Virus record (IMG/VR): IMGVR_UViG_3300037882_000695
Location: 1-55,756 of that record
Length of the DNA stretch: 55,756 nucleotides
DNA from: a virus
Taxonomy: Duplodnaviria; Caudoviricetes
Direction: 5' to 3' (one strand)
Below are positions 1-55,756 of this stretch, in pieces. The translations under genes and the position numbers were made by a program. The notes under the pieces are model-generated. The model was not told where the DNA came from and made no database searches. It was given only the letters and a program-made list of their open reading frames with translations. Position 1 is the stretch's first letter. Each line of letters opens with the position of its first letter.

Positions 1-10
1 GCTTTTTACC
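1..10. repeat. Terminal direct repeat GCTTTTTACC, left copy (cos-like end or circular assembly overlap)
   Basis: Bases 1-10 are identical to 55747-55756. Confidence 0.8.
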
Positions 11-71
11 TGCGCCACCCACCCACCCATCTCGGAGTACCTTTGATGGGGCCACCCCTAGTCACGACTCG

Positions 72-1181
72 TCACTTCACAAACGGCACCAACGGCCGCG
101 GTATCGGCTGTGGCGTGTAAAACTGATTCCCCTTGATCGTTACCGAGTACATCCCAACGCTTGGACCTGCCGTTGTCGTGATCGAATTAACCGCCGCTTG
201 CAGATCGTAACTCGGCGCAACCCTGACAACCGGAATCGAATTACTCACCAGCCCATTGCAGCCTGTGATCCTGATACACTGCGGCACACCACCGTCGAGC
301 GTGACAATACCCGCCTCTGCATCAGCGTCCCTGCCGCAATTCGTTTGGCAGTCCGTAATAGATACCAATTGCCCACGCCACGGATTGACAAGATTCGGCC
401 CGCTGATGTGTCGCACGATTGGCAGTCCACCGTTTTCGCCGCCGTATCGCGTCGTGTCCGTGACGAATGAGCCAGCGTTGTCCACCCAATAGCATTTGGC
501 GTTGCGTCCGTCGATCTGCGGTGGACGTGGCGTCATCACACTGCCAGTAATATTGAGCATCCCGTTCGGGTACAGGCTTTTCGCCCATTTCGTCCCATCA
601 CAGATTGTCGCCCCACGAAACAACACCACCGAGTTTCTGACTTCCGTGTAATCACATCGCGTCAACAGTCCATGCCCACCATCCCAGATGCAGTGATCCA
701 GAATCAGCGACGCGCTCATATGCAGGTCGCCCGTCGTTCCCTGTGCATAGACCGCCACGTCGGACCAGCCTTGAAACGTGCAATCTTTCACAGAAAGCAT
801 TGTCAGATCGACGTCCCCGTTCGCGAACACCAATTGCCGAGACCCCCCAAGGAAGTTCATTCCACGGATTCGATTGCGATAACACCCGCTCAATACCGTT
901 GGCGATGCCGGCACGAAAGTAAACGCGTCTGCCCCCGCAGTCTCCTGAATGACGACCGAGCCTTCGCCGACGACGCACGCGAACCCATTAAACACAATCG
1001 GCGCGGTGATTCGGTACTTGCCGGATGGAAAATAGACCGTTGGTTGACCACCTTGCATTGACCCGCCGGACGGTTGATTCGCTCGCAGTCCGGTCTTTGC
1101 CATGTCGACGGCGGACTGAATCGCAGCGGTATCGTCCGCAATGCCGTCCCCGATGACGCCGAAGTCTTTTACGTCAATCAC
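72..1181 (-). CDS. Tailspike/depolymerase-like beta-helix protein (pectate lyase 3-like N-terminus)
   Basis: N-terminal VKDFGVIGDGIADDTAAIQSA...VYFPSGKYRI motif; start overlaps upstream stop. Confidence 0.8.
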   Translation of the reverse strand: MIDVKDFGVIGDGIADDTAAIQSAVDMAKTGLRANQPSGGSMQGGQPTVYFPSGKYRITAPIVFNGFACVVGEGSVVIQETAGADAFTFVPASPTVLSGCYRNRIRGMNFLGGSRQLVFANGDVDLTMLSVKDCTFQGWSDVAVYAQGTTGDLHMSASLILDHCIWDGGHGLLTRCDYTEVRNSVVLFRGATICDGTKWAKSLYPNGMLNITGSVMTPRPPQIDGRNAKCYWVDNAGSFVTDTTRYGGENGGLPIVRHISGPNLVNPWRGQLVSITDCQTNCGRDADAEAGIVTLDGGVPQCIRITGCNGLVSNSIPVVRVAPSYDLQAAVNSITTTAGPSVGMYSVTIKGNQFYTPQPIPRPLVPFVK

Positions 1182-2770
1182 GACGTTGCCCCCTTGATGA
1201 TGGCGAAGTTGATTACAATCGCGCCTGTTTCCGCCGTCGATGCGTGCTGGTTGTGAACCGTTATATCGAATGACCCAGCCGCAACCGCCGTCACTGCTAC
1301 GGATGTTTCCTTATTCGTCTGGCCAGACTTAATCGTCGGGATTACGGAGTCGTTTGCCCCGACAACCGTATTCGTCACCGTGAACGTGGCGCTCGCACCA
1401 GCTGCAAGGCTTGTCGTGTTTGTGGTGATAGCTCCAGTTGGCCTCGACAATGTGACGCCAGTTGTCCGATTCGTGGCCTGCGTAACCGTCCCGCCTGCTC
1501 CGGTGCCGTAGCCGAGCGTGGCCCCTGAGCGAATCAGCCTTAAATCACCGTTTCCATACACATACACCAGAGACGTTGCCCGGTTGCGAAACTCCGCCAG
1601 TGGAACTGTTGCAGACAGATCGGTATTACCGCCGCCTGTGTTGTGACGACCAAGGAACAAAATCGCCGGATTTGTCGTTGTGTCGACGCCCTTGGTCCCG
1701 AAAAATGAGATCGGGACACCCTCGACACCAGCCTCAATGGTCCCGTTAAACGTCGGGCTGAAAAAGTTCGCGTTTGACGTTCCGTTGTCCAGCGTTAACG
1801 TCGACCCTGAATCTGACACACCAAATGTCAGTAATCTCTCTGCTGTTGATGCCTGAGCGGTGACATTTGCTGTCAATGCGCCGAATCGGTCCACTTTGAA
1901 TACCGACGCAGCAGCAGCAGTCTGAAACTCGAGGAAGTTGCCTGTCGGGCTTGTGTCTGTCGCCCTAGTCGACTTAATCGCTGTGTCACCATTGGCAAGC
2001 TGATTGATAACAGCGTTTCCTGTCAATGCCGCCGAACCGTCGAAGTTATTGCCGTAGATTGCTCGTGCCGTTGCCAGCGATGTCGCTGTTCCCGCATTGC
2101 CAGATACGCTCGTTTGGTCGCCCGTGTTCGTTCCAGAGCTTGCACCAGAACACGTCCCGCCACCGATTACGATAGTCCCGCTGGCGTCCGGTAGCGTGAA
2201 CGTGCGATTTGTTCCAGCCGTGATACTGGCACAACTGAGCGTTGCCGTTTTCGTCGCGTCTGTCCCGTCGCCAATCTTAAGCGTGCCGTAGATGTGAGCG
2301 TTCGTTTGACCGTCCGAACCGATGACGGTTTTATTCGCACCCTCTGGCACAACCGCGTAACCGATCAGGATTTGCCGGTCATGATCGCCTGCCGTGATAT
2401 CCGCACCGACGATGACATTGCTGTCCTTGGTCACGACCCCACTGACGTTGTATCCGGCAACGACGTTCTTATCGCCACTGACAAGATCGGCACAGACCGT
2501 GTTTCCGAAAAGTTGATTGAAGCCGCCGATTGTGATTCCTGTGCCGATGTGCATCCCGACAGCGACGTTGTATGTTCCGCTCGTTGTTGCCGCGAGCCCG
2601 TCGTGAGCGACCGACAAAGAGTCCGTGTCAACAGCCAGTCCGTGCGATACAAGGATTTCCTGCGAGGTCGCATCAACACGTAATGCCGCAACACCACCGA
2701 GCGTGTCCGTTGTCGCGAACTCCGCTGGCTTCCCGTTTGCCCCAGTGCATAACGGTCGTCGAGTCGTCAT
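1178..2770 (-). CDS. Tail/head fibre protein
   Basis: G/T/A/S-rich; TATSLATARAIYGNNFDGSA fibre repeat, RTFTLPDASGT motif, YadA-like NVAVG repeats. Confidence 0.75.
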   Translation of the reverse strand: MTTRRPLCTGANGKPAEFATTDTLGGVAALRVDATSQEILVSHGLAVDTDSLSVAHDGLAATTSGTYNVAVGMHIGTGITIGGFNQLFGNTVCADLVSGDKNVVAGYNVSGVVTKDSNVIVGADITAGDHDRQILIGYAVVPEGANKTVIGSDGQTNAHIYGTLKIGDGTDATKTATLSCASITAGTNRTFTLPDASGTIVIGGGTCSGASSGTNTGDQTSVSGNAGTATSLATARAIYGNNFDGSAALTGNAVINQLANGDTAIKSTRATDTSPTGNFLEFQTAAAASVFKVDRFGALTANVTAQASTAERLLTFGVSDSGSTLTLDNGTSNANFFSPTFNGTIEAGVEGVPISFFGTKGVDTTTNPAILFLGRHNTGGGNTDLSATVPLAEFRNRATSLVYVYGNGDLRLIRSGATLGYGTGAGGTVTQATNRTTGVTLSRPTGAITTNTTSLAAGASATFTVTNTVVGANDSVIPTIKSGQTNKETSVAVTAVAAGSFDITVHNQHASTAETGAIVINFAIIKGATS

Positions 2771-3285
2771 GCGGCCCTCGTGATGAGTTCTTCGAATCCG
2801 CCTGTGTTGACGAGTTCGGTTGCTGACTTCGCGATTCCCAATGGCTGGATAATCACATTTGAGCCTGCTGACGGAACAGTAGCAGTCACTCCACCAGACG
2901 TTCCAAGAAAGTATCTCGCCGCGACCGTCAAGCCTGTAACGCCAGAGTTCGCGCCGTCTGTGTACAGCGTGCCTGATGCGCCGTTTGACACCGCCGCCAA
3001 CACGAATCCATCTGCTTGACGACCGTTGCTGTTGTCGGCCTTTCGACCCTTCAGGGTTGTACTGAGATGCAAGTTGACATAATCACCGGCTGACAGATCC
3101 TCTGACGCGGTGAACGTGATCGTTTCCGGTACAATGCCAACTGGCATCATCGTTGCATCAAGGCGACCAGTCGAATCCAGCGCCGGAATGTTACCAGCGT
3201 TGCCAGCACCGGCAGAAGTTTGTACGGCTCGTTGTTCGGCTGGCTTGCCGTTTGAGCCTGTTTTCAAATACGGATCACCAGCCAT
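2767..3285 (-). CDS. Virion structural protein, capsid cement/DUF2190-like fold
   Basis: ASEDLSAGDYV...ADGFVLAAV...YFLGTSGGVTATVP pattern; translationally coupled to fibre gene. Confidence 0.6.
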   Translation of the reverse strand: MAGDPYLKTGSNGKPAEQRAVQTSAGAGNAGNIPALDSTGRLDATMMPVGIVPETITFTASEDLSAGDYVNLHLSTTLKGRKADNSNGRQADGFVLAAVSNGASGTLYTDGANSGVTGLTVAARYFLGTSGGVTATVPSAGSNVIIQPLGIAKSATELVNTGGFEELITRAA

Positions 3286-3287
3286 GT

Positions 3288-3884
3288 CTAAACCCTTTCG
3301 ATGAGTTCGCCTAATTGAATAAAAATCGTGTCACTTGATTCGACACGCGCAATTGATTGCAGCCAACCGGATGTTGGCGGTGTCTGCGTCAGCACCCCAT
3401 TTCCAACAAATATCCACGGTATAGCCGGATTCCAATTCCACGAATCATCCTGCAATGTTCCGAATGTCTGATTCGTGAACGAGTTGCCTGTAGTCGCTGA
3501 ACTGATTGAGATGCCAGCCAAAAAACCACTGTGATTCGCGTTCGCATTTGAGGCAACGACACCCGCTCCATTCACAACCGCAATCGGCTTTAGCGCCGAT
3601 ATCGTTTCTCCAGCGTCGATAATCTCCGTCGCGTCTGATGTCGCCGATGCCCCTGGTGGACCCTGTGCCGCTGCCGTAACAACCGTGATCGTGGGATTAG
3701 CCGAAACAACAACCGATTCACTCGACTCGCACGTTACATTCGACTGTGTATTCGTGGCTGTAACATCAACCTGTTCATCTGTCACCGCGACAGAAATTTC
3801 CGTAGCCGACGCCACCGCACTCACCGACGTTACTGTCAGCGTTACGGTAATCGGATCTTCGGCGACTTCTACTGTCGTTGTCAT
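3288..3884 (-). CDS. Virion structural protein, cement-like C-terminal domain
   Basis: V/T-rich N-terminus, QGPPG motif, then AGETISALKPI...GVLTQTPPTSG resembling the neighbouring gene. Confidence 0.55.
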   Translation of the reverse strand: MTTTVEVAEDPITVTLTVTSVSAVASATEISVAVTDEQVDVTATNTQSNVTCESSESVVVSANPTITVVTAAAQGPPGASATSDATEIIDAGETISALKPIAVVNGAGVVASNANANHSGFLAGISISSATTGNSFTNQTFGTLQDDSWNWNPAIPWIFVGNGVLTQTPPTSGWLQSIARVESSDTIFIQLGELIERV

Positions 3885-4262
3885 TTAGACCGCAACCAGA
3901 CCAGGTTCGAGCGTGATTTCGCCACCTATCCAACTTCTTTTATTGCTGGACGTGTCGATCAATTGCAGTTGATGGTAAATCGTCGTATATGCGTTGCCGT
4001 ATGTTGCGGACCCAGGAAGTTTACCAGAGACCGTTGACGTGCTGGCACCTGGCGTGATTGTCAGCAGCGTTGCACCAGATCCGCCGCGTCCCGAATCAAT
4101 CAGCGTTGCCAGTGCCGTACCTGTCAATGAATTGGTTGTGCGGACAATCAACGTGCCGCCCCATCCGGTCATGTCGAACGGAAACGTGAATAGGAACCGG
4201 ATGTCGTCACCGGACACCGCTCGACCATTCAGCGTTCCTTGATTCAGATTGAGAGTTGCCAT
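3885..4262 (-). CDS. Putative structural/adaptor protein (BppU-like Ig fold)
   Basis: GDD...FDMTGW...YHQLQL...WIGGEITLEPGL pattern; start moved to MATLNL. Confidence 0.5.
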   Translation of the reverse strand: MATLNLNQGTLNGRAVSGDDIRFLFTFPFDMTGWGGTLIVRTTNSLTGTALATLIDSGRGGSGATLLTITPGASTSTVSGKLPGSATYGNAYTTIYHQLQLIDTSSNKRSWIGGEITLEPGLVAV

Positions 4263-4420
4263 GTACCGACACCCTTCGAATATTCCAAAACAGCCGAACA
4301 ATCAGGCGTTAAAGAATGTAGCGAAACACCTTGTCGATTTGAGCCACGCCAGCGAAGTTTTCAGTAGCGTCTCACCTCGATCACCCCCATCCCATGCGAG
4401 CCGCCCCGCTGTTGTGTGGT

Positions 4421-4765
4421 TTATTTGACTCCGCGAGAACACTTCCGAACGAATCGCTGCACCTGCATTTTTCGTAACCGTTCATGCAATTCGATGTGTT
4501 TCGAATCACTCGCAGCAACTTTCATTGCTGATGGCGGGGTGCACCCGAGCAATTCTTGATTCATCCTGACGATTGCAATGTCGGTGTTAATTTCATTCCT
4601 GAGCCTCAATGCCGCGCCGAGGTCCATCGTCAGCATCATGCGAGCCATCGGGTCTGACTCATTCGCAAACGCCGCTTCGATTTCGTCAATTAGAGCTTCA
4701 GCCGCCGCAAGATCCAGAAGGAGCTCCGCCAATTCCGCTTCCAATTCCTCACAACTAACGCTCAT
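4421..4765 (-). CDS. Hypothetical coiled-coil protein
   Basis: ORF in operon, heptad-like acidic N-terminus. Confidence 0.55.
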   Translation of the reverse strand: MSVSCEELEAELAELLLDLAAAEALIDEIEAAFANESDPMARMMLTMDLGAALRLRNEINTDIAIVRMNQELLGCTPPSAMKVAASDSKHIELHERLRKMQVQRFVRKCSRGVK

Positions 4766-5024
4766 TCTGCTTTTCCCTTATTTCCTCGAACCGACCTTGC
4801 CGCTGATGGAATTGAATACTTTGCGTGATGTTTGCACGAGTCGACCTGAGAGACTCCATTACCTCGCGATGCCGCTCCGCTGCATACTGCCTGTCAGCCC
4901 TGTCTTGCAAAATCATGTACACCAGCGTCATCGCCCACACCAGCAGCATAAACCACTCGATACGCATCATTGCCACGAGAGCACTGACGAGCGATTCACG
5001 TTGGGATGGGATGGGAGTCGTCAT
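4755..5024 (-). CDS. Single-pass membrane protein (lysis-cassette-like)
   Basis: Hydrophobic WFMLLVWAMTLVYMIL followed by a charged coiled coil. Confidence 0.55.
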   Translation of the reverse strand: MTTPIPSQRESLVSALVAMMRIEWFMLLVWAMTLVYMILQDRADRQYAAERHREVMESLRSTRANITQSIQFHQRQGRFEEIREKQNER

Positions 5025-5331
5025 CGATAAACTTTCCTGTTATCGCCACGGCCAACTTGTCGATCTTTCGATGTGTCCCGCGAACCTCATGCCCTAAGCT
5101 GTCCACCGACTTCGACACGCCATTCAGCCCATCGACTAATCCGTGAGTGACCTCCCGATGCAACTGCCGATCCTTTTCGGATTCCGCTGCTGACGTGTCC
5201 ATCAGTTTCGTGATGTGAGCACTGAAAATCCTCGACAGAAGCCAGAACGTCAGGAAAATCCCGCCCATGCCAAACGCAATAAGCTGCAATTGAGTGTCTG
5301 GCAAATCCGACGCCTTCGGGAGCACTTCCAT
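4996..5331 (-). CDS. Holin-like membrane protein (1 TM + coiled coil, BhlA/UviB-like architecture)
   Basis: TM LIAFGMGGIFLTFWLL then charged helix; TAATG coupling to the upstream gene. Confidence 0.55.
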   Translation of the reverse strand: MEVLPKASDLPDTQLQLIAFGMGGIFLTFWLLSRIFSAHITKLMDTSAAESEKDRQLHREVTHGLVDGLNGVSKSVDSLGHEVRGTHRKIDKLAVAITGKFIDDDSHPIPT

Positions 5332-5537
5332 TATTTGGGCTCTCCACCAGGCGGATTCATCTTGATGAGCACAGTGAACGTCGTCCACAGACCGGCGAAC
5401 GTGTATACCGCCTTTTTGACATCAACCTGATTAAACTCGTTCTGGTACGATGTCGCATCCACGAAAAACAGCGCGATAGCAAACACCGCCGCGAGCACGA
5501 CAGCGAGCAGATATTTCAGCAGGTCCATTTTGTCCAT
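5331..5537 (-). CDS. Small two-TM membrane protein (holin-like)
   Basis: Two hydrophobic helices in 68 aa. Confidence 0.55.
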   Translation of the reverse strand: MDKMDLLKYLLAVVLAAVFAIALFFVDATSYQNEFNQVDVKKAVYTFAGLWTTFTVLIKMNPPGGEPK

Positions 5538-5550
5538 CAATCGCACTCCG

Positions 5551-5877
5551 TTACCGTGTGTAAACTGGTGGTGACACGTCCGGTGAATTATCATCAAACA
5601 ACTCAGTAATCACCAGTTCGATAGAATCCCGAACACTGACGTTTGATTCCCTTGCCCTATGCAAAATCAATTGCACTTCCGCCGAACGAATCCGCTCCAA
5701 CAGTGCTCTTTTCAACCCATCGAACTCAACTGCGCTTCCGATATCATTTGATCGAAACGAACGACACAACTCAGTCCACTTGCGATATGATGCCATTCGT
5801 TTCTCCGCACCGTAAAACAATCTCTCCGCGATTGTCCGCAGTCGTCGCCAGATGTCAACATTGGTTCGGCTGGTCAC
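5551..5877 (-). CDS. Hypothetical protein
   Basis: Co-oriented ORF filling the operon. Confidence 0.45.
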   Translation of the reverse strand: MTSRTNVDIWRRLRTIAERLFYGAEKRMASYRKWTELCRSFRSNDIGSAVEFDGLKRALLERIRSAEVQLILHRARESNVSVRDSIELVITELFDDNSPDVSPPVYTR

Positions 5878-6153
5878 TCGGTTTTGCTGGATGTTCGCGG
5901 CATAGATGGTTTCGGCGAGTTATTCTTCGTCTTCATCTTCCGTGGTAAATAGGTTTTCAACACGACGGATGATGTGTTCAGGAATTGTCTGCTCTCGCAT
6001 CCTCGCGTCCCACCCGTCATCTGGACGGTTCCCACATCCATGCTTTTCTCCAACGGTAAACAATGGAGGATCACTGTAAACCCTGCCATGAGATGTTTCG
6101 ATGAATGGCCATATCTGGAAAGCAGCGCCTCGAAATTTGTCGCGGACGCATTC

Positions 6154-6849
6154 TCACTCCACCTTTGCCTGAGCCCCAACGAATTCGCCATCGGCCATCT
6201 TGACCACGAAAAACGGGTAAACGAATCGCCCGCTGTTGTTCAGTCGTACCAGTTCGTTCCATGTCGCCACGTCAATTTCACTGTCGGCAGGTCGCGTCTT
6301 GTCCATGTAGCAATAGACGTATTTCAGTTCGGCAGTTCCATCGCCGTGCTTTTGCTTGAACAGGCGGCACGGGTAGCACGTTGTTGAACCGACGACATAC
6401 ACCGTCTTTTGAGAAACCGGCGCTCGAACGACCTGCTGGAGTGAGGCAGCAGGAGAGGTTGTCGAACGAGCGCCGGGCGCGGCGGTTCTGTTGATTACGT
6501 ACTGTTCGCGGCCACACTTCGGGCAGTTGTGACTCACTGGGCCTTTTTGCGGATCGTGCCACCATTCGTGGTTGCAGCGTGGATTTGAGCACAGGTGCGA
6601 ATGCAGGTCTGATTGTTCTGGCTTGGATGATGGCTTCGATGGTGCTGATGGTTCAGAGATCAACGGGGCGCGAGGAATCGGGGCGCGGGGTCGGTCGTCT
6701 GCAAAGCACTGGGCGACACGAATACCGAGTAATACCCCTATCACCGCCAGTGACCACCAAATAGCTTTTGCGAAACGATGGTATCGCTCAAGCGCGGCGA
6801 GTCCGCGACGATCTTCGTCGAGCAATCTATCTCGCAACAGGTCGCTCAT
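6154..6849 (-). CDS. Membrane-anchored protein with His/Cys metal-binding motif and thioredoxin-like CxxC domain
   Basis: TM segment, HSHLCSNPRCNHEWWH...HNCPKC, VYVVGSTTCYPC; ATGA overlap with the peptidase gene. Confidence 0.65.
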   Translation of the reverse strand: MSDLLRDRLLDEDRRGLAALERYHRFAKAIWWSLAVIGVLLGIRVAQCFADDRPRAPIPRAPLISEPSAPSKPSSKPEQSDLHSHLCSNPRCNHEWWHDPQKGPVSHNCPKCGREQYVINRTAAPGARSTTSPAASLQQVVRAPVSQKTVYVVGSTTCYPCRLFKQKHGDGTAELKYVYCYMDKTRPADSEIDVATWNELVRLNNSGRFVYPFFVVKMADGEFVGAQAKVE

Positions 6850-8771
6850 TTCACCGTTCCTGAGCCATGTTGACCGACAGGAATTGCGTACACCTGATGA
6901 TATTTCATGGTTTCGCGGACATGCTCGTATCCGATCCATCCACAGCCGCGAACTCCGTGCTGTAGCCCCCAGTTCATAATCACCTTGCCCTGAATATCTC
7001 CCCTGCTGTTCAACCGCGAGTCGGACTGAGCGACCGCATGATTTCCCGGCCCCTGGTCAATTCCGAGAACGTCACCGTTCAACCGCTCAAAGTTCCGGCC
7101 GACCTGAACCGCGATGACGGTAAAAAACGGACCAGCCCACGCGGTAATCAGTTCATCCCACGAATGTATCAACAGCGGAGCGTCGACTTTGAACAACGCG
7201 GCTTCAGTGTCAAATCGTCGCGTGTCGTTGCGATAGATCAGATTCCACGGACAGGACACCAGTGACGGCAAACCATATTCCTGACCGACCTGAAACGCCC
7301 GAAACAGTTCGCTGCCCTGGTCTCTTCCGTTGTTCATCAAACTGTAGGCATATGACCCCGACCGCTTCGTGAGCTTCGTGTTCCCTCCAGCATAGGCAGC
7401 GCGCCACGCTGCATTGGCGAGAGCATAGCCATTACAATTATGAACTCCAACTCCCTCCACGACGTAGCTGTGGTCTTCTTCTACCTCAATATTGTAAACG
7501 ACGCCATTGAATGGTTCTGCCTCGATCTTGTCGACACGACGCCACATGACGGACTCGGTTTTCCTTGCTCGTGACTTCGCATCTGGATTTGACGGCCAAG
7601 CAACGATATACCGCAAATGTCGATGCTTTATTTTGTGCTTCGGATTAATCTTTACCTGAAGAGTCTCCACTGTTGGATTTTTTCCGATGGCATTCGCGAT
7701 GTCGTACATGTTCATTGCCAGTGCATGCGATACCGTCACGCCGCCACATCGCTCCGCCTCCCCTAATCCGTCTCCGGCCTGCCATCCGTTCAGCATCGCC
7801 GTCAAGAAATCGCGTGGTCCGCTTGAGATATCTGGATGCAGGCTTTTTATCGCCGACCCAGACCCGAATAGATTTTCGAATAGATGGCACCATCCACTGC
7901 CATAGACCTTCACGTCGCACGTTCGTTTTTTGCCACGATTCACGCAGACATTTGTCTTTACGCCAAACTCATTCATCCACAAATCACACAACTCTGCCAC
8001 CAGCGTGTCGACTTCATTTTCATTGAATGTGAATGTTATTTTTCCACAGGAAATCGAGCCCTCCGCAAGATACAGCCCGCAAATCCTGCCAAAAGATTCG
8101 TTCAATACAATAAGTTCTGGAACCGGAGTTCGACGAACTTCTGTCTGAGGCTTTCCGGGAAGACCACCGACTTTGCTACTTGCAACGTGAGCGTATGTGC
8201 GGCGCTGGATCGTGTGAGTCGTTTGTTCGAGATACTCCGCTGGAACGATTGATTCAACCAGTTCCGGCATATATCGAGGAATCGCTACCCAATCGTCATT
8301 TCGTAGGTCGATTGCCGCAACATATCCGCGATTTTCCGTGAGAAAAGGATGCTCTGCCGTGCATCGAATATGCCGATTGCCCCAGATGCAAACGCGAATC
8401 ACGTCTCCGCGATGGTCTTTTACCATCGTCCTCATGACTCGTTTTGTGCGACCCTCTGCCGTCAAAACACTATCAAGCAACCTGACATGCTCAATTGGTT
8501 TTTGCGACCCATCAGCCATACGGACGAGAGTTCCAGGTGGGAAGCACGAACCGTGTGACCCCTGATTCTCTTCCCCCTCGCCCGGAAACAGCGTCTCAGC
8601 CTTCCATGTTCGAGCAGCAATCGCGGTTCGGCATTGGTCCAACGTCCACACCGGAAACGCTGACGCAAACGCGACGAGTCCGCTATCGGCTGGCGGTTTC
8701 GACGGCATTGACCCGCAGCGACGGATGACGCCGAATTGGTCCTCGATTTCGTCGGGTTGGTAGTCGCTCAT
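6846..8771 (-). CDS. Papain-like (C1) cysteine peptidase containing an intein
   Basis: Spliced exteins give NQGSHGS|CNGYA (QGxxGSC); downstream GNHAV (His) and MNWG (Asn). Confidence 0.85.
   Translation of the reverse strand: MSDYQPDEIEDQFGVIRRCGSMPSKPPADSGLVAFASAFPVWTLDQCRTAIAARTWKAETLFPGEGEENQGSHGSCFPPGTLVRMADGSQKPIEHVRLLDSVLTAEGRTKRVMRTMVKDHRGDVIRVCIWGNRHIRCTAEHPFLTENRGYVAAIDLRNDDWVAIPRYMPELVESIVPAEYLEQTTHTIQRRTYAHVASSKVGGLPGKPQTEVRRTPVPELIVLNESFGRICGLYLAEGSISCGKITFTFNENEVDTLVAELCDLWMNEFGVKTNVCVNRGKKRTCDVKVYGSGWCHLFENLFGSGSAIKSLHPDISSGPRDFLTAMLNGWQAGDGLGEAERCGGVTVSHALAMNMYDIANAIGKNPTVETLQVKINPKHKIKHRHLRYIVAWPSNPDAKSRARKTESVMWRRVDKIEAEPFNGVVYNIEVEEDHSYVVEGVGVHNCNGYALANAAWRAAYAGGNTKLTKRSGSYAYSLMNNGRDQGSELFRAFQVGQEYGLPSLVSCPWNLIYRNDTRRFDTEAALFKVDAPLLIHSWDELITAWAGPFFTVIAVQVGRNFERLNGDVLGIDQGPGNHAVAQSDSRLNSRGDIQGKVIMNWGLQHGVRGCGWIGYEHVRETMKYHQVYAIPVGQHGSGTVK
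7437..8546 (-). mobile_element. Intein (370 aa) with LAGLIDADG homing endonuclease
   Basis: Block A CFPPGTLV, block B CTAEHPF, blocks F/G VYNIEVEEDHSYVVEGVGVHN followed by Cys+1; motifs GLYLAEGS and LNGWQAGDG. Confidence 0.93.
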
Positions 8772-9190
8772 CAAAGTACCTCGGCGAGATAGAACACGAT
8801 TCCTTGGCAGTACGGTTCACCATCCTCAAGAATCGTAAACGTCGAATGAGGAATGCCAGTTTCATATTCCCACGTCGCTACAGAGTCCTTTCGATCCCAG
8901 TAAATGCGAATCAACTGAGCTTTGTTGAGCAGGTCCTTGAACCCGCAATACTCGCACTCACAATCGCGGTGATTTGGAAGTAACTTACCATTGACGATTG
9001 GAATCGTCCCGCCGCCGTAGCAGCCCCATTCGTCTTCAATTGCCCCTCGAAACTCGCAGAGGTCATCTGAGGCACCATACACGACTACTAGCCCATTTTC
9101 TTTTGCTAGCTTTTCTTCGGCGCGGTCCAGTTCATCACCAATTTCGCGACCGTCAAGAAGCTTCGCGAACTGTTCTCGTGTCATCGCCAT
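8771..9190 (-). CDS. Conserved phage hypothetical protein
   Basis: GLVVVYGASDDL.EFRGAI.DE motif that I recognise from phage proteins; TGATG coupling. Confidence 0.7.
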   Translation of the reverse strand: MAMTREQFAKLLDGREIGDELDRAEEKLAKENGLVVVYGASDDLCEFRGAIEDEWGCYGGGTIPIVNGKLLPNHRDCECEYCGFKDLLNKAQLIRIYWDRKDSVATWEYETGIPHSTFTILEDGEPYCQGIVFYLAEVL

Positions 9191-9958
9191 CTATCTTCCC
9201 CCCGCTTTCGCAATCACCGCATCAACCGCCTGAACACTCTTCGGCAACGCCACCACGTCCAGCAAGAAACGACCCTTGTCAACCAGCACGATTGCAGGAG
9301 GTGGAATGCCTTTCGCCCGCATCTGTTCGAGCGTCCACTTGCCGAGTTCGTCCGCTGTCGTTGGCAGATACGTGTACGTGGTTACGCCTGATGCGCGTAG
9401 TTTTGTCCAGTAGCCAAGATCGGCGATGACTGACGATTGCTCGGGAGTGACTGTTGACGGTTCCCACACGAGATAGACGCCACCGACCTTGTGCGTCGAG
9501 ATCGGTTTATCGTCAGGCTCAACAGGATCGACAGGCTTCGGTGGTGGACGCGGCCCATTCCCGCACTGCACGATGATCGTCGTCAGATCGCTACCGGTTT
9601 CCGTAACGTGAGCCACAAACAATTTCGCACCGTTCCGTAGCGTGCAAATTAACTGTGTCGGCAATTCCGTCACGTCATAGTCATCGTCCGGCGCGGATGT
9701 CTTGAACGACCATTTACCGGCAGCACTGGCGACGATGCGAAACTGCCGACCGTCCTTCACCTCGGTCAGTGCCACGCCCCTGGAATCGAGCAATTGCAGC
9801 CCGTCACCTGGTGGAATCGGCGTGAGTTTGTCCGGTTCGTCTTTCGGTAGCAGTCGTTCGAGTTTCGACAGCCGCGCGCCGATGTCCGTGACGGCTTTCG
9901 TTAGCGAGTCAACGTCGAGTTGCGCGAACAGGATTAGGATCAATGCGAATGGGTTCAC
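9191..9958 (-). CDS. Exported protein with Pro-rich linker and thioredoxin-like C-terminal fold
   Basis: Hydrophobic N-terminus, PRPPPKPVDPVEP linker, PPPAIVLVDKG; GTG start chosen after an AAGGA RBS (start uncertain). Confidence 0.6.
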   Translation of the reverse strand: MNPFALILILFAQLDVDSLTKAVTDIGARLSKLERLLPKDEPDKLTPIPPGDGLQLLDSRGVALTEVKDGRQFRIVASAAGKWSFKTSAPDDDYDVTELPTQLICTLRNGAKLFVAHVTETGSDLTTIIVQCGNGPRPPPKPVDPVEPDDKPISTHKVGGVYLVWEPSTVTPEQSSVIADLGYWTKLRASGVTTYTYLPTTADELGKWTLEQMRAKGIPPPAIVLVDKGRFLLDVVALPKSVQAVDAVIAKAGGR

Positions 9959-9960
9959 GG

Positions 9961-10281
9961 TTATTCCTTGTGGCAGCATGAATAGCAAACCGAACCGATG
10001 TGCATCGTGGGCTTTCCGCACCGTTCGCACAGCACACACATGTCAGAACCAGATTTTTTCTTTGAATCCGCTTGCCGTGGCTTGCCCCCGAAATGCACAC
10101 CGATCGCGAATTTGTTCGTCAGAAACAGCATCCACATCGTGTACCAGTTGTCGGCGTCAATGTAAAAACGAACCATTCCAAGACCGAACCATGTCCAGCC
10201 AATCCAGACTGAACGATCTACACGCATCACGGAACTACTCACTCGAAATCCCTCCGATACTGCGTCATTTCGACGGACCAA
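9961..10281 (-). CDS. Hypothetical protein, C-terminal CxxC...CxxC
   Basis: Co-oriented ORF; may be two small genes. Confidence 0.35.
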   Translation of the reverse strand: MVRRNDAVSEGFRVSSSVMRVDRSVWIGWTWFGLGMVRFYIDADNWYTMWMLFLTNKFAIGVHFGGKPRQADSKKKSGSDMCVLCERCGKPTMHIGSVCYSCCHKE

Positions 10282-10489
10282 ACATCATCATTGCATTTAT
10301 TCCATCAACATGAAGAACGGTCGGCTTCAGGTCAACGCTTTCGCCACCAGCTATCGACAACAGAATGCAGGCGAGCTGCTTCACCGCTTCATCAACGCCA
10401 GCCTTTTCCGAAAAATTTGTTGCCGCCACGATCAACGCCAATCTGGCATGCGCAACGTCAGCATCGTCAGACATTGAATCACTCCTCAA
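10265..10489 (-). CDS. Hypothetical protein
   Basis: Co-oriented ORF in operon. Confidence 0.45.
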   Translation of the reverse strand: MRSDSMSDDADVAHARLALIVAATNFSEKAGVDEAVKQLACILLSIAGGESVDLKPTVLHVDGINAMMMFGPSK

Positions 10490-10700
10490 CGCCCCAGTCG
10501 TACGATTCGTCTTTCAGTGCCGCAATCAATCTTTCAGTCCATTCAATTGCCTGATCGTGAGTCGCGTCGCAGTCAGGGCAGAGTGCATCCCAAAATCCCT
10601 GAAGATATCCGTCGTTCGCTTCGGTTTTCGCTTCGGACAACTTCCGCTCCAAAAATGCAATTTTGCTGTCGCCTACTGCCATCAAATCACTCAAATCCAT
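10479..10700 (-). CDS. Hypothetical protein
   Basis: Co-oriented ORF in operon. Confidence 0.5.
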   Translation of the reverse strand: MDLSDLMAVGDSKIAFLERKLSEAKTEANDGYLQGFWDALCPDCDATHDQAIEWTERLIAALKDESYDWGVEE

Positions 10701-10955
10701 TTCTGTACTGCGTCATCGAATGCCACTCGGTCAGCGTGTCCATCGCCACAGGATCAACCAGATGAACGCCTCTACGAAACAGATCGCTTCGACAACCAGC
10801 AGAACATCCATCACTCACCCCTCCACAACTCACGCACAACATCCCACGATTTCTTATCGCAGTCCGCCCCAAGGGAATCGCGGCGATACGCATCCTCGAC
10901 AACGCGCTGAACATACCCGCGAACATTACCAGACAGCGCCGCCCACGAAACTTCA

Positions 10956-11312
10956 TCACTCACTCCCACTCACCATTACCGCCCCAAGACTCGCTCCGTG
11001 CGATTTGCCTTCCTCGAACATCTTGCGAGCGATGATGCCAGCCTCGGTATCATTCAAAGCATCTTGGCCATCGATCCCCTCACGCTGAATTGCATTGGCC
11101 AACCTGCGAACTGCTGCCGGGCGTGGCGTGCCGTCGCGTTTCGTATGTGCCGCAATCCACTGCTCAGGAGTCTGGCCGCCGTCGAGACAGCCGAACAGTT
11201 GCGGAATGATTTTTATCAGCAGTCCGATTATCAGATCCTCGCCGATTCCAGTTGGACCGCTTGCCGCTGCTGCGATACGTTGGATTGATTCGTCGCGGGT
11301 TGTGTTTGGCAT
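10956..11312 (-). CDS. Hypothetical protein with a hydrophobic helix
   Basis: LIIGLLIKIIPQLFGC; likely first gene of the late/lysis block. Confidence 0.6.
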   Translation of the reverse strand: MPNTTRDESIQRIAAAASGPTGIGEDLIIGLLIKIIPQLFGCLDGGQTPEQWIAAHTKRDGTPRPAAVRRLANAIQREGIDGQDALNDTEAGIIARKMFEEGKSHGASLGAVMVSGSE

Positions 11313-11568
11313 ATGCGACCGTCTCGTTAGCGCGGGATTGATGTTTGAAAGGAGGCACGCCGCAATACTTCAGCACTCTTGCGAGCATTGGACGTAATGC
11401 GGACATGCCACATAGCGGATTGGCTTCATGCCTGATCCGCCGTCGAAATCGCTTTATCGCCGTTATTGCTGTTTTTGTGATCTTTCGTGCAAGGGCAGGT
11501 CACGATTCAGCGTGGTTCGATTGCGACAGTCCAACCATACCCGCTCGATCCCAAACGTCGAGATTGGC

Positions 11569-11898
11569 TCAGCGACATTCTGATTGTTCGGTGTGGATTG
11601 GCGGCATAGATGGTTTTGATAAACGCGATGTCATCCAATCTGACGGCGGAAATCTATCACCGGGAATCCAATCCGGCGTCTTCAAGTCACAAAAACGCCA
11701 TTCGTGTAAATCTGGCCAATCCTTCAACACTGCGTCCTCTGCTGCGCTTTCGGATTCCGCGTCGACAACTGCGACTAGCGTGTGGTGGCTGTGCGATGAT
11801 CCAGAGCACCACCACCCGCAAATAGCATCATTCGGGGGAAACGTAAGCGGCCTGTAATCGCTGCCCAGTTGATACCAGCTAACCAAAAAACGAGACAT
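11569..11898 (-). CDS. Conserved phage hypothetical protein
   Basis: DYRPL...GWWCSG...WP..EWRFC...PGDRFP motif; GGAGG RBS. Confidence 0.7.
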   Translation of the reverse strand: MSRFLVSWYQLGSDYRPLTFPPNDAICGWWCSGSSHSHHTLVAVVDAESESAAEDAVLKDWPDLHEWRFCDLKTPDWIPGDRFPPSDWMTSRLSKPSMPPIHTEQSECR

Positions 11899-11936
11899 AC
11901 TTACCCCCTCCAAAAAAGAACCGGATTCGATTGAAC

Positions 11937-12800
11937 TTAGTAATTCATCCACACACGCTCGATTTTCCGCTCTTTCTCCTTTTTGCTGCTGGCGTTGTTC
12001 GGCAGATCGAAGTCGACGTATCGCCAGTTGTAGATCCTCGCCATGTTGTCGTACATTGGTGAAGGATACCCCGACAACATGAATTTGCCTTCGATTCCTG
12101 TCAGCACATCCAGCAGCGACTGATGATCCTCTCGTGTCATCTCGTGCTGGTAATCACTGGTCGTCACCCTGGTCTCATGCAGGTACGGAGGGTCAAGGTA
12201 AAAGAAACTGTTTACCCCGTCCTGCTGCTTGATGACTTCGAGCGCCGGCCGATTCAGAATCACAACTCGTTTCAATCTGGCGTGAACTTCCGGCAGACCT
12301 TCAATCGCCGTCAGCCACGATGAAACCTGCTCGTTCATTCCGCGCCGAGTTCTGTTGCGTGACAGCGTGGCGAAGTCTTTCATGAGACCTTGACGAGATT
12401 GGCGGGCGCGAACAAAAAACGCCCATGCTCTCCACACCGGTGGAGATTCTGTTCTGTCGTCCGCAGACAACTTGAATTGCACCTCGGAAAACGGTGTCGC
12501 CTCAACGATCCGTTGGAACGCCGCGAATGTCGATTCATTTTTCAAGACGTGCCAGAAGTTCGACAATTCCCCGTGGATGTCGTTCGCCACCTCCGACACG
12601 CCTTCGCCAGATTTTGACAGTAGAACCGAACCGCCGCCGAAATACGGCTCGACGTAGTGGACGTGCGGCGGAAACAGTTCGATCAGCTTTGGGGCGAGGT
12701 AGTGCTTGCCGCCATTACTGTGCCACTTCAAAGGTTGTGATAACTTTGAAGCGGCGATACTCCTTTCATTGGTGGAGTTCATCGAGAACCTTTCTTGCAA
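11937..12800 (-). CDS. dam: DNA adenine methyltransferase (Dam/D12 class)
   Basis: LKW..GGK, YVEPYFGGGSV (motif I), FFYLDPPY (motif IV). Confidence 0.92.
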   Translation of the reverse strand: MQERFSMNSTNERSIAASKLSQPLKWHSNGGKHYLAPKLIELFPPHVHYVEPYFGGGSVLLSKSGEGVSEVANDIHGELSNFWHVLKNESTFAAFQRIVEATPFSEVQFKLSADDRTESPPVWRAWAFFVRARQSRQGLMKDFATLSRNRTRRGMNEQVSSWLTAIEGLPEVHARLKRVVILNRPALEVIKQQDGVNSFFYLDPPYLHETRVTTSDYQHEMTREDHQSLLDVLTGIEGKFMLSGYPSPMYDNMARIYNWRYVDFDLPNNASSKKEKERKIERVWMNY

Positions 12801-12823
12801 ATTTGGTGAATACGACTGCCTGT

Positions 12824-13117
12824 CTACGCACAGTGAATTGCCAGCGCCGCCTGAATCGCCATTCGTTCGTGGATGTTTTTCGTCGCACCCAGTCGTTTCA
12901 ACAGAGCCTGCGTTGACTCATTCAGATCGACGTGGAACGACTCGCCGTTTTGGTCGGTGATGTTGACCAATCGACACACTCGCTCTCGGCACTGCTCAAG
13001 AGCAATCTGAAAGATGCCCTCAAACACCTTGATATGTGCATCCGTCACATGGTCCGGGATGCTCAGTAAAAACTTCCATCTTGAGTTACCGTGGATGTAT
13101 TCCCAATTGTCTGCCAT
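12824..13117 (-). CDS. Hypothetical protein
   Basis: Strong GAGG RBS, co-oriented. Confidence 0.55.
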   Translation of the reverse strand: MADNWEYIHGNSRWKFLLSIPDHVTDAHIKVFEGIFQIALEQCRERVCRLVNITDQNGESFHVDLNESTQALLKRLGATKNIHERMAIQAALAIHCA

Positions 13118-13127
13118 ACCTCACTCC

Positions 13128-13370
13128 TCACTTCGCCGGAACTTCGAACAACTCCAACTGCACCTCATGGGACACGCTCGCAACAACTTCCGCGTGCCCG
13201 CATTGAATCACCCTCACGACAACCTCGCGTGTCTCGAATACCGCGCCACACAGGTCGCATTGACGCTCCCTGCCCATCCTGGATGCGTACGGCGCTGGCG
13301 TTGTTTCTGTGGTGAAAACGTGGCCGACAGTTTCGCATTCAGGACATCTAAACTTTGACGGTTGCGGCAT
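13128..13370 (-). CDS. Zinc-ribbon protein (NrdR-N/Ogr-like)
   Basis: CPEC...RERQCDLCGAVFETRE. Confidence 0.65.
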   Translation of the reverse strand: MPQPSKFRCPECETVGHVFTTETTPAPYASRMGRERQCDLCGAVFETREVVVRVIQCGHAEVVASVSHEVQLELFEVPAK

Positions 13371-13373
13371 TGT

Positions 13374-13613
13374 TCAGCCTCCGTGTCCGTGGTGACGCTT
13401 CCAGTGAAGCCCAATCACCTCGAATGCGTGTGGCCATACTTGACGCATCCACGATACCAACGTCGCGTCCGATGGTTCGGCGGTGAAAACGTCGCCGTCA
13501 GTGATCTGGTTGCAGTAGCGATTGTTGAGGCCGCATGGTTCGTGGAAGTGATGACTGCGAGGCTTGCCGCAATTCCCGCAGATCGGGTCGCTGTCGTGGT
13601 TTTGTGTAGTCAT
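13374..13613 (-). CDS. Hypothetical Cys/His-rich protein
   Basis: CGNCGKPRSHH; ATGA overlap. Confidence 0.55.
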   Translation of the reverse strand: MTTQNHDSDPICGNCGKPRSHHFHEPCGLNNRYCNQITDGDVFTAEPSDATLVSWMRQVWPHAFEVIGLHWKRHHGHGG

Positions 13614-14041
13614 TGGCTCGCTTTCCTGAAGTCTTTAATCACGGCTCCGTCATCATCGAGATATGCGATTTCCCATGTTGGATGGCAGTTCAGAACTTGC
13701 CCCGCCCATTTGGTTTCATCGTCGAACAGGACATTCCAGTTTGCACTTTCGTTGTGGCTGACAATCACGCCACCGACTCCATCGACAATGACACGCATTC
13801 CCGCCCGGACAAACGGCACTCCCCGGTATTGCGCAGTTCGCCGGATATCGTCCGTCGTGACGGGTTCGCCGATGCAGCGAGACCGAATCGCGGTGAATGG
13901 AAACCTCGCATCAAGCCGATGGTAAAACTCGGACCTTGCGGAACCAGACGACCTCGCGTGAATCGTCGTTTCGTGGTCGCTTCCAGCGATTCGACAGGCA
14001 TACGCTCGCAGTGGTTTTTGTAGTTTCGTCGCTGTGGACAT
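13610..14041 (-). CDS. Conserved phage hypothetical protein
   Basis: YRGVPF..GMRV.V.G..G.I......N..VLFD......NCHPTW motif. Confidence 0.65.
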   Translation of the reverse strand: MSTATKLQKPLRAYACRIAGSDHETTIHARSSGSARSEFYHRLDARFPFTAIRSRCIGEPVTTDDIRRTAQYRGVPFVRAGMRVIVDGVGGVIVSHNESANWNVLFDDETKWAGQVLNCHPTWEIAYLDDDGAVIKDFRKASQ

Positions 14042-14042
14042 A

Positions 14043-14432
14043 TCACCCCTCCCATCCGTAAATGAACCCGGTAAACTCCGGTTGTTTGTCGCTCGTCAGG
14101 TAATCGACCATCGCCCACGTTCCGCAGAATCCATCGGCGACTGCCATCTTTTCAACGACGTTGGCAAGTTGCTTTTCGTCGTCAATGAACACACCTCGCG
14201 TCTGGCGATTGACGCGAATCCTCCTCGCGCTCGTCACCGTGACCTTGCGAAGATCCTCAACAGTCGACCCGCTGCCGTACGGCTTACCAATCCATTTTCG
14301 CAGCACGATCGTATCGCCGACTTTTGGGTCACGCTTGTCTTTTCGCGGCGCTCGAATCGTCGTGGTTTTAGTGCCGTCGATGATCTTCGCTGCGTGACAT
14401 GGCATGCAGAACAGGTAGTGGTCACGGGTCAT
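14043..14432 (-). CDS. ASCH-domain protein
   Basis: IIDGTKTTTIR...KVGD...W.GKPY...A.ADGF. Confidence 0.8.
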   Translation of the reverse strand: MTRDHYLFCMPCHAAKIIDGTKTTTIRAPRKDKRDPKVGDTIVLRKWIGKPYGSGSTVEDLRKVTVTSARRIRVNRQTRGVFIDDEKQLANVVEKMAVADGFCGTWAMVDYLTSDKQPEFTGFIYGWEG

Positions 14433-14537
14433 GTTGCCTCCTTTCGAATTCTCGCCAGATACCGCTTAACACGCCTCAGTTTTTTTCTGACCATCTTTCG
14501 ACGGCGGGATGATAGACTGGTCACCTTGCACCGCCTT

Positions 14538-15179
14538 TCAGTTCTTCGCCTTAACCGCACATGCCTCGCACATCGGCAACCCATCAGGAATGCACACAAC
14601 CGGCGCGCCGCAGTTCATACAACACGAGATATCCAGCCCGCCGCGAGTGATTGCCGCGTGGAGTTCTGTCAGGGCTGCTTGCGACTTGTCTCGCTGGATC
14701 TCCGCGTCGACAAGTTTGTTGACAGTCTCCAAGTCGCAGAGTTCCGACCCCATCACGTACATCAGGTACGGATCTTTGCCGGACTCTTTCATCGTTCCAA
14801 CCGTCAGCCCGCGAGACTTGAGGAAGTCGAGTTTCCGTGTTGCTTCATCCCGCTCGTTGACGAGCCTCGTAATCAGTTCTCGCGGCGATTCAGACCATAC
14901 TGGCACCTCGTTCGGCCATGCTGGCGATATCGCTTCGACGACCTCATCCCACACATTGTCTACCCCAGACGCGACCAGTGCCTTGATGTCGACAGACTTC
15001 GTTTCTTCAATCAGTTGATGCCATGCGTCGATGCGTAGGACTCGCCACGTTAAGCTCCGATAATGCACCCACGTTTGACAATCCGCGACTTGAATAAGTT
15101 CAACTCGTCGCCATGTTTCTGTATCTTCGGGATTGCCCCATACGCTGCCGACTGCTGGTATGTTTTGCTCGCTGCTCAT
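14538..15179 (-). CDS. Hypothetical protein, C-terminal zinc finger
   Basis: CMNCG...CEAC; ATGA overlap. Confidence 0.6.
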   Translation of the reverse strand: MSSEQNIPAVGSVWGNPEDTETWRRVELIQVADCQTWVHYRSLTWRVLRIDAWHQLIEETKSVDIKALVASGVDNVWDEVVEAISPAWPNEVPVWSESPRELITRLVNERDEATRKLDFLKSRGLTVGTMKESGKDPYLMYVMGSELCDLETVNKLVDAEIQRDKSQAALTELHAAITRGGLDISCCMNCGAPVVCIPDGLPMCEACAVKAKN

Positions 15180-15400
15180 GCCGTCTCCTTGCTTAGTCTT
15201 TCGCGAATGGCTGAAATTATTGAATTGATTTCCGTGATGATCTCTCGTTCGTGTGCAATGTGATCCTCAATTAGACACATGACTCCGTTGCAGACTCGCA
15301 CACACTCAAGGCTCGTTGTTGCCTCATCCTTGATCGCGTCCGCAACGACTGGACGAAGAAATGCAGACGCTGTGATTCTTCTGTCGAGTTCATCGCTCAT
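15176..15400 (-). CDS. Hypothetical protein
   Basis: Coupled ORF starting MSDELD. Confidence 0.45.
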   Translation of the reverse strand: MSDELDRRITASAFLRPVVADAIKDEATTSLECVRVCNGVMCLIEDHIAHEREIITEINSIISAIRERLSKETA

Positions 15401-15645
15401 GTCGTCTCGCCCAGTGCTTTGGCAATCGCGGCACGAGCCTGTTCGCGAATCGCATCCAAGCAATCCAATTCCGTGATGCCATCGCAGGCTGCTGGATCAT
15501 GATTGGCGATGTTCTTCAACGCCCGGAACATCTCCTGCGCTGCGATAATCCGGTCTGAATTCTTAACGTCGAGCACAATAGCAATGACACGACCAGAGTC
15601 ATCGATGATCTCATTGCGATCGCCATCCGCAGGCAGCCATTCCAT
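15397..15645 (-). CDS. Hypothetical phage protein
   Basis: RIIAAQEMFRALK...ARAAIAKALGE typical phage motif. Confidence 0.6.
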   Translation of the reverse strand: MEWLPADGDRNEIIDDSGRVIAIVLDVKNSDRIIAAQEMFRALKNIANHDPAACDGITELDCLDAIREQARAAIAKALGETT

Positions 15646-15925
15646 TCGCTGACGAGTTGATCTTCTGATTTATCGGTGAGCCGGTTTTTCGTGTCCACCA
15701 GCGTCAACGACTCCCAGTTGTGATATCCGGGACCATACCCAACTTTCACGTATCTCGTGCCGCTCAAATCGGTCACAGATCCCGACAGTCCGTTTGGAAG
15801 TTGTACGGTGTCACCAATTCGAAACTGGTGTTCCATCGCGTATGAAATACCGCCAATTACAATCGAATCGTACTCACTCCGCATCACCGTCCTGCGTTCA
15901 CTCACGTTTCGCCCCTTCAAAAAAT

Positions 15926-16216
15926 CTACACAACAATCTCGCCGCGTTTATTCGCCCGGTCGCTGCCGACGAGAACGCACATGCGGCTTACGACCTCCAC
16001 GCCCTTGCTGTCGAACTTTGTTCCGCCGTCATCATCTGCCACGCCACACGAGAGAATCCCCATTCCATGGACATCAAGAATGCAGACGCCATCGGACTCG
16101 CGATTGTCGCTGAATGATTCCTTGTCGACAGCCACATATCGCCGTCCTTCACCTTGCTCGATCAATCGTCCGAGTCGCTTATGAAGCTGATTAACAGTGA
16201 ACCCTCGTGCTGACAT
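15926..16216 (-). CDS. Hypothetical protein
   Basis: GGGGG RBS, co-oriented. Confidence 0.55.
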   Translation of the reverse strand: MSARGFTVNQLHKRLGRLIEQGEGRRYVAVDKESFSDNRESDGVCILDVHGMGILSCGVADDDGGTKFDSKGVEVVSRMCVLVGSDRANKRGEIVV

Positions 16217-16226
16217 ATCGCCCCCT

Positions 16227-16469
16227 TCAAAAAAGTTCCCGTTGCGTTTCCGTCACTGGTTCAATCCGCTTGCTCAACCCCGCCTCTTCGCGGCCCTCAT
16301 CAGTCAGCCACAACCAGCCGATTAACGCTGATGCAATCTCCGCATCTGGTTCGAACAACCACCCAACATCGATATATCCTTGAACCTTGTCGATCAACTT
16401 TCGGTTGCTCAAATAGCCCTTGATAGTTCCTGGACATAGGCCGTTTTCGAAGTCGCGGAGCTCGATCAT
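16227..16469 (-). CDS. Hypothetical protein
   Basis: ATGA-coupled; ends QRELF. Confidence 0.5.
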   Translation of the reverse strand: MIELRDFENGLCPGTIKGYLSNRKLIDKVQGYIDVGWLFEPDAEIASALIGWLWLTDEGREEAGLSKRIEPVTETQRELF

Positions 16470-17020
16470 GGATTCACTCGCCCGGTACGCTGCAACACTT
16501 CCATCTGACCGATGAAATTCAGGTCGCACTTACTCACGCTGTTGGTGACTGAATCTCGAATTCGTGCATGATCTGGACCGACCCAACCGGGCGGTTTTTG
16601 GAACTTGCCGTAATCGTTCAACGTCGCCACGCCATTCGGGAACTTGCTGTCGTTCGCGCGGTTTACCTCGATGATGTGTGGCCGGTCTGGCACGCCGTAA
16701 GCCGCGAGAGTTCCTGTGCAGACGTAGATCGTGTCCACGCAGCCGTCGATGACCTGCTCAACTGCGGTATCCCAATCGTTCTGGATGTAGTCTGGTAGCG
16801 ACGTAAATACTGGCTTACCTCCGACTATGTAAAACTGGAAGCCGAGTCCGCTGATTGCCTCGGTTGCTTCCTCAAGAATTAACCTTGCTCGCAGGAATCG
16901 AACTTCCTCGGAAGGCGCGGTGTACGGCACACTTGGCAACGCCAGATTCGGCCTGACCTGCGCCGTGCATGTCATCGTGTACAAGTTGCTGACCATCGCA
17001 TTCGAAAAAAGCATGTTCAT
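16466..17020 (-). CDS. MazG-like/PRA-PH family nucleotide pyrophosphatase
   Basis: LILEEATE...DGCVDTIYV...VNRANDSK...GKFQKPPGW. Confidence 0.8.
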   Translation of the reverse strand: MNMLFSNAMVSNLYTMTCTAQVRPNLALPSVPYTAPSEEVRFLRARLILEEATEAISGLGFQFYIVGGKPVFTSLPDYIQNDWDTAVEQVIDGCVDTIYVCTGTLAAYGVPDRPHIIEVNRANDSKFPNGVATLNDYGKFQKPPGWVGPDHARIRDSVTNSVSKCDLNFIGQMEVLQRTGRVNP

Positions 17021-17409
17021 TCGCTCGCCTCGCTGTTCTGTAGTAGTGCCAAACCCAAAAGATCCATCCGACCAAGGTTTCGTACTGGTTGCTGCTCCTG
17101 CCATTTACGCGGCGTCCCATCGAGATATGTTGCAGACGATGTTCCCACGACCTCGCACCAGTATTTTCGATCCGAGGACACTCGCACAGACACGCCAAAT
17201 TTCCCGACAGGCGTCACCGTGCATCGACGATTGCAAACCCCGCGACGGTTGTAACTGTCAAACAGGCGGAGCGAATTCAGATACTTTGTGGTCACAACAT
17301 CACCTTTGATGTCAGTGATTACAGATACCATGCGGCCCTCTGGAGCTTCGATGTCGTTAATGATGACGCAGTGACCGATTGCGATTTCACTGGCTGGCAA
17401 TGTGTTCAT
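17017..17409 (-). CDS. Hypothetical protein
   Basis: ATGA-coupled ORF. Confidence 0.5.
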   Translation of the reverse strand: MNTLPASEIAIGHCVIINDIEAPEGRMVSVITDIKGDVVTTKYLNSLRLFDSYNRRGVCNRRCTVTPVGKFGVSVRVSSDRKYWCEVVGTSSATYLDGTPRKWQEQQPVRNLGRMDLLGLALLQNSEASE

Positions 17410-17780
17410 TCTCCCGCCCCCGTTCGTTCTAGATCTGCCCGAAACAACTCAGTCTCGCGGCATTCCCATCGTTTGTTTTTTGCCTGCTTCCAGCCGTGGA
17501 CGATGATTCGACAACCAGCATCAAGCCACTGCTTCGCACGCGGTTCGCTTTTGATCTTCGTAATTCGCGCCGCCATGTTTGTTGCCGATGTAGACTGAAT
17601 TCCCATCAGCGAACCGTTGCCCATTGCCACCAGGTCGATGAACCCGAACAGGTCTTGCCGCACTTTCGCGAACTGGTTCCACCGCTCGACAACTTGCACT
17701 GTCAGCCCCTGTTTTCGGCACAAGTCCATCGTGCGTTTCGTCGGACTGGTCGATGATTTCTTTTTCGGCTTTTCGGTCAT
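17406..17780 (-). CDS. PD-(D/E)xK nuclease/resolvase-like protein
   Basis: VERWN...RQDLFGFIDLVA...GIQST. Confidence 0.75.
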   Translation of the reverse strand: MTEKPKKKSSTSPTKRTMDLCRKQGLTVQVVERWNQFAKVRQDLFGFIDLVAMGNGSLMGIQSTSATNMAARITKIKSEPRAKQWLDAGCRIIVHGWKQAKNKRWECRETELFRADLERTGAGE

Positions 17781-17901
17781 TTACTCCCCTTCACCAGATA
17801 CAGCCTCGACGTTTTGCCAGTCTGCGAACAATGCGACGGAATCCAGGCTTTCGACGATTGACGTTTGACGATCTTGCGGCACTTGTTGCAGCGGTAGTCG
17901 T

Positions 17902-18219
17902 TCATGGTTTCTCATCCAGAATCGCGACGATGCGACGCAGTTGGTCTGCTGTCAGCGTTGCCATCGATTTTGATCTTCGCTGAATAGTCTCCAGCATGTC
18001 CGCTCTGTCAGATGCTTCACGGATTTCTGCCGTCACCCGTGTCGCCTCGTACGGCCCCCATTTTTGCGGTCCGCGAATCCTCAAGTTCGGATCAAGCGTG
18101 TACAAATCACCGCACTTGATTCTGCCAGATGGTGTAATCGCTGTGACCTTGCAAATGTGCCAGTCGCGACTGTATCCACCACGGAATGCCAGTTCGTCGC
18201 CAACCTTGATTTCGCTCAT
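17902..18219 (-). CDS. Hypothetical SH3/KOW-like protein
   Basis: IKVGDEL...KVTAITPSGRIK. Confidence 0.6.
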   Translation of the reverse strand: MSEIKVGDELAFRGGYSRDWHICKVTAITPSGRIKCGDLYTLDPNLRIRGPQKWGPYEATRVTAEIREASDRADMLETIQRRSKSMATLTADQLRRIVAILDEKP

Positions 18220-18548
18220 CGTGCCGCCCCCGTTTCCGTCATCGCATGCCAGCACTCGTTGAAATGTTCCTGCAAGTCGTTGCGAATACCACGCTCGGTG
18301 TCTGATTCGAATCTTGCATGGCACTCACCGATGACGTAGCCGACATATTGACGTTCGCGTTTTTTCGGGAAGTGGTATCGATACTCGCCGAGAACGGTTT
18401 GGCATGTTTGAACGCCGAATTCATCGCTGTTGTCGAATTCCAATTCCTTCGGCCTCGGAACCGCAGCACGCAATTCAGCAAACATCGATTTCACTCGCTC
18501 GCTTCCGCTATCAACGAGTTGCTCTAGTTGGTCGATTAGGTCGTTCAT
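18216..18548 (-). CDS. Hypothetical protein
   Basis: ATGA-coupled ORF. Confidence 0.5.
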   Translation of the reverse strand: MNDLIDQLEQLVDSGSERVKSMFAELRAAVPRPKELEFDNSDEFGVQTCQTVLGEYRYHFPKKRERQYVGYVIGECHARFESDTERGIRNDLQEHFNECWHAMTETGAAR

Positions 18549-18883
18549 GATTCACCTTCAACTTCCGCTTCACCAAGTTGCATCGATTCGTCAGCCTCGT
18601 CTTCTGCGATCAAGTCTTCGGCTCGCAGATCTGCCATTTCGAAATCAAGTTTCTGGCCGACGCGACACATCAACGAGCCTTCGAAGATGTTCACGAATGT
18701 CTCAAGCCAGACTTCTGTTTCATGGTCGTATTGTTGTTGGTCGCGATTTGCCGCGTCCACGATGTCGACGCCGATTTCGTGGTATGTCCGTTCGTTGCTA
18801 TGGACGATTTTGTCCATCAGTTGAAAAAACCGCGTCCATTCCGCCTTCGTCAATTGGCTCATCACTCCCCTTTCACTTAACAC
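18545..18883 (-). CDS. Hypothetical acidic protein
   Basis: Co-oriented ORF; probable start is the internal MSQL. Confidence 0.5.
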   Translation of the reverse strand: MLSERGVMSQLTKAEWTRFFQLMDKIVHSNERTYHEIGVDIVDAANRDQQQYDHETEVWLETFVNIFEGSLMCRVGQKLDFEMADLRAEDLIAEDEADESMQLGEAEVEGES

Positions 18884-18928
18884 GATCTTTCAGCCCGATT
18901 TTCCGCTGGTCCGCGCCAGCTTGTTGAA

Positions 18929-19633
18929 TCACTTCACTATTCCGGTTGGCTGCCTGTGGGATTTCCATCCTGCTGTTGAGACAACGAGAGCATCTGAAAC
19001 GAGGCGATCTACTAGCTGTGCACCCATCTTTGAGCACAAATCAGCCTCGCTTGTGGCGTTTGCTGTAATCATCGTCGTTTGCATCCGGCGATACCTGGAG
19101 TCGATGATCTGCCACAAAATTCCTTGCTGGTAGTCGCTTAGCTTTCCGTCCTGCGGCGATGGGTCAGACACAAGCAGAATTGACGGAGAAATCAACTGCC
19201 GAATGCGATGCCCCTCCGACTCATCGTTTCCGATTCGATCACGGAATTCCGAAAACAACGATTGACCGTCAACCCAATCAATAGTCGTTGTCAGTGTTTT
19301 CAGGCACTGGCGAATTGTCGCAATCGCAAGATGGTCTTTTCCGGTTCCGCGCGGACCGATGAACATGACGCCCTTCCCGGACTCCTTTTGAAACGATGCT
19401 CCAAACTCACGCAACGCTTCGACTATCGCCAACTGCTTTTGGTCAACAGCCGTGAAGTTTTCGAATGAGCATGCCTCATAGCGTTTTCCGATTTTTTGAG
19501 CGAACCGGTTCCATGTTTCGGATTTTCGCCGAGACTCCATTTCCGCTTCATTTGGCTTTCGCGCGGTTCCGTCAGAGTTTTGAATCTTCATGTTCGCGAT
19601 CAACGCATCGATCGGTAGCGGTTGAACATTCAC
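18929..19633 (-). CDS. DnaC/IstB-like AAA+ helicase loader
   Basis: Walker A GPRGTGKD, IIDSRY, ITAN; follows the initiator gene. Confidence 0.88.
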   Translation of the reverse strand: MNVQPLPIDALIANMKIQNSDGTARKPNEAEMESRRKSETWNRFAQKIGKRYEACSFENFTAVDQKQLAIVEALREFGASFQKESGKGVMFIGPRGTGKDHLAIATIRQCLKTLTTTIDWVDGQSLFSEFRDRIGNDESEGHRIRQLISPSILLVSDPSPQDGKLSDYQQGILWQIIDSRYRRMQTTMITANATSEADLCSKMGAQLVDRLVSDALVVSTAGWKSHRQPTGIVK

Positions 19634-19646
19634 GATTTACCACCTT

Positions 19647-20528
19647 TCAGAATCTGTTGTCATCACCCGCTGTAACTTGTCCAGCACCAACTGAAATTCG
19701 CTTGCTGTCACCGTTCGATTTCATCCACGCGACAGGATCATCGTCGTATCTTCCAGACTTGAGCCATTTCGCTGGTGCTGGCCTGAAGTCAGATCCACCA
19801 ACCGGAACGCCACCCGCTGGCGAGTCGCGATAATCTCCAGTTCGCTGTAGTAGCCACGCCGTCGCTTTTGGCTCATCCCATCCGCGAGCCGCCTGAATCG
19901 CCATGATTGCCGCCTGCCATGCCTCCCATGCGTCGTTCTTTCCCGTCCTGACTGGATACGTCGCCCACCACGCTTCGAATTCCTTTGATGGTCCTGGTAG
20001 CCACGATCCCCCAAATGTTGGATCAAATGGGATATCAGAAGGATTTATCTCTTTCTCCGAAGGTGAAGATGAAGTTGAAAACGAAGAAGAAGAAGAAGGG
20101 TTGAATTCCGTTGGCGTGTTCGTTGCAACGGAATCGCAACGAGAATCCAACGGTCGTTGAACGGTCGTTGAACGGTCGTTGGAATTCCGTTGACGTTTCG
20201 TTGCCGAAATTCGACCGGCTTCAGATGCCTGATGTCGCCTTTCTAGCTGCTTTTCGCGTTCTTTTTCTAATCGAGGGTTTAAAAGTTGAGTCGCGTCATT
20301 TGATGGCACAAAAAACGTCTTCAAAACATCCGCCACGTCTTTTAGTTTTGCGTCCCTCTTGCAACTGAGCAGAGCTTGCTTTGGATCTGATGGAACCGAT
20401 CCTTCTCGCCAGCAATAACAGAGCAAACGAATGTAGATTCCTTCCTGTGCCGACGTGAGGAATTGCACCTTTGCGTCGGCCAGATAATCCGCTGGATAGA
20501 ACTGGAATGCGGGCGACTTTTCAGCCAT
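19647..20528 (-). CDS. Replication initiator (DUF1376/YdaU-like N-terminus)
   Basis: PAFQFYPADYLAD...GIYIRLLCYCW; C-terminal FEAWWATYP...PAKWL..GRY. Confidence 0.85.
   Translation of the reverse strand: MAEKSPAFQFYPADYLADAKVQFLTSAQEGIYIRLLCYCWREGSVPSDPKQALLSCKRDAKLKDVADVLKTFFVPSNDATQLLNPRLEKEREKQLERRHQASEAGRISATKRQRNSNDRSTTVQRPLDSRCDSVATNTPTEFNPSSSSSFSTSSSPSEKEINPSDIPFDPTFGGSWLPGPSKEFEAWWATYPVRTGKNDAWEAWQAAIMAIQAARGWDEPKATAWLLQRTGDYRDSPAGGVPVGGSDFRPAPAKWLKSGRYDDDPVAWMKSNGDSKRISVGAGQVTAGDDNRF
20103..20192. repeat. Iteron-like repeats inside the initiator gene (putative replication origin)
   Basis: Three tandem AACGGTCGTTG (20149-20181) flanked by two GAATTCCGTTG copies; adjacent GAA-rich tract. 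Confidence 0.6.
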
Positions 20529-21009
20529 TGAACGCGACCCCGCTCACGAGATGTCGAGTCAACCTTGCCGATGCCTTTTTATGGCATGGCACACATAGCG
20601 TCCTGTAGTTGTCCAGTCCACACATACCGCCACCAAGCACAACGGGAACGATATGATCTGCTTCCCACAGCTTTTCGTTGCGGTTCCATCTGCGAGCAAC
20701 AAGGTGATCCCACAGTAACTCGCGACTGGAATAAGGAATCGATGCCAGCAATCTTTTCAGGCGGGCGCAATCGACGCGACAATCGGCACACACCTCGCGG
20801 TCACGATTCTCAATCGCTTTCAGCGGGTTGATTCGCAGACTGTATTCTTCAAAGCATGACTTGCTGCACCACGATGACCTGCGTGGCGGGCATTTCGTAC
20901 CGCACCAGGTGCAATATCCGTGTTCTCGACCGAGAACGCGAAACAACTCCATTGAGAACACAAACCGCTTCTTTGGCTTGTTGGCCGCAATCCATTCGGC
21001 AGCGTGCAT
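20521..21009 (-). CDS. HNH endonuclease with zinc-binding motifs
   Basis: CTWCG, RDREVCADC, WEADHIVPV..GGG...NYRTLCVPCH. Confidence 0.88.
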   Translation of the reverse strand: MHAAEWIAANKPKKRFVFSMELFRVLGREHGYCTWCGTKCPPRRSSWCSKSCFEEYSLRINPLKAIENRDREVCADCRVDCARLKRLLASIPYSSRELLWDHLVARRWNRNEKLWEADHIVPVVLGGGMCGLDNYRTLCVPCHKKASARLTRHLVSGVAFNG

Positions 21010-21248
21010 GAAATAGCCCCAGTGAAGGTGCGTGCGGTTGATTACTCCGCTTGTCCATGTGCGTGATTCGAGAAACGCGCAAAGGACGCTTGCACCCACA
21101 CTGGGGCCACTCGAATCATTACGGGTAATCACTCCCGATGCAACCATTATCACCTCGCCACCCGCAAAAGGGAATGCTAAATATCGCGCCACTTTCGGAA
21201 CATTTTCGGACTAGTCGCAAGTTGTTCTGCGAGGCTTAGTTGTGCGAA

Positions 21249-22598
21249 CTAAAACAATTCTCCGCGAGCGTCCGCCTCTCGTTTATCTGCGTTCCACTCT
21301 GGTCGTTGTCGCCGTTTTTCCATCAACTTCAGGTATCGCTCATACGATCCTGTTTTGTGCTGAGAGAACCCGATTGTCTTGCACCAATAATCGTTACGCA
21401 AAATGCACTTGCACATACGCCGCCACGATGGCGCTAGCTCTTTCGATTCCAGTGCTGGATCAACAAAATCCGGGATGCCTTTTTCGTACCCGCGATCCAT
21501 CCACCATTTGCGGTAAACGTCGAACTTCGCCTGGAAATGCTCCGACATCTTTTTCGGGAGAGTCTTGAGCAGCATTTCTGTGAATGATCTCCATGTATGA
21601 TTCGGCGGAAGCGATATGCTTTGGTATCCGGTCATGTTTCCGGTTTCTTGCACATACATTGCGCCGGAATTCGCACCTTGGACGCGAGCCACAACACGCC
21701 CCCACGTCATCGGCTCAATGAGCTGATACAGCCACAGGCCGCGACGCTGATCGTCTCCGTACGGCTCGCAGATTCGCATCTGGTGAATCGTAAGACCTGC
21801 CTTGTGCATCATGTCGTAAAGCTTGTTGTACGGCAGGTGCGGATTCTTGGCCTGATACACCCAATCGTCGGACGTGGCCCAATCGTAAATTGGATAAAAG
21901 TTGTAAACCTCATCGACGATCAGTGTCGTGTATTGCCAGTTGTTCAATCGCGTCTTGTTTTTGTAGGCAATTGTGCGGAAACGATTTAGGCTTTCGTCAC
22001 ATCGAATCCCTACGAAACACGCGCATCGCTTGCCCTGTGCGTACCATGCTCCGAATTCTGGTACGAAATCCTCGAACTCCATTCCATCGACGTACCAATC
22101 CCAAGTTTTCGTGTCGGTAATTGCCCACGATGGAGGCTGGCGAACCCACATTTTCTTTTTGTCGGGAGACCAGCATTCCCACTTTGGCTCAAACACAGAG
22201 ACTGCGTTTCTCAGTCCGATTGGCAGGCAAACCCAATACCATTCAGTGATGTCCAGGTACATTTCACGCATTCGCGTTGCGTGCTCTATAGTGAGCGTGT
22301 ATTGAGCCTCCAAATCGATCAACAACACGCCAAATTTGCGGCCACGCTTGCGAGCCTCCTGCGCCACAAGGTGTAGCATGACGGTTGAGTCTTTCCCCGC
22401 TGAAAAGCTCAGGTAAACCCGCTCGCACGAATCAAATGCGTTCGCAATTCTCTGTCTTGCCGCGTCTAAAACAGAAATCCCGATGGGACGCTTTTTGGCA
22501 GATAGTTCCCGCCCCTCAAATTCAAAATTGCCTTCCGCCGTGCGATGTCGGCTATCTTGTTCGCTTCCGCCTGCTGCAATATCGTTAGTTGATTCCAT
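21249..22598 (-). CDS. PAPS-reductase-like PP-loop protein with DUF3440 (IbrA/YbdN-like)
   Basis: SFSAGKDS PP-loop, VGIRCDESLNR, YPIYDW, PSWRRMCKCILRND; start uncertain. Confidence 0.88.
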   Translation of the reverse strand: MESTNDIAAGGSEQDSRHRTAEGNFEFEGRELSAKKRPIGISVLDAARQRIANAFDSCERVYLSFSAGKDSTVMLHLVAQEARKRGRKFGVLLIDLEAQYTLTIEHATRMREMYLDITEWYWVCLPIGLRNAVSVFEPKWECWSPDKKKMWVRQPPSWAITDTKTWDWYVDGMEFEDFVPEFGAWYAQGKRCACFVGIRCDESLNRFRTIAYKNKTRLNNWQYTTLIVDEVYNFYPIYDWATSDDWVYQAKNPHLPYNKLYDMMHKAGLTIHQMRICEPYGDDQRRGLWLYQLIEPMTWGRVVARVQGANSGAMYVQETGNMTGYQSISLPPNHTWRSFTEMLLKTLPKKMSEHFQAKFDVYRKWWMDRGYEKGIPDFVDPALESKELAPSWRRMCKCILRNDYWCKTIGFSQHKTGSYERYLKLMEKRRQRPEWNADKREADARGELF

Positions 22599-22891
22599 GC
22601 CTCTGTCGTCTCCCGCTCATTGGCCCCGCAATCCAGGCAACACGCTGCTCGCCCGAAATACGATTGATGGTTCTTTTGTTGGTTTGTGATACTGATGGCC
22701 ACTGATACTCGCCATGTGTCGATCACAGCGTCACACAGTTGCGCGAACAGCAATTGGTTTCCGAGTATCATCGCCGCTCTGCTCACCTTGGATTCGTCTC
22801 GCTCATTCGCATACATCCCCGCCGAATTGCACTCCCACAAATCGTGGTGTGCAAACGCCTGATCATTTCTCCACACCATCAGTGCCGTCAT
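22466..22891 (-). CDS. Conserved hypothetical protein between the ParB-like and PAPS-reductase-like genes
   Basis: WE...GMY...W...N..Y.GRAACC...EAW..LT...Q.EAN motif. Confidence 0.6.
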   Translation of the reverse strand: MTALMVWRNDQAFAHHDLWECNSAGMYANERDESKVSRAAMILGNQLLFAQLCDAVIDTWRVSVAISITNQQKNHQSYFGRAACCLDCGANERETTEAWNQLTILQQAEANKIADIARRKAILNLRGGNYLPKSVPSGFLF

Positions 22892-23618
22892 CCTCGACAA
22901 CCTCCCATGCTTCTGTGAATTCAGTGTTCTGGAACGCTTCCATAAGCCCGGAAATCTGCGACAGTCGCAGAACCTCATCCGGGTCCATCCCGAGTTCCTT
23001 GCCGATCTTTTTGTCAGACCAGTTGCGCCGCTTTAGTTCGATTACGATCTCGGACATTGACGAGACCGCGTGTTTTCCCCTCGCTCGGTTGTGCCTGATC
23101 GTCGATGCGATTCGATCATTTCGACCCTCTCTATCCGGCTTGATGACGGCCAGTGGAAGGTATCCATGAATGCGTGAAGCGACCTCCGGGCATTCCCTGC
23201 CAACTCTGTTGCGGTGGAATCCGTCAACGACTTCGTGAATTCCGTCATGCGACCACGCAACAATTGGTTGCGTATAACCGTCGCTCGCAATGGAATGCTG
23301 GAGCAGCGCCATCTCAGGAGGTGCAACGCTGTTCGGGTTGTAGTCGTTCGCCTCGACTTCGCTGATTGGAACCCACTGGATGCAGTCCACTGGTTCCGCA
23401 GCGAATGGGCTTACCGCGTGCAACATGCGGCGAACCTCATTCAGTGAATCAACCTTTTTCGCCAGTGGCATCTTCTCGATTTCAGCCACGACAGCAGCGA
23501 CCATCGCCTTTAGCTTTTTCTGCATTTCGCACGCATCCTCAGTTAGACCACGGAACAAACCCCGGTCTATTGCTGCGCCTCGCGTTTCTTCTGTCAACAC
23601 AATTGCACCCCAGTTCAT
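22863..23618 (-). CDS. ParB/Srx-like protein (IbrB/YbdM-like)
   Basis: ANDYNPNSVAPPEM, DGYTQPIV, VVDGFHR, ASTIRHNRARGKH. Confidence 0.9.
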   Translation of the reverse strand: MNWGAIVLTEETRGAAIDRGLFRGLTEDACEMQKKLKAMVAAVVAEIEKMPLAKKVDSLNEVRRMLHAVSPFAAEPVDCIQWVPISEVEANDYNPNSVAPPEMALLQHSIASDGYTQPIVAWSHDGIHEVVDGFHRNRVGRECPEVASRIHGYLPLAVIKPDREGRNDRIASTIRHNRARGKHAVSSMSEIVIELKRRNWSDKKIGKELGMDPDEVLRLSQISGLMEAFQNTEFTEAWEVVEDDGTDGVEK

Positions 23619-23837
23619 TACCTCTTGTGGTTTTTCCGACTCACAACCGGAATAACCGCGACACTCAAAACATCAAGCATTCCTGCCGTCCGTGGATCGG
23701 GACCAACCGGCAGCATTGGCAAGATAAGCGTCAATGAAGAACCGCCCCCATCGCTCTCACGGTTTACGAGCGGATTCGGCTACGTCGGATACTTTGCAGA
23801 GTCACCGATTTTGCCGGGCGACCGCGCGCCTGTTTAG

Positions 23838-24161
23838 TCATTTCTGAATTTGATCTTTTGCGAACGCCCACGAAAACTCTACATAGGCGCGAATTGCCGC
23901 CACACGAACAGAATACGGAACGCCACCATCATCGAGTTCGATATCTTCAACTCGTGTGCGTGAACTTAATCGCGAAAGGTCAGAGAATGAATACGCTTCA
24001 CCCTCCACTTGGAATCGCGGCTCGTACGCGCAAAACGTCAGCGATGCCATTGACTCTGAATTGCAAATGACTGGCCCGTTTTTGTGTGCCGCCAGCACGA
24101 ACCCTTCGCCAATATCCTTGATGACTGGAAGTTCCATTCCAAGTGCCGTAATCGTGTTCAC
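23838..24161 (-). CDS. Hypothetical protein
   Basis: Coupled to recT. Confidence 0.5.
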   Translation of the reverse strand: MNTITALGMELPVIKDIGEGFVLAAHKNGPVICNSESMASLTFCAYEPRFQVEGEAYSFSDLSRLSSRTRVEDIELDDGGVPYSVRVAAIRAYVEFSWAFAKDQIQK

Positions 24162-25123
24162 GCCATCTCCTTCGCAAGAGTTTCCGTCAGTTCGTCGGCC
24201 TGGTCCTGAGTTAGTTCGCCGCCGTTTACCGCCGCGATGATTTCTTCCTTCAGTGCAGCACCTTGCGCACTGTTCGGCTTGTTCATGATTCGCCGCTCGA
24301 TTGACGAGTAGGCTTCGTTCTGTGCGTTCAGTTCGATGGCGTCTGGCTTCGTTCCGATCAGCTTGTCTGCAAGCCTGTCTGCCTTGGGTCTGTCATCAAC
24401 AAGGTCTGCCGTTCGCGACAAATCAATCGTGTCATCGTCCGCGTCAACGGCGTCTCGAAATTCCGCCGATATGCTGATCCACTTTGACAACCGGCGGAAT
24501 ACCGTCTTTTTCGCCATCTCGTTCCAGTCGGTACACCACGGACCAGAATTACCAGCGCGTGACCGTTTGCGAATTGCCTCGATATCTTGTCGCGTCATCA
24601 CTTCGCATTTTGTTGCACCGTCCTTGAACTTGACCAACGCATAGACCGCATAACACTCGCCGCGATCCTTACGCAGGTCGATTCGGTGTTTGGTGATTTC
24701 ACCACGGTCGTATTCGAACTCGTCATTCTCACAGACAGTATCAGCGTGGATCGTACTGACGAGACCTGACCGCATCGCCAGTTCTACGAGCCCCTTGTAA
24801 TCGATAATCAACTGGCACTCGGTGATATTGAGCTTGTTATTCCTGAATGGAATCAGGTGTGCGTTGCGTCCGTCTGGTTCCAGACCGTATTGACTGAGTG
24901 TCAACAACGCATTAAAAAACGATGTCTGGTCACATTCCGCCAGTTTCGGAACTCTCCGTACGCTGTTTGCGACGACCCTCAAAAATCTGTCTGCCGTGCA
25001 GTGCTTCGGCAACGCCTGTGCGATCTGGTGCTTAACACCGTCCAGTCGCAGCATCTCCTGAATCGTCTGCGGTTTCTTCGCCAGTTCAGTTTGTGGCTTC
25101 TCGACAATCGCTGTACTCATCAC
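24158..25123 (-). CDS. recT: RecT family ssDNA annealing protein
   Basis: GLEPD...LIPF...IDYKGLVELA.RSG...GPW.TDWNEMAKKTVFRRL. Confidence 0.93.
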   Translation of the reverse strand: MMSTAIVEKPQTELAKKPQTIQEMLRLDGVKHQIAQALPKHCTADRFLRVVANSVRRVPKLAECDQTSFFNALLTLSQYGLEPDGRNAHLIPFRNNKLNITECQLIIDYKGLVELAMRSGLVSTIHADTVCENDEFEYDRGEITKHRIDLRKDRGECYAVYALVKFKDGATKCEVMTRQDIEAIRKRSRAGNSGPWCTDWNEMAKKTVFRRLSKWISISAEFRDAVDADDDTIDLSRTADLVDDRPKADRLADKLIGTKPDAIELNAQNEAYSSIERRIMNKPNSAQGAALKEEIIAAVNGGELTQDQADELTETLAKEMA

Positions 25124-25983
25124 GCCCCCTTCTTGAAACGTAGAACTCGAAACGTCGTCTCACTCGCTGGCTTCGCCTTGTAGTGCGTCGTCTGCTCGTA
25201 ATATGTCATCAACCCGCCGTTGCACTCGACCGCTTCAGCATCGCCGAACATCGCCAATAATCGTGCCTGGATCTGTTCAACGTGCGTTGTCGATTCCTTT
25301 GCCGTCGCCTTAGCTTCCTCCAGTTGCAACCGCAGTTCCTCGAACTCCTCAGAACGTGGCGAAACCTTTTTTGGTTGCCGTCGCAGTCGCTTCAGCGTCT
25401 CCAGTTGCGGCGGATTTGCTGGCTCATCGTCCAATGACAGAGACGCAATGAATTCCGTCGACTTCTGCCGAATCGCGTACTGTAGCCCTGCGTGCGACTT
25501 GATCTCGAACATGCAGAACCCGCGCCCGCCGATCAGTGCTGCCAGGTATGCCAGCTCCGCACCAGTGACCAACATTTGGGCCTGCACTTGCAGCAGGTAG
25601 TTTTCCGGGACTTCATCCGAGCCGTCGTCGCCCCATGAATCGTCCGCTCGCCACAACACACCAGATGTTTTTGCTTCTACGACCGGACCGTCGTTGATAA
25701 CTCGCCCGTCGAGTGTCGCGCCGTTGCAGTCGACCATTACCCATTTTTGGCGGTCAACAATTGGCAGTCCGATGCGTTCCTGAGCCCACTCCAAAACGAC
25801 TGGCTCCAGCTTCGTGCCTAGGTTCGTCGATGCGTTGCCGGTCCCGCCGCGAATTGTGCCGAATTTCTTTTCGTACCACAGGTCCGATACTGTCCGCCCG
25901 CCAAATGCTGGAAGGCCGAACAATAGCCCGACTTCTGACGCGCCAACTACCGGCCTGCGTCGTTCTAATTCTTGCTCGTTCAT
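25120..25983 (-). CDS. YqaJ-like (lambda-exo family) exonuclease
   Basis: VGASEV, ATLDG, VEAKT, YLLQVQAQM; adjacent to recT. Confidence 0.9.
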   Translation of the reverse strand: MNEQELERRRPVVGASEVGLLFGLPAFGGRTVSDLWYEKKFGTIRGGTGNASTNLGTKLEPVVLEWAQERIGLPIVDRQKWVMVDCNGATLDGRVINDGPVVEAKTSGVLWRADDSWGDDGSDEVPENYLLQVQAQMLVTGAELAYLAALIGGRGFCMFEIKSHAGLQYAIRQKSTEFIASLSLDDEPANPPQLETLKRLRRQPKKVSPRSEEFEELRLQLEEAKATAKESTTHVEQIQARLLAMFGDAEAVECNGGLMTYYEQTTHYKAKPASETTFRVLRFKKGA

Positions 25984-26436
25984 TCCCGCTCCCCCATAAC
26001 AAGCCGCGTCACGAACTGTTCAGCGGCGGTGATTGCTTCGGCGCGAGATTCTTTGAGCCCATAACCGAGCGTCATGGAATCCCCCAGTTGCACATTCCAG
26101 AACCATTGATTGGAGCCATCCCATGCCATCCGCACGTGCATCGACAACTTGCCAACCATGGCTTGGTCTTTGTCGAGAACGCCAACCCACTCAAACGGCC
26201 CGACATTTACACTCGCCATCGCTCGCAGATCGTGGTCGGACTGGCATGCGGATTGAGCGACTTCCATCGTCTCTTCGTGGCCCTGATGAATTGACAGGTC
26301 GTCAACTCAAATCCCACTTGTACAGACCGGAATCTGTGATGTAGACGTGGTATCGCCCGAACTGGCATTGAGCTTCGGCATAACGCTGCCCATCGAACAC
26401 CCACACCAGCCTATTGCCACGGATTAGACCGCTCAT
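25980..26436 (-). pseudogene. Two-repeat phage protein split by a +1 frame break near 26305
   Basis: 44-codon coupled ORF 26436-26302 continues in the +1 frame into ORF 25980..26267. Confidence 0.5.
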
Positions 26437-26720
26437 TGCTGCCTCGCTTTCAGTATCTCGTCGGCGGCGCGGACTCGCTCGAATATGTCATCCACCCACT
26501 CATCATCCTCGCCCACACAATCGTGAGCATCAAGAAGATTTCCAAGAACTTCCATAATTTCGGCGTTTACTCGAATCGCATCGTGCGGCCTGCCGATCAC
26601 CTGAAATGTGCGCGACATCGCCTTAATGTTTTCCGCGAGCTTATCGACCACCCGAATGGAATCATCAGCTAGTTGCGACAACGCTGGCCCGCCGTCGTTG
26701 ATTGGTTCGCTCATCGCCAT
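26433..26720 (-). CDS. Hypothetical protein
   Basis: INDGGPA...ADEILKAR phage motif. Confidence 0.6.
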   Translation of the reverse strand: MAMSEPINDGGPALSQLADDSIRVVDKLAENIKAMSRTFQVIGRPHDAIRVNAEIMEVLGNLLDAHDCVGEDDEWVDDIFERVRAADEILKARQQ

Positions 26721-26926
26721 CTCCGTGAAAGTTTTTCTTTTCGCATCCTTCGCCGCAGTGTCATTTTCTGTGCCGTGCTTTGGCAGAAGTCTTCATCGCT
26801 AACGAACGTGTGCCAGATGTATCCGTGCCACTCCATCGGAAACCAATCAATCTCGTTGGCTCGTGGAGTAACTGGCGTCCGTGGTTCGTAACTGTAGTTG
26901 ACTGGCTCCAGAACTGTTCGGATCAT
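26711..26926 (-). CDS. Hypothetical protein
   Basis: Co-oriented ORF. Confidence 0.45.
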   Translation of the reverse strand: MIRTVLEPVNYSYEPRTPVTPRANEIDWFPMEWHGYIWHTFVSDEDFCQSTAQKMTLRRRMRKEKLSRRWR

Positions 26927-26927
26927 C

Positions 26928-27215
26928 TCACCCCTGCCAATCTGGTTTAGTTGCCGCTGGTCGTTCCGGTCGTGCGATGACCATCAGGAAGCGAGCCAGC
27001 ATGTCGTCAAAATCTTCATCGCGCCCCGATATCAGATGTCCGTCGATTCGCACAAAGTTCAGCCCGACACGTTGCCGAGTGTGGTCGCGCATCCAGTCCA
27101 ATCGCTGATCCAGGTTCATCGAACGCAATTGCTCGTGCTCGCTGATTGGCCGCATATGTGCAACGCGCATCCGAATCACCTCCAGCGGTTCGCCGTTGTC
27201 GTTCCTATGGTTCAC
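26928..27215 (-). CDS. Hypothetical protein
   Basis: Co-oriented ORF. Confidence 0.5.
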   Translation of the reverse strand: MNHRNDNGEPLEVIRMRVAHMRPISEHEQLRSMNLDQRLDWMRDHTRQRVGLNFVRIDGHLISGRDEDFDDMLARFLMVIARPERPAATKPDWQG

Positions 27216-27236
27216 TTGGTTCCCCGCTGGATGTGA

Positions 27237-27662
27237 TTACGGTGCCGGTTTGCTGCATGGTCGCCAGTCTTCGCCGGGGCGCTTGATTTGCACGCCAGCG
27301 CTCATCAATCCGGCATAGTCATACAAGGATGATCCGAACTCCACTTTCTCGTTGGTGACCCCTGTAACCAAGAACCATCCACTCGGACGACATGCCCACC
27401 GGAACACGCTTCCCGGCGGCACATCTTCCGGCCCGAGCGGAACCAGTCGCGGGGTTGTGCTGCGGAGTCGATATTGCAATGAAGAGTCCATTACATATGC
27501 GCGTCCGTTCGCATATACGGACGGTTCCCAATCTTTGCCGTAGTTTGACCATTCCAAATTAAACCCATCAGGCACATTCCCGCCGTTCGCCTCGATTCGT
27601 TCGAGTGCGTCCAATGTCTGCCGCGTCAGTTCGATTCGTTCTTTCAGGTCCATGTTCGTCAA
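27237..27662 (-). CDS. Hypothetical protein
   Basis: Co-oriented ORF directly after csrA. Confidence 0.6.
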   Translation of the reverse strand: MTNMDLKERIELTRQTLDALERIEANGGNVPDGFNLEWSNYGKDWEPSVYANGRAYVMDSSLQYRLRSTTPRLVPLGPEDVPPGSVFRWACRPSGWFLVTGVTNEKVEFGSSLYDYAGLMSAGVQIKRPGEDWRPCSKPAP

Positions 27663-28027
27663 TCCTCAAACGTGTGGTTTTTCGGTTTGCTGTCGAGTCC
27701 GCGCGAGTAGTAATCCACCTTTTGCATTGGCGTCATGAATCGCGGCAATGGTTCGCCGTCGTCGTCAACAACGATTGCATCACGAATCGCGCTCACAAGT
27801 CCGTTCGGTGAGATATGACCGATGCTCGTTGTTGGCTTCTCGACAACAGGCAGCAAAGGCTTGATCTCGGTGCGGCGAATATTCACCTGTTTCTTATCTG
27901 CGTCGATTGCGATTCGTACCTGCGCCGGTTCCATGTGGACAATGAAAACTTCAATTCTTGTCACTTGGTCCGATGGCTGAATCTCACAAACGATCGATTC
28001 GCCTGGTTTTCGCGTTAATGCGAGCAT
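27659..28027 (-). CDS. csrA: CsrA/RsmA-like RNA-binding protein with C-terminal extension
   Basis: MLALTRKPGESI...QVRIAIDA...VNIRRTE matches the CsrA signature. Confidence 0.85.
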   Translation of the reverse strand: MLALTRKPGESIVCEIQPSDQVTRIEVFIVHMEPAQVRIAIDADKKQVNIRRTEIKPLLPVVEKPTTSIGHISPNGLVSAIRDAIVVDDDGEPLPRFMTPMQKVDYYSRGLDSKPKNHTFED

Positions 28028-28030
28028 TGT

Positions 28031-28044
28031 TCGAGTCCTTTCGA
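28031..28044 (-). promoter_or_regulatory. ANGGAN-loop hairpin over the csrA Shine-Dalgarno (putative autoregulatory site)
   Basis: Minus strand UCGA-AAGGAC-UCGA ending 3 nt before the ATG. Confidence 0.5.
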
Positions 28045-28096
28045 GTTAGTTAAACCCACTCAGCCCATACGACGTTGATTGGAATATCAAAAACGC

Positions 28097-28372
28097 TTAT
28101 TGCGTAGTTGTCGTCTCCACCGGCAACACACCGGCGAAGTCTGGGCTGAGTGGGGTTAGTTCGAGTTTGTATCCAAAGTGCTTTGCAATTCGTGCGACAT
28201 GCGGCATTGAGCATCCGTATTTATTCGACCGTTCTTCGCGCCCAAGAATCCGATTGAGCGTTTGATCTGCAATGTCTAAGTCGCGAGCTAGGTGCGCAAT
28301 TCTGCGGTTAGACGCGATGATCCAATCACCAAGTTGTTTCACGATTGCGTCAACATTTTCTTGAGGTGTCAT
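28097..28372 (-). CDS. XRE/Cro-like HTH protein
   Basis: IAHLARDLDIADQTLNRIL...VARIAKHFGYKLEL. Confidence 0.7.
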   Translation of the reverse strand: MTPQENVDAIVKQLGDWIIASNRRIAHLARDLDIADQTLNRILGREERSNKYGCSMPHVARIAKHFGYKLELTPLSPDFAGVLPVETTTTQ

Positions 28373-28554
28373 CAGTAATCCTTTGGCGTCAACATACCAA
28401 CGGTTTGGTCAATCCATCGCTCTGTCGTGCCGCGTTTCATTCGTGCATCGGCGCGGCAATCCCGGCACATCTTTTTCAGTTTTCGGCTATCCATGCTCTC
28501 GAAGTGGTCGATTGGTTTCTGTCGCTTGCAGCAGGTACAACCTCGAACATCCAT
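28372..28554 (-). CDS. Small zinc-finger protein
   Basis: CTCC...KPIDHF...CRDC. Confidence 0.6.
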   Translation of the reverse strand: MDVRGCTCCKRQKPIDHFESMDSRKLKKMCRDCRADARMKRGTTERWIDQTVGMLTPKDY

Positions 28555-28635
28555 GATTCACGTCCCTGAGCTATTCAAACCACTCCGAGTAGATCCACGC
28601 GGCAACACCGCACGCAGCGACGATTGAAAACAGCG

Positions 28636-28758
28636 TCATCGCGACTCCCGGCAAATCAGCACCAGCCACGCCCAACATCCCGCGATGCCACCGAAATATG
28701 CTGACCACAACAGCCAGCCTGCGATTGTGTCGATTAGCAAACGTGCTTCATGTGTCAT
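28636..28758 (-). CDS. Small membrane peptide
   Basis: 40 aa, hydrophobic, AGGAG upstream. Confidence 0.4.
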   Translation of the reverse strand: MTHEARLLIDTIAGWLLWSAYFGGIAGCWAWLVLICRESR

Positions 28759-28762
28759 GCTT

Positions 28763-30313
28763 CTACTCCTGCCAATTTCGCCAGATGACGCCGTGTTCGA
28801 CGAGCACAGTTTCTCCGTCTTCGCAGTGCCAATCGTCCGCACGCAGTAGATATGCCCCTTTGCTCGTTCTCTGGGCCAGAGCTGCACCGCTACGCATCGT
28901 CCAATAAACGATGTCGGCACATGCCGCACACATGCCGGTTGGGCCACATTCAACGCGACAATCGTCATTCGTAACCGCCGCGATTCCACTCCAACCGGTC
29001 GCGGATGCTGCTCCCCTCGAACCAGTCGCGGACGCTGCTCCCCTCTCACCGGTCGCGGACGCTGCTCCACTCTCACCGGTCGCGGATGCTGCTCCCCTCG
29101 AACCGGTCGCGGATGCTGCACCACTCGAACCAGTCGCGGATGCTGCTCCCCTCGAACCAGTCGCGGACGCTGCTCCACTCGAACCGGTCGCGGACGCTGC
29201 TCCACTCGAACCAGTCGCGGACGCTGCTCCACTCTCACCTGTCGCGGACGCTGCTCCACTCTCACCGGTCGCGGACGCTGCTCCACTCGAACCAGTCGCG
29301 GATGCTGCTCCCCTCAAACCAGTCGCGGACGCTGCTCCCCTCTCACCGGTCGCGGATGCTGCTCCCCTCGAACCGGTCGCGGATGCTGCACCACTTGAAC
29401 CAGTCGCGGACGCTGCTCCCCTCGAACCGGTCGCGGATGCTGCACCACTCTCACCAGTCGCGGACGCTGCTCCACTCCAACCGGTCGCGGACGCTGCTCC
29501 ACTCTCACCGGTCGCGGACGCTGCTCCACTCTCACCGGTCGCGAATGCTGCTCCACTCTCACCGGTCGCGGATGCTGCACCACTTGATGCGTGCTGAGTC
29601 CATGCGATTTGCCCCTTGAGAATCATCAGGTGACATTCGAGATATGTACCACTCGCTACGATGGTTGCTCGTTTTGTTTTTGCTTTTCCGCCAAGGTCGA
29701 TGACTTCAGCAGGGTCAGCAGCAAACACCAGCCAATGGGCGGAGTAATCTGGAGTTTTCCCATCACCAACCGCCAATCCCCACGGCCAACCATGAAGACC
29801 TCCGCCGCATTCTAGTGCCGGATTCCAATCAGGTGCCTCGACAGATTCGCCGACAGTGAGCGGCCACTTGAATCCGCCGTAGCTGGTGCCGTCTTTATTG
29901 ACGCACTTCAACAACAGGACTTTGTCGCCGTCGTGAGTCCATTCGTGCGGTTTTTTAATTTGCTGTTCACTCATCGGCGCGGACCTTCGGCTATAGGTGT
30001 GTGTTGGTTGCTTCAAAAGAGCGGGCGATTCCGTTCGCCCTGTCGTGCCGGTTCCTGGTTCGTCCGTGATTCGATGTTTCATCAGGTCGTCGAGTCGCTG
30101 GGGCCACTGCACTGAATACGATGTTGGGTTCTCAGTCAGCATCGATGTGCCAAGCTCAATTCGCGACAACTGACACGTCACAGGCCCAATCGCTGTGGCA
30201 ATGTCGACGAAAAACACGGCATTCCCCTCGATTGGATACAACTCTCCGTCAACGTAAAGTGCTTCGTTGCCGTCGATGTCAATAACACCAACGGCTTTTC
30301 GTGGGTCAATCAT
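28763..30313 (-). CDS. Phage repeat protein (GAASATG nonapeptide solenoid; DUF7666-like N-domain); possible internal start at 29974
   Basis: GFKWP...APDW.P..ECGGGLHG domain followed by 22 repeats; ATGA-coupled start at 30313. Confidence 0.75.
   Translation of the reverse strand: MIDPRKAVGVIDIDGNEALYVDGELYPIEGNAVFFVDIATAIGPVTCQLSRIELGTSMLTENPTSYSVQWPQRLDDLMKHRITDEPGTGTTGRTESPALLKQPTHTYSRRSAPMSEQQIKKPHEWTHDGDKVLLLKCVNKDGTSYGGFKWPLTVGESVEAPDWNPALECGGGLHGWPWGLAVGDGKTPDYSAHWLVFAADPAEVIDLGGKAKTKRATIVASGTYLECHLMILKGQIAWTQHASSGAASATGESGAAFATGESGAASATGESGAASATGWSGAASATGESGAASATGSRGAASATGSSGAASATGSRGAASATGERGAASATGLRGAASATGSSGAASATGESGAASATGESGAASATGSSGAASATGSSGAASATGSRGAASATGSSGAASATGSRGAASATGESGAASATGERGAASATGSRGAASATGWSGIAAVTNDDCRVECGPTGMCAACADIVYWTMRSGAALAQRTSKGAYLLRADDWHCEDGETVLVEHGVIWRNWQE
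28988..29581 (-). repeat. Tandem array of 22 x 27-bp coding repeats
   Basis: Each unit encodes GAASATG[E/S/W/L][S/R]; one unit has F in place of S. Confidence 0.95.
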
Positions 30314-30627
30314 TTCGAAACCTTTCGATAAACCGTCGCACTGCTTCCCGTCACCGTGCATGTGCGTGCGGGTAATTCTTCGATCAGACCGTCACGAACA
30401 AGCTCGTGAAACCGTTTTCGATATGACTCCGCCAACTTGCCGTAGTAGTCGCTGCACAACGTCGCCACTTCCATCGCAGTCAGTTGTTTGTCCGCCAGCA
30501 TGAACATGCACCGTTGCTGCAACATGCCGAGCTTGACCCGCGTTGAATCGGCTGACTCGTGCGAGGTCGCTTTGTCCGTGCGGCGTGATAGGGTTGGCTG
30601 TGGCGTGAAAAGGTCTAATTGAACCAT
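30310..30627 (-). CDS. Winged-helix DNA-binding protein
   Basis: RRTDKATSHESA...LTAMEV...RKRFHELVRDGLIE. Confidence 0.7.
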   Translation of the reverse strand: MVQLDLFTPQPTLSRRTDKATSHESADSTRVKLGMLQQRCMFMLADKQLTAMEVATLCSDYYGKLAESYRKRFHELVRDGLIEELPARTCTVTGSSATVYRKVSK

Positions 30628-30628
30628 G

Positions 30629-30901
30629 CTATTCCTCCAGGCTTTGGGCGAACTCTTGAACTGACCGCTTGCAGAACGCCCGTACGTTGCTTGGAAACCT
30701 GCCCTTGCGGATCTTCCGAGCGACCGCTAACCGGTCGAGTGTCCTGCCTGAGACAGAAAGGAACTTCGCGGCCTCATCGACACTGAGAAGTCCATCAACC
30801 CCGAACTTGTAACCCCATGCGTCGTCCGCAGCGGATCCGAAGATTTTGGGTTTTGTTGCCATAGTTCCTGCCATGTGTGACCCTGTGTTTGAGTTGGTCA
30901 T
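30629..30901 (-). CDS. Excisionase-like HTH_17 protein
   Basis: LLSVDEAAKFLSVSGRTLDRL; next to attP. Confidence 0.75.
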   Translation of the reverse strand: MTNSNTGSHMAGTMATKPKIFGSAADDAWGYKFGVDGLLSVDEAAKFLSVSGRTLDRLAVARKIRKGRFPSNVRAFCKRSVQEFAQSLEE

Positions 30902-31063
30902 CGTTGTCGTGGCGGGATTCTACTGACGGTTTTTTGGGTGATCCGAGTTTCCGAAACTTACCCGACAACTACCGTAGATTTCCCAAAAGTTCCCCGATGG
31001 AATCGACGATTTTCAGGGTTGACAGGGGTTCTTTGAAAACTGGTCTGTGTCGTGTTGGCGAAC

Positions 31064-31328
31064 TCGGGAAGGGTTCGGGAAGGGTTGTGCCAGCAGGTGT
31101 AAACGCGGGTGACTACGGCGCGTCGTGGGTTGTCTGGTGTTGTCAACCGGATAGTCTAACTACACCTAGACTTGCGGCGTTTTTATGGCATTGTTGCCAA
31201 CCGTGCATAAGTCCTGTCGTGGTGGTCTTTTGCTTGACTGGGGGTCAAGAGGTCGCAGGTTCAAATCCTGTCAGCCCGATTAGAGTTACGACGATTTGGA
31301 GTAGTGGTCAGGTGTAAACCTGGTGACT
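31064..31328. promoter_or_regulatory. attP arms: integrase arm-type and Xis-like repeats
   Basis: CAGGTGTAAAC-N2/3-GGTGACT at 31094-31114 and 31309-31328 flank the core; tandem TCGGGAAGGGT x2 at 31064-31085. Confidence 0.6.
31231..31280 (+). other. attP core = 3' half of tRNA-Pro(GGG)
   Basis: Anticodon arm CTTGA-CTGGGGG-TCAAG, T-arm GCAGG-TTCAAAT-CCTGT, acceptor 3' strand CAGCCCGA; 5' half absent; about 50 nt from the integrase stop. Confidence 0.88.
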
Positions 31329-31332
31329 GTGA

Positions 31333-32445
31333 TTACCCGAGAAGCCGCGACATGATCGATGTTGCGGCCACCTGATGACACTCCAACACATGAGAGTAGA
31401 TATCCATCGTGGTGGAAACCTTGGCGTGTCCAAGCTGTTTCGACACGACTGTTGGTGGAATTCCCGCACCGAGAGCCAGCGTCGCGTAGGTGTGGCGAGT
31501 GTGATGGAATCCACGATGTTCAATGGCGAGTTGAACCAAAAGAGGATCCCACGTCTTCACGCGAAATGTGCCGCGACTCTGGACGCCCTTGCCGCGTTCT
31601 CCCGGATAAACCAGTTTCGAACTGGCGTTTCCTTCGGCCATCAGGATCCCGCGATGTTGCCGTAATGCGTCAATCGTGCTGGCCGTCAGATCGATGGTTC
31701 TGATCGAGGCTTTAGTCTTGGGTTTCGCCAGTGTGCTTCTGCCCGAAATTTCAACGGCTTGCTGATCGATTCGTATCTGCGACGCCTTCCAGTCAATCCG
31801 ATCCCATTCCAGACCAAATATTTCTCCCTGCCGCATTCCCGCTGCGATTCCTAACTGGATGGCAATGTGATGACGCTGACCGACTGTCTCACTCAGAAGC
31901 AATTTCGATTCAGCCAGCGTGAACGGGAATATCGGTTCCGTTTCGTGCGTCGGCTTCGCGGCGTGCTCGAAAGGATCCGTAGAAATCATTCTCAGCCTGA
32001 ACGCGTGACCGACTGCTGCGCGGAGAACGGTGAAAGCATTCTGGCGAGTTCTGGATCCAACCTCATCGCGAGCCATACCCGCCGTCAGGTGTTGAATGTG
32101 AATCGGTTCAAATGTCTTGAGAAGAATGGATCCCACTCGCGGGATGATGTGCTTTTCGCACGCAATCCGATAGCTTTCCTTGGTGTTGTCGGACATTTCC
32201 GAAACAACATCCCGAAGCCATGTTTGCAAAAACGCTGCGATGGTAAATCGCTGTGGAGAGCGTATGAGGGCGACTTCCGATTCAGCCCTCAGCGTTTGAA
32301 GAATTGCGACCGCATCGGCGTGCTTCCATGCCGTGCGGGTTATTCGCTTCAGCTCAGATCCGATCTTGACCGTCACTGAAATTCGGTAGCGACCTGATTT
32401 CTCCTTTGAAATCGATCCCTCACCGTTCGCCCGTTTCTTCGCCAT
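31333..32445 (-). CDS. int: Tyrosine integrase
   Basis: RANGEGSI N-terminus; catalytic R (GMRQGE), K (PKT), HxxR (HHTRH), LGH, Y (DIYSH). Confidence 0.95.
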   Translation of the reverse strand: MAKKRANGEGSISKEKSGRYRISVTVKIGSELKRITRTAWKHADAVAILQTLRAESEVALIRSPQRFTIAAFLQTWLRDVVSEMSDNTKESYRIACEKHIIPRVGSILLKTFEPIHIQHLTAGMARDEVGSRTRQNAFTVLRAAVGHAFRLRMISTDPFEHAAKPTHETEPIFPFTLAESKLLLSETVGQRHHIAIQLGIAAGMRQGEIFGLEWDRIDWKASQIRIDQQAVEISGRSTLAKPKTKASIRTIDLTASTIDALRQHRGILMAEGNASSKLVYPGERGKGVQSRGTFRVKTWDPLLVQLAIEHRGFHHTRHTYATLALGAGIPPTVVSKQLGHAKVSTTMDIYSHVLECHQVAATSIMSRLLG

Positions 32446-32623
32446 GCCCCATATCCTTCGCAACTGTAGCCATTGCGACAACGGAAAGATTCCGGGCGGC
32501 TTCGTAAAGTTCCGGGAACAGGTCGCGGCGTTCCTTGATCTGCTCTGCCAGGATGTTCGCCGCTCGCATCTGACGTGTCAGCCAATCCCTATGGCTTTCT
32601 CTTGGCTGGCCGTTTGTCTCCAT
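32420..32623 (-). CDS. Small hypothetical protein upstream of int
   Basis: GAGGGG RBS; overlaps both neighbours. Confidence 0.45.
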   Translation of the reverse strand: METNGQPRESHRDWLTRQMRAANILAEQIKERRDLFPELYEAARNLSVVAMATVAKDMGHGEETGER

Positions 32624-32834
32624 TGTCTACCCCTCTCGCAATATCCTGCCACCACCACGCGGCGTCTACAACCATGAGATTGCCTGCCCTCAGCGTGCGA
32701 ATCCCGAACCCTTTGACGTATTCCTTGACCGTTTCTTCGGTCATTCCGAGAACTTCAGCCCAATCTGCAACGAGAAACTTGCCGTTTTCCGGCAAAAACC
32801 GTTGACGAGGATCTGATCGGAGCGTACCATCCAT
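32589..32834 (-). CDS. Xis/MerR-like HTH protein
   Basis: VADWAEVLGMTEETVKEYVK..GI. Confidence 0.6.
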   Translation of the reverse strand: MDGTLRSDPRQRFLPENGKFLVADWAEVLGMTEETVKEYVKGFGIRTLRAGNLMVVDAAWWWQDIARGVDNGDKRPAKRKP

Positions 32835-32888
32835 TGCGTCACCTGCCCATTCTCTCAAAAATTGTGGGTGAACGAATTGAAATCACCG

Positions 32889-32918
32889 AAAGCTCACGAT
32901 TCGCAGTCGTGAGCTTTT
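32889..32918. terminator. Intrinsic terminator-like hairpin, possibly bidirectional
   Basis: AAAGCTCACGA/TCGTGAGCTTT 11-bp stem with short T runs on both strands. Confidence 0.55.
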
Positions 32919-33302
32919 GTGGCTCTTTGAGGTCAAACCGCGATCACTTCATTTGATTGCCTCCCCTCAATTTTGAATTCTGCGTTAATCCGTCGATCTC
33001 TCTTGCAAGTCCGCGCAGGACTGTGCGATATTCTTGACGCCGGGTAGCGTCGTGCAGGTCGCTTGTTGATTAGTAGTCTCCGAGCTTGATCTGCTGCTTT
33101 GCAAGGGTCCAATCTTGCGTAGCCGCTGCCCGGTTTGTTTTTTGTAGCCGAAACCACCACAGTTCGGCAACTCCATTCGGCGAATAATTTGCCAACCGGA
33201 TTGCAATTGTGCAAGTGTCTTTTGATGGATGGAATGTCTATCTTCAGCGTTTTTGTCTGACGTGATCCACTCAAGTCGCCCGTTTCGCGTTGCCGATACG
33301 CT

Positions 33303-33358
33303 GCAAGGAATATTGCCACTTTTCGGAAAACACCCCTAAAACACGCAAGGATTATTGC
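33303..33358 (+). promoter_or_regulatory. Twin 14-nt GCAAGGAWTATTGC elements; the second covers the SD of the PAS-LuxR gene
   Basis: 33303-33316 and 33345-33358 differ at one base; each is GCAA-N6-TTGC with GGA in the loop. Confidence 0.6.
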
Positions 33359-33865
33359 ATGAATCGGCAGTATGTGGCCGCAACCGGCAATATACATGGC
33401 ATGTTCACTGCGGTGAATCGACCGTCCAGAGCGGCAATTTCGGCAGGAATCACCCGTGAAAATATTTTGGGAAAAACTATCTGGGACTTCGGTGACGACG
33501 TTCTCGAGCAGGAGATTCGGGACAATTTCGCGCGGTGCCTGATGGACGGTTCCGAGGTGCACTACAAGACCAGCAGCCACATTCAGGGCGTTACCGAGCA
33601 CTGGGACTGTCGGATTATGCCAGCGCCGGAAACTGCCGTGCTGATCGTCGCCGAGGAGTTTTTTGACGACACTCCCGACATGACCGCCGAGGATGTCCAG
33701 ATCATTTCCTATCTCGACCAGGATCTCACTGTCCACCAGATCGGGCTGGCGATGCACATTTGCGACACGACCGCCGCAAGCAAGCTGTACCGCCTGCGCA
33801 CAAAATGCGGCGTGCAGACGAATCACGGCCTGCTGTCGTGGGCCGCTAGACGTGGTGTGATCTGA
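33359..33865 (+). CDS. PAS-domain + LuxR-type HTH transcription factor (VqmA-like architecture)
   Basis: PAS-like GMFTAVN...GITRENILGKTIWDF; LuxR-like MTAEDVQIISYL..DLTVHQIG...KLYRLRTKCGVQTNHGLLSWAARRGVI; AAGGA RBS. Confidence 0.8.
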   Translation: MNRQYVAATGNIHGMFTAVNRPSRAAISAGITRENILGKTIWDFGDDVLEQEIRDNFARCLMDGSEVHYKTSSHIQGVTEHWDCRIMPAPETAVLIVAEEFFDDTPDMTAEDVQIISYLDQDLTVHQIGLAMHICDTTAASKLYRLRTKCGVQTNHGLLSWAARRGVI

Positions 33866-34045
33866 CATTGCGCCCGGCTCATTCCGGCAGTGACCACGAT
33901 CAATGGCAGGCTGGATTCCTCTACAGCCCGGCGAGTCACCTGTTGATTGTCGCGAATCCATGGCGACGGACGAGACAATACCGCCGTCACGAGTCGCGGT
34001 CAACGGAATGTTTGCCGAAAATGTTTTGTGTTAGCGCGAATGCGT

Positions 34046-34075
34046 TTGAAATATTCCGGTGAGCGGCGGTATGAT
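34046..34075 (+). promoter_or_regulatory. Sigma70-type promoter
   Basis: TTGAAA-18 nt-TATGAT; predicted +1 near 34082-34083. Confidence 0.65.
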
Positions 34076-34082
34076 TTCGCTT

Positions 34083-34530
34083 GTCCCGACCAAGACGCAT
34101 TGCTAAATTTTGGATCTCCGCTCGTCATGAGCATTTGAACCTCGCAGTATTCTCCTGGTCGGGACGCTGCGGGGTTCTTCTTTTGGATAACACGCGGTTC
34201 GGTGGCTGACACGGTTGGAGCAATCCCCACCAGTCACCGACCGCGTTTCTAAAGTAGAACCCCGCGATTGGATGCTCCGTGTTGGACGGATTCAGCGGGT
34301 TCGACTCCCGCACCATTCAATCCTGTGGGTGTGGGGCTGTGCGGGCCTCGAGGTGAGCAGGTTTCAAAGTCACCGAGAATCGCACCGAGCGCCGGGACGT
34401 TCCTGTCTGGATCTCGAGATAATCCCTCAGATCAGCCTTCATGGTTAAACTCATGAGGGGGTCTGGGTGTGTGCCTCGAGCACCGAACTTTCCTGTCTGT
34501 TTGCAATACATTGCCAAAGGCAATGTGAGC
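34083..34530 (+). ncRNA. Putative large structured non-coding RNA with a tRNA-like domain
   Basis: Successive long stems, G-U pairs and a GCAA tetraloop that favour the + strand, TTCGACT T-loop; no credible ORF; 3' end uncertain. Confidence 0.65.
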
Positions 34531-34537
34531 AGTCCTT

Positions 34538-34804
34538 GTGTACTGGATTCGCCGCCAGAAAGCACCAGAAATCAGATACCACGTTCTCGACATCAACCCG
34601 ATGAAGGAAGTGCTGCGGACTGAAGGAAATATCGATGCGAATGGACTTAAGAAAGCGTTGCATATCTGCCGTGGTCACTTCGCGCATTACGAGAATGGAC
34701 TGTTCGGACGTGGTGAAGCATGCACCGTTTGGAAGCCGTCGCACGTTCGCGGTTCCGTTGAGCATGGCATCGTTGACAAGGATTACCGGATTAAGATGGG
34801 ATAG
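34538..34804 (+). pseudogene. Probable C-terminal remnant of a phage protein
   Basis: HICRGHF..Y..GLFG...W.PSHVRG...G.V.KDY looks like the end of a longer protein; weak start. Confidence 0.45.
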
Positions 34805-34900
34805 TCGGAACCAATCGCCTGAGTCGATGTCCAGCCCCTTTCTGAGTCGCGCACAAGATTTTTTGTACAGTACAACGGTTTTTGTACTCGAAAGGACGCC

Positions 34901-35152
34901 ATGAAACTTCAATGGAACACGCCAATGCCGAACGCCAGCCTTTTGAAAGCTGCTGGCACATCGCTCAACTCGCATCCATGGCGCGGTTTTTCCGCTGAGT
35001 CTGTGCGGATTCGGTTGTCTGCGATCAAGCATGGCAACGAATGGACGATCACTGCAGAAACGATTGACACTACCGAGCCAATTCCAGGATTTCGCGCATA
35101 CGACAGAATCGACCTGAATGACGTTGTTCCATCATCCGCCGTCGAGGTGTAG
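34901..35152 (+). CDS. Hypothetical protein
   Basis: AAGGA RBS; followed by a GC-rich hairpin near 35156-35189. Confidence 0.55.
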   Translation: MKLQWNTPMPNASLLKAAGTSLNSHPWRGFSAESVRIRLSAIKHGNEWTITAETIDTTEPIPGFRAYDRIDLNDVVPSSAVEV

Positions 35153-35202
35153 AAACGACAGCACCCCGACGATTTGCCGGGGTGGTCGTATGCACTGGCA
35201 GT

Positions 35203-35430
35203 CTACGATGCTCGTTGTGGTCTCGGCGGTATCTTCACCATCGACCGCAGTTCTACCGCCCGTTGAAACAGATTGCGAATCCGAATGCCGTCAGTTGGAC
35301 ATGCCGACAGCGCCCACGCTTTGACCGCTTGTGAATCGCGGTTCGAGTATCGCCGCTTGTCGGACAACTGAGCCGTCCAGATGCCGCCCGGACATTCGAC
35401 GAAGCTGATTGTTGCGGTGGTCATTGTCAT
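35203..35430 (-). CDS. Hypothetical protein
   Basis: GGAG RBS. Confidence 0.45.
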   Translation of the reverse strand: MTMTTATISFVECPGGIWTAQLSDKRRYSNRDSQAVKAWALSACPTDGIRIRNLFQRAVELRSMVKIPPRPQRAS

Positions 35431-35431
35431 A

Positions 35432-35614
35432 TCACGTCTCCAGAGGCTTCTTCTTGCATCGCCCAACCAATGGCCACCACTGGTATCCTACAACTCGTTG
35501 CCATTTTTGCACCGCCTCGCGAGTCTGCTCTGCTCCACATGCGGCACATTTGCGCTTACCATGATTTGCGATCCCCTCCGTCCCCTGTCGCACATGCTGC
35601 CAATCATGCTTCAC
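35432..35614 (-). CDS. Small Cys/His protein
   Basis: KHDW...CAACG...WWPLVGRC. Confidence 0.5.
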   Translation of the reverse strand: MKHDWQHVRQGTEGIANHGKRKCAACGAEQTREAVQKWQRVVGYQWWPLVGRCKKKPLET

Positions 35615-35734
35615 GTCACGTCTCCAGAGGCGAGCGTTTCAGGTCACTTCCAGCCCGTCGCCAACTTTGCCCAATAGCCGTCGTCATCGTGAGAAATGTC
35701 AGTAACGCGATTTCGCAGAGACTTGGGTAGCTTG

Positions 35735-35947
35735 TCAGTCAGTGATTTGACCATTTCTCATCGTCCTTCGTTTGAGATACTTCCGCAAATGACGCTCAAC
35801 TTCTTCCATTTTCCGTTCAGTCAAAATCTCTGAATATGTATCTGGCAGATCGTCCGTGATAAGTTCTTCCATGCGACCGGAAATGGCGTCAAGAATCATG
35901 CCTTTGGCGATTTTCTTTGGAGTTCGCGTTTTGCCGGTCGTCATCAC
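35735..35947 (-). CDS. Hypothetical protein
   Basis: GGGGAG RBS. Confidence 0.5.
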   Translation of the reverse strand: MMTTGKTRTPKKIAKGMILDAISGRMEELITDDLPDTYSEILTERKMEEVERHLRKYLKRRTMRNGQITD

Positions 35948-35976
35948 TCATCTCCCCGTTGCGTTTGTCGTGCGGT

Positions 35977-36003
35977 AAAACTTGCCGGGGAAATTCCCCG
36001 GCA
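35977..36003 (-). terminator. Intrinsic terminator-like hairpin
   Basis: TGCCGGGGA-AAT-TCCCCGGCA, followed by TTTT on the minus strand. Confidence 0.5.
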
Positions 36004-36162
36004 CTGCGAAGCGAACATCACATCGACGCGAATACGGCCGATCCAAATTCTGGGAATGCTGTTCCCATGCCGTATTTATGGCGATAGCGAGACATTGTGC
36101 GGTACACGTTGACTCCCGTGTCTTTCAGGATTCGCTCTACCACCCACAGCGCGGCCGTTGCG

Positions 36163-36453
36163 TCAATCGCCAGAATTCCAGCACCATAGACGCTTGATGA
36201 AACTTCGTTGATCTTCTGAACTGTCATGGCTGGCCCTTTTGTCACTGGCGTTTGTCGTTCGTCGCGTTTGCGATGCGGAATTGGCCATCACCCACATGCG
36301 GAACTCTGGACTGTTACGGATGGCCTCCTCAATCGCTGGTGATGCCTGTTTCGCGCCGAGGGACTTCAGGTAGTCGTTGAGTTCTGGGTGAATGCGAATC
36401 ACGCGATTTACCTTCGGGTTCGCTGCTGGTGGTCGTCCGCGTTTTTTCGTCAT
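36163..36453 (-). CDS. Ribbon-helix-helix (Arc/CopG-like) regulator
   Basis: RGRPP...VIRIHPELNDYLKSL...AIEEAI. Confidence 0.6.
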   Translation of the reverse strand: MTKKRGRPPAANPKVNRVIRIHPELNDYLKSLGAKQASPAIEEAIRNSPEFRMWVMANSASQTRRTTNASDKRASHDSSEDQRSFIKRLWCWNSGD

Positions 36454-36460
36454 TCGTTCC

Positions 36461-36646
36461 TCACGAGTTTCGTTCATTGTCGTCGATCTCTTCCATTGTC
36501 GCATTGCGTTCGTCCTCTGCAATGTCATGGTTGATTGATCTGGCGTGTGCCGCCATTTCGTCATACGGACCTACCGTGTCCACCGTGCCGCCGAGAATCA
36601 ATTCTGCCATGCCGCATTTTAAATCTCTCACGATTGCGTATACCAT
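36461..36646 (-). CDS. Hypothetical protein
   Basis: GGAG RBS, co-oriented. Confidence 0.4.
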   Translation of the reverse strand: MVYAIVRDLKCGMAELILGGTVDTVGPYDEMAAHARSINHDIAEDERNATMEEIDDNERNS

Positions 36647-36651
36647 TTTGA

Positions 36652-37290
36652 TTACCACTCCAGTTCTAATTGGTGATTCCACCCGAACTCAATTGCATCG
36701 GACCATTGTCGCGCCATCGCCGTTGCAATTCCAGGAAATGTTGTTGCCGCGATTTTTGCTCTCTGCTCTTTTTTAGTGCCAGAACATTTATGGGACCATG
36801 CCGACATTCTTGCCCCATTGCGTTTCACGTAAAACCTACCTTTATCAACAATTTGTGTTGGCGCGAGCAACGGCAAATTCGATAACCAAAGGCATGTCGG
36901 TTTTGTTGCCTCGTCACCAAACTGCCACGGGTTTATTACCTGCTGCGGCCTTCCGATTTTTCGTGACAAGATCCCCACCGGGTTTTCAATCGCTTTATGC
37001 TTGATGTTTGCGTCAAACAATCGTCTCGCGAATTCGATTGCGTCAGATGTCATCGCCCATCGTTCCGGTCGTTTATGGTTCCACCAGACACCCATGTTGC
37101 ACAAATATGTGCATGGCGGATGCGCAATCATCAGATCCCACCCGTCATTGAGCACGGATAACACATCGCATTGCAGATGATTCCCTGGAGCGTCTGATGG
37201 CTGCACATCACAAGACCACGCATCGTGCCCGAGCTCCGCAAAGGCATCTCTGACTCGCCCCGAACATTCGCACGCAACAAGCACCCGCAT
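36652..37290 (-). CDS. Phage DNA cytosine methyltransferase (C5-like)
   Basis: VLVACECSG, HPPC (PC motif), IENPVG, PWQFG, KPTCLWL. Confidence 0.85.
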   Translation of the reverse strand: MRVLVACECSGRVRDAFAELGHDAWSCDVQPSDAPGNHLQCDVLSVLNDGWDLMIAHPPCTYLCNMGVWWNHKRPERWAMTSDAIEFARRLFDANIKHKAIENPVGILSRKIGRPQQVINPWQFGDEATKPTCLWLSNLPLLAPTQIVDKGRFYVKRNGARMSAWSHKCSGTKKEQRAKIAATTFPGIATAMARQWSDAIEFGWNHQLELEW

Positions 37291-37292
37291 GA

Positions 37293-37472
37293 TTACACAA
37301 CCCCCAATCGTGATTCGTGGAACTGTTCCTGCACACCATTAAGCTCAACGGTATAAATCCCGCGAGTTCCGTTGATTGTTTGTGGGCCACTGACGATTGT
37401 TGCAACCGAACCAGCCTTGATTGCAGATCCAACTGATTTACCAACCCTGACTGATTGTCCGATCTGAAACAT
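37293..37472 (-). CDS. Small KOW/SH3-like protein (59 aa, below the ORF-track cutoff)
   Basis: MFQIGQSVRV...YTVEL....QFHESRL; AAAGGAA RBS; ends 2 nt before the MTase start. Confidence 0.65.
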   Translation of the reverse strand: MFQIGQSVRVGKSVGSAIKAGSVATIVSGPQTINGTRGIYTVELNGVQEQFHESRLGVV

Positions 37473-37516
37473 TTGTCGTTTCCTTTGTTCGTTGTCATCG
37501 TTGCGTCACGTCAGGT

Positions 37517-37594
37517 ATTTTATCGACAGCCGCATTTGTTGCAATGCGTAAATCATCGGGAAACGAAATAATTTCAGAAATATTTTGCAATGCG
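37517..37594 (-). promoter_or_regulatory. Promoter with overlapping operator-like palindrome
   Basis: TTGCAA-16-TAAAAT; CGCATT-N6-AATGCG at 37531-37548; second TTGCAATGCG at 37585-37594. Confidence 0.45.
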
Positions 37595-37730
37595 ACAATC
37601 CGCGCGACGTAACCCGCGAACGTCAATAGCCTTGCCACGCGCGACGAATTTACGCTATTTTGATCCGCGCGGTACATTCTGCCGTTGTTGAGTACCGGGG
37701 TTGGTTCTTGTCGCGGAAATGGGGTGAATC

Positions 37731-38093
37731 ATGCGCGGTTTACTGCTGGCGTCTGTTGTGTTGTTGATGGGTGGTGTGGCGAGTGCTGATGTGACGATTT
37801 CAGCCAGCGGATTCCCGCAGAATCATCCTGGCAACGGCACGTTCACGTTGACTCAGATCAAAAATCCGACTACCGGAAAACTGATCGACTGCTGGGCACA
37901 GAATGGCGACAACAACGGATGGGTTGCTTCGTACTCGGCGAGCGGCGAGATCCTGACTGTGACTTACTGCCGAAACGGATTCCCGAACGCAGTCTATCGA
38001 GTCACAGGAACTACATTGTCGGCGCAGAACATTGGACTGAGTACATCTACTGTTGGCCGGGAGGTTCCTCAGTCGGTTTCGTTTCAGCCGTAG
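37731..38093 (+). CDS. Secreted protein (moron-like)
   Basis: Signal peptide MRGLLLASVVLLMGGVASA; opposite orientation to its neighbours. Confidence 0.7.
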   Translation: MRGLLLASVVLLMGGVASADVTISASGFPQNHPGNGTFTLTQIKNPTTGKLIDCWAQNGDNNGWVASYSASGEILTVTYCRNGFPNAVYRVTGTTLSAQNIGLSTSTVGREVPQSVSFQP

Positions 38094-38172
38094 GCCCGTC
38101 CGTGTCGGTGTTGTAGCAGTCTTCGAAGTTGAAAATGTCGCCGATTATGTACCAGAGAACGTCTAGATTCAT
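38047..38172 (-). CDS. Possible 41-aa peptide coupled to the glycosyltransferase
   Basis: ATGA overlap; MNLDVLWYIIGDIFNFEDCYNTDTDGPTAETKPTEEPPGQQ. Confidence 0.3.
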   Translation of the reverse strand: MNLDVLWYIIGDIFNFEDCYNTDTDGPTAETKPTEEPPGQQ

Positions 38173-39488
38173 TGCCGCGCCCTTTTGATTGCCTCATCGA
38201 GAATCGATTCCGTTGTCAGGTATCCGTGACCGGCCACGCGGATGATCTCCAGCCAACTTGCGTGTGACGCCTCGTGGTTTAGCCGTGCAACGATTGCCGG
38301 TCGTTTTTCCGTATCGCAAATATCCGCGCCCCATTGGTTCATTTTCCGACGCCACTCAATACATGCTTGGCATGTTGTCTCTGGAATGCCGCATTCCTTG
38401 AGGATCTCCGCGAGTTTGTCGCCAACCGTGCTTGAGCTGAATTCCCGCCGAGTCTGAATGAACGTCTGGGCGAATAGTTTTTCGGTCATGCCTGATTCCA
38501 AGAAATGCCGTTTGCACGAGTCGAACCACTGAGAATCCCCATTGCCAGTGTCGAGCCACGTTATCAGGTGACCGCGTAATCGTTCTTCTGGTGCGAGCCC
38601 TGGTGGACGTGTGCCGTCAGGATTGCCGAACCGATGACACCATTTGAGAAACGGCAGGCAAAAGACCTTTCCGCCGTTCCGTCGAATCCGCTGGTGGATG
38701 TGCCACTCCTCCGGCCCGAAACCGCGTAGTAGCGGATGAAATCCCGGCCATTGGTCTCTTTTACAAGCGAAAAGTCCGCAGCCGTGCATCTGGATTTCGA
38801 ATGGTTCGAGCGATTCGTGAACCCGCTGGTCTGTGTGCCATTGACCGTACATGAGCGACCCCCAGCCCGGGCGCATCTCGGTTCCGATAATGTCGTCAAG
38901 ACCGCCGTCACCAATCAATGGTCCGTGAATCAGGTCTTTGCAGTCATTCGGCTGTTGGCGAATCCACCCAAGAAACAAATCGAGAACCATCATCGGTAGC
39001 AAAACGTGGCAATCGAGCACGAGCACCCATTGTCCGGTAGCTACGTCAAATATGCGACCCTTTGCCGCTGCCGTTCCAGCGACCGCCGTAAAGTGGTCGT
39101 ACGTTGCTCCGATTCTATTGCAAAGCCGCTTTGCCTTACCTGAATGGCTATCTTCGCTTGGGTCGTCTGGGTTGCCAGCAGGATCGTTGTCTATCACGAC
39201 GATCTCAACGTATTCCATCGCCGCCTGATGATGCACGCGCAAACTTTGAATCGTCGCCCACAGTCCCGGCCAATCGCGATAGTACGCCATGCCGATCGTT
39301 AGCAGGGTTTGTTTTTGTCCAGTTCGTTCCGTGTGAAACTCGCACGTATCGCAGACCGGCATGAGCGACCCGTCGAGCATCTTTCGGCCCGCGTCGTGTT
39401 CCGTGCAAATGCCGCGTTTCTGGCAGTTCCAAACTACGAGACTTCCACCGATTGTCGCATTCTCGCCACGTCGATTACCGCATGTCAT
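38169..39488 (-). CDS. GT2-family glycosyltransferase with Cys-rich terminal domains
   Basis: LLTIGMAYY, EIVVIDND, VLVLDCH (DxH), GCGLFAC, GFGPEE. Confidence 0.85.
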   Translation of the reverse strand: MTCGNRRGENATIGGSLVVWNCQKRGICTEHDAGRKMLDGSLMPVCDTCEFHTERTGQKQTLLTIGMAYYRDWPGLWATIQSLRVHHQAAMEYVEIVVIDNDPAGNPDDPSEDSHSGKAKRLCNRIGATYDHFTAVAGTAAAKGRIFDVATGQWVLVLDCHVLLPMMVLDLFLGWIRQQPNDCKDLIHGPLIGDGGLDDIIGTEMRPGWGSLMYGQWHTDQRVHESLEPFEIQMHGCGLFACKRDQWPGFHPLLRGFGPEEWHIHQRIRRNGGKVFCLPFLKWCHRFGNPDGTRPPGLAPEERLRGHLITWLDTGNGDSQWFDSCKRHFLESGMTEKLFAQTFIQTRREFSSSTVGDKLAEILKECGIPETTCQACIEWRRKMNQWGADICDTEKRPAIVARLNHEASHASWLEIIRVAGHGYLTTESILDEAIKRARQ

Positions 39489-41011
39489 ATCGAGACCTCG
39501 CAGTTCGTGGTTGCGGTTTCGCCGTCAAATGATCCTGAGAATCCCGGAGGAGTGACACACGCCGCGCACGGCACGACACACGTTGATGCGGTGTTCATCC
39601 ACACTCCTGATGTCCATGTCCATGTGCATCCGTTAGGAACGCACCCTGCTGTTGTCGTAGATTCAGTTGTTGTTGAGGAAGCGGTGGTTGTTGATCCTGT
39701 CGTTGTACTGGCGGTCGTTGTCGACGCCGTTGTAGTGCTGCCAGTCGTGCTCGCCGTGGTAGTCGACCCTGTTGTCGTGCTGGTCGTTGTCGGCGTGTCT
39801 GTGTCCGGTTCGAGCGTCTTCCCGCAAACTCGCCGACCGCACCACACCGAACCACCAGAGAACGGCATGGCGTCAGAAAACAGGTAGTCATCACCGAGAG
39901 CAAGTGGTGTCGGCGGATAAAAAAAGTATGCCGCCGATAGATCGGTCGTACTTCGCAGTCGCGTAAGGAATTCTGTTTTTGTGCCGACTCGATCACTGAG
40001 CACCATCAGCGATTCCGCTGATGTGATTTTTTGAGTGTAGTTTCCCGTGCCGTTGATCGTGTACTTTCGAATTTCGGTTCCGTTGCTGCATATCAGTTGG
40101 TCTCCCAGCGTTCGCAATCTCAGCGGTTGAAAACCGTCGCGAATTATCGGGACGTTCAAAAACGTGCCGTCTGCGGACCAACTTGCAACCTTGTCGCCAT
40201 CTGGAGTTGTGCCGGATCTTAGGATTCCGTATTGGATATCATCATCATCAATCCACACTGGTTCAGCGTTGTTTGTTTGCTCGCCCCACACAAAGTTTCC
40301 GTCATGATCCAGCACGATTATTGGATAGTGCGTCGTGGCCTCGCCGTATCCCGTGAACAACAATCGCGTCGGTCCAGCACCAACAAATACCCCAACGTCT
40401 CCGTAGTCCGTGTTGATCGCAGTGATGTCCAGATCCCAAATCGGCGTTCCGTCTGTTGGCGAATGCCGTCTGGCATAGCAATGATCGTCGACCATTCCAT
40501 ATTGCGTAAACACGTTCGCACCGCCACAGCGAACTTTTGTTGTGCCATAATCCGTGTCTCGAACACTTCCAGACACAAACCCGTCTGGGTACTTCGCCCA
40601 TGACCACTGAAGATTTCCAGTCGAGTCATACGACCGCAACGAATACATTTTTCGCTGCGGCTTACTTAGGCTGGTCTCGAGCTTGGCCGAACGAAACGCG
40701 CATTGATAGACGTTGCCAGCGGAATCTGCGTCACATGCGTTTACTAGCGGCCACGGACCAGCAGTTGAGTACCAATCGTCAAGTTGTTTTTCTGGAACGC
40801 CTTCATAAAAATCCGCAGTCCAGATAATTTCGTCGCCGACAACGTACCAGAGCGTGCCGCAACAGGGGGGGCAGCAATCGCATGATCCAGCGTCATCCGG
40901 CCAATTGATGCGACGGCTAACATTCCTCAACGCTGGATCATTCTCGGTCTTGCGAATTGACCGAGACGCACGATTCAGAAAGTCTTTCGATACAAGGAAT
41001 CCATCAGACAT
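39485..41011 (-). CDS. Tail-tip-region protein: beta-propeller-like domain, Thr/Ser-rich linker, Cys-rich C-terminus
   Basis: DSAGNVY/DSTGNLQW/DHDGNFVW repeats; last gene of the tail operon. Confidence 0.7.
   Translation of the reverse strand: MSDGFLVSKDFLNRASRSIRKTENDPALRNVSRRINWPDDAGSCDCCPPCCGTLWYVVGDEIIWTADFYEGVPEKQLDDWYSTAGPWPLVNACDADSAGNVYQCAFRSAKLETSLSKPQRKMYSLRSYDSTGNLQWSWAKYPDGFVSGSVRDTDYGTTKVRCGGANVFTQYGMVDDHCYARRHSPTDGTPIWDLDITAINTDYGDVGVFVGAGPTRLLFTGYGEATTHYPIIVLDHDGNFVWGEQTNNAEPVWIDDDDIQYGILRSGTTPDGDKVASWSADGTFLNVPIIRDGFQPLRLRTLGDQLICSNGTEIRKYTINGTGNYTQKITSAESLMVLSDRVGTKTEFLTRLRSTTDLSAAYFFYPPTPLALGDDYLFSDAMPFSGGSVWCGRRVCGKTLEPDTDTPTTTSTTTGSTTTASTTGSTTTASTTTASTTTGSTTTASSTTTESTTTAGCVPNGCTWTWTSGVWMNTASTCVVPCAACVTPPGFSGSFDGETATTNCEVSI
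39647..39803 (-). repeat. Mucin-like TTT[A/G/E]S tract
   Basis: TTTTSTTTGSTTTASTTGSTTTASTTTASTTTGSTTTASSTTTESTTT, encoded with varied codons. Confidence 0.9.
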
Positions 41012-41934
41012 TAGACCCCCAGACCGAACAGACTAAAGTCATATTCCTCGTAGTAGTCGACATCCACGAACTTGCACCCATCGGGACGATCCGAATACGG
41101 AACGACCTTCCCGTTCGTTTTCGTTGCGTCGGCCGCTTCAGACGCCGCATTGTATAGCGGTTCCGGCTCCTGAACTGGTGTCGTATCAGTGCTCCCTGTC
41201 TGTAGGTCTGCAACCGTAATTCTTTTGAGTGTCCCACCAGTGATCTTGCGGAAAAACCCAGCGTTAACCGGCTTCGGCTGATGCCCATCCTTGCGATACT
41301 GAAACGTGTACGTCACATCCCAGAACGCAAACGCCCCTTCGTATTTTTGCTCTGCGTCAATGTCGACTTGAACAGTTCCACGAGCGCCGCCGAGGTATGG
41401 ATAGAGATTTACTCGCCCGCTCAGTCCGAGTACGGTCGATTTGTCAAAGTCCGCATCGGCCACGCAACGTCTGGCGATTGCCGTGCCGAATCGCACATCA
41501 ACCGGAACGCCACCCTCAAACGGTTGCCCGATGGAATTGACGATCAGCTTGTCAAGACGATCCTTGATGACGTACGTTGACTGAATGTTCGGCCGCAATG
41601 ACCACAGAATCCGCCGCGTCGTCGGATCCGTCGAATTCTCCGCTGGCAATGGTGCATTCGTTGCCCATGTGATCTGGACGTGATAGCACAGATACGGAGG
41701 CCGCGTCATTTCTGGACCGGGACCGATACGCACCTTTGACGCTGTTGCGTTCGGATCGTTGTCGTATGGAGATCCAGGAACAATCCCGATGTCCGCGATG
41801 ATGTCCGATTCTGTCGGTCGCGTCATCGAGTTTGTTTTGTACTGGTACGTTCGCGAATAGGTGTTGACGATCCGGCCATTACTTTCGACGGACGAATCAG
41901 CTTCCTCAGCGATTGGGTTAATCCAGACCGTCAT
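41011..41934 (-). CDS. Minor tail protein (distal tail/hub candidate)
   Basis: Position after the tape measure; IVNSIGQPF motif. Confidence 0.6.
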   Translation of the reverse strand: MTVWINPIAEEADSSVESNGRIVNTYSRTYQYKTNSMTRPTESDIIADIGIVPGSPYDNDPNATASKVRIGPGPEMTRPPYLCYHVQITWATNAPLPAENSTDPTTRRILWSLRPNIQSTYVIKDRLDKLIVNSIGQPFEGGVPVDVRFGTAIARRCVADADFDKSTVLGLSGRVNLYPYLGGARGTVQVDIDAEQKYEGAFAFWDVTYTFQYRKDGHQPKPVNAGFFRKITGGTLKRITVADLQTGSTDTTPVQEPEPLYNAASEAADATKTNGKVVPYSDRPDGCKFVDVDYYEEYDFSLFGLGV

Positions 41935-42224
41935 CGCGGCACCTCATCTGGTCGCTCAATATTCATCAGCACTTGACCGCGCGGATTGATATGAACTTTC
42001 GCAGTGCCGTTGTCGACGTATTCAGCCGCAGTGTCGTCCGGCAGATCGACGATGGAACCGACAGGAAAATAATGACCGGTCGGAACTTGAACCGCGTGAA
42101 CTTCGACAGCATCCGCTTCGAATGATGGCATTCGCGGGACAGTGCGTATCTGTAGCCGACCCCATGCCGCTTTCGGAATGGCTTTGATGTCAACGTCGCA
42201 CGGTTTGACGAATTCGATTCGCAT
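41931..42224 (-). CDS. Hypothetical tail-region protein
   Basis: TGATG-coupled start MRIEFVKP. Confidence 0.55.
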   Translation of the reverse strand: MRIEFVKPCDVDIKAIPKAAWGRLQIRTVPRMPSFEADAVEVHAVQVPTGHYFPVGSIVDLPDDTAAEYVDNGTAKVHINPRGQVLMNIERPDEVPR

Positions 42225-42682
42225 CAGACTGGAGCACTCGTTTCTTGAATCGTGGCGTAAGCGAATGGACCGACCATGCCGGTTGATGACGATACCGTCA
42301 GCACGACAGTCAACCTGTCGCCAGCAACTAACGATGGAACGCCTGATAACGTCGCGTCCTGCACCTGCGCATCGGTCGTTGCATTCGTGATTGTGATGAC
42401 CGACGAAAGCACTGTCGTGCCATTTTTCTTTAGGTCGAACGTGACGCTGGCGGATGATCCAGTATCGATACACATCGCGTGGAAGCCCTTGACGACTCCC
42501 GTACCTGTCGCGACGTAGATACACTCCTCACGCGTTGTTGGAGTGGCACCCACCGCAAACCCAAGATTCGTTCCGGGCTTGAAACAGTGCCGCATTGATT
42601 CGGCGAGAATGTCTGCCGTCGTTGAAATGTCAGAACCGATAACGGTTCCTGGTTTGAGTCTGCCGCCAGTCATGTCGCCCAT
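42224..42682 (-). CDS. Minor tail protein
   Basis: VTFDLKKNGTTVLS...LVAGDRL beta-sandwich motif. Confidence 0.65.
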   Translation of the reverse strand: MGDMTGGRLKPGTVIGSDISTTADILAESMRHCFKPGTNLGFAVGATPTTREECIYVATGTGVVKGFHAMCIDTGSSASVTFDLKKNGTTVLSSVITITNATTDAQVQDATLSGVPSLVAGDRLTVVLTVSSSTGMVGPFAYATIQETSAPV

Positions 42683-42692
42683 GTGATATCCC

Positions 42693-44384
42693 TTAAACGA
42701 CGCCGCTCACTTCGAGCTTAGTTGGTTGTTTCGAAAGGTTTTGGTTCACCTTTTTGAGTTCCTTGACAACATCTTTTTGACCATCTCCAGCTACTGCCGT
42801 TCCGGTGACACCACGTAGCACAAGCTCCGCGCCCTTCTTCGATCCTTCGAGCGTGGCTTCGTTGTCTTTTTGCTTTCCGGCCTTGTCCGCTGTTCCACCC
42901 TTGCTTTCGTCCTGCAACTTGTTCAACTCGTCAGTGAGTTTTCCAATTTCTGCAATTTGCGTCTCGTCGTATCCTTGTCGCGATAGTTCCCTCATCGCGA
43001 TTTCGCCCTTGGATGCCGCGCCGGTCATCATGTCAATCTGGTCCCGCAGCGAGTTAATTTTGCTCGCTCCGGTTTCTGATCGACGGTTTGATTCTTCCGC
43101 AGCCTGCTGCTGTGCTCGCTCAGCGTCCTGTTGCAGCTTCTGCTGTTCAGTCAGATCCCTGCGAGCTTCGAGAATTCGGCGAAGTTCGTTGACTTGCTCC
43201 GCACCGGCCCCCATCCCGACAGCTTGGTCAATCTGCGCCTGAATTGGGTCTTTCTGCTGATTGAGTTGCTTGTTCGCATCGTCAATCATCTTCTGCACAG
43301 GATCGTCTTTTGGCTTCAGCGTTCCGCCCTGAATCGCTGCCCGTTGCTTCTCGATGGCTCCAGTAATTGCCGCAATTTCGGCCTGCCATTCCTTCGACTT
43401 TTGCGTGTTGGCGTCGACGTTTGCTGCACGCTGTTTCAGTGCGACCATTTCAGCATCGAGAGCCTCGACGGACGAAATACCGCCGAGGCGCGTAACTTCC
43501 GCCTGAGTCTTCTGAGATGCTGCTGCACGCTCTGACGCAGCGACAATGTCCTTGAGGACAGACCGCTGCTGTTCCTGCTTAGAGATGACGTTGGCGGTCT
43601 CCGCAGCTAGTGCGTTTAGCGCCTGACCTTCCTCATAAAACGCTGCCGCCTGATTCGAGTCAGCGCCGTGCCATATTGCCAGAGCGGTACCAAATACCAG
43701 ACCGGCTTCACGCGCGGCACCCGTGGCAGATGTTAGCGCTGAACTCGTAGAACTCGCCCAACTGGTGACTGTAGACGCACCGTAATCAACGACCTCGGAA
43801 AGGCTTGAAAATCCAGTCGTGAACTGCAACACCGACTCTGCCGATGCGCGGATTCCTCCGAAAAACTCACCGCTGATGGTGCTGACGAGTTGTGAGAATG
43901 AACTACCGACGCTGCCGAGAGATTGCATCATTGCCGAGTTCACCGACAGATGCTTTTGAACGGTCCCAATGGCCTCATCGCCAGCGAGTTTGTAGGCAAC
44001 GTATGCTGTCGGTAGTTGCCCCAGAATCATTTGTGCCAGACTGCCCATCGCTGATGATTGGCCCGTCGCGGCTTGCGTTAGTTGCTGGGTTGCTGGCACT
44101 GCGTTCTTGTTTTCGTCTCGCAGAGTTTTAACGGCCAGTCCAGCAAGTTCCGTGTACCGTGCTCGCCCCTCGTTTCCGTATGGGTTGAACAGAACTTGGT
44201 TCCACAACAACCCAACTTCTTTCAGTGACGACTTCGCATCATTGAGAGATCCGATTGAATCGCGAACCTTGGAAACGCTTTGTTGAGCAGCACCGGCGAA
44301 CCCGTCAAGATGTGCTTTCGCCTCGCTAATTGGTGCGACCCAATCGGCGATATCCATCACAAGACGCTTTACAATGTCGCCCAT
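42693..44384 (-). CDS. Tape measure protein
   Basis: Ala/Gln-rich helical 563 aa, directly after the frameshifted chaperones. Confidence 0.8.
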   Translation of the reverse strand: MGDIVKRLVMDIADWVAPISEAKAHLDGFAGAAQQSVSKVRDSIGSLNDAKSSLKEVGLLWNQVLFNPYGNEGRARYTELAGLAVKTLRDENKNAVPATQQLTQAATGQSSAMGSLAQMILGQLPTAYVAYKLAGDEAIGTVQKHLSVNSAMMQSLGSVGSSFSQLVSTISGEFFGGIRASAESVLQFTTGFSSLSEVVDYGASTVTSWASSTSSALTSATGAAREAGLVFGTALAIWHGADSNQAAAFYEEGQALNALAAETANVISKQEQQRSVLKDIVAASERAAASQKTQAEVTRLGGISSVEALDAEMVALKQRAANVDANTQKSKEWQAEIAAITGAIEKQRAAIQGGTLKPKDDPVQKMIDDANKQLNQQKDPIQAQIDQAVGMGAGAEQVNELRRILEARRDLTEQQKLQQDAERAQQQAAEESNRRSETGASKINSLRDQIDMMTGAASKGEIAMRELSRQGYDETQIAEIGKLTDELNKLQDESKGGTADKAGKQKDNEATLEGSKKGAELVLRGVTGTAVAGDGQKDVVKELKKVNQNLSKQPTKLEVSGVV

Positions 44385-44734
44385 TACTTACCCCGTTGTT
44401 TTTTGATCTCAGCAGCTTGCTCTGGGGTCAAAACAGGCTCTTCTTTTGGCTGGTTGATCCTCAGATAGTTCCTGACGTTATCGCCGACCTGCTGATACAG
44501 CTCGTCTCGCTCACCTGGTGCAATCAGCCTCGCCAACTGTGAAGCCAATGCCGCCGCTCGCATGTCTCCGCGTTCTTCTCCAATCGGGTCAAGAATCTGG
44601 CAAATTTGCTGAACAGCCCATTCATACGGCGTGTGTGAATCACGAAGCTTTGCCCAATCGAGCGGATGGTATTTCCCGACAGCGAACGCCAGCCGACGAG
44701 CTAGCAAAAGCTCGCTGTCCTCGGCTAGTTTTTT
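44384..44734 (-). CDS. Tail assembly chaperone extension (gpGT-like, -1 frameshift product)
   Basis: The -1 frame is open from the slippery A AAA AAC into LAEDSELLLARRLAF. Confidence 0.75.
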   Translation of the reverse strand, partial: KKLAEDSELLLARRLAFAVGKYHPLDWAKLRDSHTPYEWAVQQICQILDPIGEERGDMRAAALASQLARLIAPGERDELYQQVGDNVRNYLRINQPKEEPVLTPEQAAEIKKQRGK

Positions 44735-45057
44735 TCAAGTTCCTCGACGATGTATCCGCTGACCTTACGGACAGCCGCGTAAATTTCCTTTTTGGTGATA
44801 TGCGGAACGTCGACGGTTTCGGCCGCAACACGTTCTGCGAATGCCCTATCTGATTCACCTTCATTCGGCGCGAATGCTGGATTGCCTACGTCATCCAACA
44901 GCACGAGCCCCAAAATGAACTCGTCTGGCGCGTCAGTCAGATCGGAGAGCCGCTTGATATCCGCTTTCGACATGGCGCGAATGGAAACAGTTTCATCCCC
45001 GATTGTCACCGGAAACGCACGCCGTTTTTTGATCTTATCGAGCGTCGACAGTGCCAT
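44725..45057 (-). CDS. Tail assembly chaperone (gpG-like)
   Basis: Ends GAA AAA AAC TAG; upstream of the tape measure. Confidence 0.75.
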   Translation of the reverse strand: MALSTLDKIKKRRAFPVTIGDETVSIRAMSKADIKRLSDLTDAPDEFILGLVLLDDVGNPAFAPNEGESDRAFAERVAAETVDVPHITKKEIYAAVRKVSGYIVEELEKN

Positions 45058-45500
45058 CAGATTTCGCTTTCCATATTTGCTTTCAATGACTCTTGCTTTG
45101 CCTTCCACGCTTCCCAATTTGGACCTGGAAGGTAAGCAATCTTGCCGTCGCCCAATCCTTCGTATCCGGCAATCACGCCGTCGAAGAATAGTTTTCGGTC
45201 TTCAGGATCGTGAATGCCGAGCGAATCGGCCTTGTATGACAGCTCCAGTTTCGCGCGGTCTTCTGGCGTCATTGGCTTACACCTTGCCTCGCATTCGGCG
45301 TCTGCTGGTTTCGCCATTCCGAATTCCACGAGTCTCCAGCATTCTGGATGCTCATGAATCGTTCCTGCCGGGAAATACGCCTCTTCGCGCATTTCCCCTG
45401 TGCTCGCATTGCGAGACATCCGAGTTTTCGTTTTTGCAGCCTCTTCTGGAGTCAGCATTGACCGCTCAGTGTCGGCATCGACGAGGAATTCACATTTCAT
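45057..45500 (-). CDS. Hypothetical tail-region protein
   Basis: Lies between the tail tube and chaperone genes. Confidence 0.65.
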   Translation of the reverse strand: MKCEFLVDADTERSMLTPEEAAKTKTRMSRNASTGEMREEAYFPAGTIHEHPECWRLVEFGMAKPADAECEARCKPMTPEDRAKLELSYKADSLGIHDPEDRKLFFDGVIAGYEGLGDGKIAYLPGPNWEAWKAKQESLKANMESEI

Positions 45501-45515
45501 CGTGGATCAGCCTTG

Positions 45516-45920
45516 TCAGGATGGTGCGCCGCTGGTCGTGTACTCAACGTCAGCCATGATTGGCTTTCCAGGGTCGACCTTTTTGCCGATCGAGATACCG
45601 ACAACCGAATACACCGCGCTTGTCGGTCCTGCGTCGGTATACGTCACCTTGAAATTGTTTGGATTGGTGCGACTGGCAAGATTTGTGTACGTCGCATGGC
45701 TTGGATCATAAAAACCGCTGGTCTTTATCGTTGGCGGTTCCGTGTATCCAGTCCAGTCTTTTGTCTTGAATTGGCCGCCATCAAGAGTCACGGTATCAAC
45801 GACTTCATCCTTTTCGCCGCTGATATCGATAGAGGTAAGACCGGCCTGTGCGACATAGGCAGACGTGACGTATTGCGCGAACACGACACCCTTGCTTTTG
45901 CATTTGACGAGTGCTGGCAT
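45516..45920 (-). CDS. Major tail tube protein
   Basis: SIDISGE..EVVDTVTLD...G..YDP...TTSGAP pattern and position. Confidence 0.7.
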   Translation of the reverse strand: MPALVKCKSKGVVFAQYVTSAYVAQAGLTSIDISGEKDEVVDTVTLDGGQFKTKDWTGYTEPPTIKTSGFYDPSHATYTNLASRTNPNNFKVTYTDAGPTSAVYSVVGISIGKKVDPGKPIMADVEYTTSGAPS

Positions 45921-45922
45921 CG

Positions 45923-46321
45923 CTATTTTCCTTTACGAAGAATTGAATTGATTTTTTTTTGAGCAGCACGTTCCGCCGCGTTCAGTGCAATCGCCAACGC
46001 TGCTTCCATCGCCATCGAGATCGTGTGCCGCGCCACGATGTATTTCGTTCCAAGTTCCAAAAACACGCCGTGTGGACCTCGCCGACCTCGCACTGGCATA
46101 GCCAGCAGCCCAACTCTCGATATCAGTTGCTCGCCCTGCGTTTTGACGTATCCGCCGATTTCTTTTTTGATATTTCCGAGAGCGACATTTACCGCCGCTC
46201 GTTTCAACACCCCAACAAACGCCCACGATGCAGACCGCGCGATGTCAGATCCCGAACCTGCAACATCGTTCAAATCTTCCTGTATGGCGCTGATGTCCCG
46301 CAAAAATGTGTCATCGGCCAT
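45923..46321 (-). CDS. HK97 gp10-like tail completion protein
   Basis: HGVFLELGTKYI.ARH motif. Confidence 0.65.
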   Translation of the reverse strand: MADDTFLRDISAIQEDLNDVAGSGSDIARSASWAFVGVLKRAAVNVALGNIKKEIGGYVKTQGEQLISRVGLLAMPVRGRRGPHGVFLELGTKYIVARHTISMAMEAALAIALNAAERAAQKKINSILRKGK

Positions 46322-46776
46322 TAACTCGCTCCGACTTCGACTCGCAGGATGATTGACGCCAGAAACACGCCACGATCCCTCAGCGCGTCCTTGTCTGGTT
46401 TCTGCTTCGCATCCTGGTCGCATTCCCAGACCCTCACCCGCTTATCTGTCGTGTCGTAGTTATTGCATCTGTCAAACACCTGCCGCGTGAACAACTTCAA
46501 ATCGTCAATCGCTCGCGGTTCGATGTTCGTCAGCTTGGATCTAACGTAGATTCGTATCTCGTGGCTCGTAACATCCGTCACAGCGAGCGTTTCAACTCGC
46601 TGCTCTTCCGTCACTGGAACCACAGTCACCATGACGTGACTCGTCACATTTTCGAGCGGGTCGATTATCTCTTCCATGTACTCAGCATCGCTGAACGCAA
46701 TGCCATAATTCCCGCTGTTAATTCGTGCGATCAACGCTTGGCAGGCTTCGATGGACGGATCGATTGTGATCGTCAT
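46321..46776 (-). CDS. Tail terminator-like protein
   Basis: Position in the neck module and size. Confidence 0.5.
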   Translation of the reverse strand: MTITIDPSIEACQALIARINSGNYGIAFSDAEYMEEIIDPLENVTSHVMVTVVPVTEEQRVETLAVTDVTSHEIRIYVRSKLTNIEPRAIDDLKLFTRQVFDRCNNYDTTDKRVRVWECDQDAKQKPDKDALRDRGVFLASIILRVEVGAS

Positions 46777-47108
46777 TTCACGTCACTCGCTGTTGCATCG
46801 CCTGCGTAAAATGTGCACTCAACCTTCACTGCCTCTTTCATCTTAAAATGGATTTTCAATTCCATAACGCCAGATGGCTGTGGAATAGCACCCCAGATTC
46901 GTGTCAGAAGATCCTGGAATACTGGCTCCACCCACAATTCCTTTCCTGTCATGCCTGAGGAATATGTAACATCATTCCTGATCACCACCACACTTTCCGG
47001 GTGAACAACAATCGACAACGACGTAGCTGCATCACGCTGCACCTTCAGTAACTCACAAACTGCAACCAGCTCTGGCCATGCCCACATTTTTTTAGACGAT
47101 ACTTTCAC
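46773..47108 (-). CDS. Hypothetical protein
   Basis: Coupled ORF inside the neck module. Confidence 0.5.
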   Translation of the reverse strand: MKVSSKKMWAWPELVAVCELLKVQRDAATSLSIVVHPESVVVIRNDVTYSSGMTGKELWVEPVFQDLLTRIWGAIPQPSGVMELKIHFKMKEAVKVECTFYAGDATASDVK

Positions 47109-47449
47109 GAATGCACCTGTTTCGCGTGGATGTGGATCATTCCACTACTCACATAAAAGCACTTGTCGCTCACCGGCTGAACCTCAAATGTACCTGTCAC
47201 ATTGGTCAGTCGATCAAACTTTTGCGGATCTCCAAATGACCCCATAGAAGCGTACTCACCGACAAATTCAACAAGCGATATTTCCGTGACCAGACCACTC
47301 CCGTTATCCGAGATAGCCGCAGAGTCGTCTCGAATAAACGTCATCGTCGTTGATGTCGCTCCGCGTGAGTATGTAAACGACTCGGCGAAGTGATCCGTCT
47401 GCAGAAACACCGTGCTGACGTGTTCTTCAATTTGCTGCGTCAGGCTCAT
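47105..47449 (-). CDS. Head-tail joining (gpFII-like) protein
   Basis: FAESFTY...DPQKFDRL...FEV pattern and position. Confidence 0.6.
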   Translation of the reverse strand: MSLTQQIEEHVSTVFLQTDHFAESFTYSRGATSTTMTFIRDDSAAISDNGSGLVTEISLVEFVGEYASMGSFGDPQKFDRLTNVTGTFEVQPVSDKCFYVSSGMIHIHAKQVHS

Positions 47450-47690
47450 TGGATTCCGATTCCGATTGCCGGTCGATCAGTTCAATCTTCCCGTTTTCTC
47501 TTACCTTGCAAAACCTCAGCGCCTGCCCGATGTCCTTTTCAATAAGTCTCGCGGTTCTTGGGTCGATCTCGACAGGTTCACCAGGGCTGAACACTAACTG
47601 CGACGGAACTTTGCCAATGATTACCGTGCGTCGAAACTGTCCCGGCCAGTTCTCGCGGAGAACTACCAGCGACCTTCCTTTATCTGCCAT
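47427..47690 (-). CDS. Hypothetical protein after the capsid gene
   Basis: GAGGAG RBS. Confidence 0.6.
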   Translation of the reverse strand: MADKGRSLVVLRENWPGQFRRTVIIGKVPSQLVFSPGEPVEIDPRTARLIEKDIGQALRFCKVRENGKIELIDRQSESESNEPDAAN

Positions 47691-47714
47691 GTGACAATTC
47701 TCCTCAGGAGACTC

Positions 47715-47745
47715 AAAAGCAGGGGCGGGCCGAAGCCTACCCCTG
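47715..47745 (-). terminator. Intrinsic terminator after the major capsid gene
   Basis: CAGGGGTAGGC-TTCG-GCCCGCCCCTG followed by CTTTT. Confidence 0.75.
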
Positions 47746-47766
47746 TGAACATTCCATCGCCATCGA

Positions 47767-48693
47767 TCACGTAAATGTGGTCTGAACAGCGGTCCACCAA
47801 GCGAGATACCCGATGTTGTAGCGAGCCTCGGTCATGAATTTCACGTCCTTGACTTCAATATCATCCAGGCCCTTCATCTGCCGCGTCAGCGGTTCGCGCT
47901 TCTGGAACACCATCGGCTTAAGAATGGCGTTAGTGTTGAACAGGTAGAATACCGCTGCGTCAGTCAATTGTGGTGCAACAACAATCTTTGGAGCATCAAT
48001 AACGATGTTGGTGTTCCCGCCGCCGAACAGCGCAGACGTCAACCCTTCGTACGCTGCCAGTTCCATGTCTGGCGGAACCAAGCACACCAAGTCCGACATC
48101 TTCTTGATGGATGGCCGATTCAGGAACTTGCCTTGGTCGTTCTTGAACTTAATCATCGCGGTCCGCGCCGCATGAAACGCCGTGCGGAACTCGGCGGATG
48201 TTGGCGCTGTACCTGTCGCAGCGGTTGCCGTCAACGCGTTGCTTTGCGATCCACTATCACCCCACGAGTGATCTGAATCGAAGAAATACTGCCCATCGAA
48301 GCAGACACCGGAAGCCCCAGCCCCGTTTGTCAGCGCCGTAAAAAACAGCTCATCTGGGTGGAACGCGGCTTCCTCCCCGAGCGTTTCCATCAGCGGTCCG
48401 TACATCGCCATGCGATCATCGGCAATATCGGTTTTCTTGATGGCGAGGGACGATTCCCACAGCTTGTTTTCAATCGTGAACTTTCCGGCGCGGAGCTCCT
48501 TAAACTGACGGTCTCCGAGCCATTCACGAATGCCAGGCATATTGCCAAGCAGACCATATTCTTCGTTGAGTCCGTCGCTTGGTACTTCCGTGCAGAACAT
48601 CGGCCATAACGGATCTGCCGTCATGACGCGATTGTCGAATTTCTTGGTCAGAGACCGTAGCGTGACTACAGCCTTGGCGGTGTCGATTGCCAT
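47767..48693 (-). CDS. Major capsid protein, Mu gpT-like
   Basis: YG.LG.MP.IREW.GDR, CFDGQYFFDSDH, KPMVFQ.R, RYNIGY..W. Confidence 0.9.
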   Translation of the reverse strand: MAIDTAKAVVTLRSLTKKFDNRVMTADPLWPMFCTEVPSDGLNEEYGLLGNMPGIREWLGDRQFKELRAGKFTIENKLWESSLAIKKTDIADDRMAMYGPLMETLGEEAAFHPDELFFTALTNGAGASGVCFDGQYFFDSDHSWGDSGSQSNALTATAATGTAPTSAEFRTAFHAARTAMIKFKNDQGKFLNRPSIKKMSDLVCLVPPDMELAAYEGLTSALFGGGNTNIVIDAPKIVVAPQLTDAAVFYLFNTNAILKPMVFQKREPLTRQMKGLDDIEVKDVKFMTEARYNIGYLAWWTAVQTTFT

Positions 48694-48804
48694 GTGGGTT
48701 CCCTTTATGAACCCGTGTCAGGTAATAAATCTCAAACAAAACTCTGCGTCAGGTAAGCCGGGGCGATGCCTCGCTGGTCCGGCTCTCCTGACACGGAGAC
48801 AGAA

Positions 48805-49404
48805 TTACTTCAAGCGGGCCTCGAGGTCGAGGACTCGCTGTTGCAGGTTTTTGATGACGTAGAGCAGGGTGATTGCTTCGGCTTGTGTTGCTAGTCCGTA
48901 CGGTGATGATGTGGTGAGCGCCTGAAGCGCGTAGTCTGGCGTCCCCGCCGCGTCCGCAATGGTGATTGTGGTGAGTGGCGCGACTTCCAGAGCCCCGACC
49001 CCACTCGGCTTGATAGCCACGATGTGTTTCGTGGAGCTAACGTACCGCACCACGGTACCGATGCGAACGCTGGTTGCGCCGAGTGCAACAACGCATGCGT
49101 AGTTGTCGTCTGCGTAAATCGGCATACCGACATCTGTTTGCGCGAATCCGGTGCCGACGAGTTCGAAGTTACCCTCGCGGTACACCTCAACTTCAATAGC
49201 GCCGTCTGCGCCGCTGGTGTTGTCTGCTTCGGCAACCGCAATGCCCACAAATGCGTTTACGCCAGTCGCTGTGACGTCACAGGCGTAGCCCGCTGCGTTC
49301 ACAAACACCAGTGTGCCCTGATAGATTCGCGTCGACTCTTCCACGGGGTAGGATGCTCGGACCCCATCCTGTCGCTTGATCATTTGATTGGCAGTGACTG
49401 CCAT
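48805..49404 (-). CDS. Capsid decoration/cement protein with C-terminal coiled coil
   Basis: FVGIA..EADNTSGADG...DVG..IYADD; lies between protease and capsid genes. Confidence 0.7.
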   Translation of the reverse strand: MAVTANQMIKRQDGVRASYPVEESTRIYQGTLVFVNAAGYACDVTATGVNAFVGIAVAEADNTSGADGAIEVEVYREGNFELVGTGFAQTDVGMPIYADDNYACVVALGATSVRIGTVVRYVSSTKHIVAIKPSGVGALEVAPLTTITIADAAGTPDYALQALTTSSPYGLATQAEAITLLYVIKNLQQRVLDLEARLK

Positions 49405-49459
49405 AATTCACGCTCCTTTGATGATTGAAAAACGAATGTGATTGCTCTTGTGGAGCGTG

Positions 49460-50635
49460 TTACGTGGCCTTCGTGAACTGCAGCGAGTCAAGACCATCGT
49501 CAATGCGTCGCATCTGGACATACTCATCTTCGGTGAAATCCTTGGCGTAGGCCGGAGTGTTCTTAAACTCCTGCCGATACTTGTCGTTACCGTCGTCCTT
49601 TTTCTTTTCGTCGCCAGCAGCTCCGCCTTCATCGCCGATTGGCTTTGAGTCAGCACAAAGCGCGGCGAACAGTTTCTGCTGCGCCAGTTCGATGGTCATT
49701 GCTTCGTCTTCGCACAACTTTGCGGCCATTCCTGGACGCTTGGCCTGCGCACAGAGAGCGGCAATTTTCGTTTGACGTTCACGCTCCTGCTTAACTCCCT
49801 GCGCTTTCATCTCTGCAGAGTCCACCTCTGTTTCGCCGCCTTTCTGTTCCGCAAGCAACGCCATCGCCGCCTCAAGATCAGACTTCAGTGACGCCAATTG
49901 AGATTCCAGGGAAGCGACTTGCGTTTTCAGGGTTTCGACATCCGGGCTAGCGCTCGTGGTGTCTGTCGTGCCTGCGCCACTCGTGGTGTCGGCCATTGTG
50001 ATGGTTCCTTTGAACTGAAAAGATTGCAGCCGCTGCTGAACCCACTCGGGAGCCTTCGCAAACTGCTTTAACTCGAAACTTGCCGAAAGAGCTTTGTTCG
50101 GCGAGATTGCGTCGATGAATCCCGCTTTTTTCGCGTCTTCAGCGGAATACCAGGTTTCCTGTTTCATCGCCGAGCGGATATCACTCTCCGACATTCGCGA
50201 CCGTGCGGCATAGATGCCAACGGAACTAGTTGTGACCGTTTCCAGCAACGCTGCCGTCGCCAGCATGTCGTCAGCAGTTCCAACGCTCACGCAGGACGGT
50301 TCATGAATCATAAAGATGGCATTTTCAGCCATCGTGATCACATCTCCCGCCATTGCAATTACTGTCGCAATCGAGGCCGCGATTCCATCAATGAACACGT
50401 TAATTTTCGCACCGTGGTTCTTCAGTGCGTTGTAGATCGTCAACCCTGCAAACACGTCTCCACCATTCGAGCTAATGCGAACATCAATGCTGTCTACTGG
50501 GCCAAGGCTGGCAAGTGATGTTGCAAAGCTGTTGGCTGACACTCCTCCACACACCCACCCCTCTCCAATGTCTTCGTAGATGACAATTTCCGCCGCTCTA
50601 TCGGCTTTCATCTGAATTCGGTTTAGTCCGCTCAT
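49460..50635 (-). CDS. ClpP-type prohead protease/scaffold
   Basis: SNGGDV, DGIAASIATVI (Ser), FMIHEP (His); coiled-coil C-terminus. Confidence 0.9.
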   Translation of the reverse strand: MSGLNRIQMKADRAAEIVIYEDIGEGWVCGGVSANSFATSLASLGPVDSIDVRISSNGGDVFAGLTIYNALKNHGAKINVFIDGIAASIATVIAMAGDVITMAENAIFMIHEPSCVSVGTADDMLATAALLETVTTSSVGIYAARSRMSESDIRSAMKQETWYSAEDAKKAGFIDAISPNKALSASFELKQFAKAPEWVQQRLQSFQFKGTITMADTTSGAGTTDTTSASPDVETLKTQVASLESQLASLKSDLEAAMALLAEQKGGETEVDSAEMKAQGVKQERERQTKIAALCAQAKRPGMAAKLCEDEAMTIELAQQKLFAALCADSKPIGDEGGAAGDEKKKDDGNDKYRQEFKNTPAYAKDFTEDEYVQMRRIDDGLDSLQFTKAT

Positions 50636-52293
50636 GCCACAAGCTCCGTTTGCAGTTGGGATTGCTGGGCATTGACTGACTGTGCGTCTGCAATTGCCAT
50701 TTGGCTCGGGACAATTTTTCCATCACGTTCCATCGCGCGCTCTTTTGTTCGCTGCTTAAACACAACCTCAAGATCCTGTTGATCTTCGGCGAGCGTGTCC
50801 GCGACTGTCGCGAGGTTATTGTCAATTGCCGTCACCTTGGCGTTGATTTCTTCACCAGGCGTCAGCGCGTACGACCATCGCTGACCAGTCCATGTGTGCT
50901 GGTTGAACCAGAATCGATGGTCGCGATACGCCCGTGGGTCGATATTCACAGCGCCGACGATCACCGCTTCCTCAACCATCCGATTCCACCAGGGACACAG
51001 CAGCCCTTCGGCAATCAGCTTCTGGAAACTTCTCACGCTGAGTTTTGCGGAATTCAGAACGATGCGACCGCCAGCGAATGAGACGCCGCGCCAGTCCTTC
51101 ATGAGCATTTCGTACGGCCAGTTCAGCGCCGCCGCGATGGTTCGGTTGTTGTATTCGGCAAGTGATCCCACTGAGTTTGTTTTCGTGGGATTCGCAAAGA
51201 CGATTTCCTCGTTTTCGCCGATGTACTGAATGCGACCGGGGCTAAGATCCTGAATTCGCTGACCACTCGCATTTGTTGACGATGCGTTGCCGACAGCGCG
51301 GTCAAGGGGGTTCGTCTTCGTCTTCACGAACGCGCTGAAACACGCCTCAACCTGAGCGGCGATAATCCCGGCTTCCGACAGATCCTTGCCGTCTTTCGCA
51401 CGGTTAAGAGCGCGTGTCATCCACGGCAAACCGCGAGACTGCCCAGCGAACCACTCGACGAAGATGTGACAGACACGACTGGCGGGAACCAGTTCGTACT
51501 GCAGGTCAGTATCCTTGGTGTCGTACGGATGCGTTTTGCGAATCCAGTAGCCGACGATTTCTTTTCGCGCGTTGAACTGTACGCCCATTCGACACAACGT
51601 CCACGCGCGATCGAGTGGAACGCCAGACGTGATGAGATACGCTCGTGCTTCCGGCACGTTACTCGCAGATTCAAACGAAGATGGCGTTTCCAACCGATCA
51701 ACGTCAATCACCTCTACCACGAGAGGGACCGGTGCCTCAGCATGGGCGGTATCGCTGAACACAACCAATGCTTCGCCATCCGTATCGATGTTTCGGCAGA
51801 CAAGACAGGTCTTTGCCCACAGGCTTCGCTTGCGTCCACGGCAGGCGATTGGAGCCACCTGCGCGTAAACTCGTTCCAGTTGATTATTGATTTCCTCGGC
51901 CTGTGCGTCGTTAATCACGCCCGGAATGGCCGAGACGCGAGCCTGCACAGTGAACCCCGTTCCGACGACATGTTCAACGCGAGAGTCAATGGCACCGCCA
52001 ATAAAATCATTGCGGTACAGTTCGCGGCTGTTTCGGCGGGTTGTGTCGAGATCGATTTCCAGCGTAGAGTCTGCCGACAATCGCGAACCAATCCATCGAC
52101 CGGCGCGAAGCCGATCAGCTTCCGCAGACTCAAACGCGGATGACTGACGCGGTCGCTGACGGCGGAATTGTGAATCAGCATCTTGAGACGCCTCAAACAT
52201 CTTGCGGACAGCCATTCGTCGCGCACCCCACTCTGGAGCGATGGCATAAGCCATTGCGTCAAGAGCGTTATTGATGCTGCTGCGAATGTTCAT
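50632..52293 (-). CDS. Portal protein, lambda family
   Basis: SRELYRND, VVGTG, GQSRGLPW, YEML..D...VSF. Confidence 0.9.
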   Translation of the reverse strand: MNIRSSINNALDAMAYAIAPEWGARRMAVRKMFEASQDADSQFRRQRPRQSSAFESAEADRLRAGRWIGSRLSADSTLEIDLDTTRRNSRELYRNDFIGGAIDSRVEHVVGTGFTVQARVSAIPGVINDAQAEEINNQLERVYAQVAPIACRGRKRSLWAKTCLVCRNIDTDGEALVVFSDTAHAEAPVPLVVEVIDVDRLETPSSFESASNVPEARAYLITSGVPLDRAWTLCRMGVQFNARKEIVGYWIRKTHPYDTKDTDLQYELVPASRVCHIFVEWFAGQSRGLPWMTRALNRAKDGKDLSEAGIIAAQVEACFSAFVKTKTNPLDRAVGNASSTNASGQRIQDLSPGRIQYIGENEEIVFANPTKTNSVGSLAEYNNRTIAAALNWPYEMLMKDWRGVSFAGGRIVLNSAKLSVRSFQKLIAEGLLCPWWNRMVEEAVIVGAVNIDPRAYRDHRFWFNQHTWTGQRWSYALTPGEEINAKVTAIDNNLATVADTLAEDQQDLEVVFKQRTKERAMERDGKIVPSQMAIADAQSVNAQQSQLQTELVA

Positions 52294-52520
52294 CGGCGCG
52301 AGAACCCGGCAAGGTTATATGTGTCGCCACTGCTTGCGGCCCCGACTTCTTGCTGGAGATCACTTCGCATTTGTCGAAGTTTGTCCAGATCCGCTGCCGT
52401 GTAAGAGCGACCCGCAATCGTGTACGCCTGCGAGCCTGCAATGAGTGCCGCGATGGCCGAGTTCGTCAGAGACAGTAACTCAGCTGCAGAGTACTCGTAG
52501 GTAGCGGTGAGCTTGGCCAT
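52290..52520 (-). CDS. gpW-like head completion protein
   Basis: QAYTIAGRSYTAADL..L; between TerL and portal. Confidence 0.75.
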   Translation of the reverse strand: MAKLTATYEYSAAELLSLTNSAIAALIAGSQAYTIAGRSYTAADLDKLRQMRSDLQQEVGAASSGDTYNLAGFSRR

Positions 52521-52577
52521 GTCGCCACTGTACGCGCATGGCCCCCCGCGAGAGAAGATGCGGTTTGATGGTCTGTA

Positions 52578-52811
52578 CTAGGTGTTGGTACGGCAGCCAT
52601 CGTCAATTATGCTGACGGGCCATTTGTTGTTGCCAGGCTTTCCGTGGCACTTTGCACACTCCAAGTACCGGATAACGTGCGAGTCGCTTTTTTTGTTGCA
52701 GTAGACTCGCATGCACCCCGTACATCCCTCGCAGTGACATCGATCACCGGGGAGTGGCCCGCCGTCGTCCCGCTTTTGAATCAACCGACTAAGCTGCAAT
52801 CGCGAAACCAT
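52578..52811 (-). CDS. Zinc-ribbon protein (Ogr/Delta-like)
   Basis: CEGCTGCMRVY...IRYLECAKC. Confidence 0.6.
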   Translation of the reverse strand: MVSRLQLSRLIQKRDDGGPLPGDRCHCEGCTGCMRVYCNKKSDSHVIRYLECAKCHGKPGNNKWPVSIIDDGCRTNT

Positions 52812-52814
52812 TTC

Positions 52815-54749
52815 TCACCTCCTGATCCAACTGGATGACGTTTGACGCACGAACCCCTGCGATGATGGCTGATTACTTACTGGATTTGATGGCAATTCTC
52901 CCCTTGATGGCAGTCCATTTGATTCAATCCACAGACGACCCAGGCAGATTCCGTACTTGACAGCATCGCGCCAGTCGTTCGGCTGCGACTCTTCTTTTTT
53001 GACCCACAACAAGCGAGGGTTGCCGCGCGAGTCAACCTTGTCAGCCAGCACGGCATTGCACAACTGCGCCATGAATTCAGTGTCGTTGCCAGAGCCGACC
53101 GCCAGAGTGAGCGACCCCGGCTCATTGGCGAGGCGTTCGTCCAGCATCGTCTGCAAGGCGGTTTCCCAAAAGTCCGTATTGACCATCAAAAGTGATTGCC
53201 CGTCCGATTCCGTGCGAGACTTGTCGTCAAGGACAGATAGTCGATACGGAAGGTTCCCCAAGTCACCGGACGATCCTTTGCAGGCCAGCACCCCGGTATG
53301 CGCATTACAAAAATCGTACGTTTGCTTCGTCGCCCAACCTGAATCAATTGCATTGATAGTCGGCGTCATGTTGAGACCACCATCAGCGTGCTTGTACTGG
53401 CGGCGAATGACCTTTTCCCAGACCTCGACTAACGATTCCGCGATTCCGTGCTCAATTTCCCAGACACGATCGTCAGCACCATGCGCCAGCACCACCCATG
53501 GACAGAACCCGCCATCTGCCTGCTGACGGTCGACCGTCACCGTGAGGAACCTGCCGCCAACCGGAACGACGCCCCTTGCTGTCGCCCCTTGAATTCGCTC
53601 GGCAATTCGTTCTGGCGTCGTCTTCGTGCGGACAATTTCCCACGTTTCCGCCATGTAAGAATTTACAACGTCCTGCAAATCCCCTGGACGTCTCTTTGCC
53701 CGAATGAACGCCCGCGCGAAACTGCCCCATGTCTCCGTCAATGCGTACCAGCTTGGAAGCGGACCAAATCCGACCACATCCGACCCCGCGCGAGTTGCGG
53801 TACCGACGATCTCACCGAAGTTGTTGACCGTACAGCCATCTGGACACCAGACGCCCTTGCGTAGCATTGGAACACGATGATAATTCTCAATTCTGCCGAG
53901 ACACTTTTCACACTCATACCACGCCGTCCGATAGGAAATGTCAGGATCGCTCTGCCCAGACTCGTCGCGATCCCATCGAAAACCTCCCGGAGTATCAGCG
54001 TCACCCTTCCGTAACACTTGGAACTCGCCGCAATGTGGACACGGAACATACCGCTTGTGGCGATTGGACCGTCCCATCCAATGCTCTACGCGAGACTTCC
54101 CCTTAATCGTCGGCGTCGACTCCAGAATAACTTTGTGGTCCGTGAATCCCTTGAACCGATTCAGGAACAAAGCCAGCGGGTCAGCCTCGTCGGAACTGTT
54201 CGTAGTCCATTTGTCGATCTCTATTCCATCACCAACGCGAGCCCCAACGTCTGCCAGTGACGAATCGGAGCCTGACCACGCCACGAAGATTTGGCATGCG
54301 TTCATTTTTACGTGGAATTTGTTGCGGCGGTGTTCCGGCAACAACTGGTTCTTGACGCCTTCAGTCGCGCCGAACAGAGGGTAGAGGCGAGAGTCAACAA
54401 CCCGCCCGATAGCGTCCTTGGTCGGACCAGCAATCATCATGTTTCGCGGATTGACTGCTGCGGTTTCTGCCAAGAGGGACAACCCGCTCGTGGTTTTTCC
54501 GAGTCGCGTACCCCACTGCAGGACGATAATTCTCACTGACGGATCGTCGAACGCCGCCAACACCCCGTCAACGTGCGGGAATGCTGCGAGGCTGAACGGT
54601 TGCCCGCTCGTTTCTGTCCCTGCTGGCATGACGACGTGCGACTGCAGCCACTCTGCCGAACTGACGCGCGGCGGCGGCGTGATGTACCTGGTCGCCTCCA
54701 ATCGCAGGCGAGTTTGTCCCGGCCTCGGCAGCGTGAGTGGTCGTCTCAT
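52815..54749 (-). CDS. Terminase large subunit, lambda gpA family
   Basis: Walker A WGTRLGKT, ESTPT, CPHCGEFQ, IDSG, NDWRD. Confidence 0.93.
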   Translation of the reverse strand: MRRPLTLPRPGQTRLRLEATRYITPPPRVSSAEWLQSHVVMPAGTETSGQPFSLAAFPHVDGVLAAFDDPSVRIIVLQWGTRLGKTTSGLSLLAETAAVNPRNMMIAGPTKDAIGRVVDSRLYPLFGATEGVKNQLLPEHRRNKFHVKMNACQIFVAWSGSDSSLADVGARVGDGIEIDKWTTNSSDEADPLALFLNRFKGFTDHKVILESTPTIKGKSRVEHWMGRSNRHKRYVPCPHCGEFQVLRKGDADTPGGFRWDRDESGQSDPDISYRTAWYECEKCLGRIENYHRVPMLRKGVWCPDGCTVNNFGEIVGTATRAGSDVVGFGPLPSWYALTETWGSFARAFIRAKRRPGDLQDVVNSYMAETWEIVRTKTTPERIAERIQGATARGVVPVGGRFLTVTVDRQQADGGFCPWVVLAHGADDRVWEIEHGIAESLVEVWEKVIRRQYKHADGGLNMTPTINAIDSGWATKQTYDFCNAHTGVLACKGSSGDLGNLPYRLSVLDDKSRTESDGQSLLMVNTDFWETALQTMLDERLANEPGSLTLAVGSGNDTEFMAQLCNAVLADKVDSRGNPRLLWVKKEESQPNDWRDAVKYGICLGRLWIESNGLPSRGELPSNPVSNQPSSQGFVRQTSSSWIRR

Positions 54750-55315
54750 TTGCCTTCTGGTTCATCCTCCACAATGTCAGACTCCATGCGCCTTTGAAAC
54801 GTCAGCAACACTGCCCGGCAAGTTCTATCAGTCTCTTCCCTCGCGAACTCTCGAATCTCTGGCGGTGCCGAACTGGCAATCATTCCCGGTAAAGCCATAA
54901 TTGTTTCGCGCGCCTCAATCAGTGCCGTCGATGCCCACAACTCCACGTCCTGCCGGTAGAACAACTCTCCCTTGTCCTTGGCCAGATCCAGTCTCTTTTG
55001 CTCAATCGCGATTTGCATCAACTCAGCTTCTGCTTGCTGTTTCGCGGTCTTTGCGTCCGACTGCGACAACTTCGCGTGCCGCCACTTCACGATTTCCGGC
55101 AGCGGGTATTTGCCGTCACCGCCCGGCATTGGAGGTGATTCGAGCCGCCACTGCTTCACAGTCTGAACCGACAAACCGAAGAATTCCGCAACTTCGGATA
55201 GCGTTGATGCCACCCATTTTGATGAGTCAGCCGACGCAGGTTTCAGTAACGCCGCCAAAGACTCCAATTCTTCTGGGGTTTTCGCCGCGTCAATCTGTTC
55301 CAGCAGTGTTGGCAA
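54746..55315 (-). CDS. Terminase small subunit (Nu1-like)
   Basis: N-terminal HTH LSEVAEFFGLSVQTVKQW..MP, coiled coil, coupled to TerL. Confidence 0.85.
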   Translation of the reverse strand: MPTLLEQIDAAKTPEELESLAALLKPASADSSKWVASTLSEVAEFFGLSVQTVKQWRLESPPMPGGDGKYPLPEIVKWRHAKLSQSDAKTAKQQAEAELMQIAIEQKRLDLAKDKGELFYRQDVELWASTALIEARETIMALPGMIASSAPPEIREFAREETDRTCRAVLLTFQRRMESDIVEDEPEGK

Positions 55316-55700
55316 TCACCATCTCCCTCAGTTGCCGCCGCCGTTCTTCCATGTTCGCGACTGTGATCGGGCCAAGTTCGTGAGTGTGCTCGACATGGCG
55401 CGTGACTGGTTCTTCCTTTTGGTTTTGGCCGACCATCGCTACCAAGGTTCTAGCCGCAGCAATCGCATTCGCGTCCGCTGGTCCTTCGAGTTTCATCGGT
55501 CCAATCTTGGTGGCAACCGTGACTTCTGTCTTCTCGACAATATCCATCAGGCGGTCAATAATTACATTTCTACGTGCGGCGGGTATTGGCCACTGTTCGC
55601 GAATCGCTCGATTCAGGAGACCGCAATCCTTGACGATCTCGGTTGGAGCAGTCAACAAAATGCTCCTCTCGGATTCTGCGTCCAAGGTAGTGTCGCTCAT
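55290..55700 (-). CDS. Hypothetical protein upstream of the terminase
   Basis: GGAGG RBS; first gene after the right end. Confidence 0.65.
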   Translation of the reverse strand: MSDTTLDAESERSILLTAPTEIVKDCGLLNRAIREQWPIPAARRNVIIDRLMDIVEKTEVTVATKIGPMKLEGPADANAIAAARTLVAMVGQNQKEEPVTRHVEHTHELGPITVANMEERRRQLREMVIANTAGTD

Positions 55701-55746
55701 GTAGTATTACGACCTCCAAAAGTTTCCGACAGACTGAAACGTCGTG

Positions 55747-55756
55747 GCTTTTTACC
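55747..55756. repeat. Terminal direct repeat GCTTTTTACC, right copy
   Basis: Identical to bases 1-10; lies about 47 nt upstream of the first gene of the packaging operon. Confidence 0.8.

What the first reader, a model, noticed from the sequence alone, without database searches (positions are those of the whole stretch)
27659..34530. Candidate repressor-less, RNA-level lysis/lysogeny circuit: PAS-LuxR sensor + structured RNA + phage CsrA
Seen: the phage has int and attP but no divergent CI-like gene. The control region instead holds a plus-strand PAS-LuxR gene, divergent from the xis/int operon and followed by a long structured RNA with its own promoter. The early operon encodes CsrA, and GGA-loop hairpins cover the SD of csrA and of the PAS-LuxR gene. 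Known: VqmA (PAS+LuxR) activates the sRNA VqmR in Vibrio and drives the lytic switch of phage VP882; CsrA binds GGA loops at SD sequences and is titrated by CsrB/RsmZ-type RNAs. Inference: a small-molecule-sensing activator, an RNA effector and a translational repressor may form one switch.
Basis: partly seen in the sequence, partly recalled or inferred. Interest (0 to 1): 0.85.

Follow-up and report, generated by a model that had tools for sequence, protein, structure and literature searches.

The report
Phage sensor regulator beside CsrA gene
A temperate phage carries a small signal-sensing DNA-binding regulator next to its integrase and an RNA-binding CsrA gene, but the folded non-coding stretch beside them looks like a separate mosaic insert, not the third part of one switch.

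Summary
Most of the described features are real. They are int, a tRNA-like attP, a divergent 168-aa PAS + LuxR-HTH gene (33359-33865), a CsrA gene in the leftward operon, GGA motifs at both Shine-Dalgarno sites, and a 672-nt non-coding, strongly folding stretch (33866-34537).

The three-part switch is not supported.
- The folded stretch has no counterpart in the three other phages that carry the PAS-LuxR gene.
- It is not GGA-rich.
- Its core (34046-34540) recurs at about 98% identity in another metagenome with unrelated flanks.
- It ends where a 5'-truncated remnant of a ~300-aa gene begins.

CsrA is in all 7 related virus records, and at least 269 IMG/VR stretches encode relatives. PAS-LuxR is in 4 of those 7 records and in 1 of 80 CsrA loci.

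GGA-in-loop hairpins at start sites occur at chance frequency. The one non-chance RNA-level feature is a twin 14-mer, GCAAGGAWTATTGC, in the PAS-LuxR leader, and only this phage has it.

No CI/S24 repressor was found in 50 ORFs, but several weak HTH candidates remain, so "repressor-less" is unproven.

Best reading: an accessory, VqmA-like sensory regulator tied to the integration module, possibly repressed by CsrA in this phage.

The parts
27659..28027 (-). Phage csrA, 122 aa: a CsrA domain at residues 1-55 plus a 65-aa C-terminal extension.
   Evidence: Pfam CsrA 40.3 bits, cut-off 27. phrog_9500 'CsrA-like regulator'. A profile of six phage CsrAs hits solved CsrA 1T3O at 2.8e-22. The protein alone has no PDB hit at E<=0.01.
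28031..28044 (-). Hairpin UCGA-AAGGAC-UCGA that puts the csrA SD GGA in its loop, 3 nt before the ATG.
   Evidence: Sequence read; scan. The same criterion is met at chance frequency among phage csrA leaders: 10 of 37 against 7.5 expected.
28097..28372 (-). 91-aa ORF just upstream of csrA; weak Cro/C1-type HTH candidate.
   Evidence: Pfam HTH_26 E 0.0093, 16.6 bits, below the 22 cut-off. Best PDB match is a PbsX-family regulator at E 0.3. Coding LLR 0.119 per codon.
30629..30901 (-). 90-aa HTH_17/excisionase-like protein, first gene of the leftward operon next to attP.
   Evidence: Pfam HTH_17 24.8 bits, cut-off 27. NCBIfam excisionase domain E 1.5e-4. By eye, similar first genes appear in the ORF listings of L003, L002, L010 and L011.
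31210..31279 (+). tRNA-like attP core.
   Evidence: Rfam tRNA 25.3 bits, E 0.044, with mismatches in the acceptor stem. No ARAGORN tRNA. The same piece starts L003 and lies between phage genes in L007.
31333..32445 (-). Tyrosine integrase.
   Evidence: Pfam Phage_integrase 65.8 bits and Phage_int_SAM_3. Relatives at 40-48% identity in four IMG/VR records.
32589..32858 (-). ORF89, a small gene just upstream of int; xis-like by position.
   Evidence: No family hit. Homologue (E 4e-9) in the same place upstream of int in G004, which lacks PAS-LuxR. Coding LLR 0.18 per codon.
33303..33358 (+). Twin 14-mers GCAAGGAATATTGC (33303-33316) and GCAAGGATTATTGC (33345-33358). The second covers the SD and abuts the ATG.
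   Evidence: 4 matches at <=2 mismatches against 0.64 expected, with 0 of 100 shuffles reaching 4; the two exact copies are these. The leader 33290-33375 folds at -24.1 kcal/mol, z -3.2, with both GGA in an internal loop.
33359..33865 (+). PAS + LuxR-type HTH transcription factor, 168 aa.
   Evidence: See (details in the observation check).
33866..34045 (.). Non-coding spacer between the PAS-LuxR stop and the mosaic module.
   Evidence: No coding frame. Not covered by the X1 contig.
34046..34540 (.). Structured non-coding mosaic module. It holds a promoter-like site (34046-34075), hairpin H1 (34083-34165), hairpin H2 (34169-34265), a tRNA-like three-way element (34262-34330) and a 7-bp hairpin (34508-34524).
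   Evidence: A 581-nt contig of run X1 matches 34046-34179 and 34260-34540 with 2 and 4 other letters. It replaces 34180-34259 by 12 letters and has unlike flanks on both sides. H2 folds at -56.2 kcal/mol, z -8.3; H1 z -3.6; the tRNA-like fold takes 73% of its ensemble. No Rfam family.
34538..34804 (+). ORF88, a 5'-truncated remnant: the C-terminal ~85 aa of a ~300-aa family.
   Evidence: phrog_20769 positions 232-315 of 318, E 5.4e-9. 273 longer homologues, the best 95% identical. tblastn homology starts at 34544, at a median query position of 219 of 306. ESM features: 'AcrVA2-like' 0.93, with recognition below the tool's bar.
34901..35152 (+). ORF83, a plus-strand ORF of unknown function.
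   Evidence: Coding LLR 0.103 per codon, against -0.03 for the overlapping minus-strand 193-aa frame. No family.

Best explanation
The locus is the integration/lysogeny end of a temperate phage. Its order is attP, int and a small xis-like ORF89, then a divergently transcribed, stand-alone PAS + LuxR-HTH transcription factor.

The factor is an accessory sensory regulator that travels with the integration module. It most likely binds a small ligand through its PAS domain. It most likely acts on the 500-bp divergent promoter region that it shares with ORF89-int, and so on excision or the lysis-lysogeny decision. Both of these steps are inferred.

The phage's CsrA is a trait of the whole phage group. 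In this phage only, twin CAAGGAW motifs in the PAS-LuxR leader make that mRNA a plausible target of translational repression by CsrA. This step is also inferred.

The 672-nt folded stretch downstream is not part of this circuit. It is a mosaic junction that holds a self-contained structured module (34046-34540) and abuts a truncated gene remnant.
For: Domain assignment:
- PAS_4 is above its cut-off.
- 44 proteins in 1.84 billion match at E<=1e-3, the query's own sequence among them, and most listed are about 160-190 aa. Of the 25 aligned, 17 hit PAS_4 and 14 hit GerE.
- The family profile hits GerE at 1.1e-9, and also RhlR, EL222 and VqmA chains.
- The AF2 model has pLDDT 94.6. Its top Foldseek hits are VqmA 6UGL at 4.2e-8, EL222 at 1.3e-6 and phage VqmA 7DWM at 3.3e-6.

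Link to int:
- The gene lies 441-914 nt from int in 4 of 4 phages that have it: the window, L002, L003/L007 and L009.
- It keeps this position although the flanking early and late modules are arranged differently.

Accessory nature:
- It is present in 4 of 7 related records. It is absent from G005 and G006, and G004 gives only a weak match over its HTH part.

CsrA:
- All 7 of 7 records have a CsrA above the Pfam cut-off.
- The Arg at position 52 of the window's CsrA is invariant in six phage CsrAs. From memory, this is the key RNA-binding Arg.

Leader:
- Two exact copies of the 14-mer lie 42 nt apart.
- Seven of eight letters match the CAAGGAUG CsrA motif quoted in PMC13418256 (passages seen).

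Structured stretch as a separate module:
Against: - No target site of the PAS-LuxR protein was found. No 9- to 12-mer is shared by more than three of the five upstream regions, and no shared palindrome appeared in them or in the three early regions.
- The GCAA-N6-TTGC sites occur nowhere else in regulatory DNA.
- The twin GGA sites are missing from the PAS-LuxR leaders of L002 and L003. L009 has only GCAAGGAA at its SD, and L008 has a GGA without a hairpin.
- GGA-in-loop hairpins at start sites are at chance: 10 of 37 phage csrA leaders against 7.5 expected, P 0.20, and 4 of 35 GGA-bearing starts in the window against 5.5 expected.
- The csrA leader as a whole does not fold better than shuffles, z -0.41.
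- All related records are fragments (35-74% complete by CheckV), so absences are not certain.
- No expression data exist.
Confidence: 0.5

Rival explanations
1. The phage has no protein repressor. PAS-LuxR activates the downstream structured RNA, the RNA titrates or partners CsrA, and the three parts form one RNA-level lysis/lysogeny switch.
For: - No CI/S24-type repressor in the 50 ORFs scanned with Pfam.
- A strongly folding non-coding stretch lies right after the gene.
- A promoter-like site sits at the left edge of the conserved module.
- GGA motifs lie at both SD sites.
Against: - The stretch has no homologue in any fetched locus.
- There is no room for it in L002, where the gap is 186 nt, or in L003, where a convergent gene overlaps.
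- The corresponding DNA of L009 folds at only z -2.4 and -0.2.
- It has 12 GGA in 672 nt against 7.1 +/- 3.4 for the strand, 0 AGGA, and 2 of 12 GGA unpaired in the best fold.
- It recurs elsewhere with unrelated flanks.
- CsrA is common in phages without PAS-LuxR.
- Several HTH candidates remain untested: ORF91, the HTH_17 protein, phrog_1123, ORF89, and ORF133 with a weak phrog_876 'transcriptional repressor' hit at E 0.0096.
Confidence: 0.06
2. PAS-LuxR is itself the immunity repressor, a CI analogue with a sensor domain in place of a RecA-cleavable domain. It is made from its own promoter in the lysogen and silences the leftward operon in trans.
For: - It is the only regulator gene transcribed against the bulk of the genome.
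- It stands alone with a 440-640-nt upstream region in 4 of 4 phages.
- No other repressor was recognised.
Against: - Related phages with the same int and early-operon layout lack it (G004, G005, G006), so the core switch of the group should lie elsewhere.
- No shared operator was found between its own upstream region and the early region 30902-31209.
- From memory, most studied LuxR-type and VqmA proteins act as activators.
Confidence: 0.17
3. The twin 14-mers are DNA operators, inverted repeats GCAA-N6-TTGC bound by a dimeric HTH protein such as PAS-LuxR itself. They are not RNA sites for CsrA.
For: - Each copy is a 4+4 inverted repeat.
- The copies are 42 bp apart, about four helical turns.
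- The motif is over-represented: 5 matches against 1.53 expected, with 3 of 100 shuffles reaching 5.
Against: - The second copy abuts the start codon and holds the SD. That suits control of translation better than promoter occupancy.
- The other three GCAA-N6-TTGC sites lie inside genes.
- The central letters AAGGAW are kept in both copies although a 4+4 palindrome would not require them.
Confidence: 0.2
4. The 34046-34540 module is an expressed stand-alone RNA gene, an 'RNA moron' of roughly 450 nt with a tRNA-like element. Its function is unrelated to PAS-LuxR or CsrA.
For: - Its boundaries in a second sample are discrete. The left one coincides with the first base of a TTGAAA-18-TATGAT site, and the right one follows a 7-bp hairpin.
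- The one change inside an H1 arm (34093, A in the window, G in X1) sits at the single mismatch of the 13-nt arms, which are 92% complementary. By eye, G there makes the arms fully complementary.
- The tip of H2 is replaced while its base is kept.
- Folding is extreme, H2 at z -8.3.
- The element contains a canonical T-arm, GGGTTCGACTCCC.
Against: - Only two copies are known, so no covariation test is possible.
- No Rfam family matches at E<=5.
- The two strands fold equally well.
- The promoter scan is not above chance.
- There is no canonical terminator.
- The T-arm may be a relic of an old att site.
Confidence: 0.3
5. The whole of 33866-34537 is a functionless recombination scar: decayed remains of the N-terminal two-thirds of the ORF88 gene family, plus palindromic or att-site debris.
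For: - ORF88 keeps only the last ~85 of ~300 residues, and homology starts abruptly at 34544.
- A full-length gene of about 318 codons ending at 34804 would start near 33850, just after the PAS-LuxR stop (arithmetic).
- The N-terminal parts of the family are highly variable.
Against: - Ten stop-free plus-strand frames of 33850-34560 give no phrog_20769 match at E<=10.
- The 120 full-length relatives listed give no significant tblastn match upstream of 34505.
- About 98% identity to a second sample over 415 nt, with structure-preserving differences, argues against free decay.
- Such extreme folding is not expected of a decayed gene.
Confidence: 0.3

Closest known systems
VqmA of Vibrio cholerae and VqmA-Phage of vibriophage VP882 (PDB 6UGL, 6IDE, 6KJU, 7DWM)
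   Same: - An N-terminal PAS domain followed by a C-terminal LuxR-type HTH.
- These are the best Foldseek matches of the model: 4.2e-8 for 6UGL and 3.3e-6 for the phage protein.
- A phage-encoded member controls the lysis decision (abstracts listed; PMC10432266 passages).
   Different: - 13-16% identity, TM 0.46-0.50, with rmsd of 9-14 A.
- 168 aa, against 215-228-residue solved chains.
- The ligand is unknown.
- It lies next to an integrase in an integrating phage, not in a linear plasmid phage.
- No qtip-like partner and no conserved vqmR-like RNA were found.
EL222, a LOV-HTH light-activated transcription factor (PDB 8A5R, 3P7N)
   Same: A single PAS-type sensor domain fused directly to a LuxR-type HTH.
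   Different: 10-12% identity. From memory, the flavin-binding Cys motif of LOV domains is not evident in the family consensus; this was not tested.
Phage TF-smORF induction modules (Silpe et al. 2023, PMC10432266; passages seen)
   Same: A phage transcription factor, in some cases a LuxR-type receptor, with a divergently transcribed small gene. The module is accessory and acts beside the core switch.
   Different: - The divergent small gene here (ORF89) has a homologue upstream of int in a phage without PAS-LuxR. It therefore looks like part of the int operon, not a dedicated antirepressor.
- No cI target was identified.
CsrA/RsmA family (for example B. subtilis CsrA, PDB 1T3O), and phage CsrA annotated as a moron in Bcep22-like phages (PMC9144972; passages seen)
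   Same: - Pfam CsrA above its cut-off.
- The profile of the phage CsrAs hits solved CsrAs at about 1e-21 to 3e-22.
- Phage CsrA genes are already annotated (phrog_9500).
   Different: - The window's copy has a 7-residue insertion and a 65-aa C-terminal extension. It is 25-33% identical to its phage relatives.
- It sits in the early operon, not among structural genes.
- No function of any phage CsrA is reported in the passages seen.
CsrB/RsmZ-type sponge RNAs
   Same: Non-coding and structured.
   Different: - 12 GGA in 672 nt, 0 AGGA, and 4 GGA in hairpin loops.
- No Rfam match.
- From memory, CsrB carries about 20 GGA in about 370 nt.
phrog_20769 / 'AcrVA2-like' proteins of about 300 aa (relates to ORF88 only)
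   Same: The C-terminal ~85 residues are up to 95% identical.
   Different: The N-terminal two-thirds are missing. The AcrVA2 label rests on language-model features only, with recognition below the tool's bar.

Membership tests
CsrA (PF02599) | Match to the family model above the curated cut-off. | tested here: met
   40.3 bits against 27; 40.8 bits in the genome search.
CsrA (PF02599) | Conserved N-terminal MLxLxR strand and the RNA-binding Arg near the C-terminal end of the domain (residue roles recalled from memory). | tested here: met
   M1, L2, L4, R6 and R52 are invariant in six phage CsrAs. The profile aligns end to end with 1T3O.
CsrA (PF02599) | Binds GGA-containing RNA and represses translation. 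| not testable with these tools
   Needs a gel shift or a reporter assay.
LuxR/GerE-type HTH (PF00196) | C-terminal four-helix HTH that matches the family model. | tested here: met
   The window protein alone gives no GerE hit at E<=0.1. 14 of 25 family members do. The family profile hits GerE 1FSE at 1.1e-9. The model has four helices at residues 110-164.
PAS domain | PAS fold. | tested here: met
   PAS_4 at 23.9-24.3 bits against 23.1. 17 of 25 members hit it. Foldseek matches to ARNT/HIF and LOV PAS domains, rmsd 3-4 A over about 100 columns.
VqmA quorum-sensing receptors | Sequence homology beyond the shared domains, and the DPO-binding pocket. | tested here: inconclusive
   Same architecture and best structural match, but 13-16% identity and a shorter protein. 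Pocket residues were not examined. I do not file it as a VqmA.
CsrB/RsmZ-type CsrA-titrating RNA | Many GGA motifs displayed in loops or single strands. | tested here: not met
   12 GGA in 672 nt (strand mean 7.1, sd 3.4), 0 AGGA, and 2 of 12 unpaired in the best fold.
Lambda-type CI repressor (HTH_3 with or without Peptidase_S24) | A match anywhere in the window. | tested here: not met
   None in the 50 ORFs scanned with Pfam. The only near match is a sub-threshold HTH_26 hit on ORF91. About 30 further ORFs, mostly large, were not scanned.
TF-smORF induction module | A transcription factor that activates a divergently transcribed small antirepressor gene. | tested here: inconclusive
   The geometry is present: ORF89 is divergent, 500 nt away. 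However, ORF89 has a homologue beside int in a phage without the TF. Activation cannot be tested with these tools.
tRNA (as the attP core) | A full tRNA gene. | tested here: not met
   25.3 bits, below the gathering score of 29, with acceptor mismatches. ARAGORN finds none. This fits a partial tRNA copy in an attP.
phrog_20769 / AcrVA2-like (ORF88) | Full-length protein of about 300 aa. | tested here: not met
   Only profile positions 232-315 of 318 are present. Homology starts at 34544.

The most novel reading that the evidence does not exclude
In this phage the early-operon CsrA acts as a post-transcriptional timer. It shuts off translation of the integrase-linked PAS-LuxR sensor through the twin CAAGGAW sites, so the lysis-lysogeny or excision decision is set by a protein-RNA interaction layered on a ligand-sensing transcription factor. 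Beside it sits a new kind of roughly 450-nt structured phage RNA with a tRNA-like element, which moves between phages as a promoter-plus-RNA cassette.
Probability: 0.15. Interest if true: 0.75.

Novelty: new variant of a known kind. Interest (0 to 1): 0.4.

Why it matters
Phage-encoded sensory transcription factors that couple lysis-lysogeny to chemical signals are so far known mainly from Vibrio and Aeromonas plasmid-like phages.

This locus shows a small, uncharacterised PAS-LuxR family. It has 44 members in 1.84 billion representative proteins. It sits beside the integrase in integrating phages from environmental samples.

These phages all carry CsrA, a translational regulator whose role in phages is untested. 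If CsrA controls the sensor's mRNA, that would be a first concrete task for a phage CsrA.

The negative result also matters. The striking structured stretch is a separate mosaic piece, and short GGA hairpins at start sites are not evidence on their own.

Tried and rejected
Searches that led nowhere:
- Single-protein locus searches with PAS-LuxR and with the window's CsrA found no viral relatives. The word-based protein search found only the query itself.
- Rfam at the gathering threshold on the whole window, and at E<=5 on 30800-35300, gave only the attP tRNA-like match and two chance-level hits, rnk leader and DicF.
- blastn of 33866-34537 against 50,697 phage records found no match.
- tblastn of PAS-LuxR against the same records found no match.
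- Exact patterns from the module found 0 matches in viral contigs and 0 in genome contigs.
- ARAGORN at 80% thresholds gave 68 mostly spurious calls and none in 33866-34537.
- A family search in genome contigs found no relatives, so no host prophage context is available.
- The ORF193 minus-strand frame (34451-35032) was rejected as a gene, with a coding LLR of -0.03 per codon. It is not similar to the lipoprotein that is convergent with PAS-LuxR in L003.
- ORF89 is not similar to the genes upstream of int in L003 or L002.
- The search for shared operators among PAS-LuxR upstream regions and early regions found nothing convincing. My k-mer counts there were doubled by a counting slip, so a printed 4 means 2 regions.
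- The look-up of sequencing runs listed no RNA holder. It listed one DNA run with a small share, which was laid.
- A tRNA-remnant/second att-site origin for 34262-34330 was considered and remains open.
- Supplementary tables of the papers were not opened.

Full report
What the window is. The window is a whole IMG/VR virus record of 55,756 bases, classed as linear and estimated 72% complete. Almost all likely genes lie on the minus strand. From right to left the order is:
- structural genes and a DNA methyltransferase (phrog_757);
- a short plus-strand cluster (33359-35152);
- ORF89 and int on the minus strand;
- a tRNA-like attP;
- a long leftward operon. It opens with an HTH_17/excisionase-like gene and carries csrA, a recombination pair and replication genes.

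That this is an "early operon" is inferred from gene order. No promoter was identified for it.

Checking the observation. The integrase is clear (Phage_integrase 65.8 bits). The attP is a degenerate tRNA copy: Rfam tRNA 25.3 bits against a gathering score of 29, and no ARAGORN call. The same piece lies between phage genes in the related locus L007. So this is the unintegrated form.

The plus-strand gene most likely starts at ATG 33359, giving 168 aa. Alone it reaches only PAS_4, at 24 bits against 23.1, with weak sigma/LuxR-like hits on its C-terminus. An exhaustive HMMER search found 44 proteins with E<=1e-3 in 1.84 billion, the query's own sequence among them, and most listed are about 160-190 aa. 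Of the 25 aligned, 17 hit PAS_4 and 14 hit GerE. The family profile hits GerE, RhlR, NarL, EL222 and VqmA chains in PDB, the best at 1.1e-9. With that alignment AlphaFold gives pLDDT 94.6. The best solved matches are V. cholerae VqmA (4.2e-8), EL222 and the VP882 phage VqmA (3.3e-6), all at 10-16% identity. So "PAS-LuxR, VqmA-like in architecture" is confirmed. Membership of the VqmA family is not shown.

CsrA is confirmed (40.3 bits against 27). A profile of six phage CsrAs matches solved CsrAs at about 1e-21 to 3e-22. The window's copy is the most divergent of the six: it has a 7-residue insertion and a 65-aa tail.

The repressor question. I scanned 50 ORFs with Pfam and 20 with PHROGs. No HTH_3/S24-type repressor appeared. 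Candidates do exist:
- ORF91, directly upstream of csrA, has a sub-threshold Cro/C1-type HTH hit (16.6 bits, cut-off 22) and a PbsX-family PDB hit at E 0.3.
- The HTH_17 protein opens the operon.
- ORF133 has weak antitoxin and repressor PHROG hits.

About 30 mostly large ORFs were not scanned. "Repressor-less" is therefore unproven in either direction.

Relatives and co-occurrence. The PAS-LuxR family was found in two further IMG/VR records (L002 in G001, L003 in G002) and in two metagenome contigs (L007, which is the same phage as L003, and the short L008). Integrase relatives brought in four more records, G003-G006. G005 and G006 look like one phage.
- CsrA is present above the Pfam cut-off in 7 of 7 records.
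- PAS-LuxR is present in 4 of 7. G003 matches at 9e-61. G004 gives only a 5e-4 match of a sigma-like ORF to the HTH part. G005 and G006 give none.
- In all four phages that have it, the gene lies 441-914 nt from int, even though the neighbouring modules are arranged differently.
- Two peptide patterns found 269 CsrA-encoding stretches in IMG/VR. Of the 80 loci fetched, each with up to 10 kb on either side, only one holds a PAS-LuxR member, and that one is G001 again.

So CsrA is a common phage gene and a trait of this whole group. PAS-LuxR is an accessory gene tied to the integration module. All these records are fragments, so absences carry that caveat.

ORF89 has a homologue (E 4e-9) directly upstream of int in G004, which lacks PAS-LuxR. 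This fits an int-operon gene (xis-like) better than a partner specific to the sensor.

The GGA hairpins. With my criterion (a stem of at least 4 pairs and GGA in a loop of 4-8), 4 of the 35 window gene starts that carry a GGA at -22 to -3 qualify, against 5.5 expected from shuffles. The four are csrA, the next gene, PAS-LuxR and one structural gene. A narrower scan gave 3 of 72. Among 37 distinct phage csrA leaders, 10 qualify against 7.5 expected, P 0.20. My pattern located only 41 of the 80 csrA starts. Among the close relatives the hairpin is present in the window, L002, L003 and L011/L012, and absent in L010. In G003 I see only a 3-pair version by eye. The csrA leader as a whole is not unusually stable, z -0.41. 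The hairpin observation is therefore real but, taken alone, at chance level.

One feature is beyond chance. The PAS-LuxR leader holds two exact copies of GCAAGGAWTATTGC 42 nt apart, and the second abuts the ATG. The scan gave 4 matches at <=2 mismatches against 0.64 expected, with 0 of 100 shuffles reaching 4. The 86-nt leader folds at z -3.2 with both GGA in one internal loop. Each copy matches 7 of 8 letters of the CAAGGAUG CsrA motif quoted in PMC13418256. The leaders of L002 and L003 have nothing similar. L009 has GCAAGGAA at its SD. The twin sites could equally be DNA operators, since GCAA-N6-TTGC occurs 5 times against 1.5 expected. That remains a live rival.

The structured stretch. No frame in 33866-34537 has a positive coding signal. 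The plus-strand ORF88 and ORF83 downstream do, and the overlapping minus-strand 193-aa frame does not. The stretch folds at z -5.8 on both strands. Window 34101-34300 ranks second of 547, and hairpin H2 alone reaches -56 kcal/mol, z -8.3.

It is not a CsrA sponge. It has 12 GGA (strand mean 7.1, sd 3.4), no AGGA, and 2 of 12 GGA unpaired in the best fold.

It has no homologue, as DNA or translated, in any fetched locus. L002 and L003 have convergent genes where it would lie, and the corresponding DNA of L009 folds at z -2.4 and -0.2.

ORF88 proved to be the last ~85 residues of a ~300-aa family:
- It matches phrog_20769 positions 232-315 of 318.
- It has 273 longer homologues, up to 95% identical.
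- Homology starts abruptly at 34544.

A 581-nt contig from a freshwater metagenome run matches 34046-34179 and 34260-34540 with 6 differences in all. It replaces the tip of H2 by 12 letters, and its flanks on both sides are unlike the window. The left edge falls on the first base of the only strong promoter-like site. The right edge falls at the truncation point of ORF88. Inside the module lies a small tRNA-like three-way fold with a canonical T-arm.

My reading is that 34046-34540 is a self-contained mosaic module. It may be an RNA gene with its own promoter, or palindromic/att debris. It was recombined in at the expense of the ORF88 gene and is not functionally tied to PAS-LuxR. With two copies, no covariation test is possible.

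Mechanism proposed. The shown parts are the domain architecture, the linkage to int, the distribution of CsrA, the twin motifs, and the modular nature of the structured stretch.

The inferred parts are these:
- PAS-LuxR senses a small molecule and regulates the divergent ORF89-int promoter region, or another lysis-lysogeny promoter.
- CsrA, made from the leftward operon, binds the twin sites and lowers PAS-LuxR translation in this phage.

The known frame is the accessory TF modules of temperate phages described by Silpe et al. (PMC10432266, passages seen) and VqmA-Phage of VP882. Phage csrA genes are already annotated, for example in Bcep22-like phages, without a tested role (PMC9144972, passages seen).

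Novelty and verdict. This is a new variant of a known kind. It is a short PAS-LuxR family attached to integration modules of environmental phages, one member already in UniProt as "PAS fold-4" from an uncultured phage (42% identity), together with a lineage-wide phage CsrA. I searched the literature and saw no paper on a CsrA-controlled phage sensor. That covers only those four searches of the held library. The headline claim, a repressor-less three-part RNA-level switch, is not supported. Interest is moderate.

Noticed in passing
window 17902-18324 (-): A 140-aa ORF with a Phage_ProQ_C_like hit (26.1 bits, cut-off 27, E 1.5e-5). It is a second candidate RNA-binding regulator in the same phage.
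   Followed up: no
window 28763-30361 (-): A 532-aa early-operon protein with a DUF7666-like N-terminal part and about 30 collagen-like GAASATG-type repeats. G004 appears to have a repeat-less counterpart at L010:2896-3489 (by eye).
   Followed up: no
window 34538-34804 (+): ORF88 is the C-terminal third of a widespread ~300-aa phage/prophage family whose N-terminal parts are very variable. Language-model features call it AcrVA2-like. One homologue is labelled Singulisphaera, a possible hint to the host phylum.
   Followed up: partly
window 34262-34330 (+): A 69-nt element folds, in 73% of its ensemble, into an acceptor-like stem, a hairpin and a canonical T-arm, GCGGG-UUCGACU-CCCGC. ARAGORN and Rfam do not call it. 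It may be a relic of a second att site.
   Followed up: partly
window 34180-34259: In a freshwater metagenome contig the tip of the 103-nt hairpin H2 is replaced by 12 letters, while the base of the stem and the rest of the module stay about 98% identical.
   Followed up: partly
window 13347-13589; L002 10666-10884: About 75% nucleotide identity between small genes of the window and the genes convergent with PAS-LuxR in L002. This points to mosaic exchange between these phages.
   Followed up: no
window 21249-22598 (-), 16466-17104 (-): A PAPS-reductase plus DUF3440 protein and a MazG-like pyrophosphohydrolase. Bcep22-like phages also pair csrA with a PAPS reductase (PMC9144972).
   Followed up: no
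L010 2190-2858 (G004): Between the HTH_17 gene and csrA, the relative without PAS-LuxR carries a 222-aa sigma-factor-like ORF. It gives the weak 5e-4 match to the HTH part of the PAS-LuxR profile.
   Followed up: no
window 28001-28200: Folded as the plus strand, this 200-nt window (the end of ORF91 plus the csrA leader) ranks first of 547 for excess stability (dE -17.1, z -5.3). The minus-strand csrA leader 28015-28100 alone is not unusual (z -0.41). This is unexplained.
   Followed up: partly
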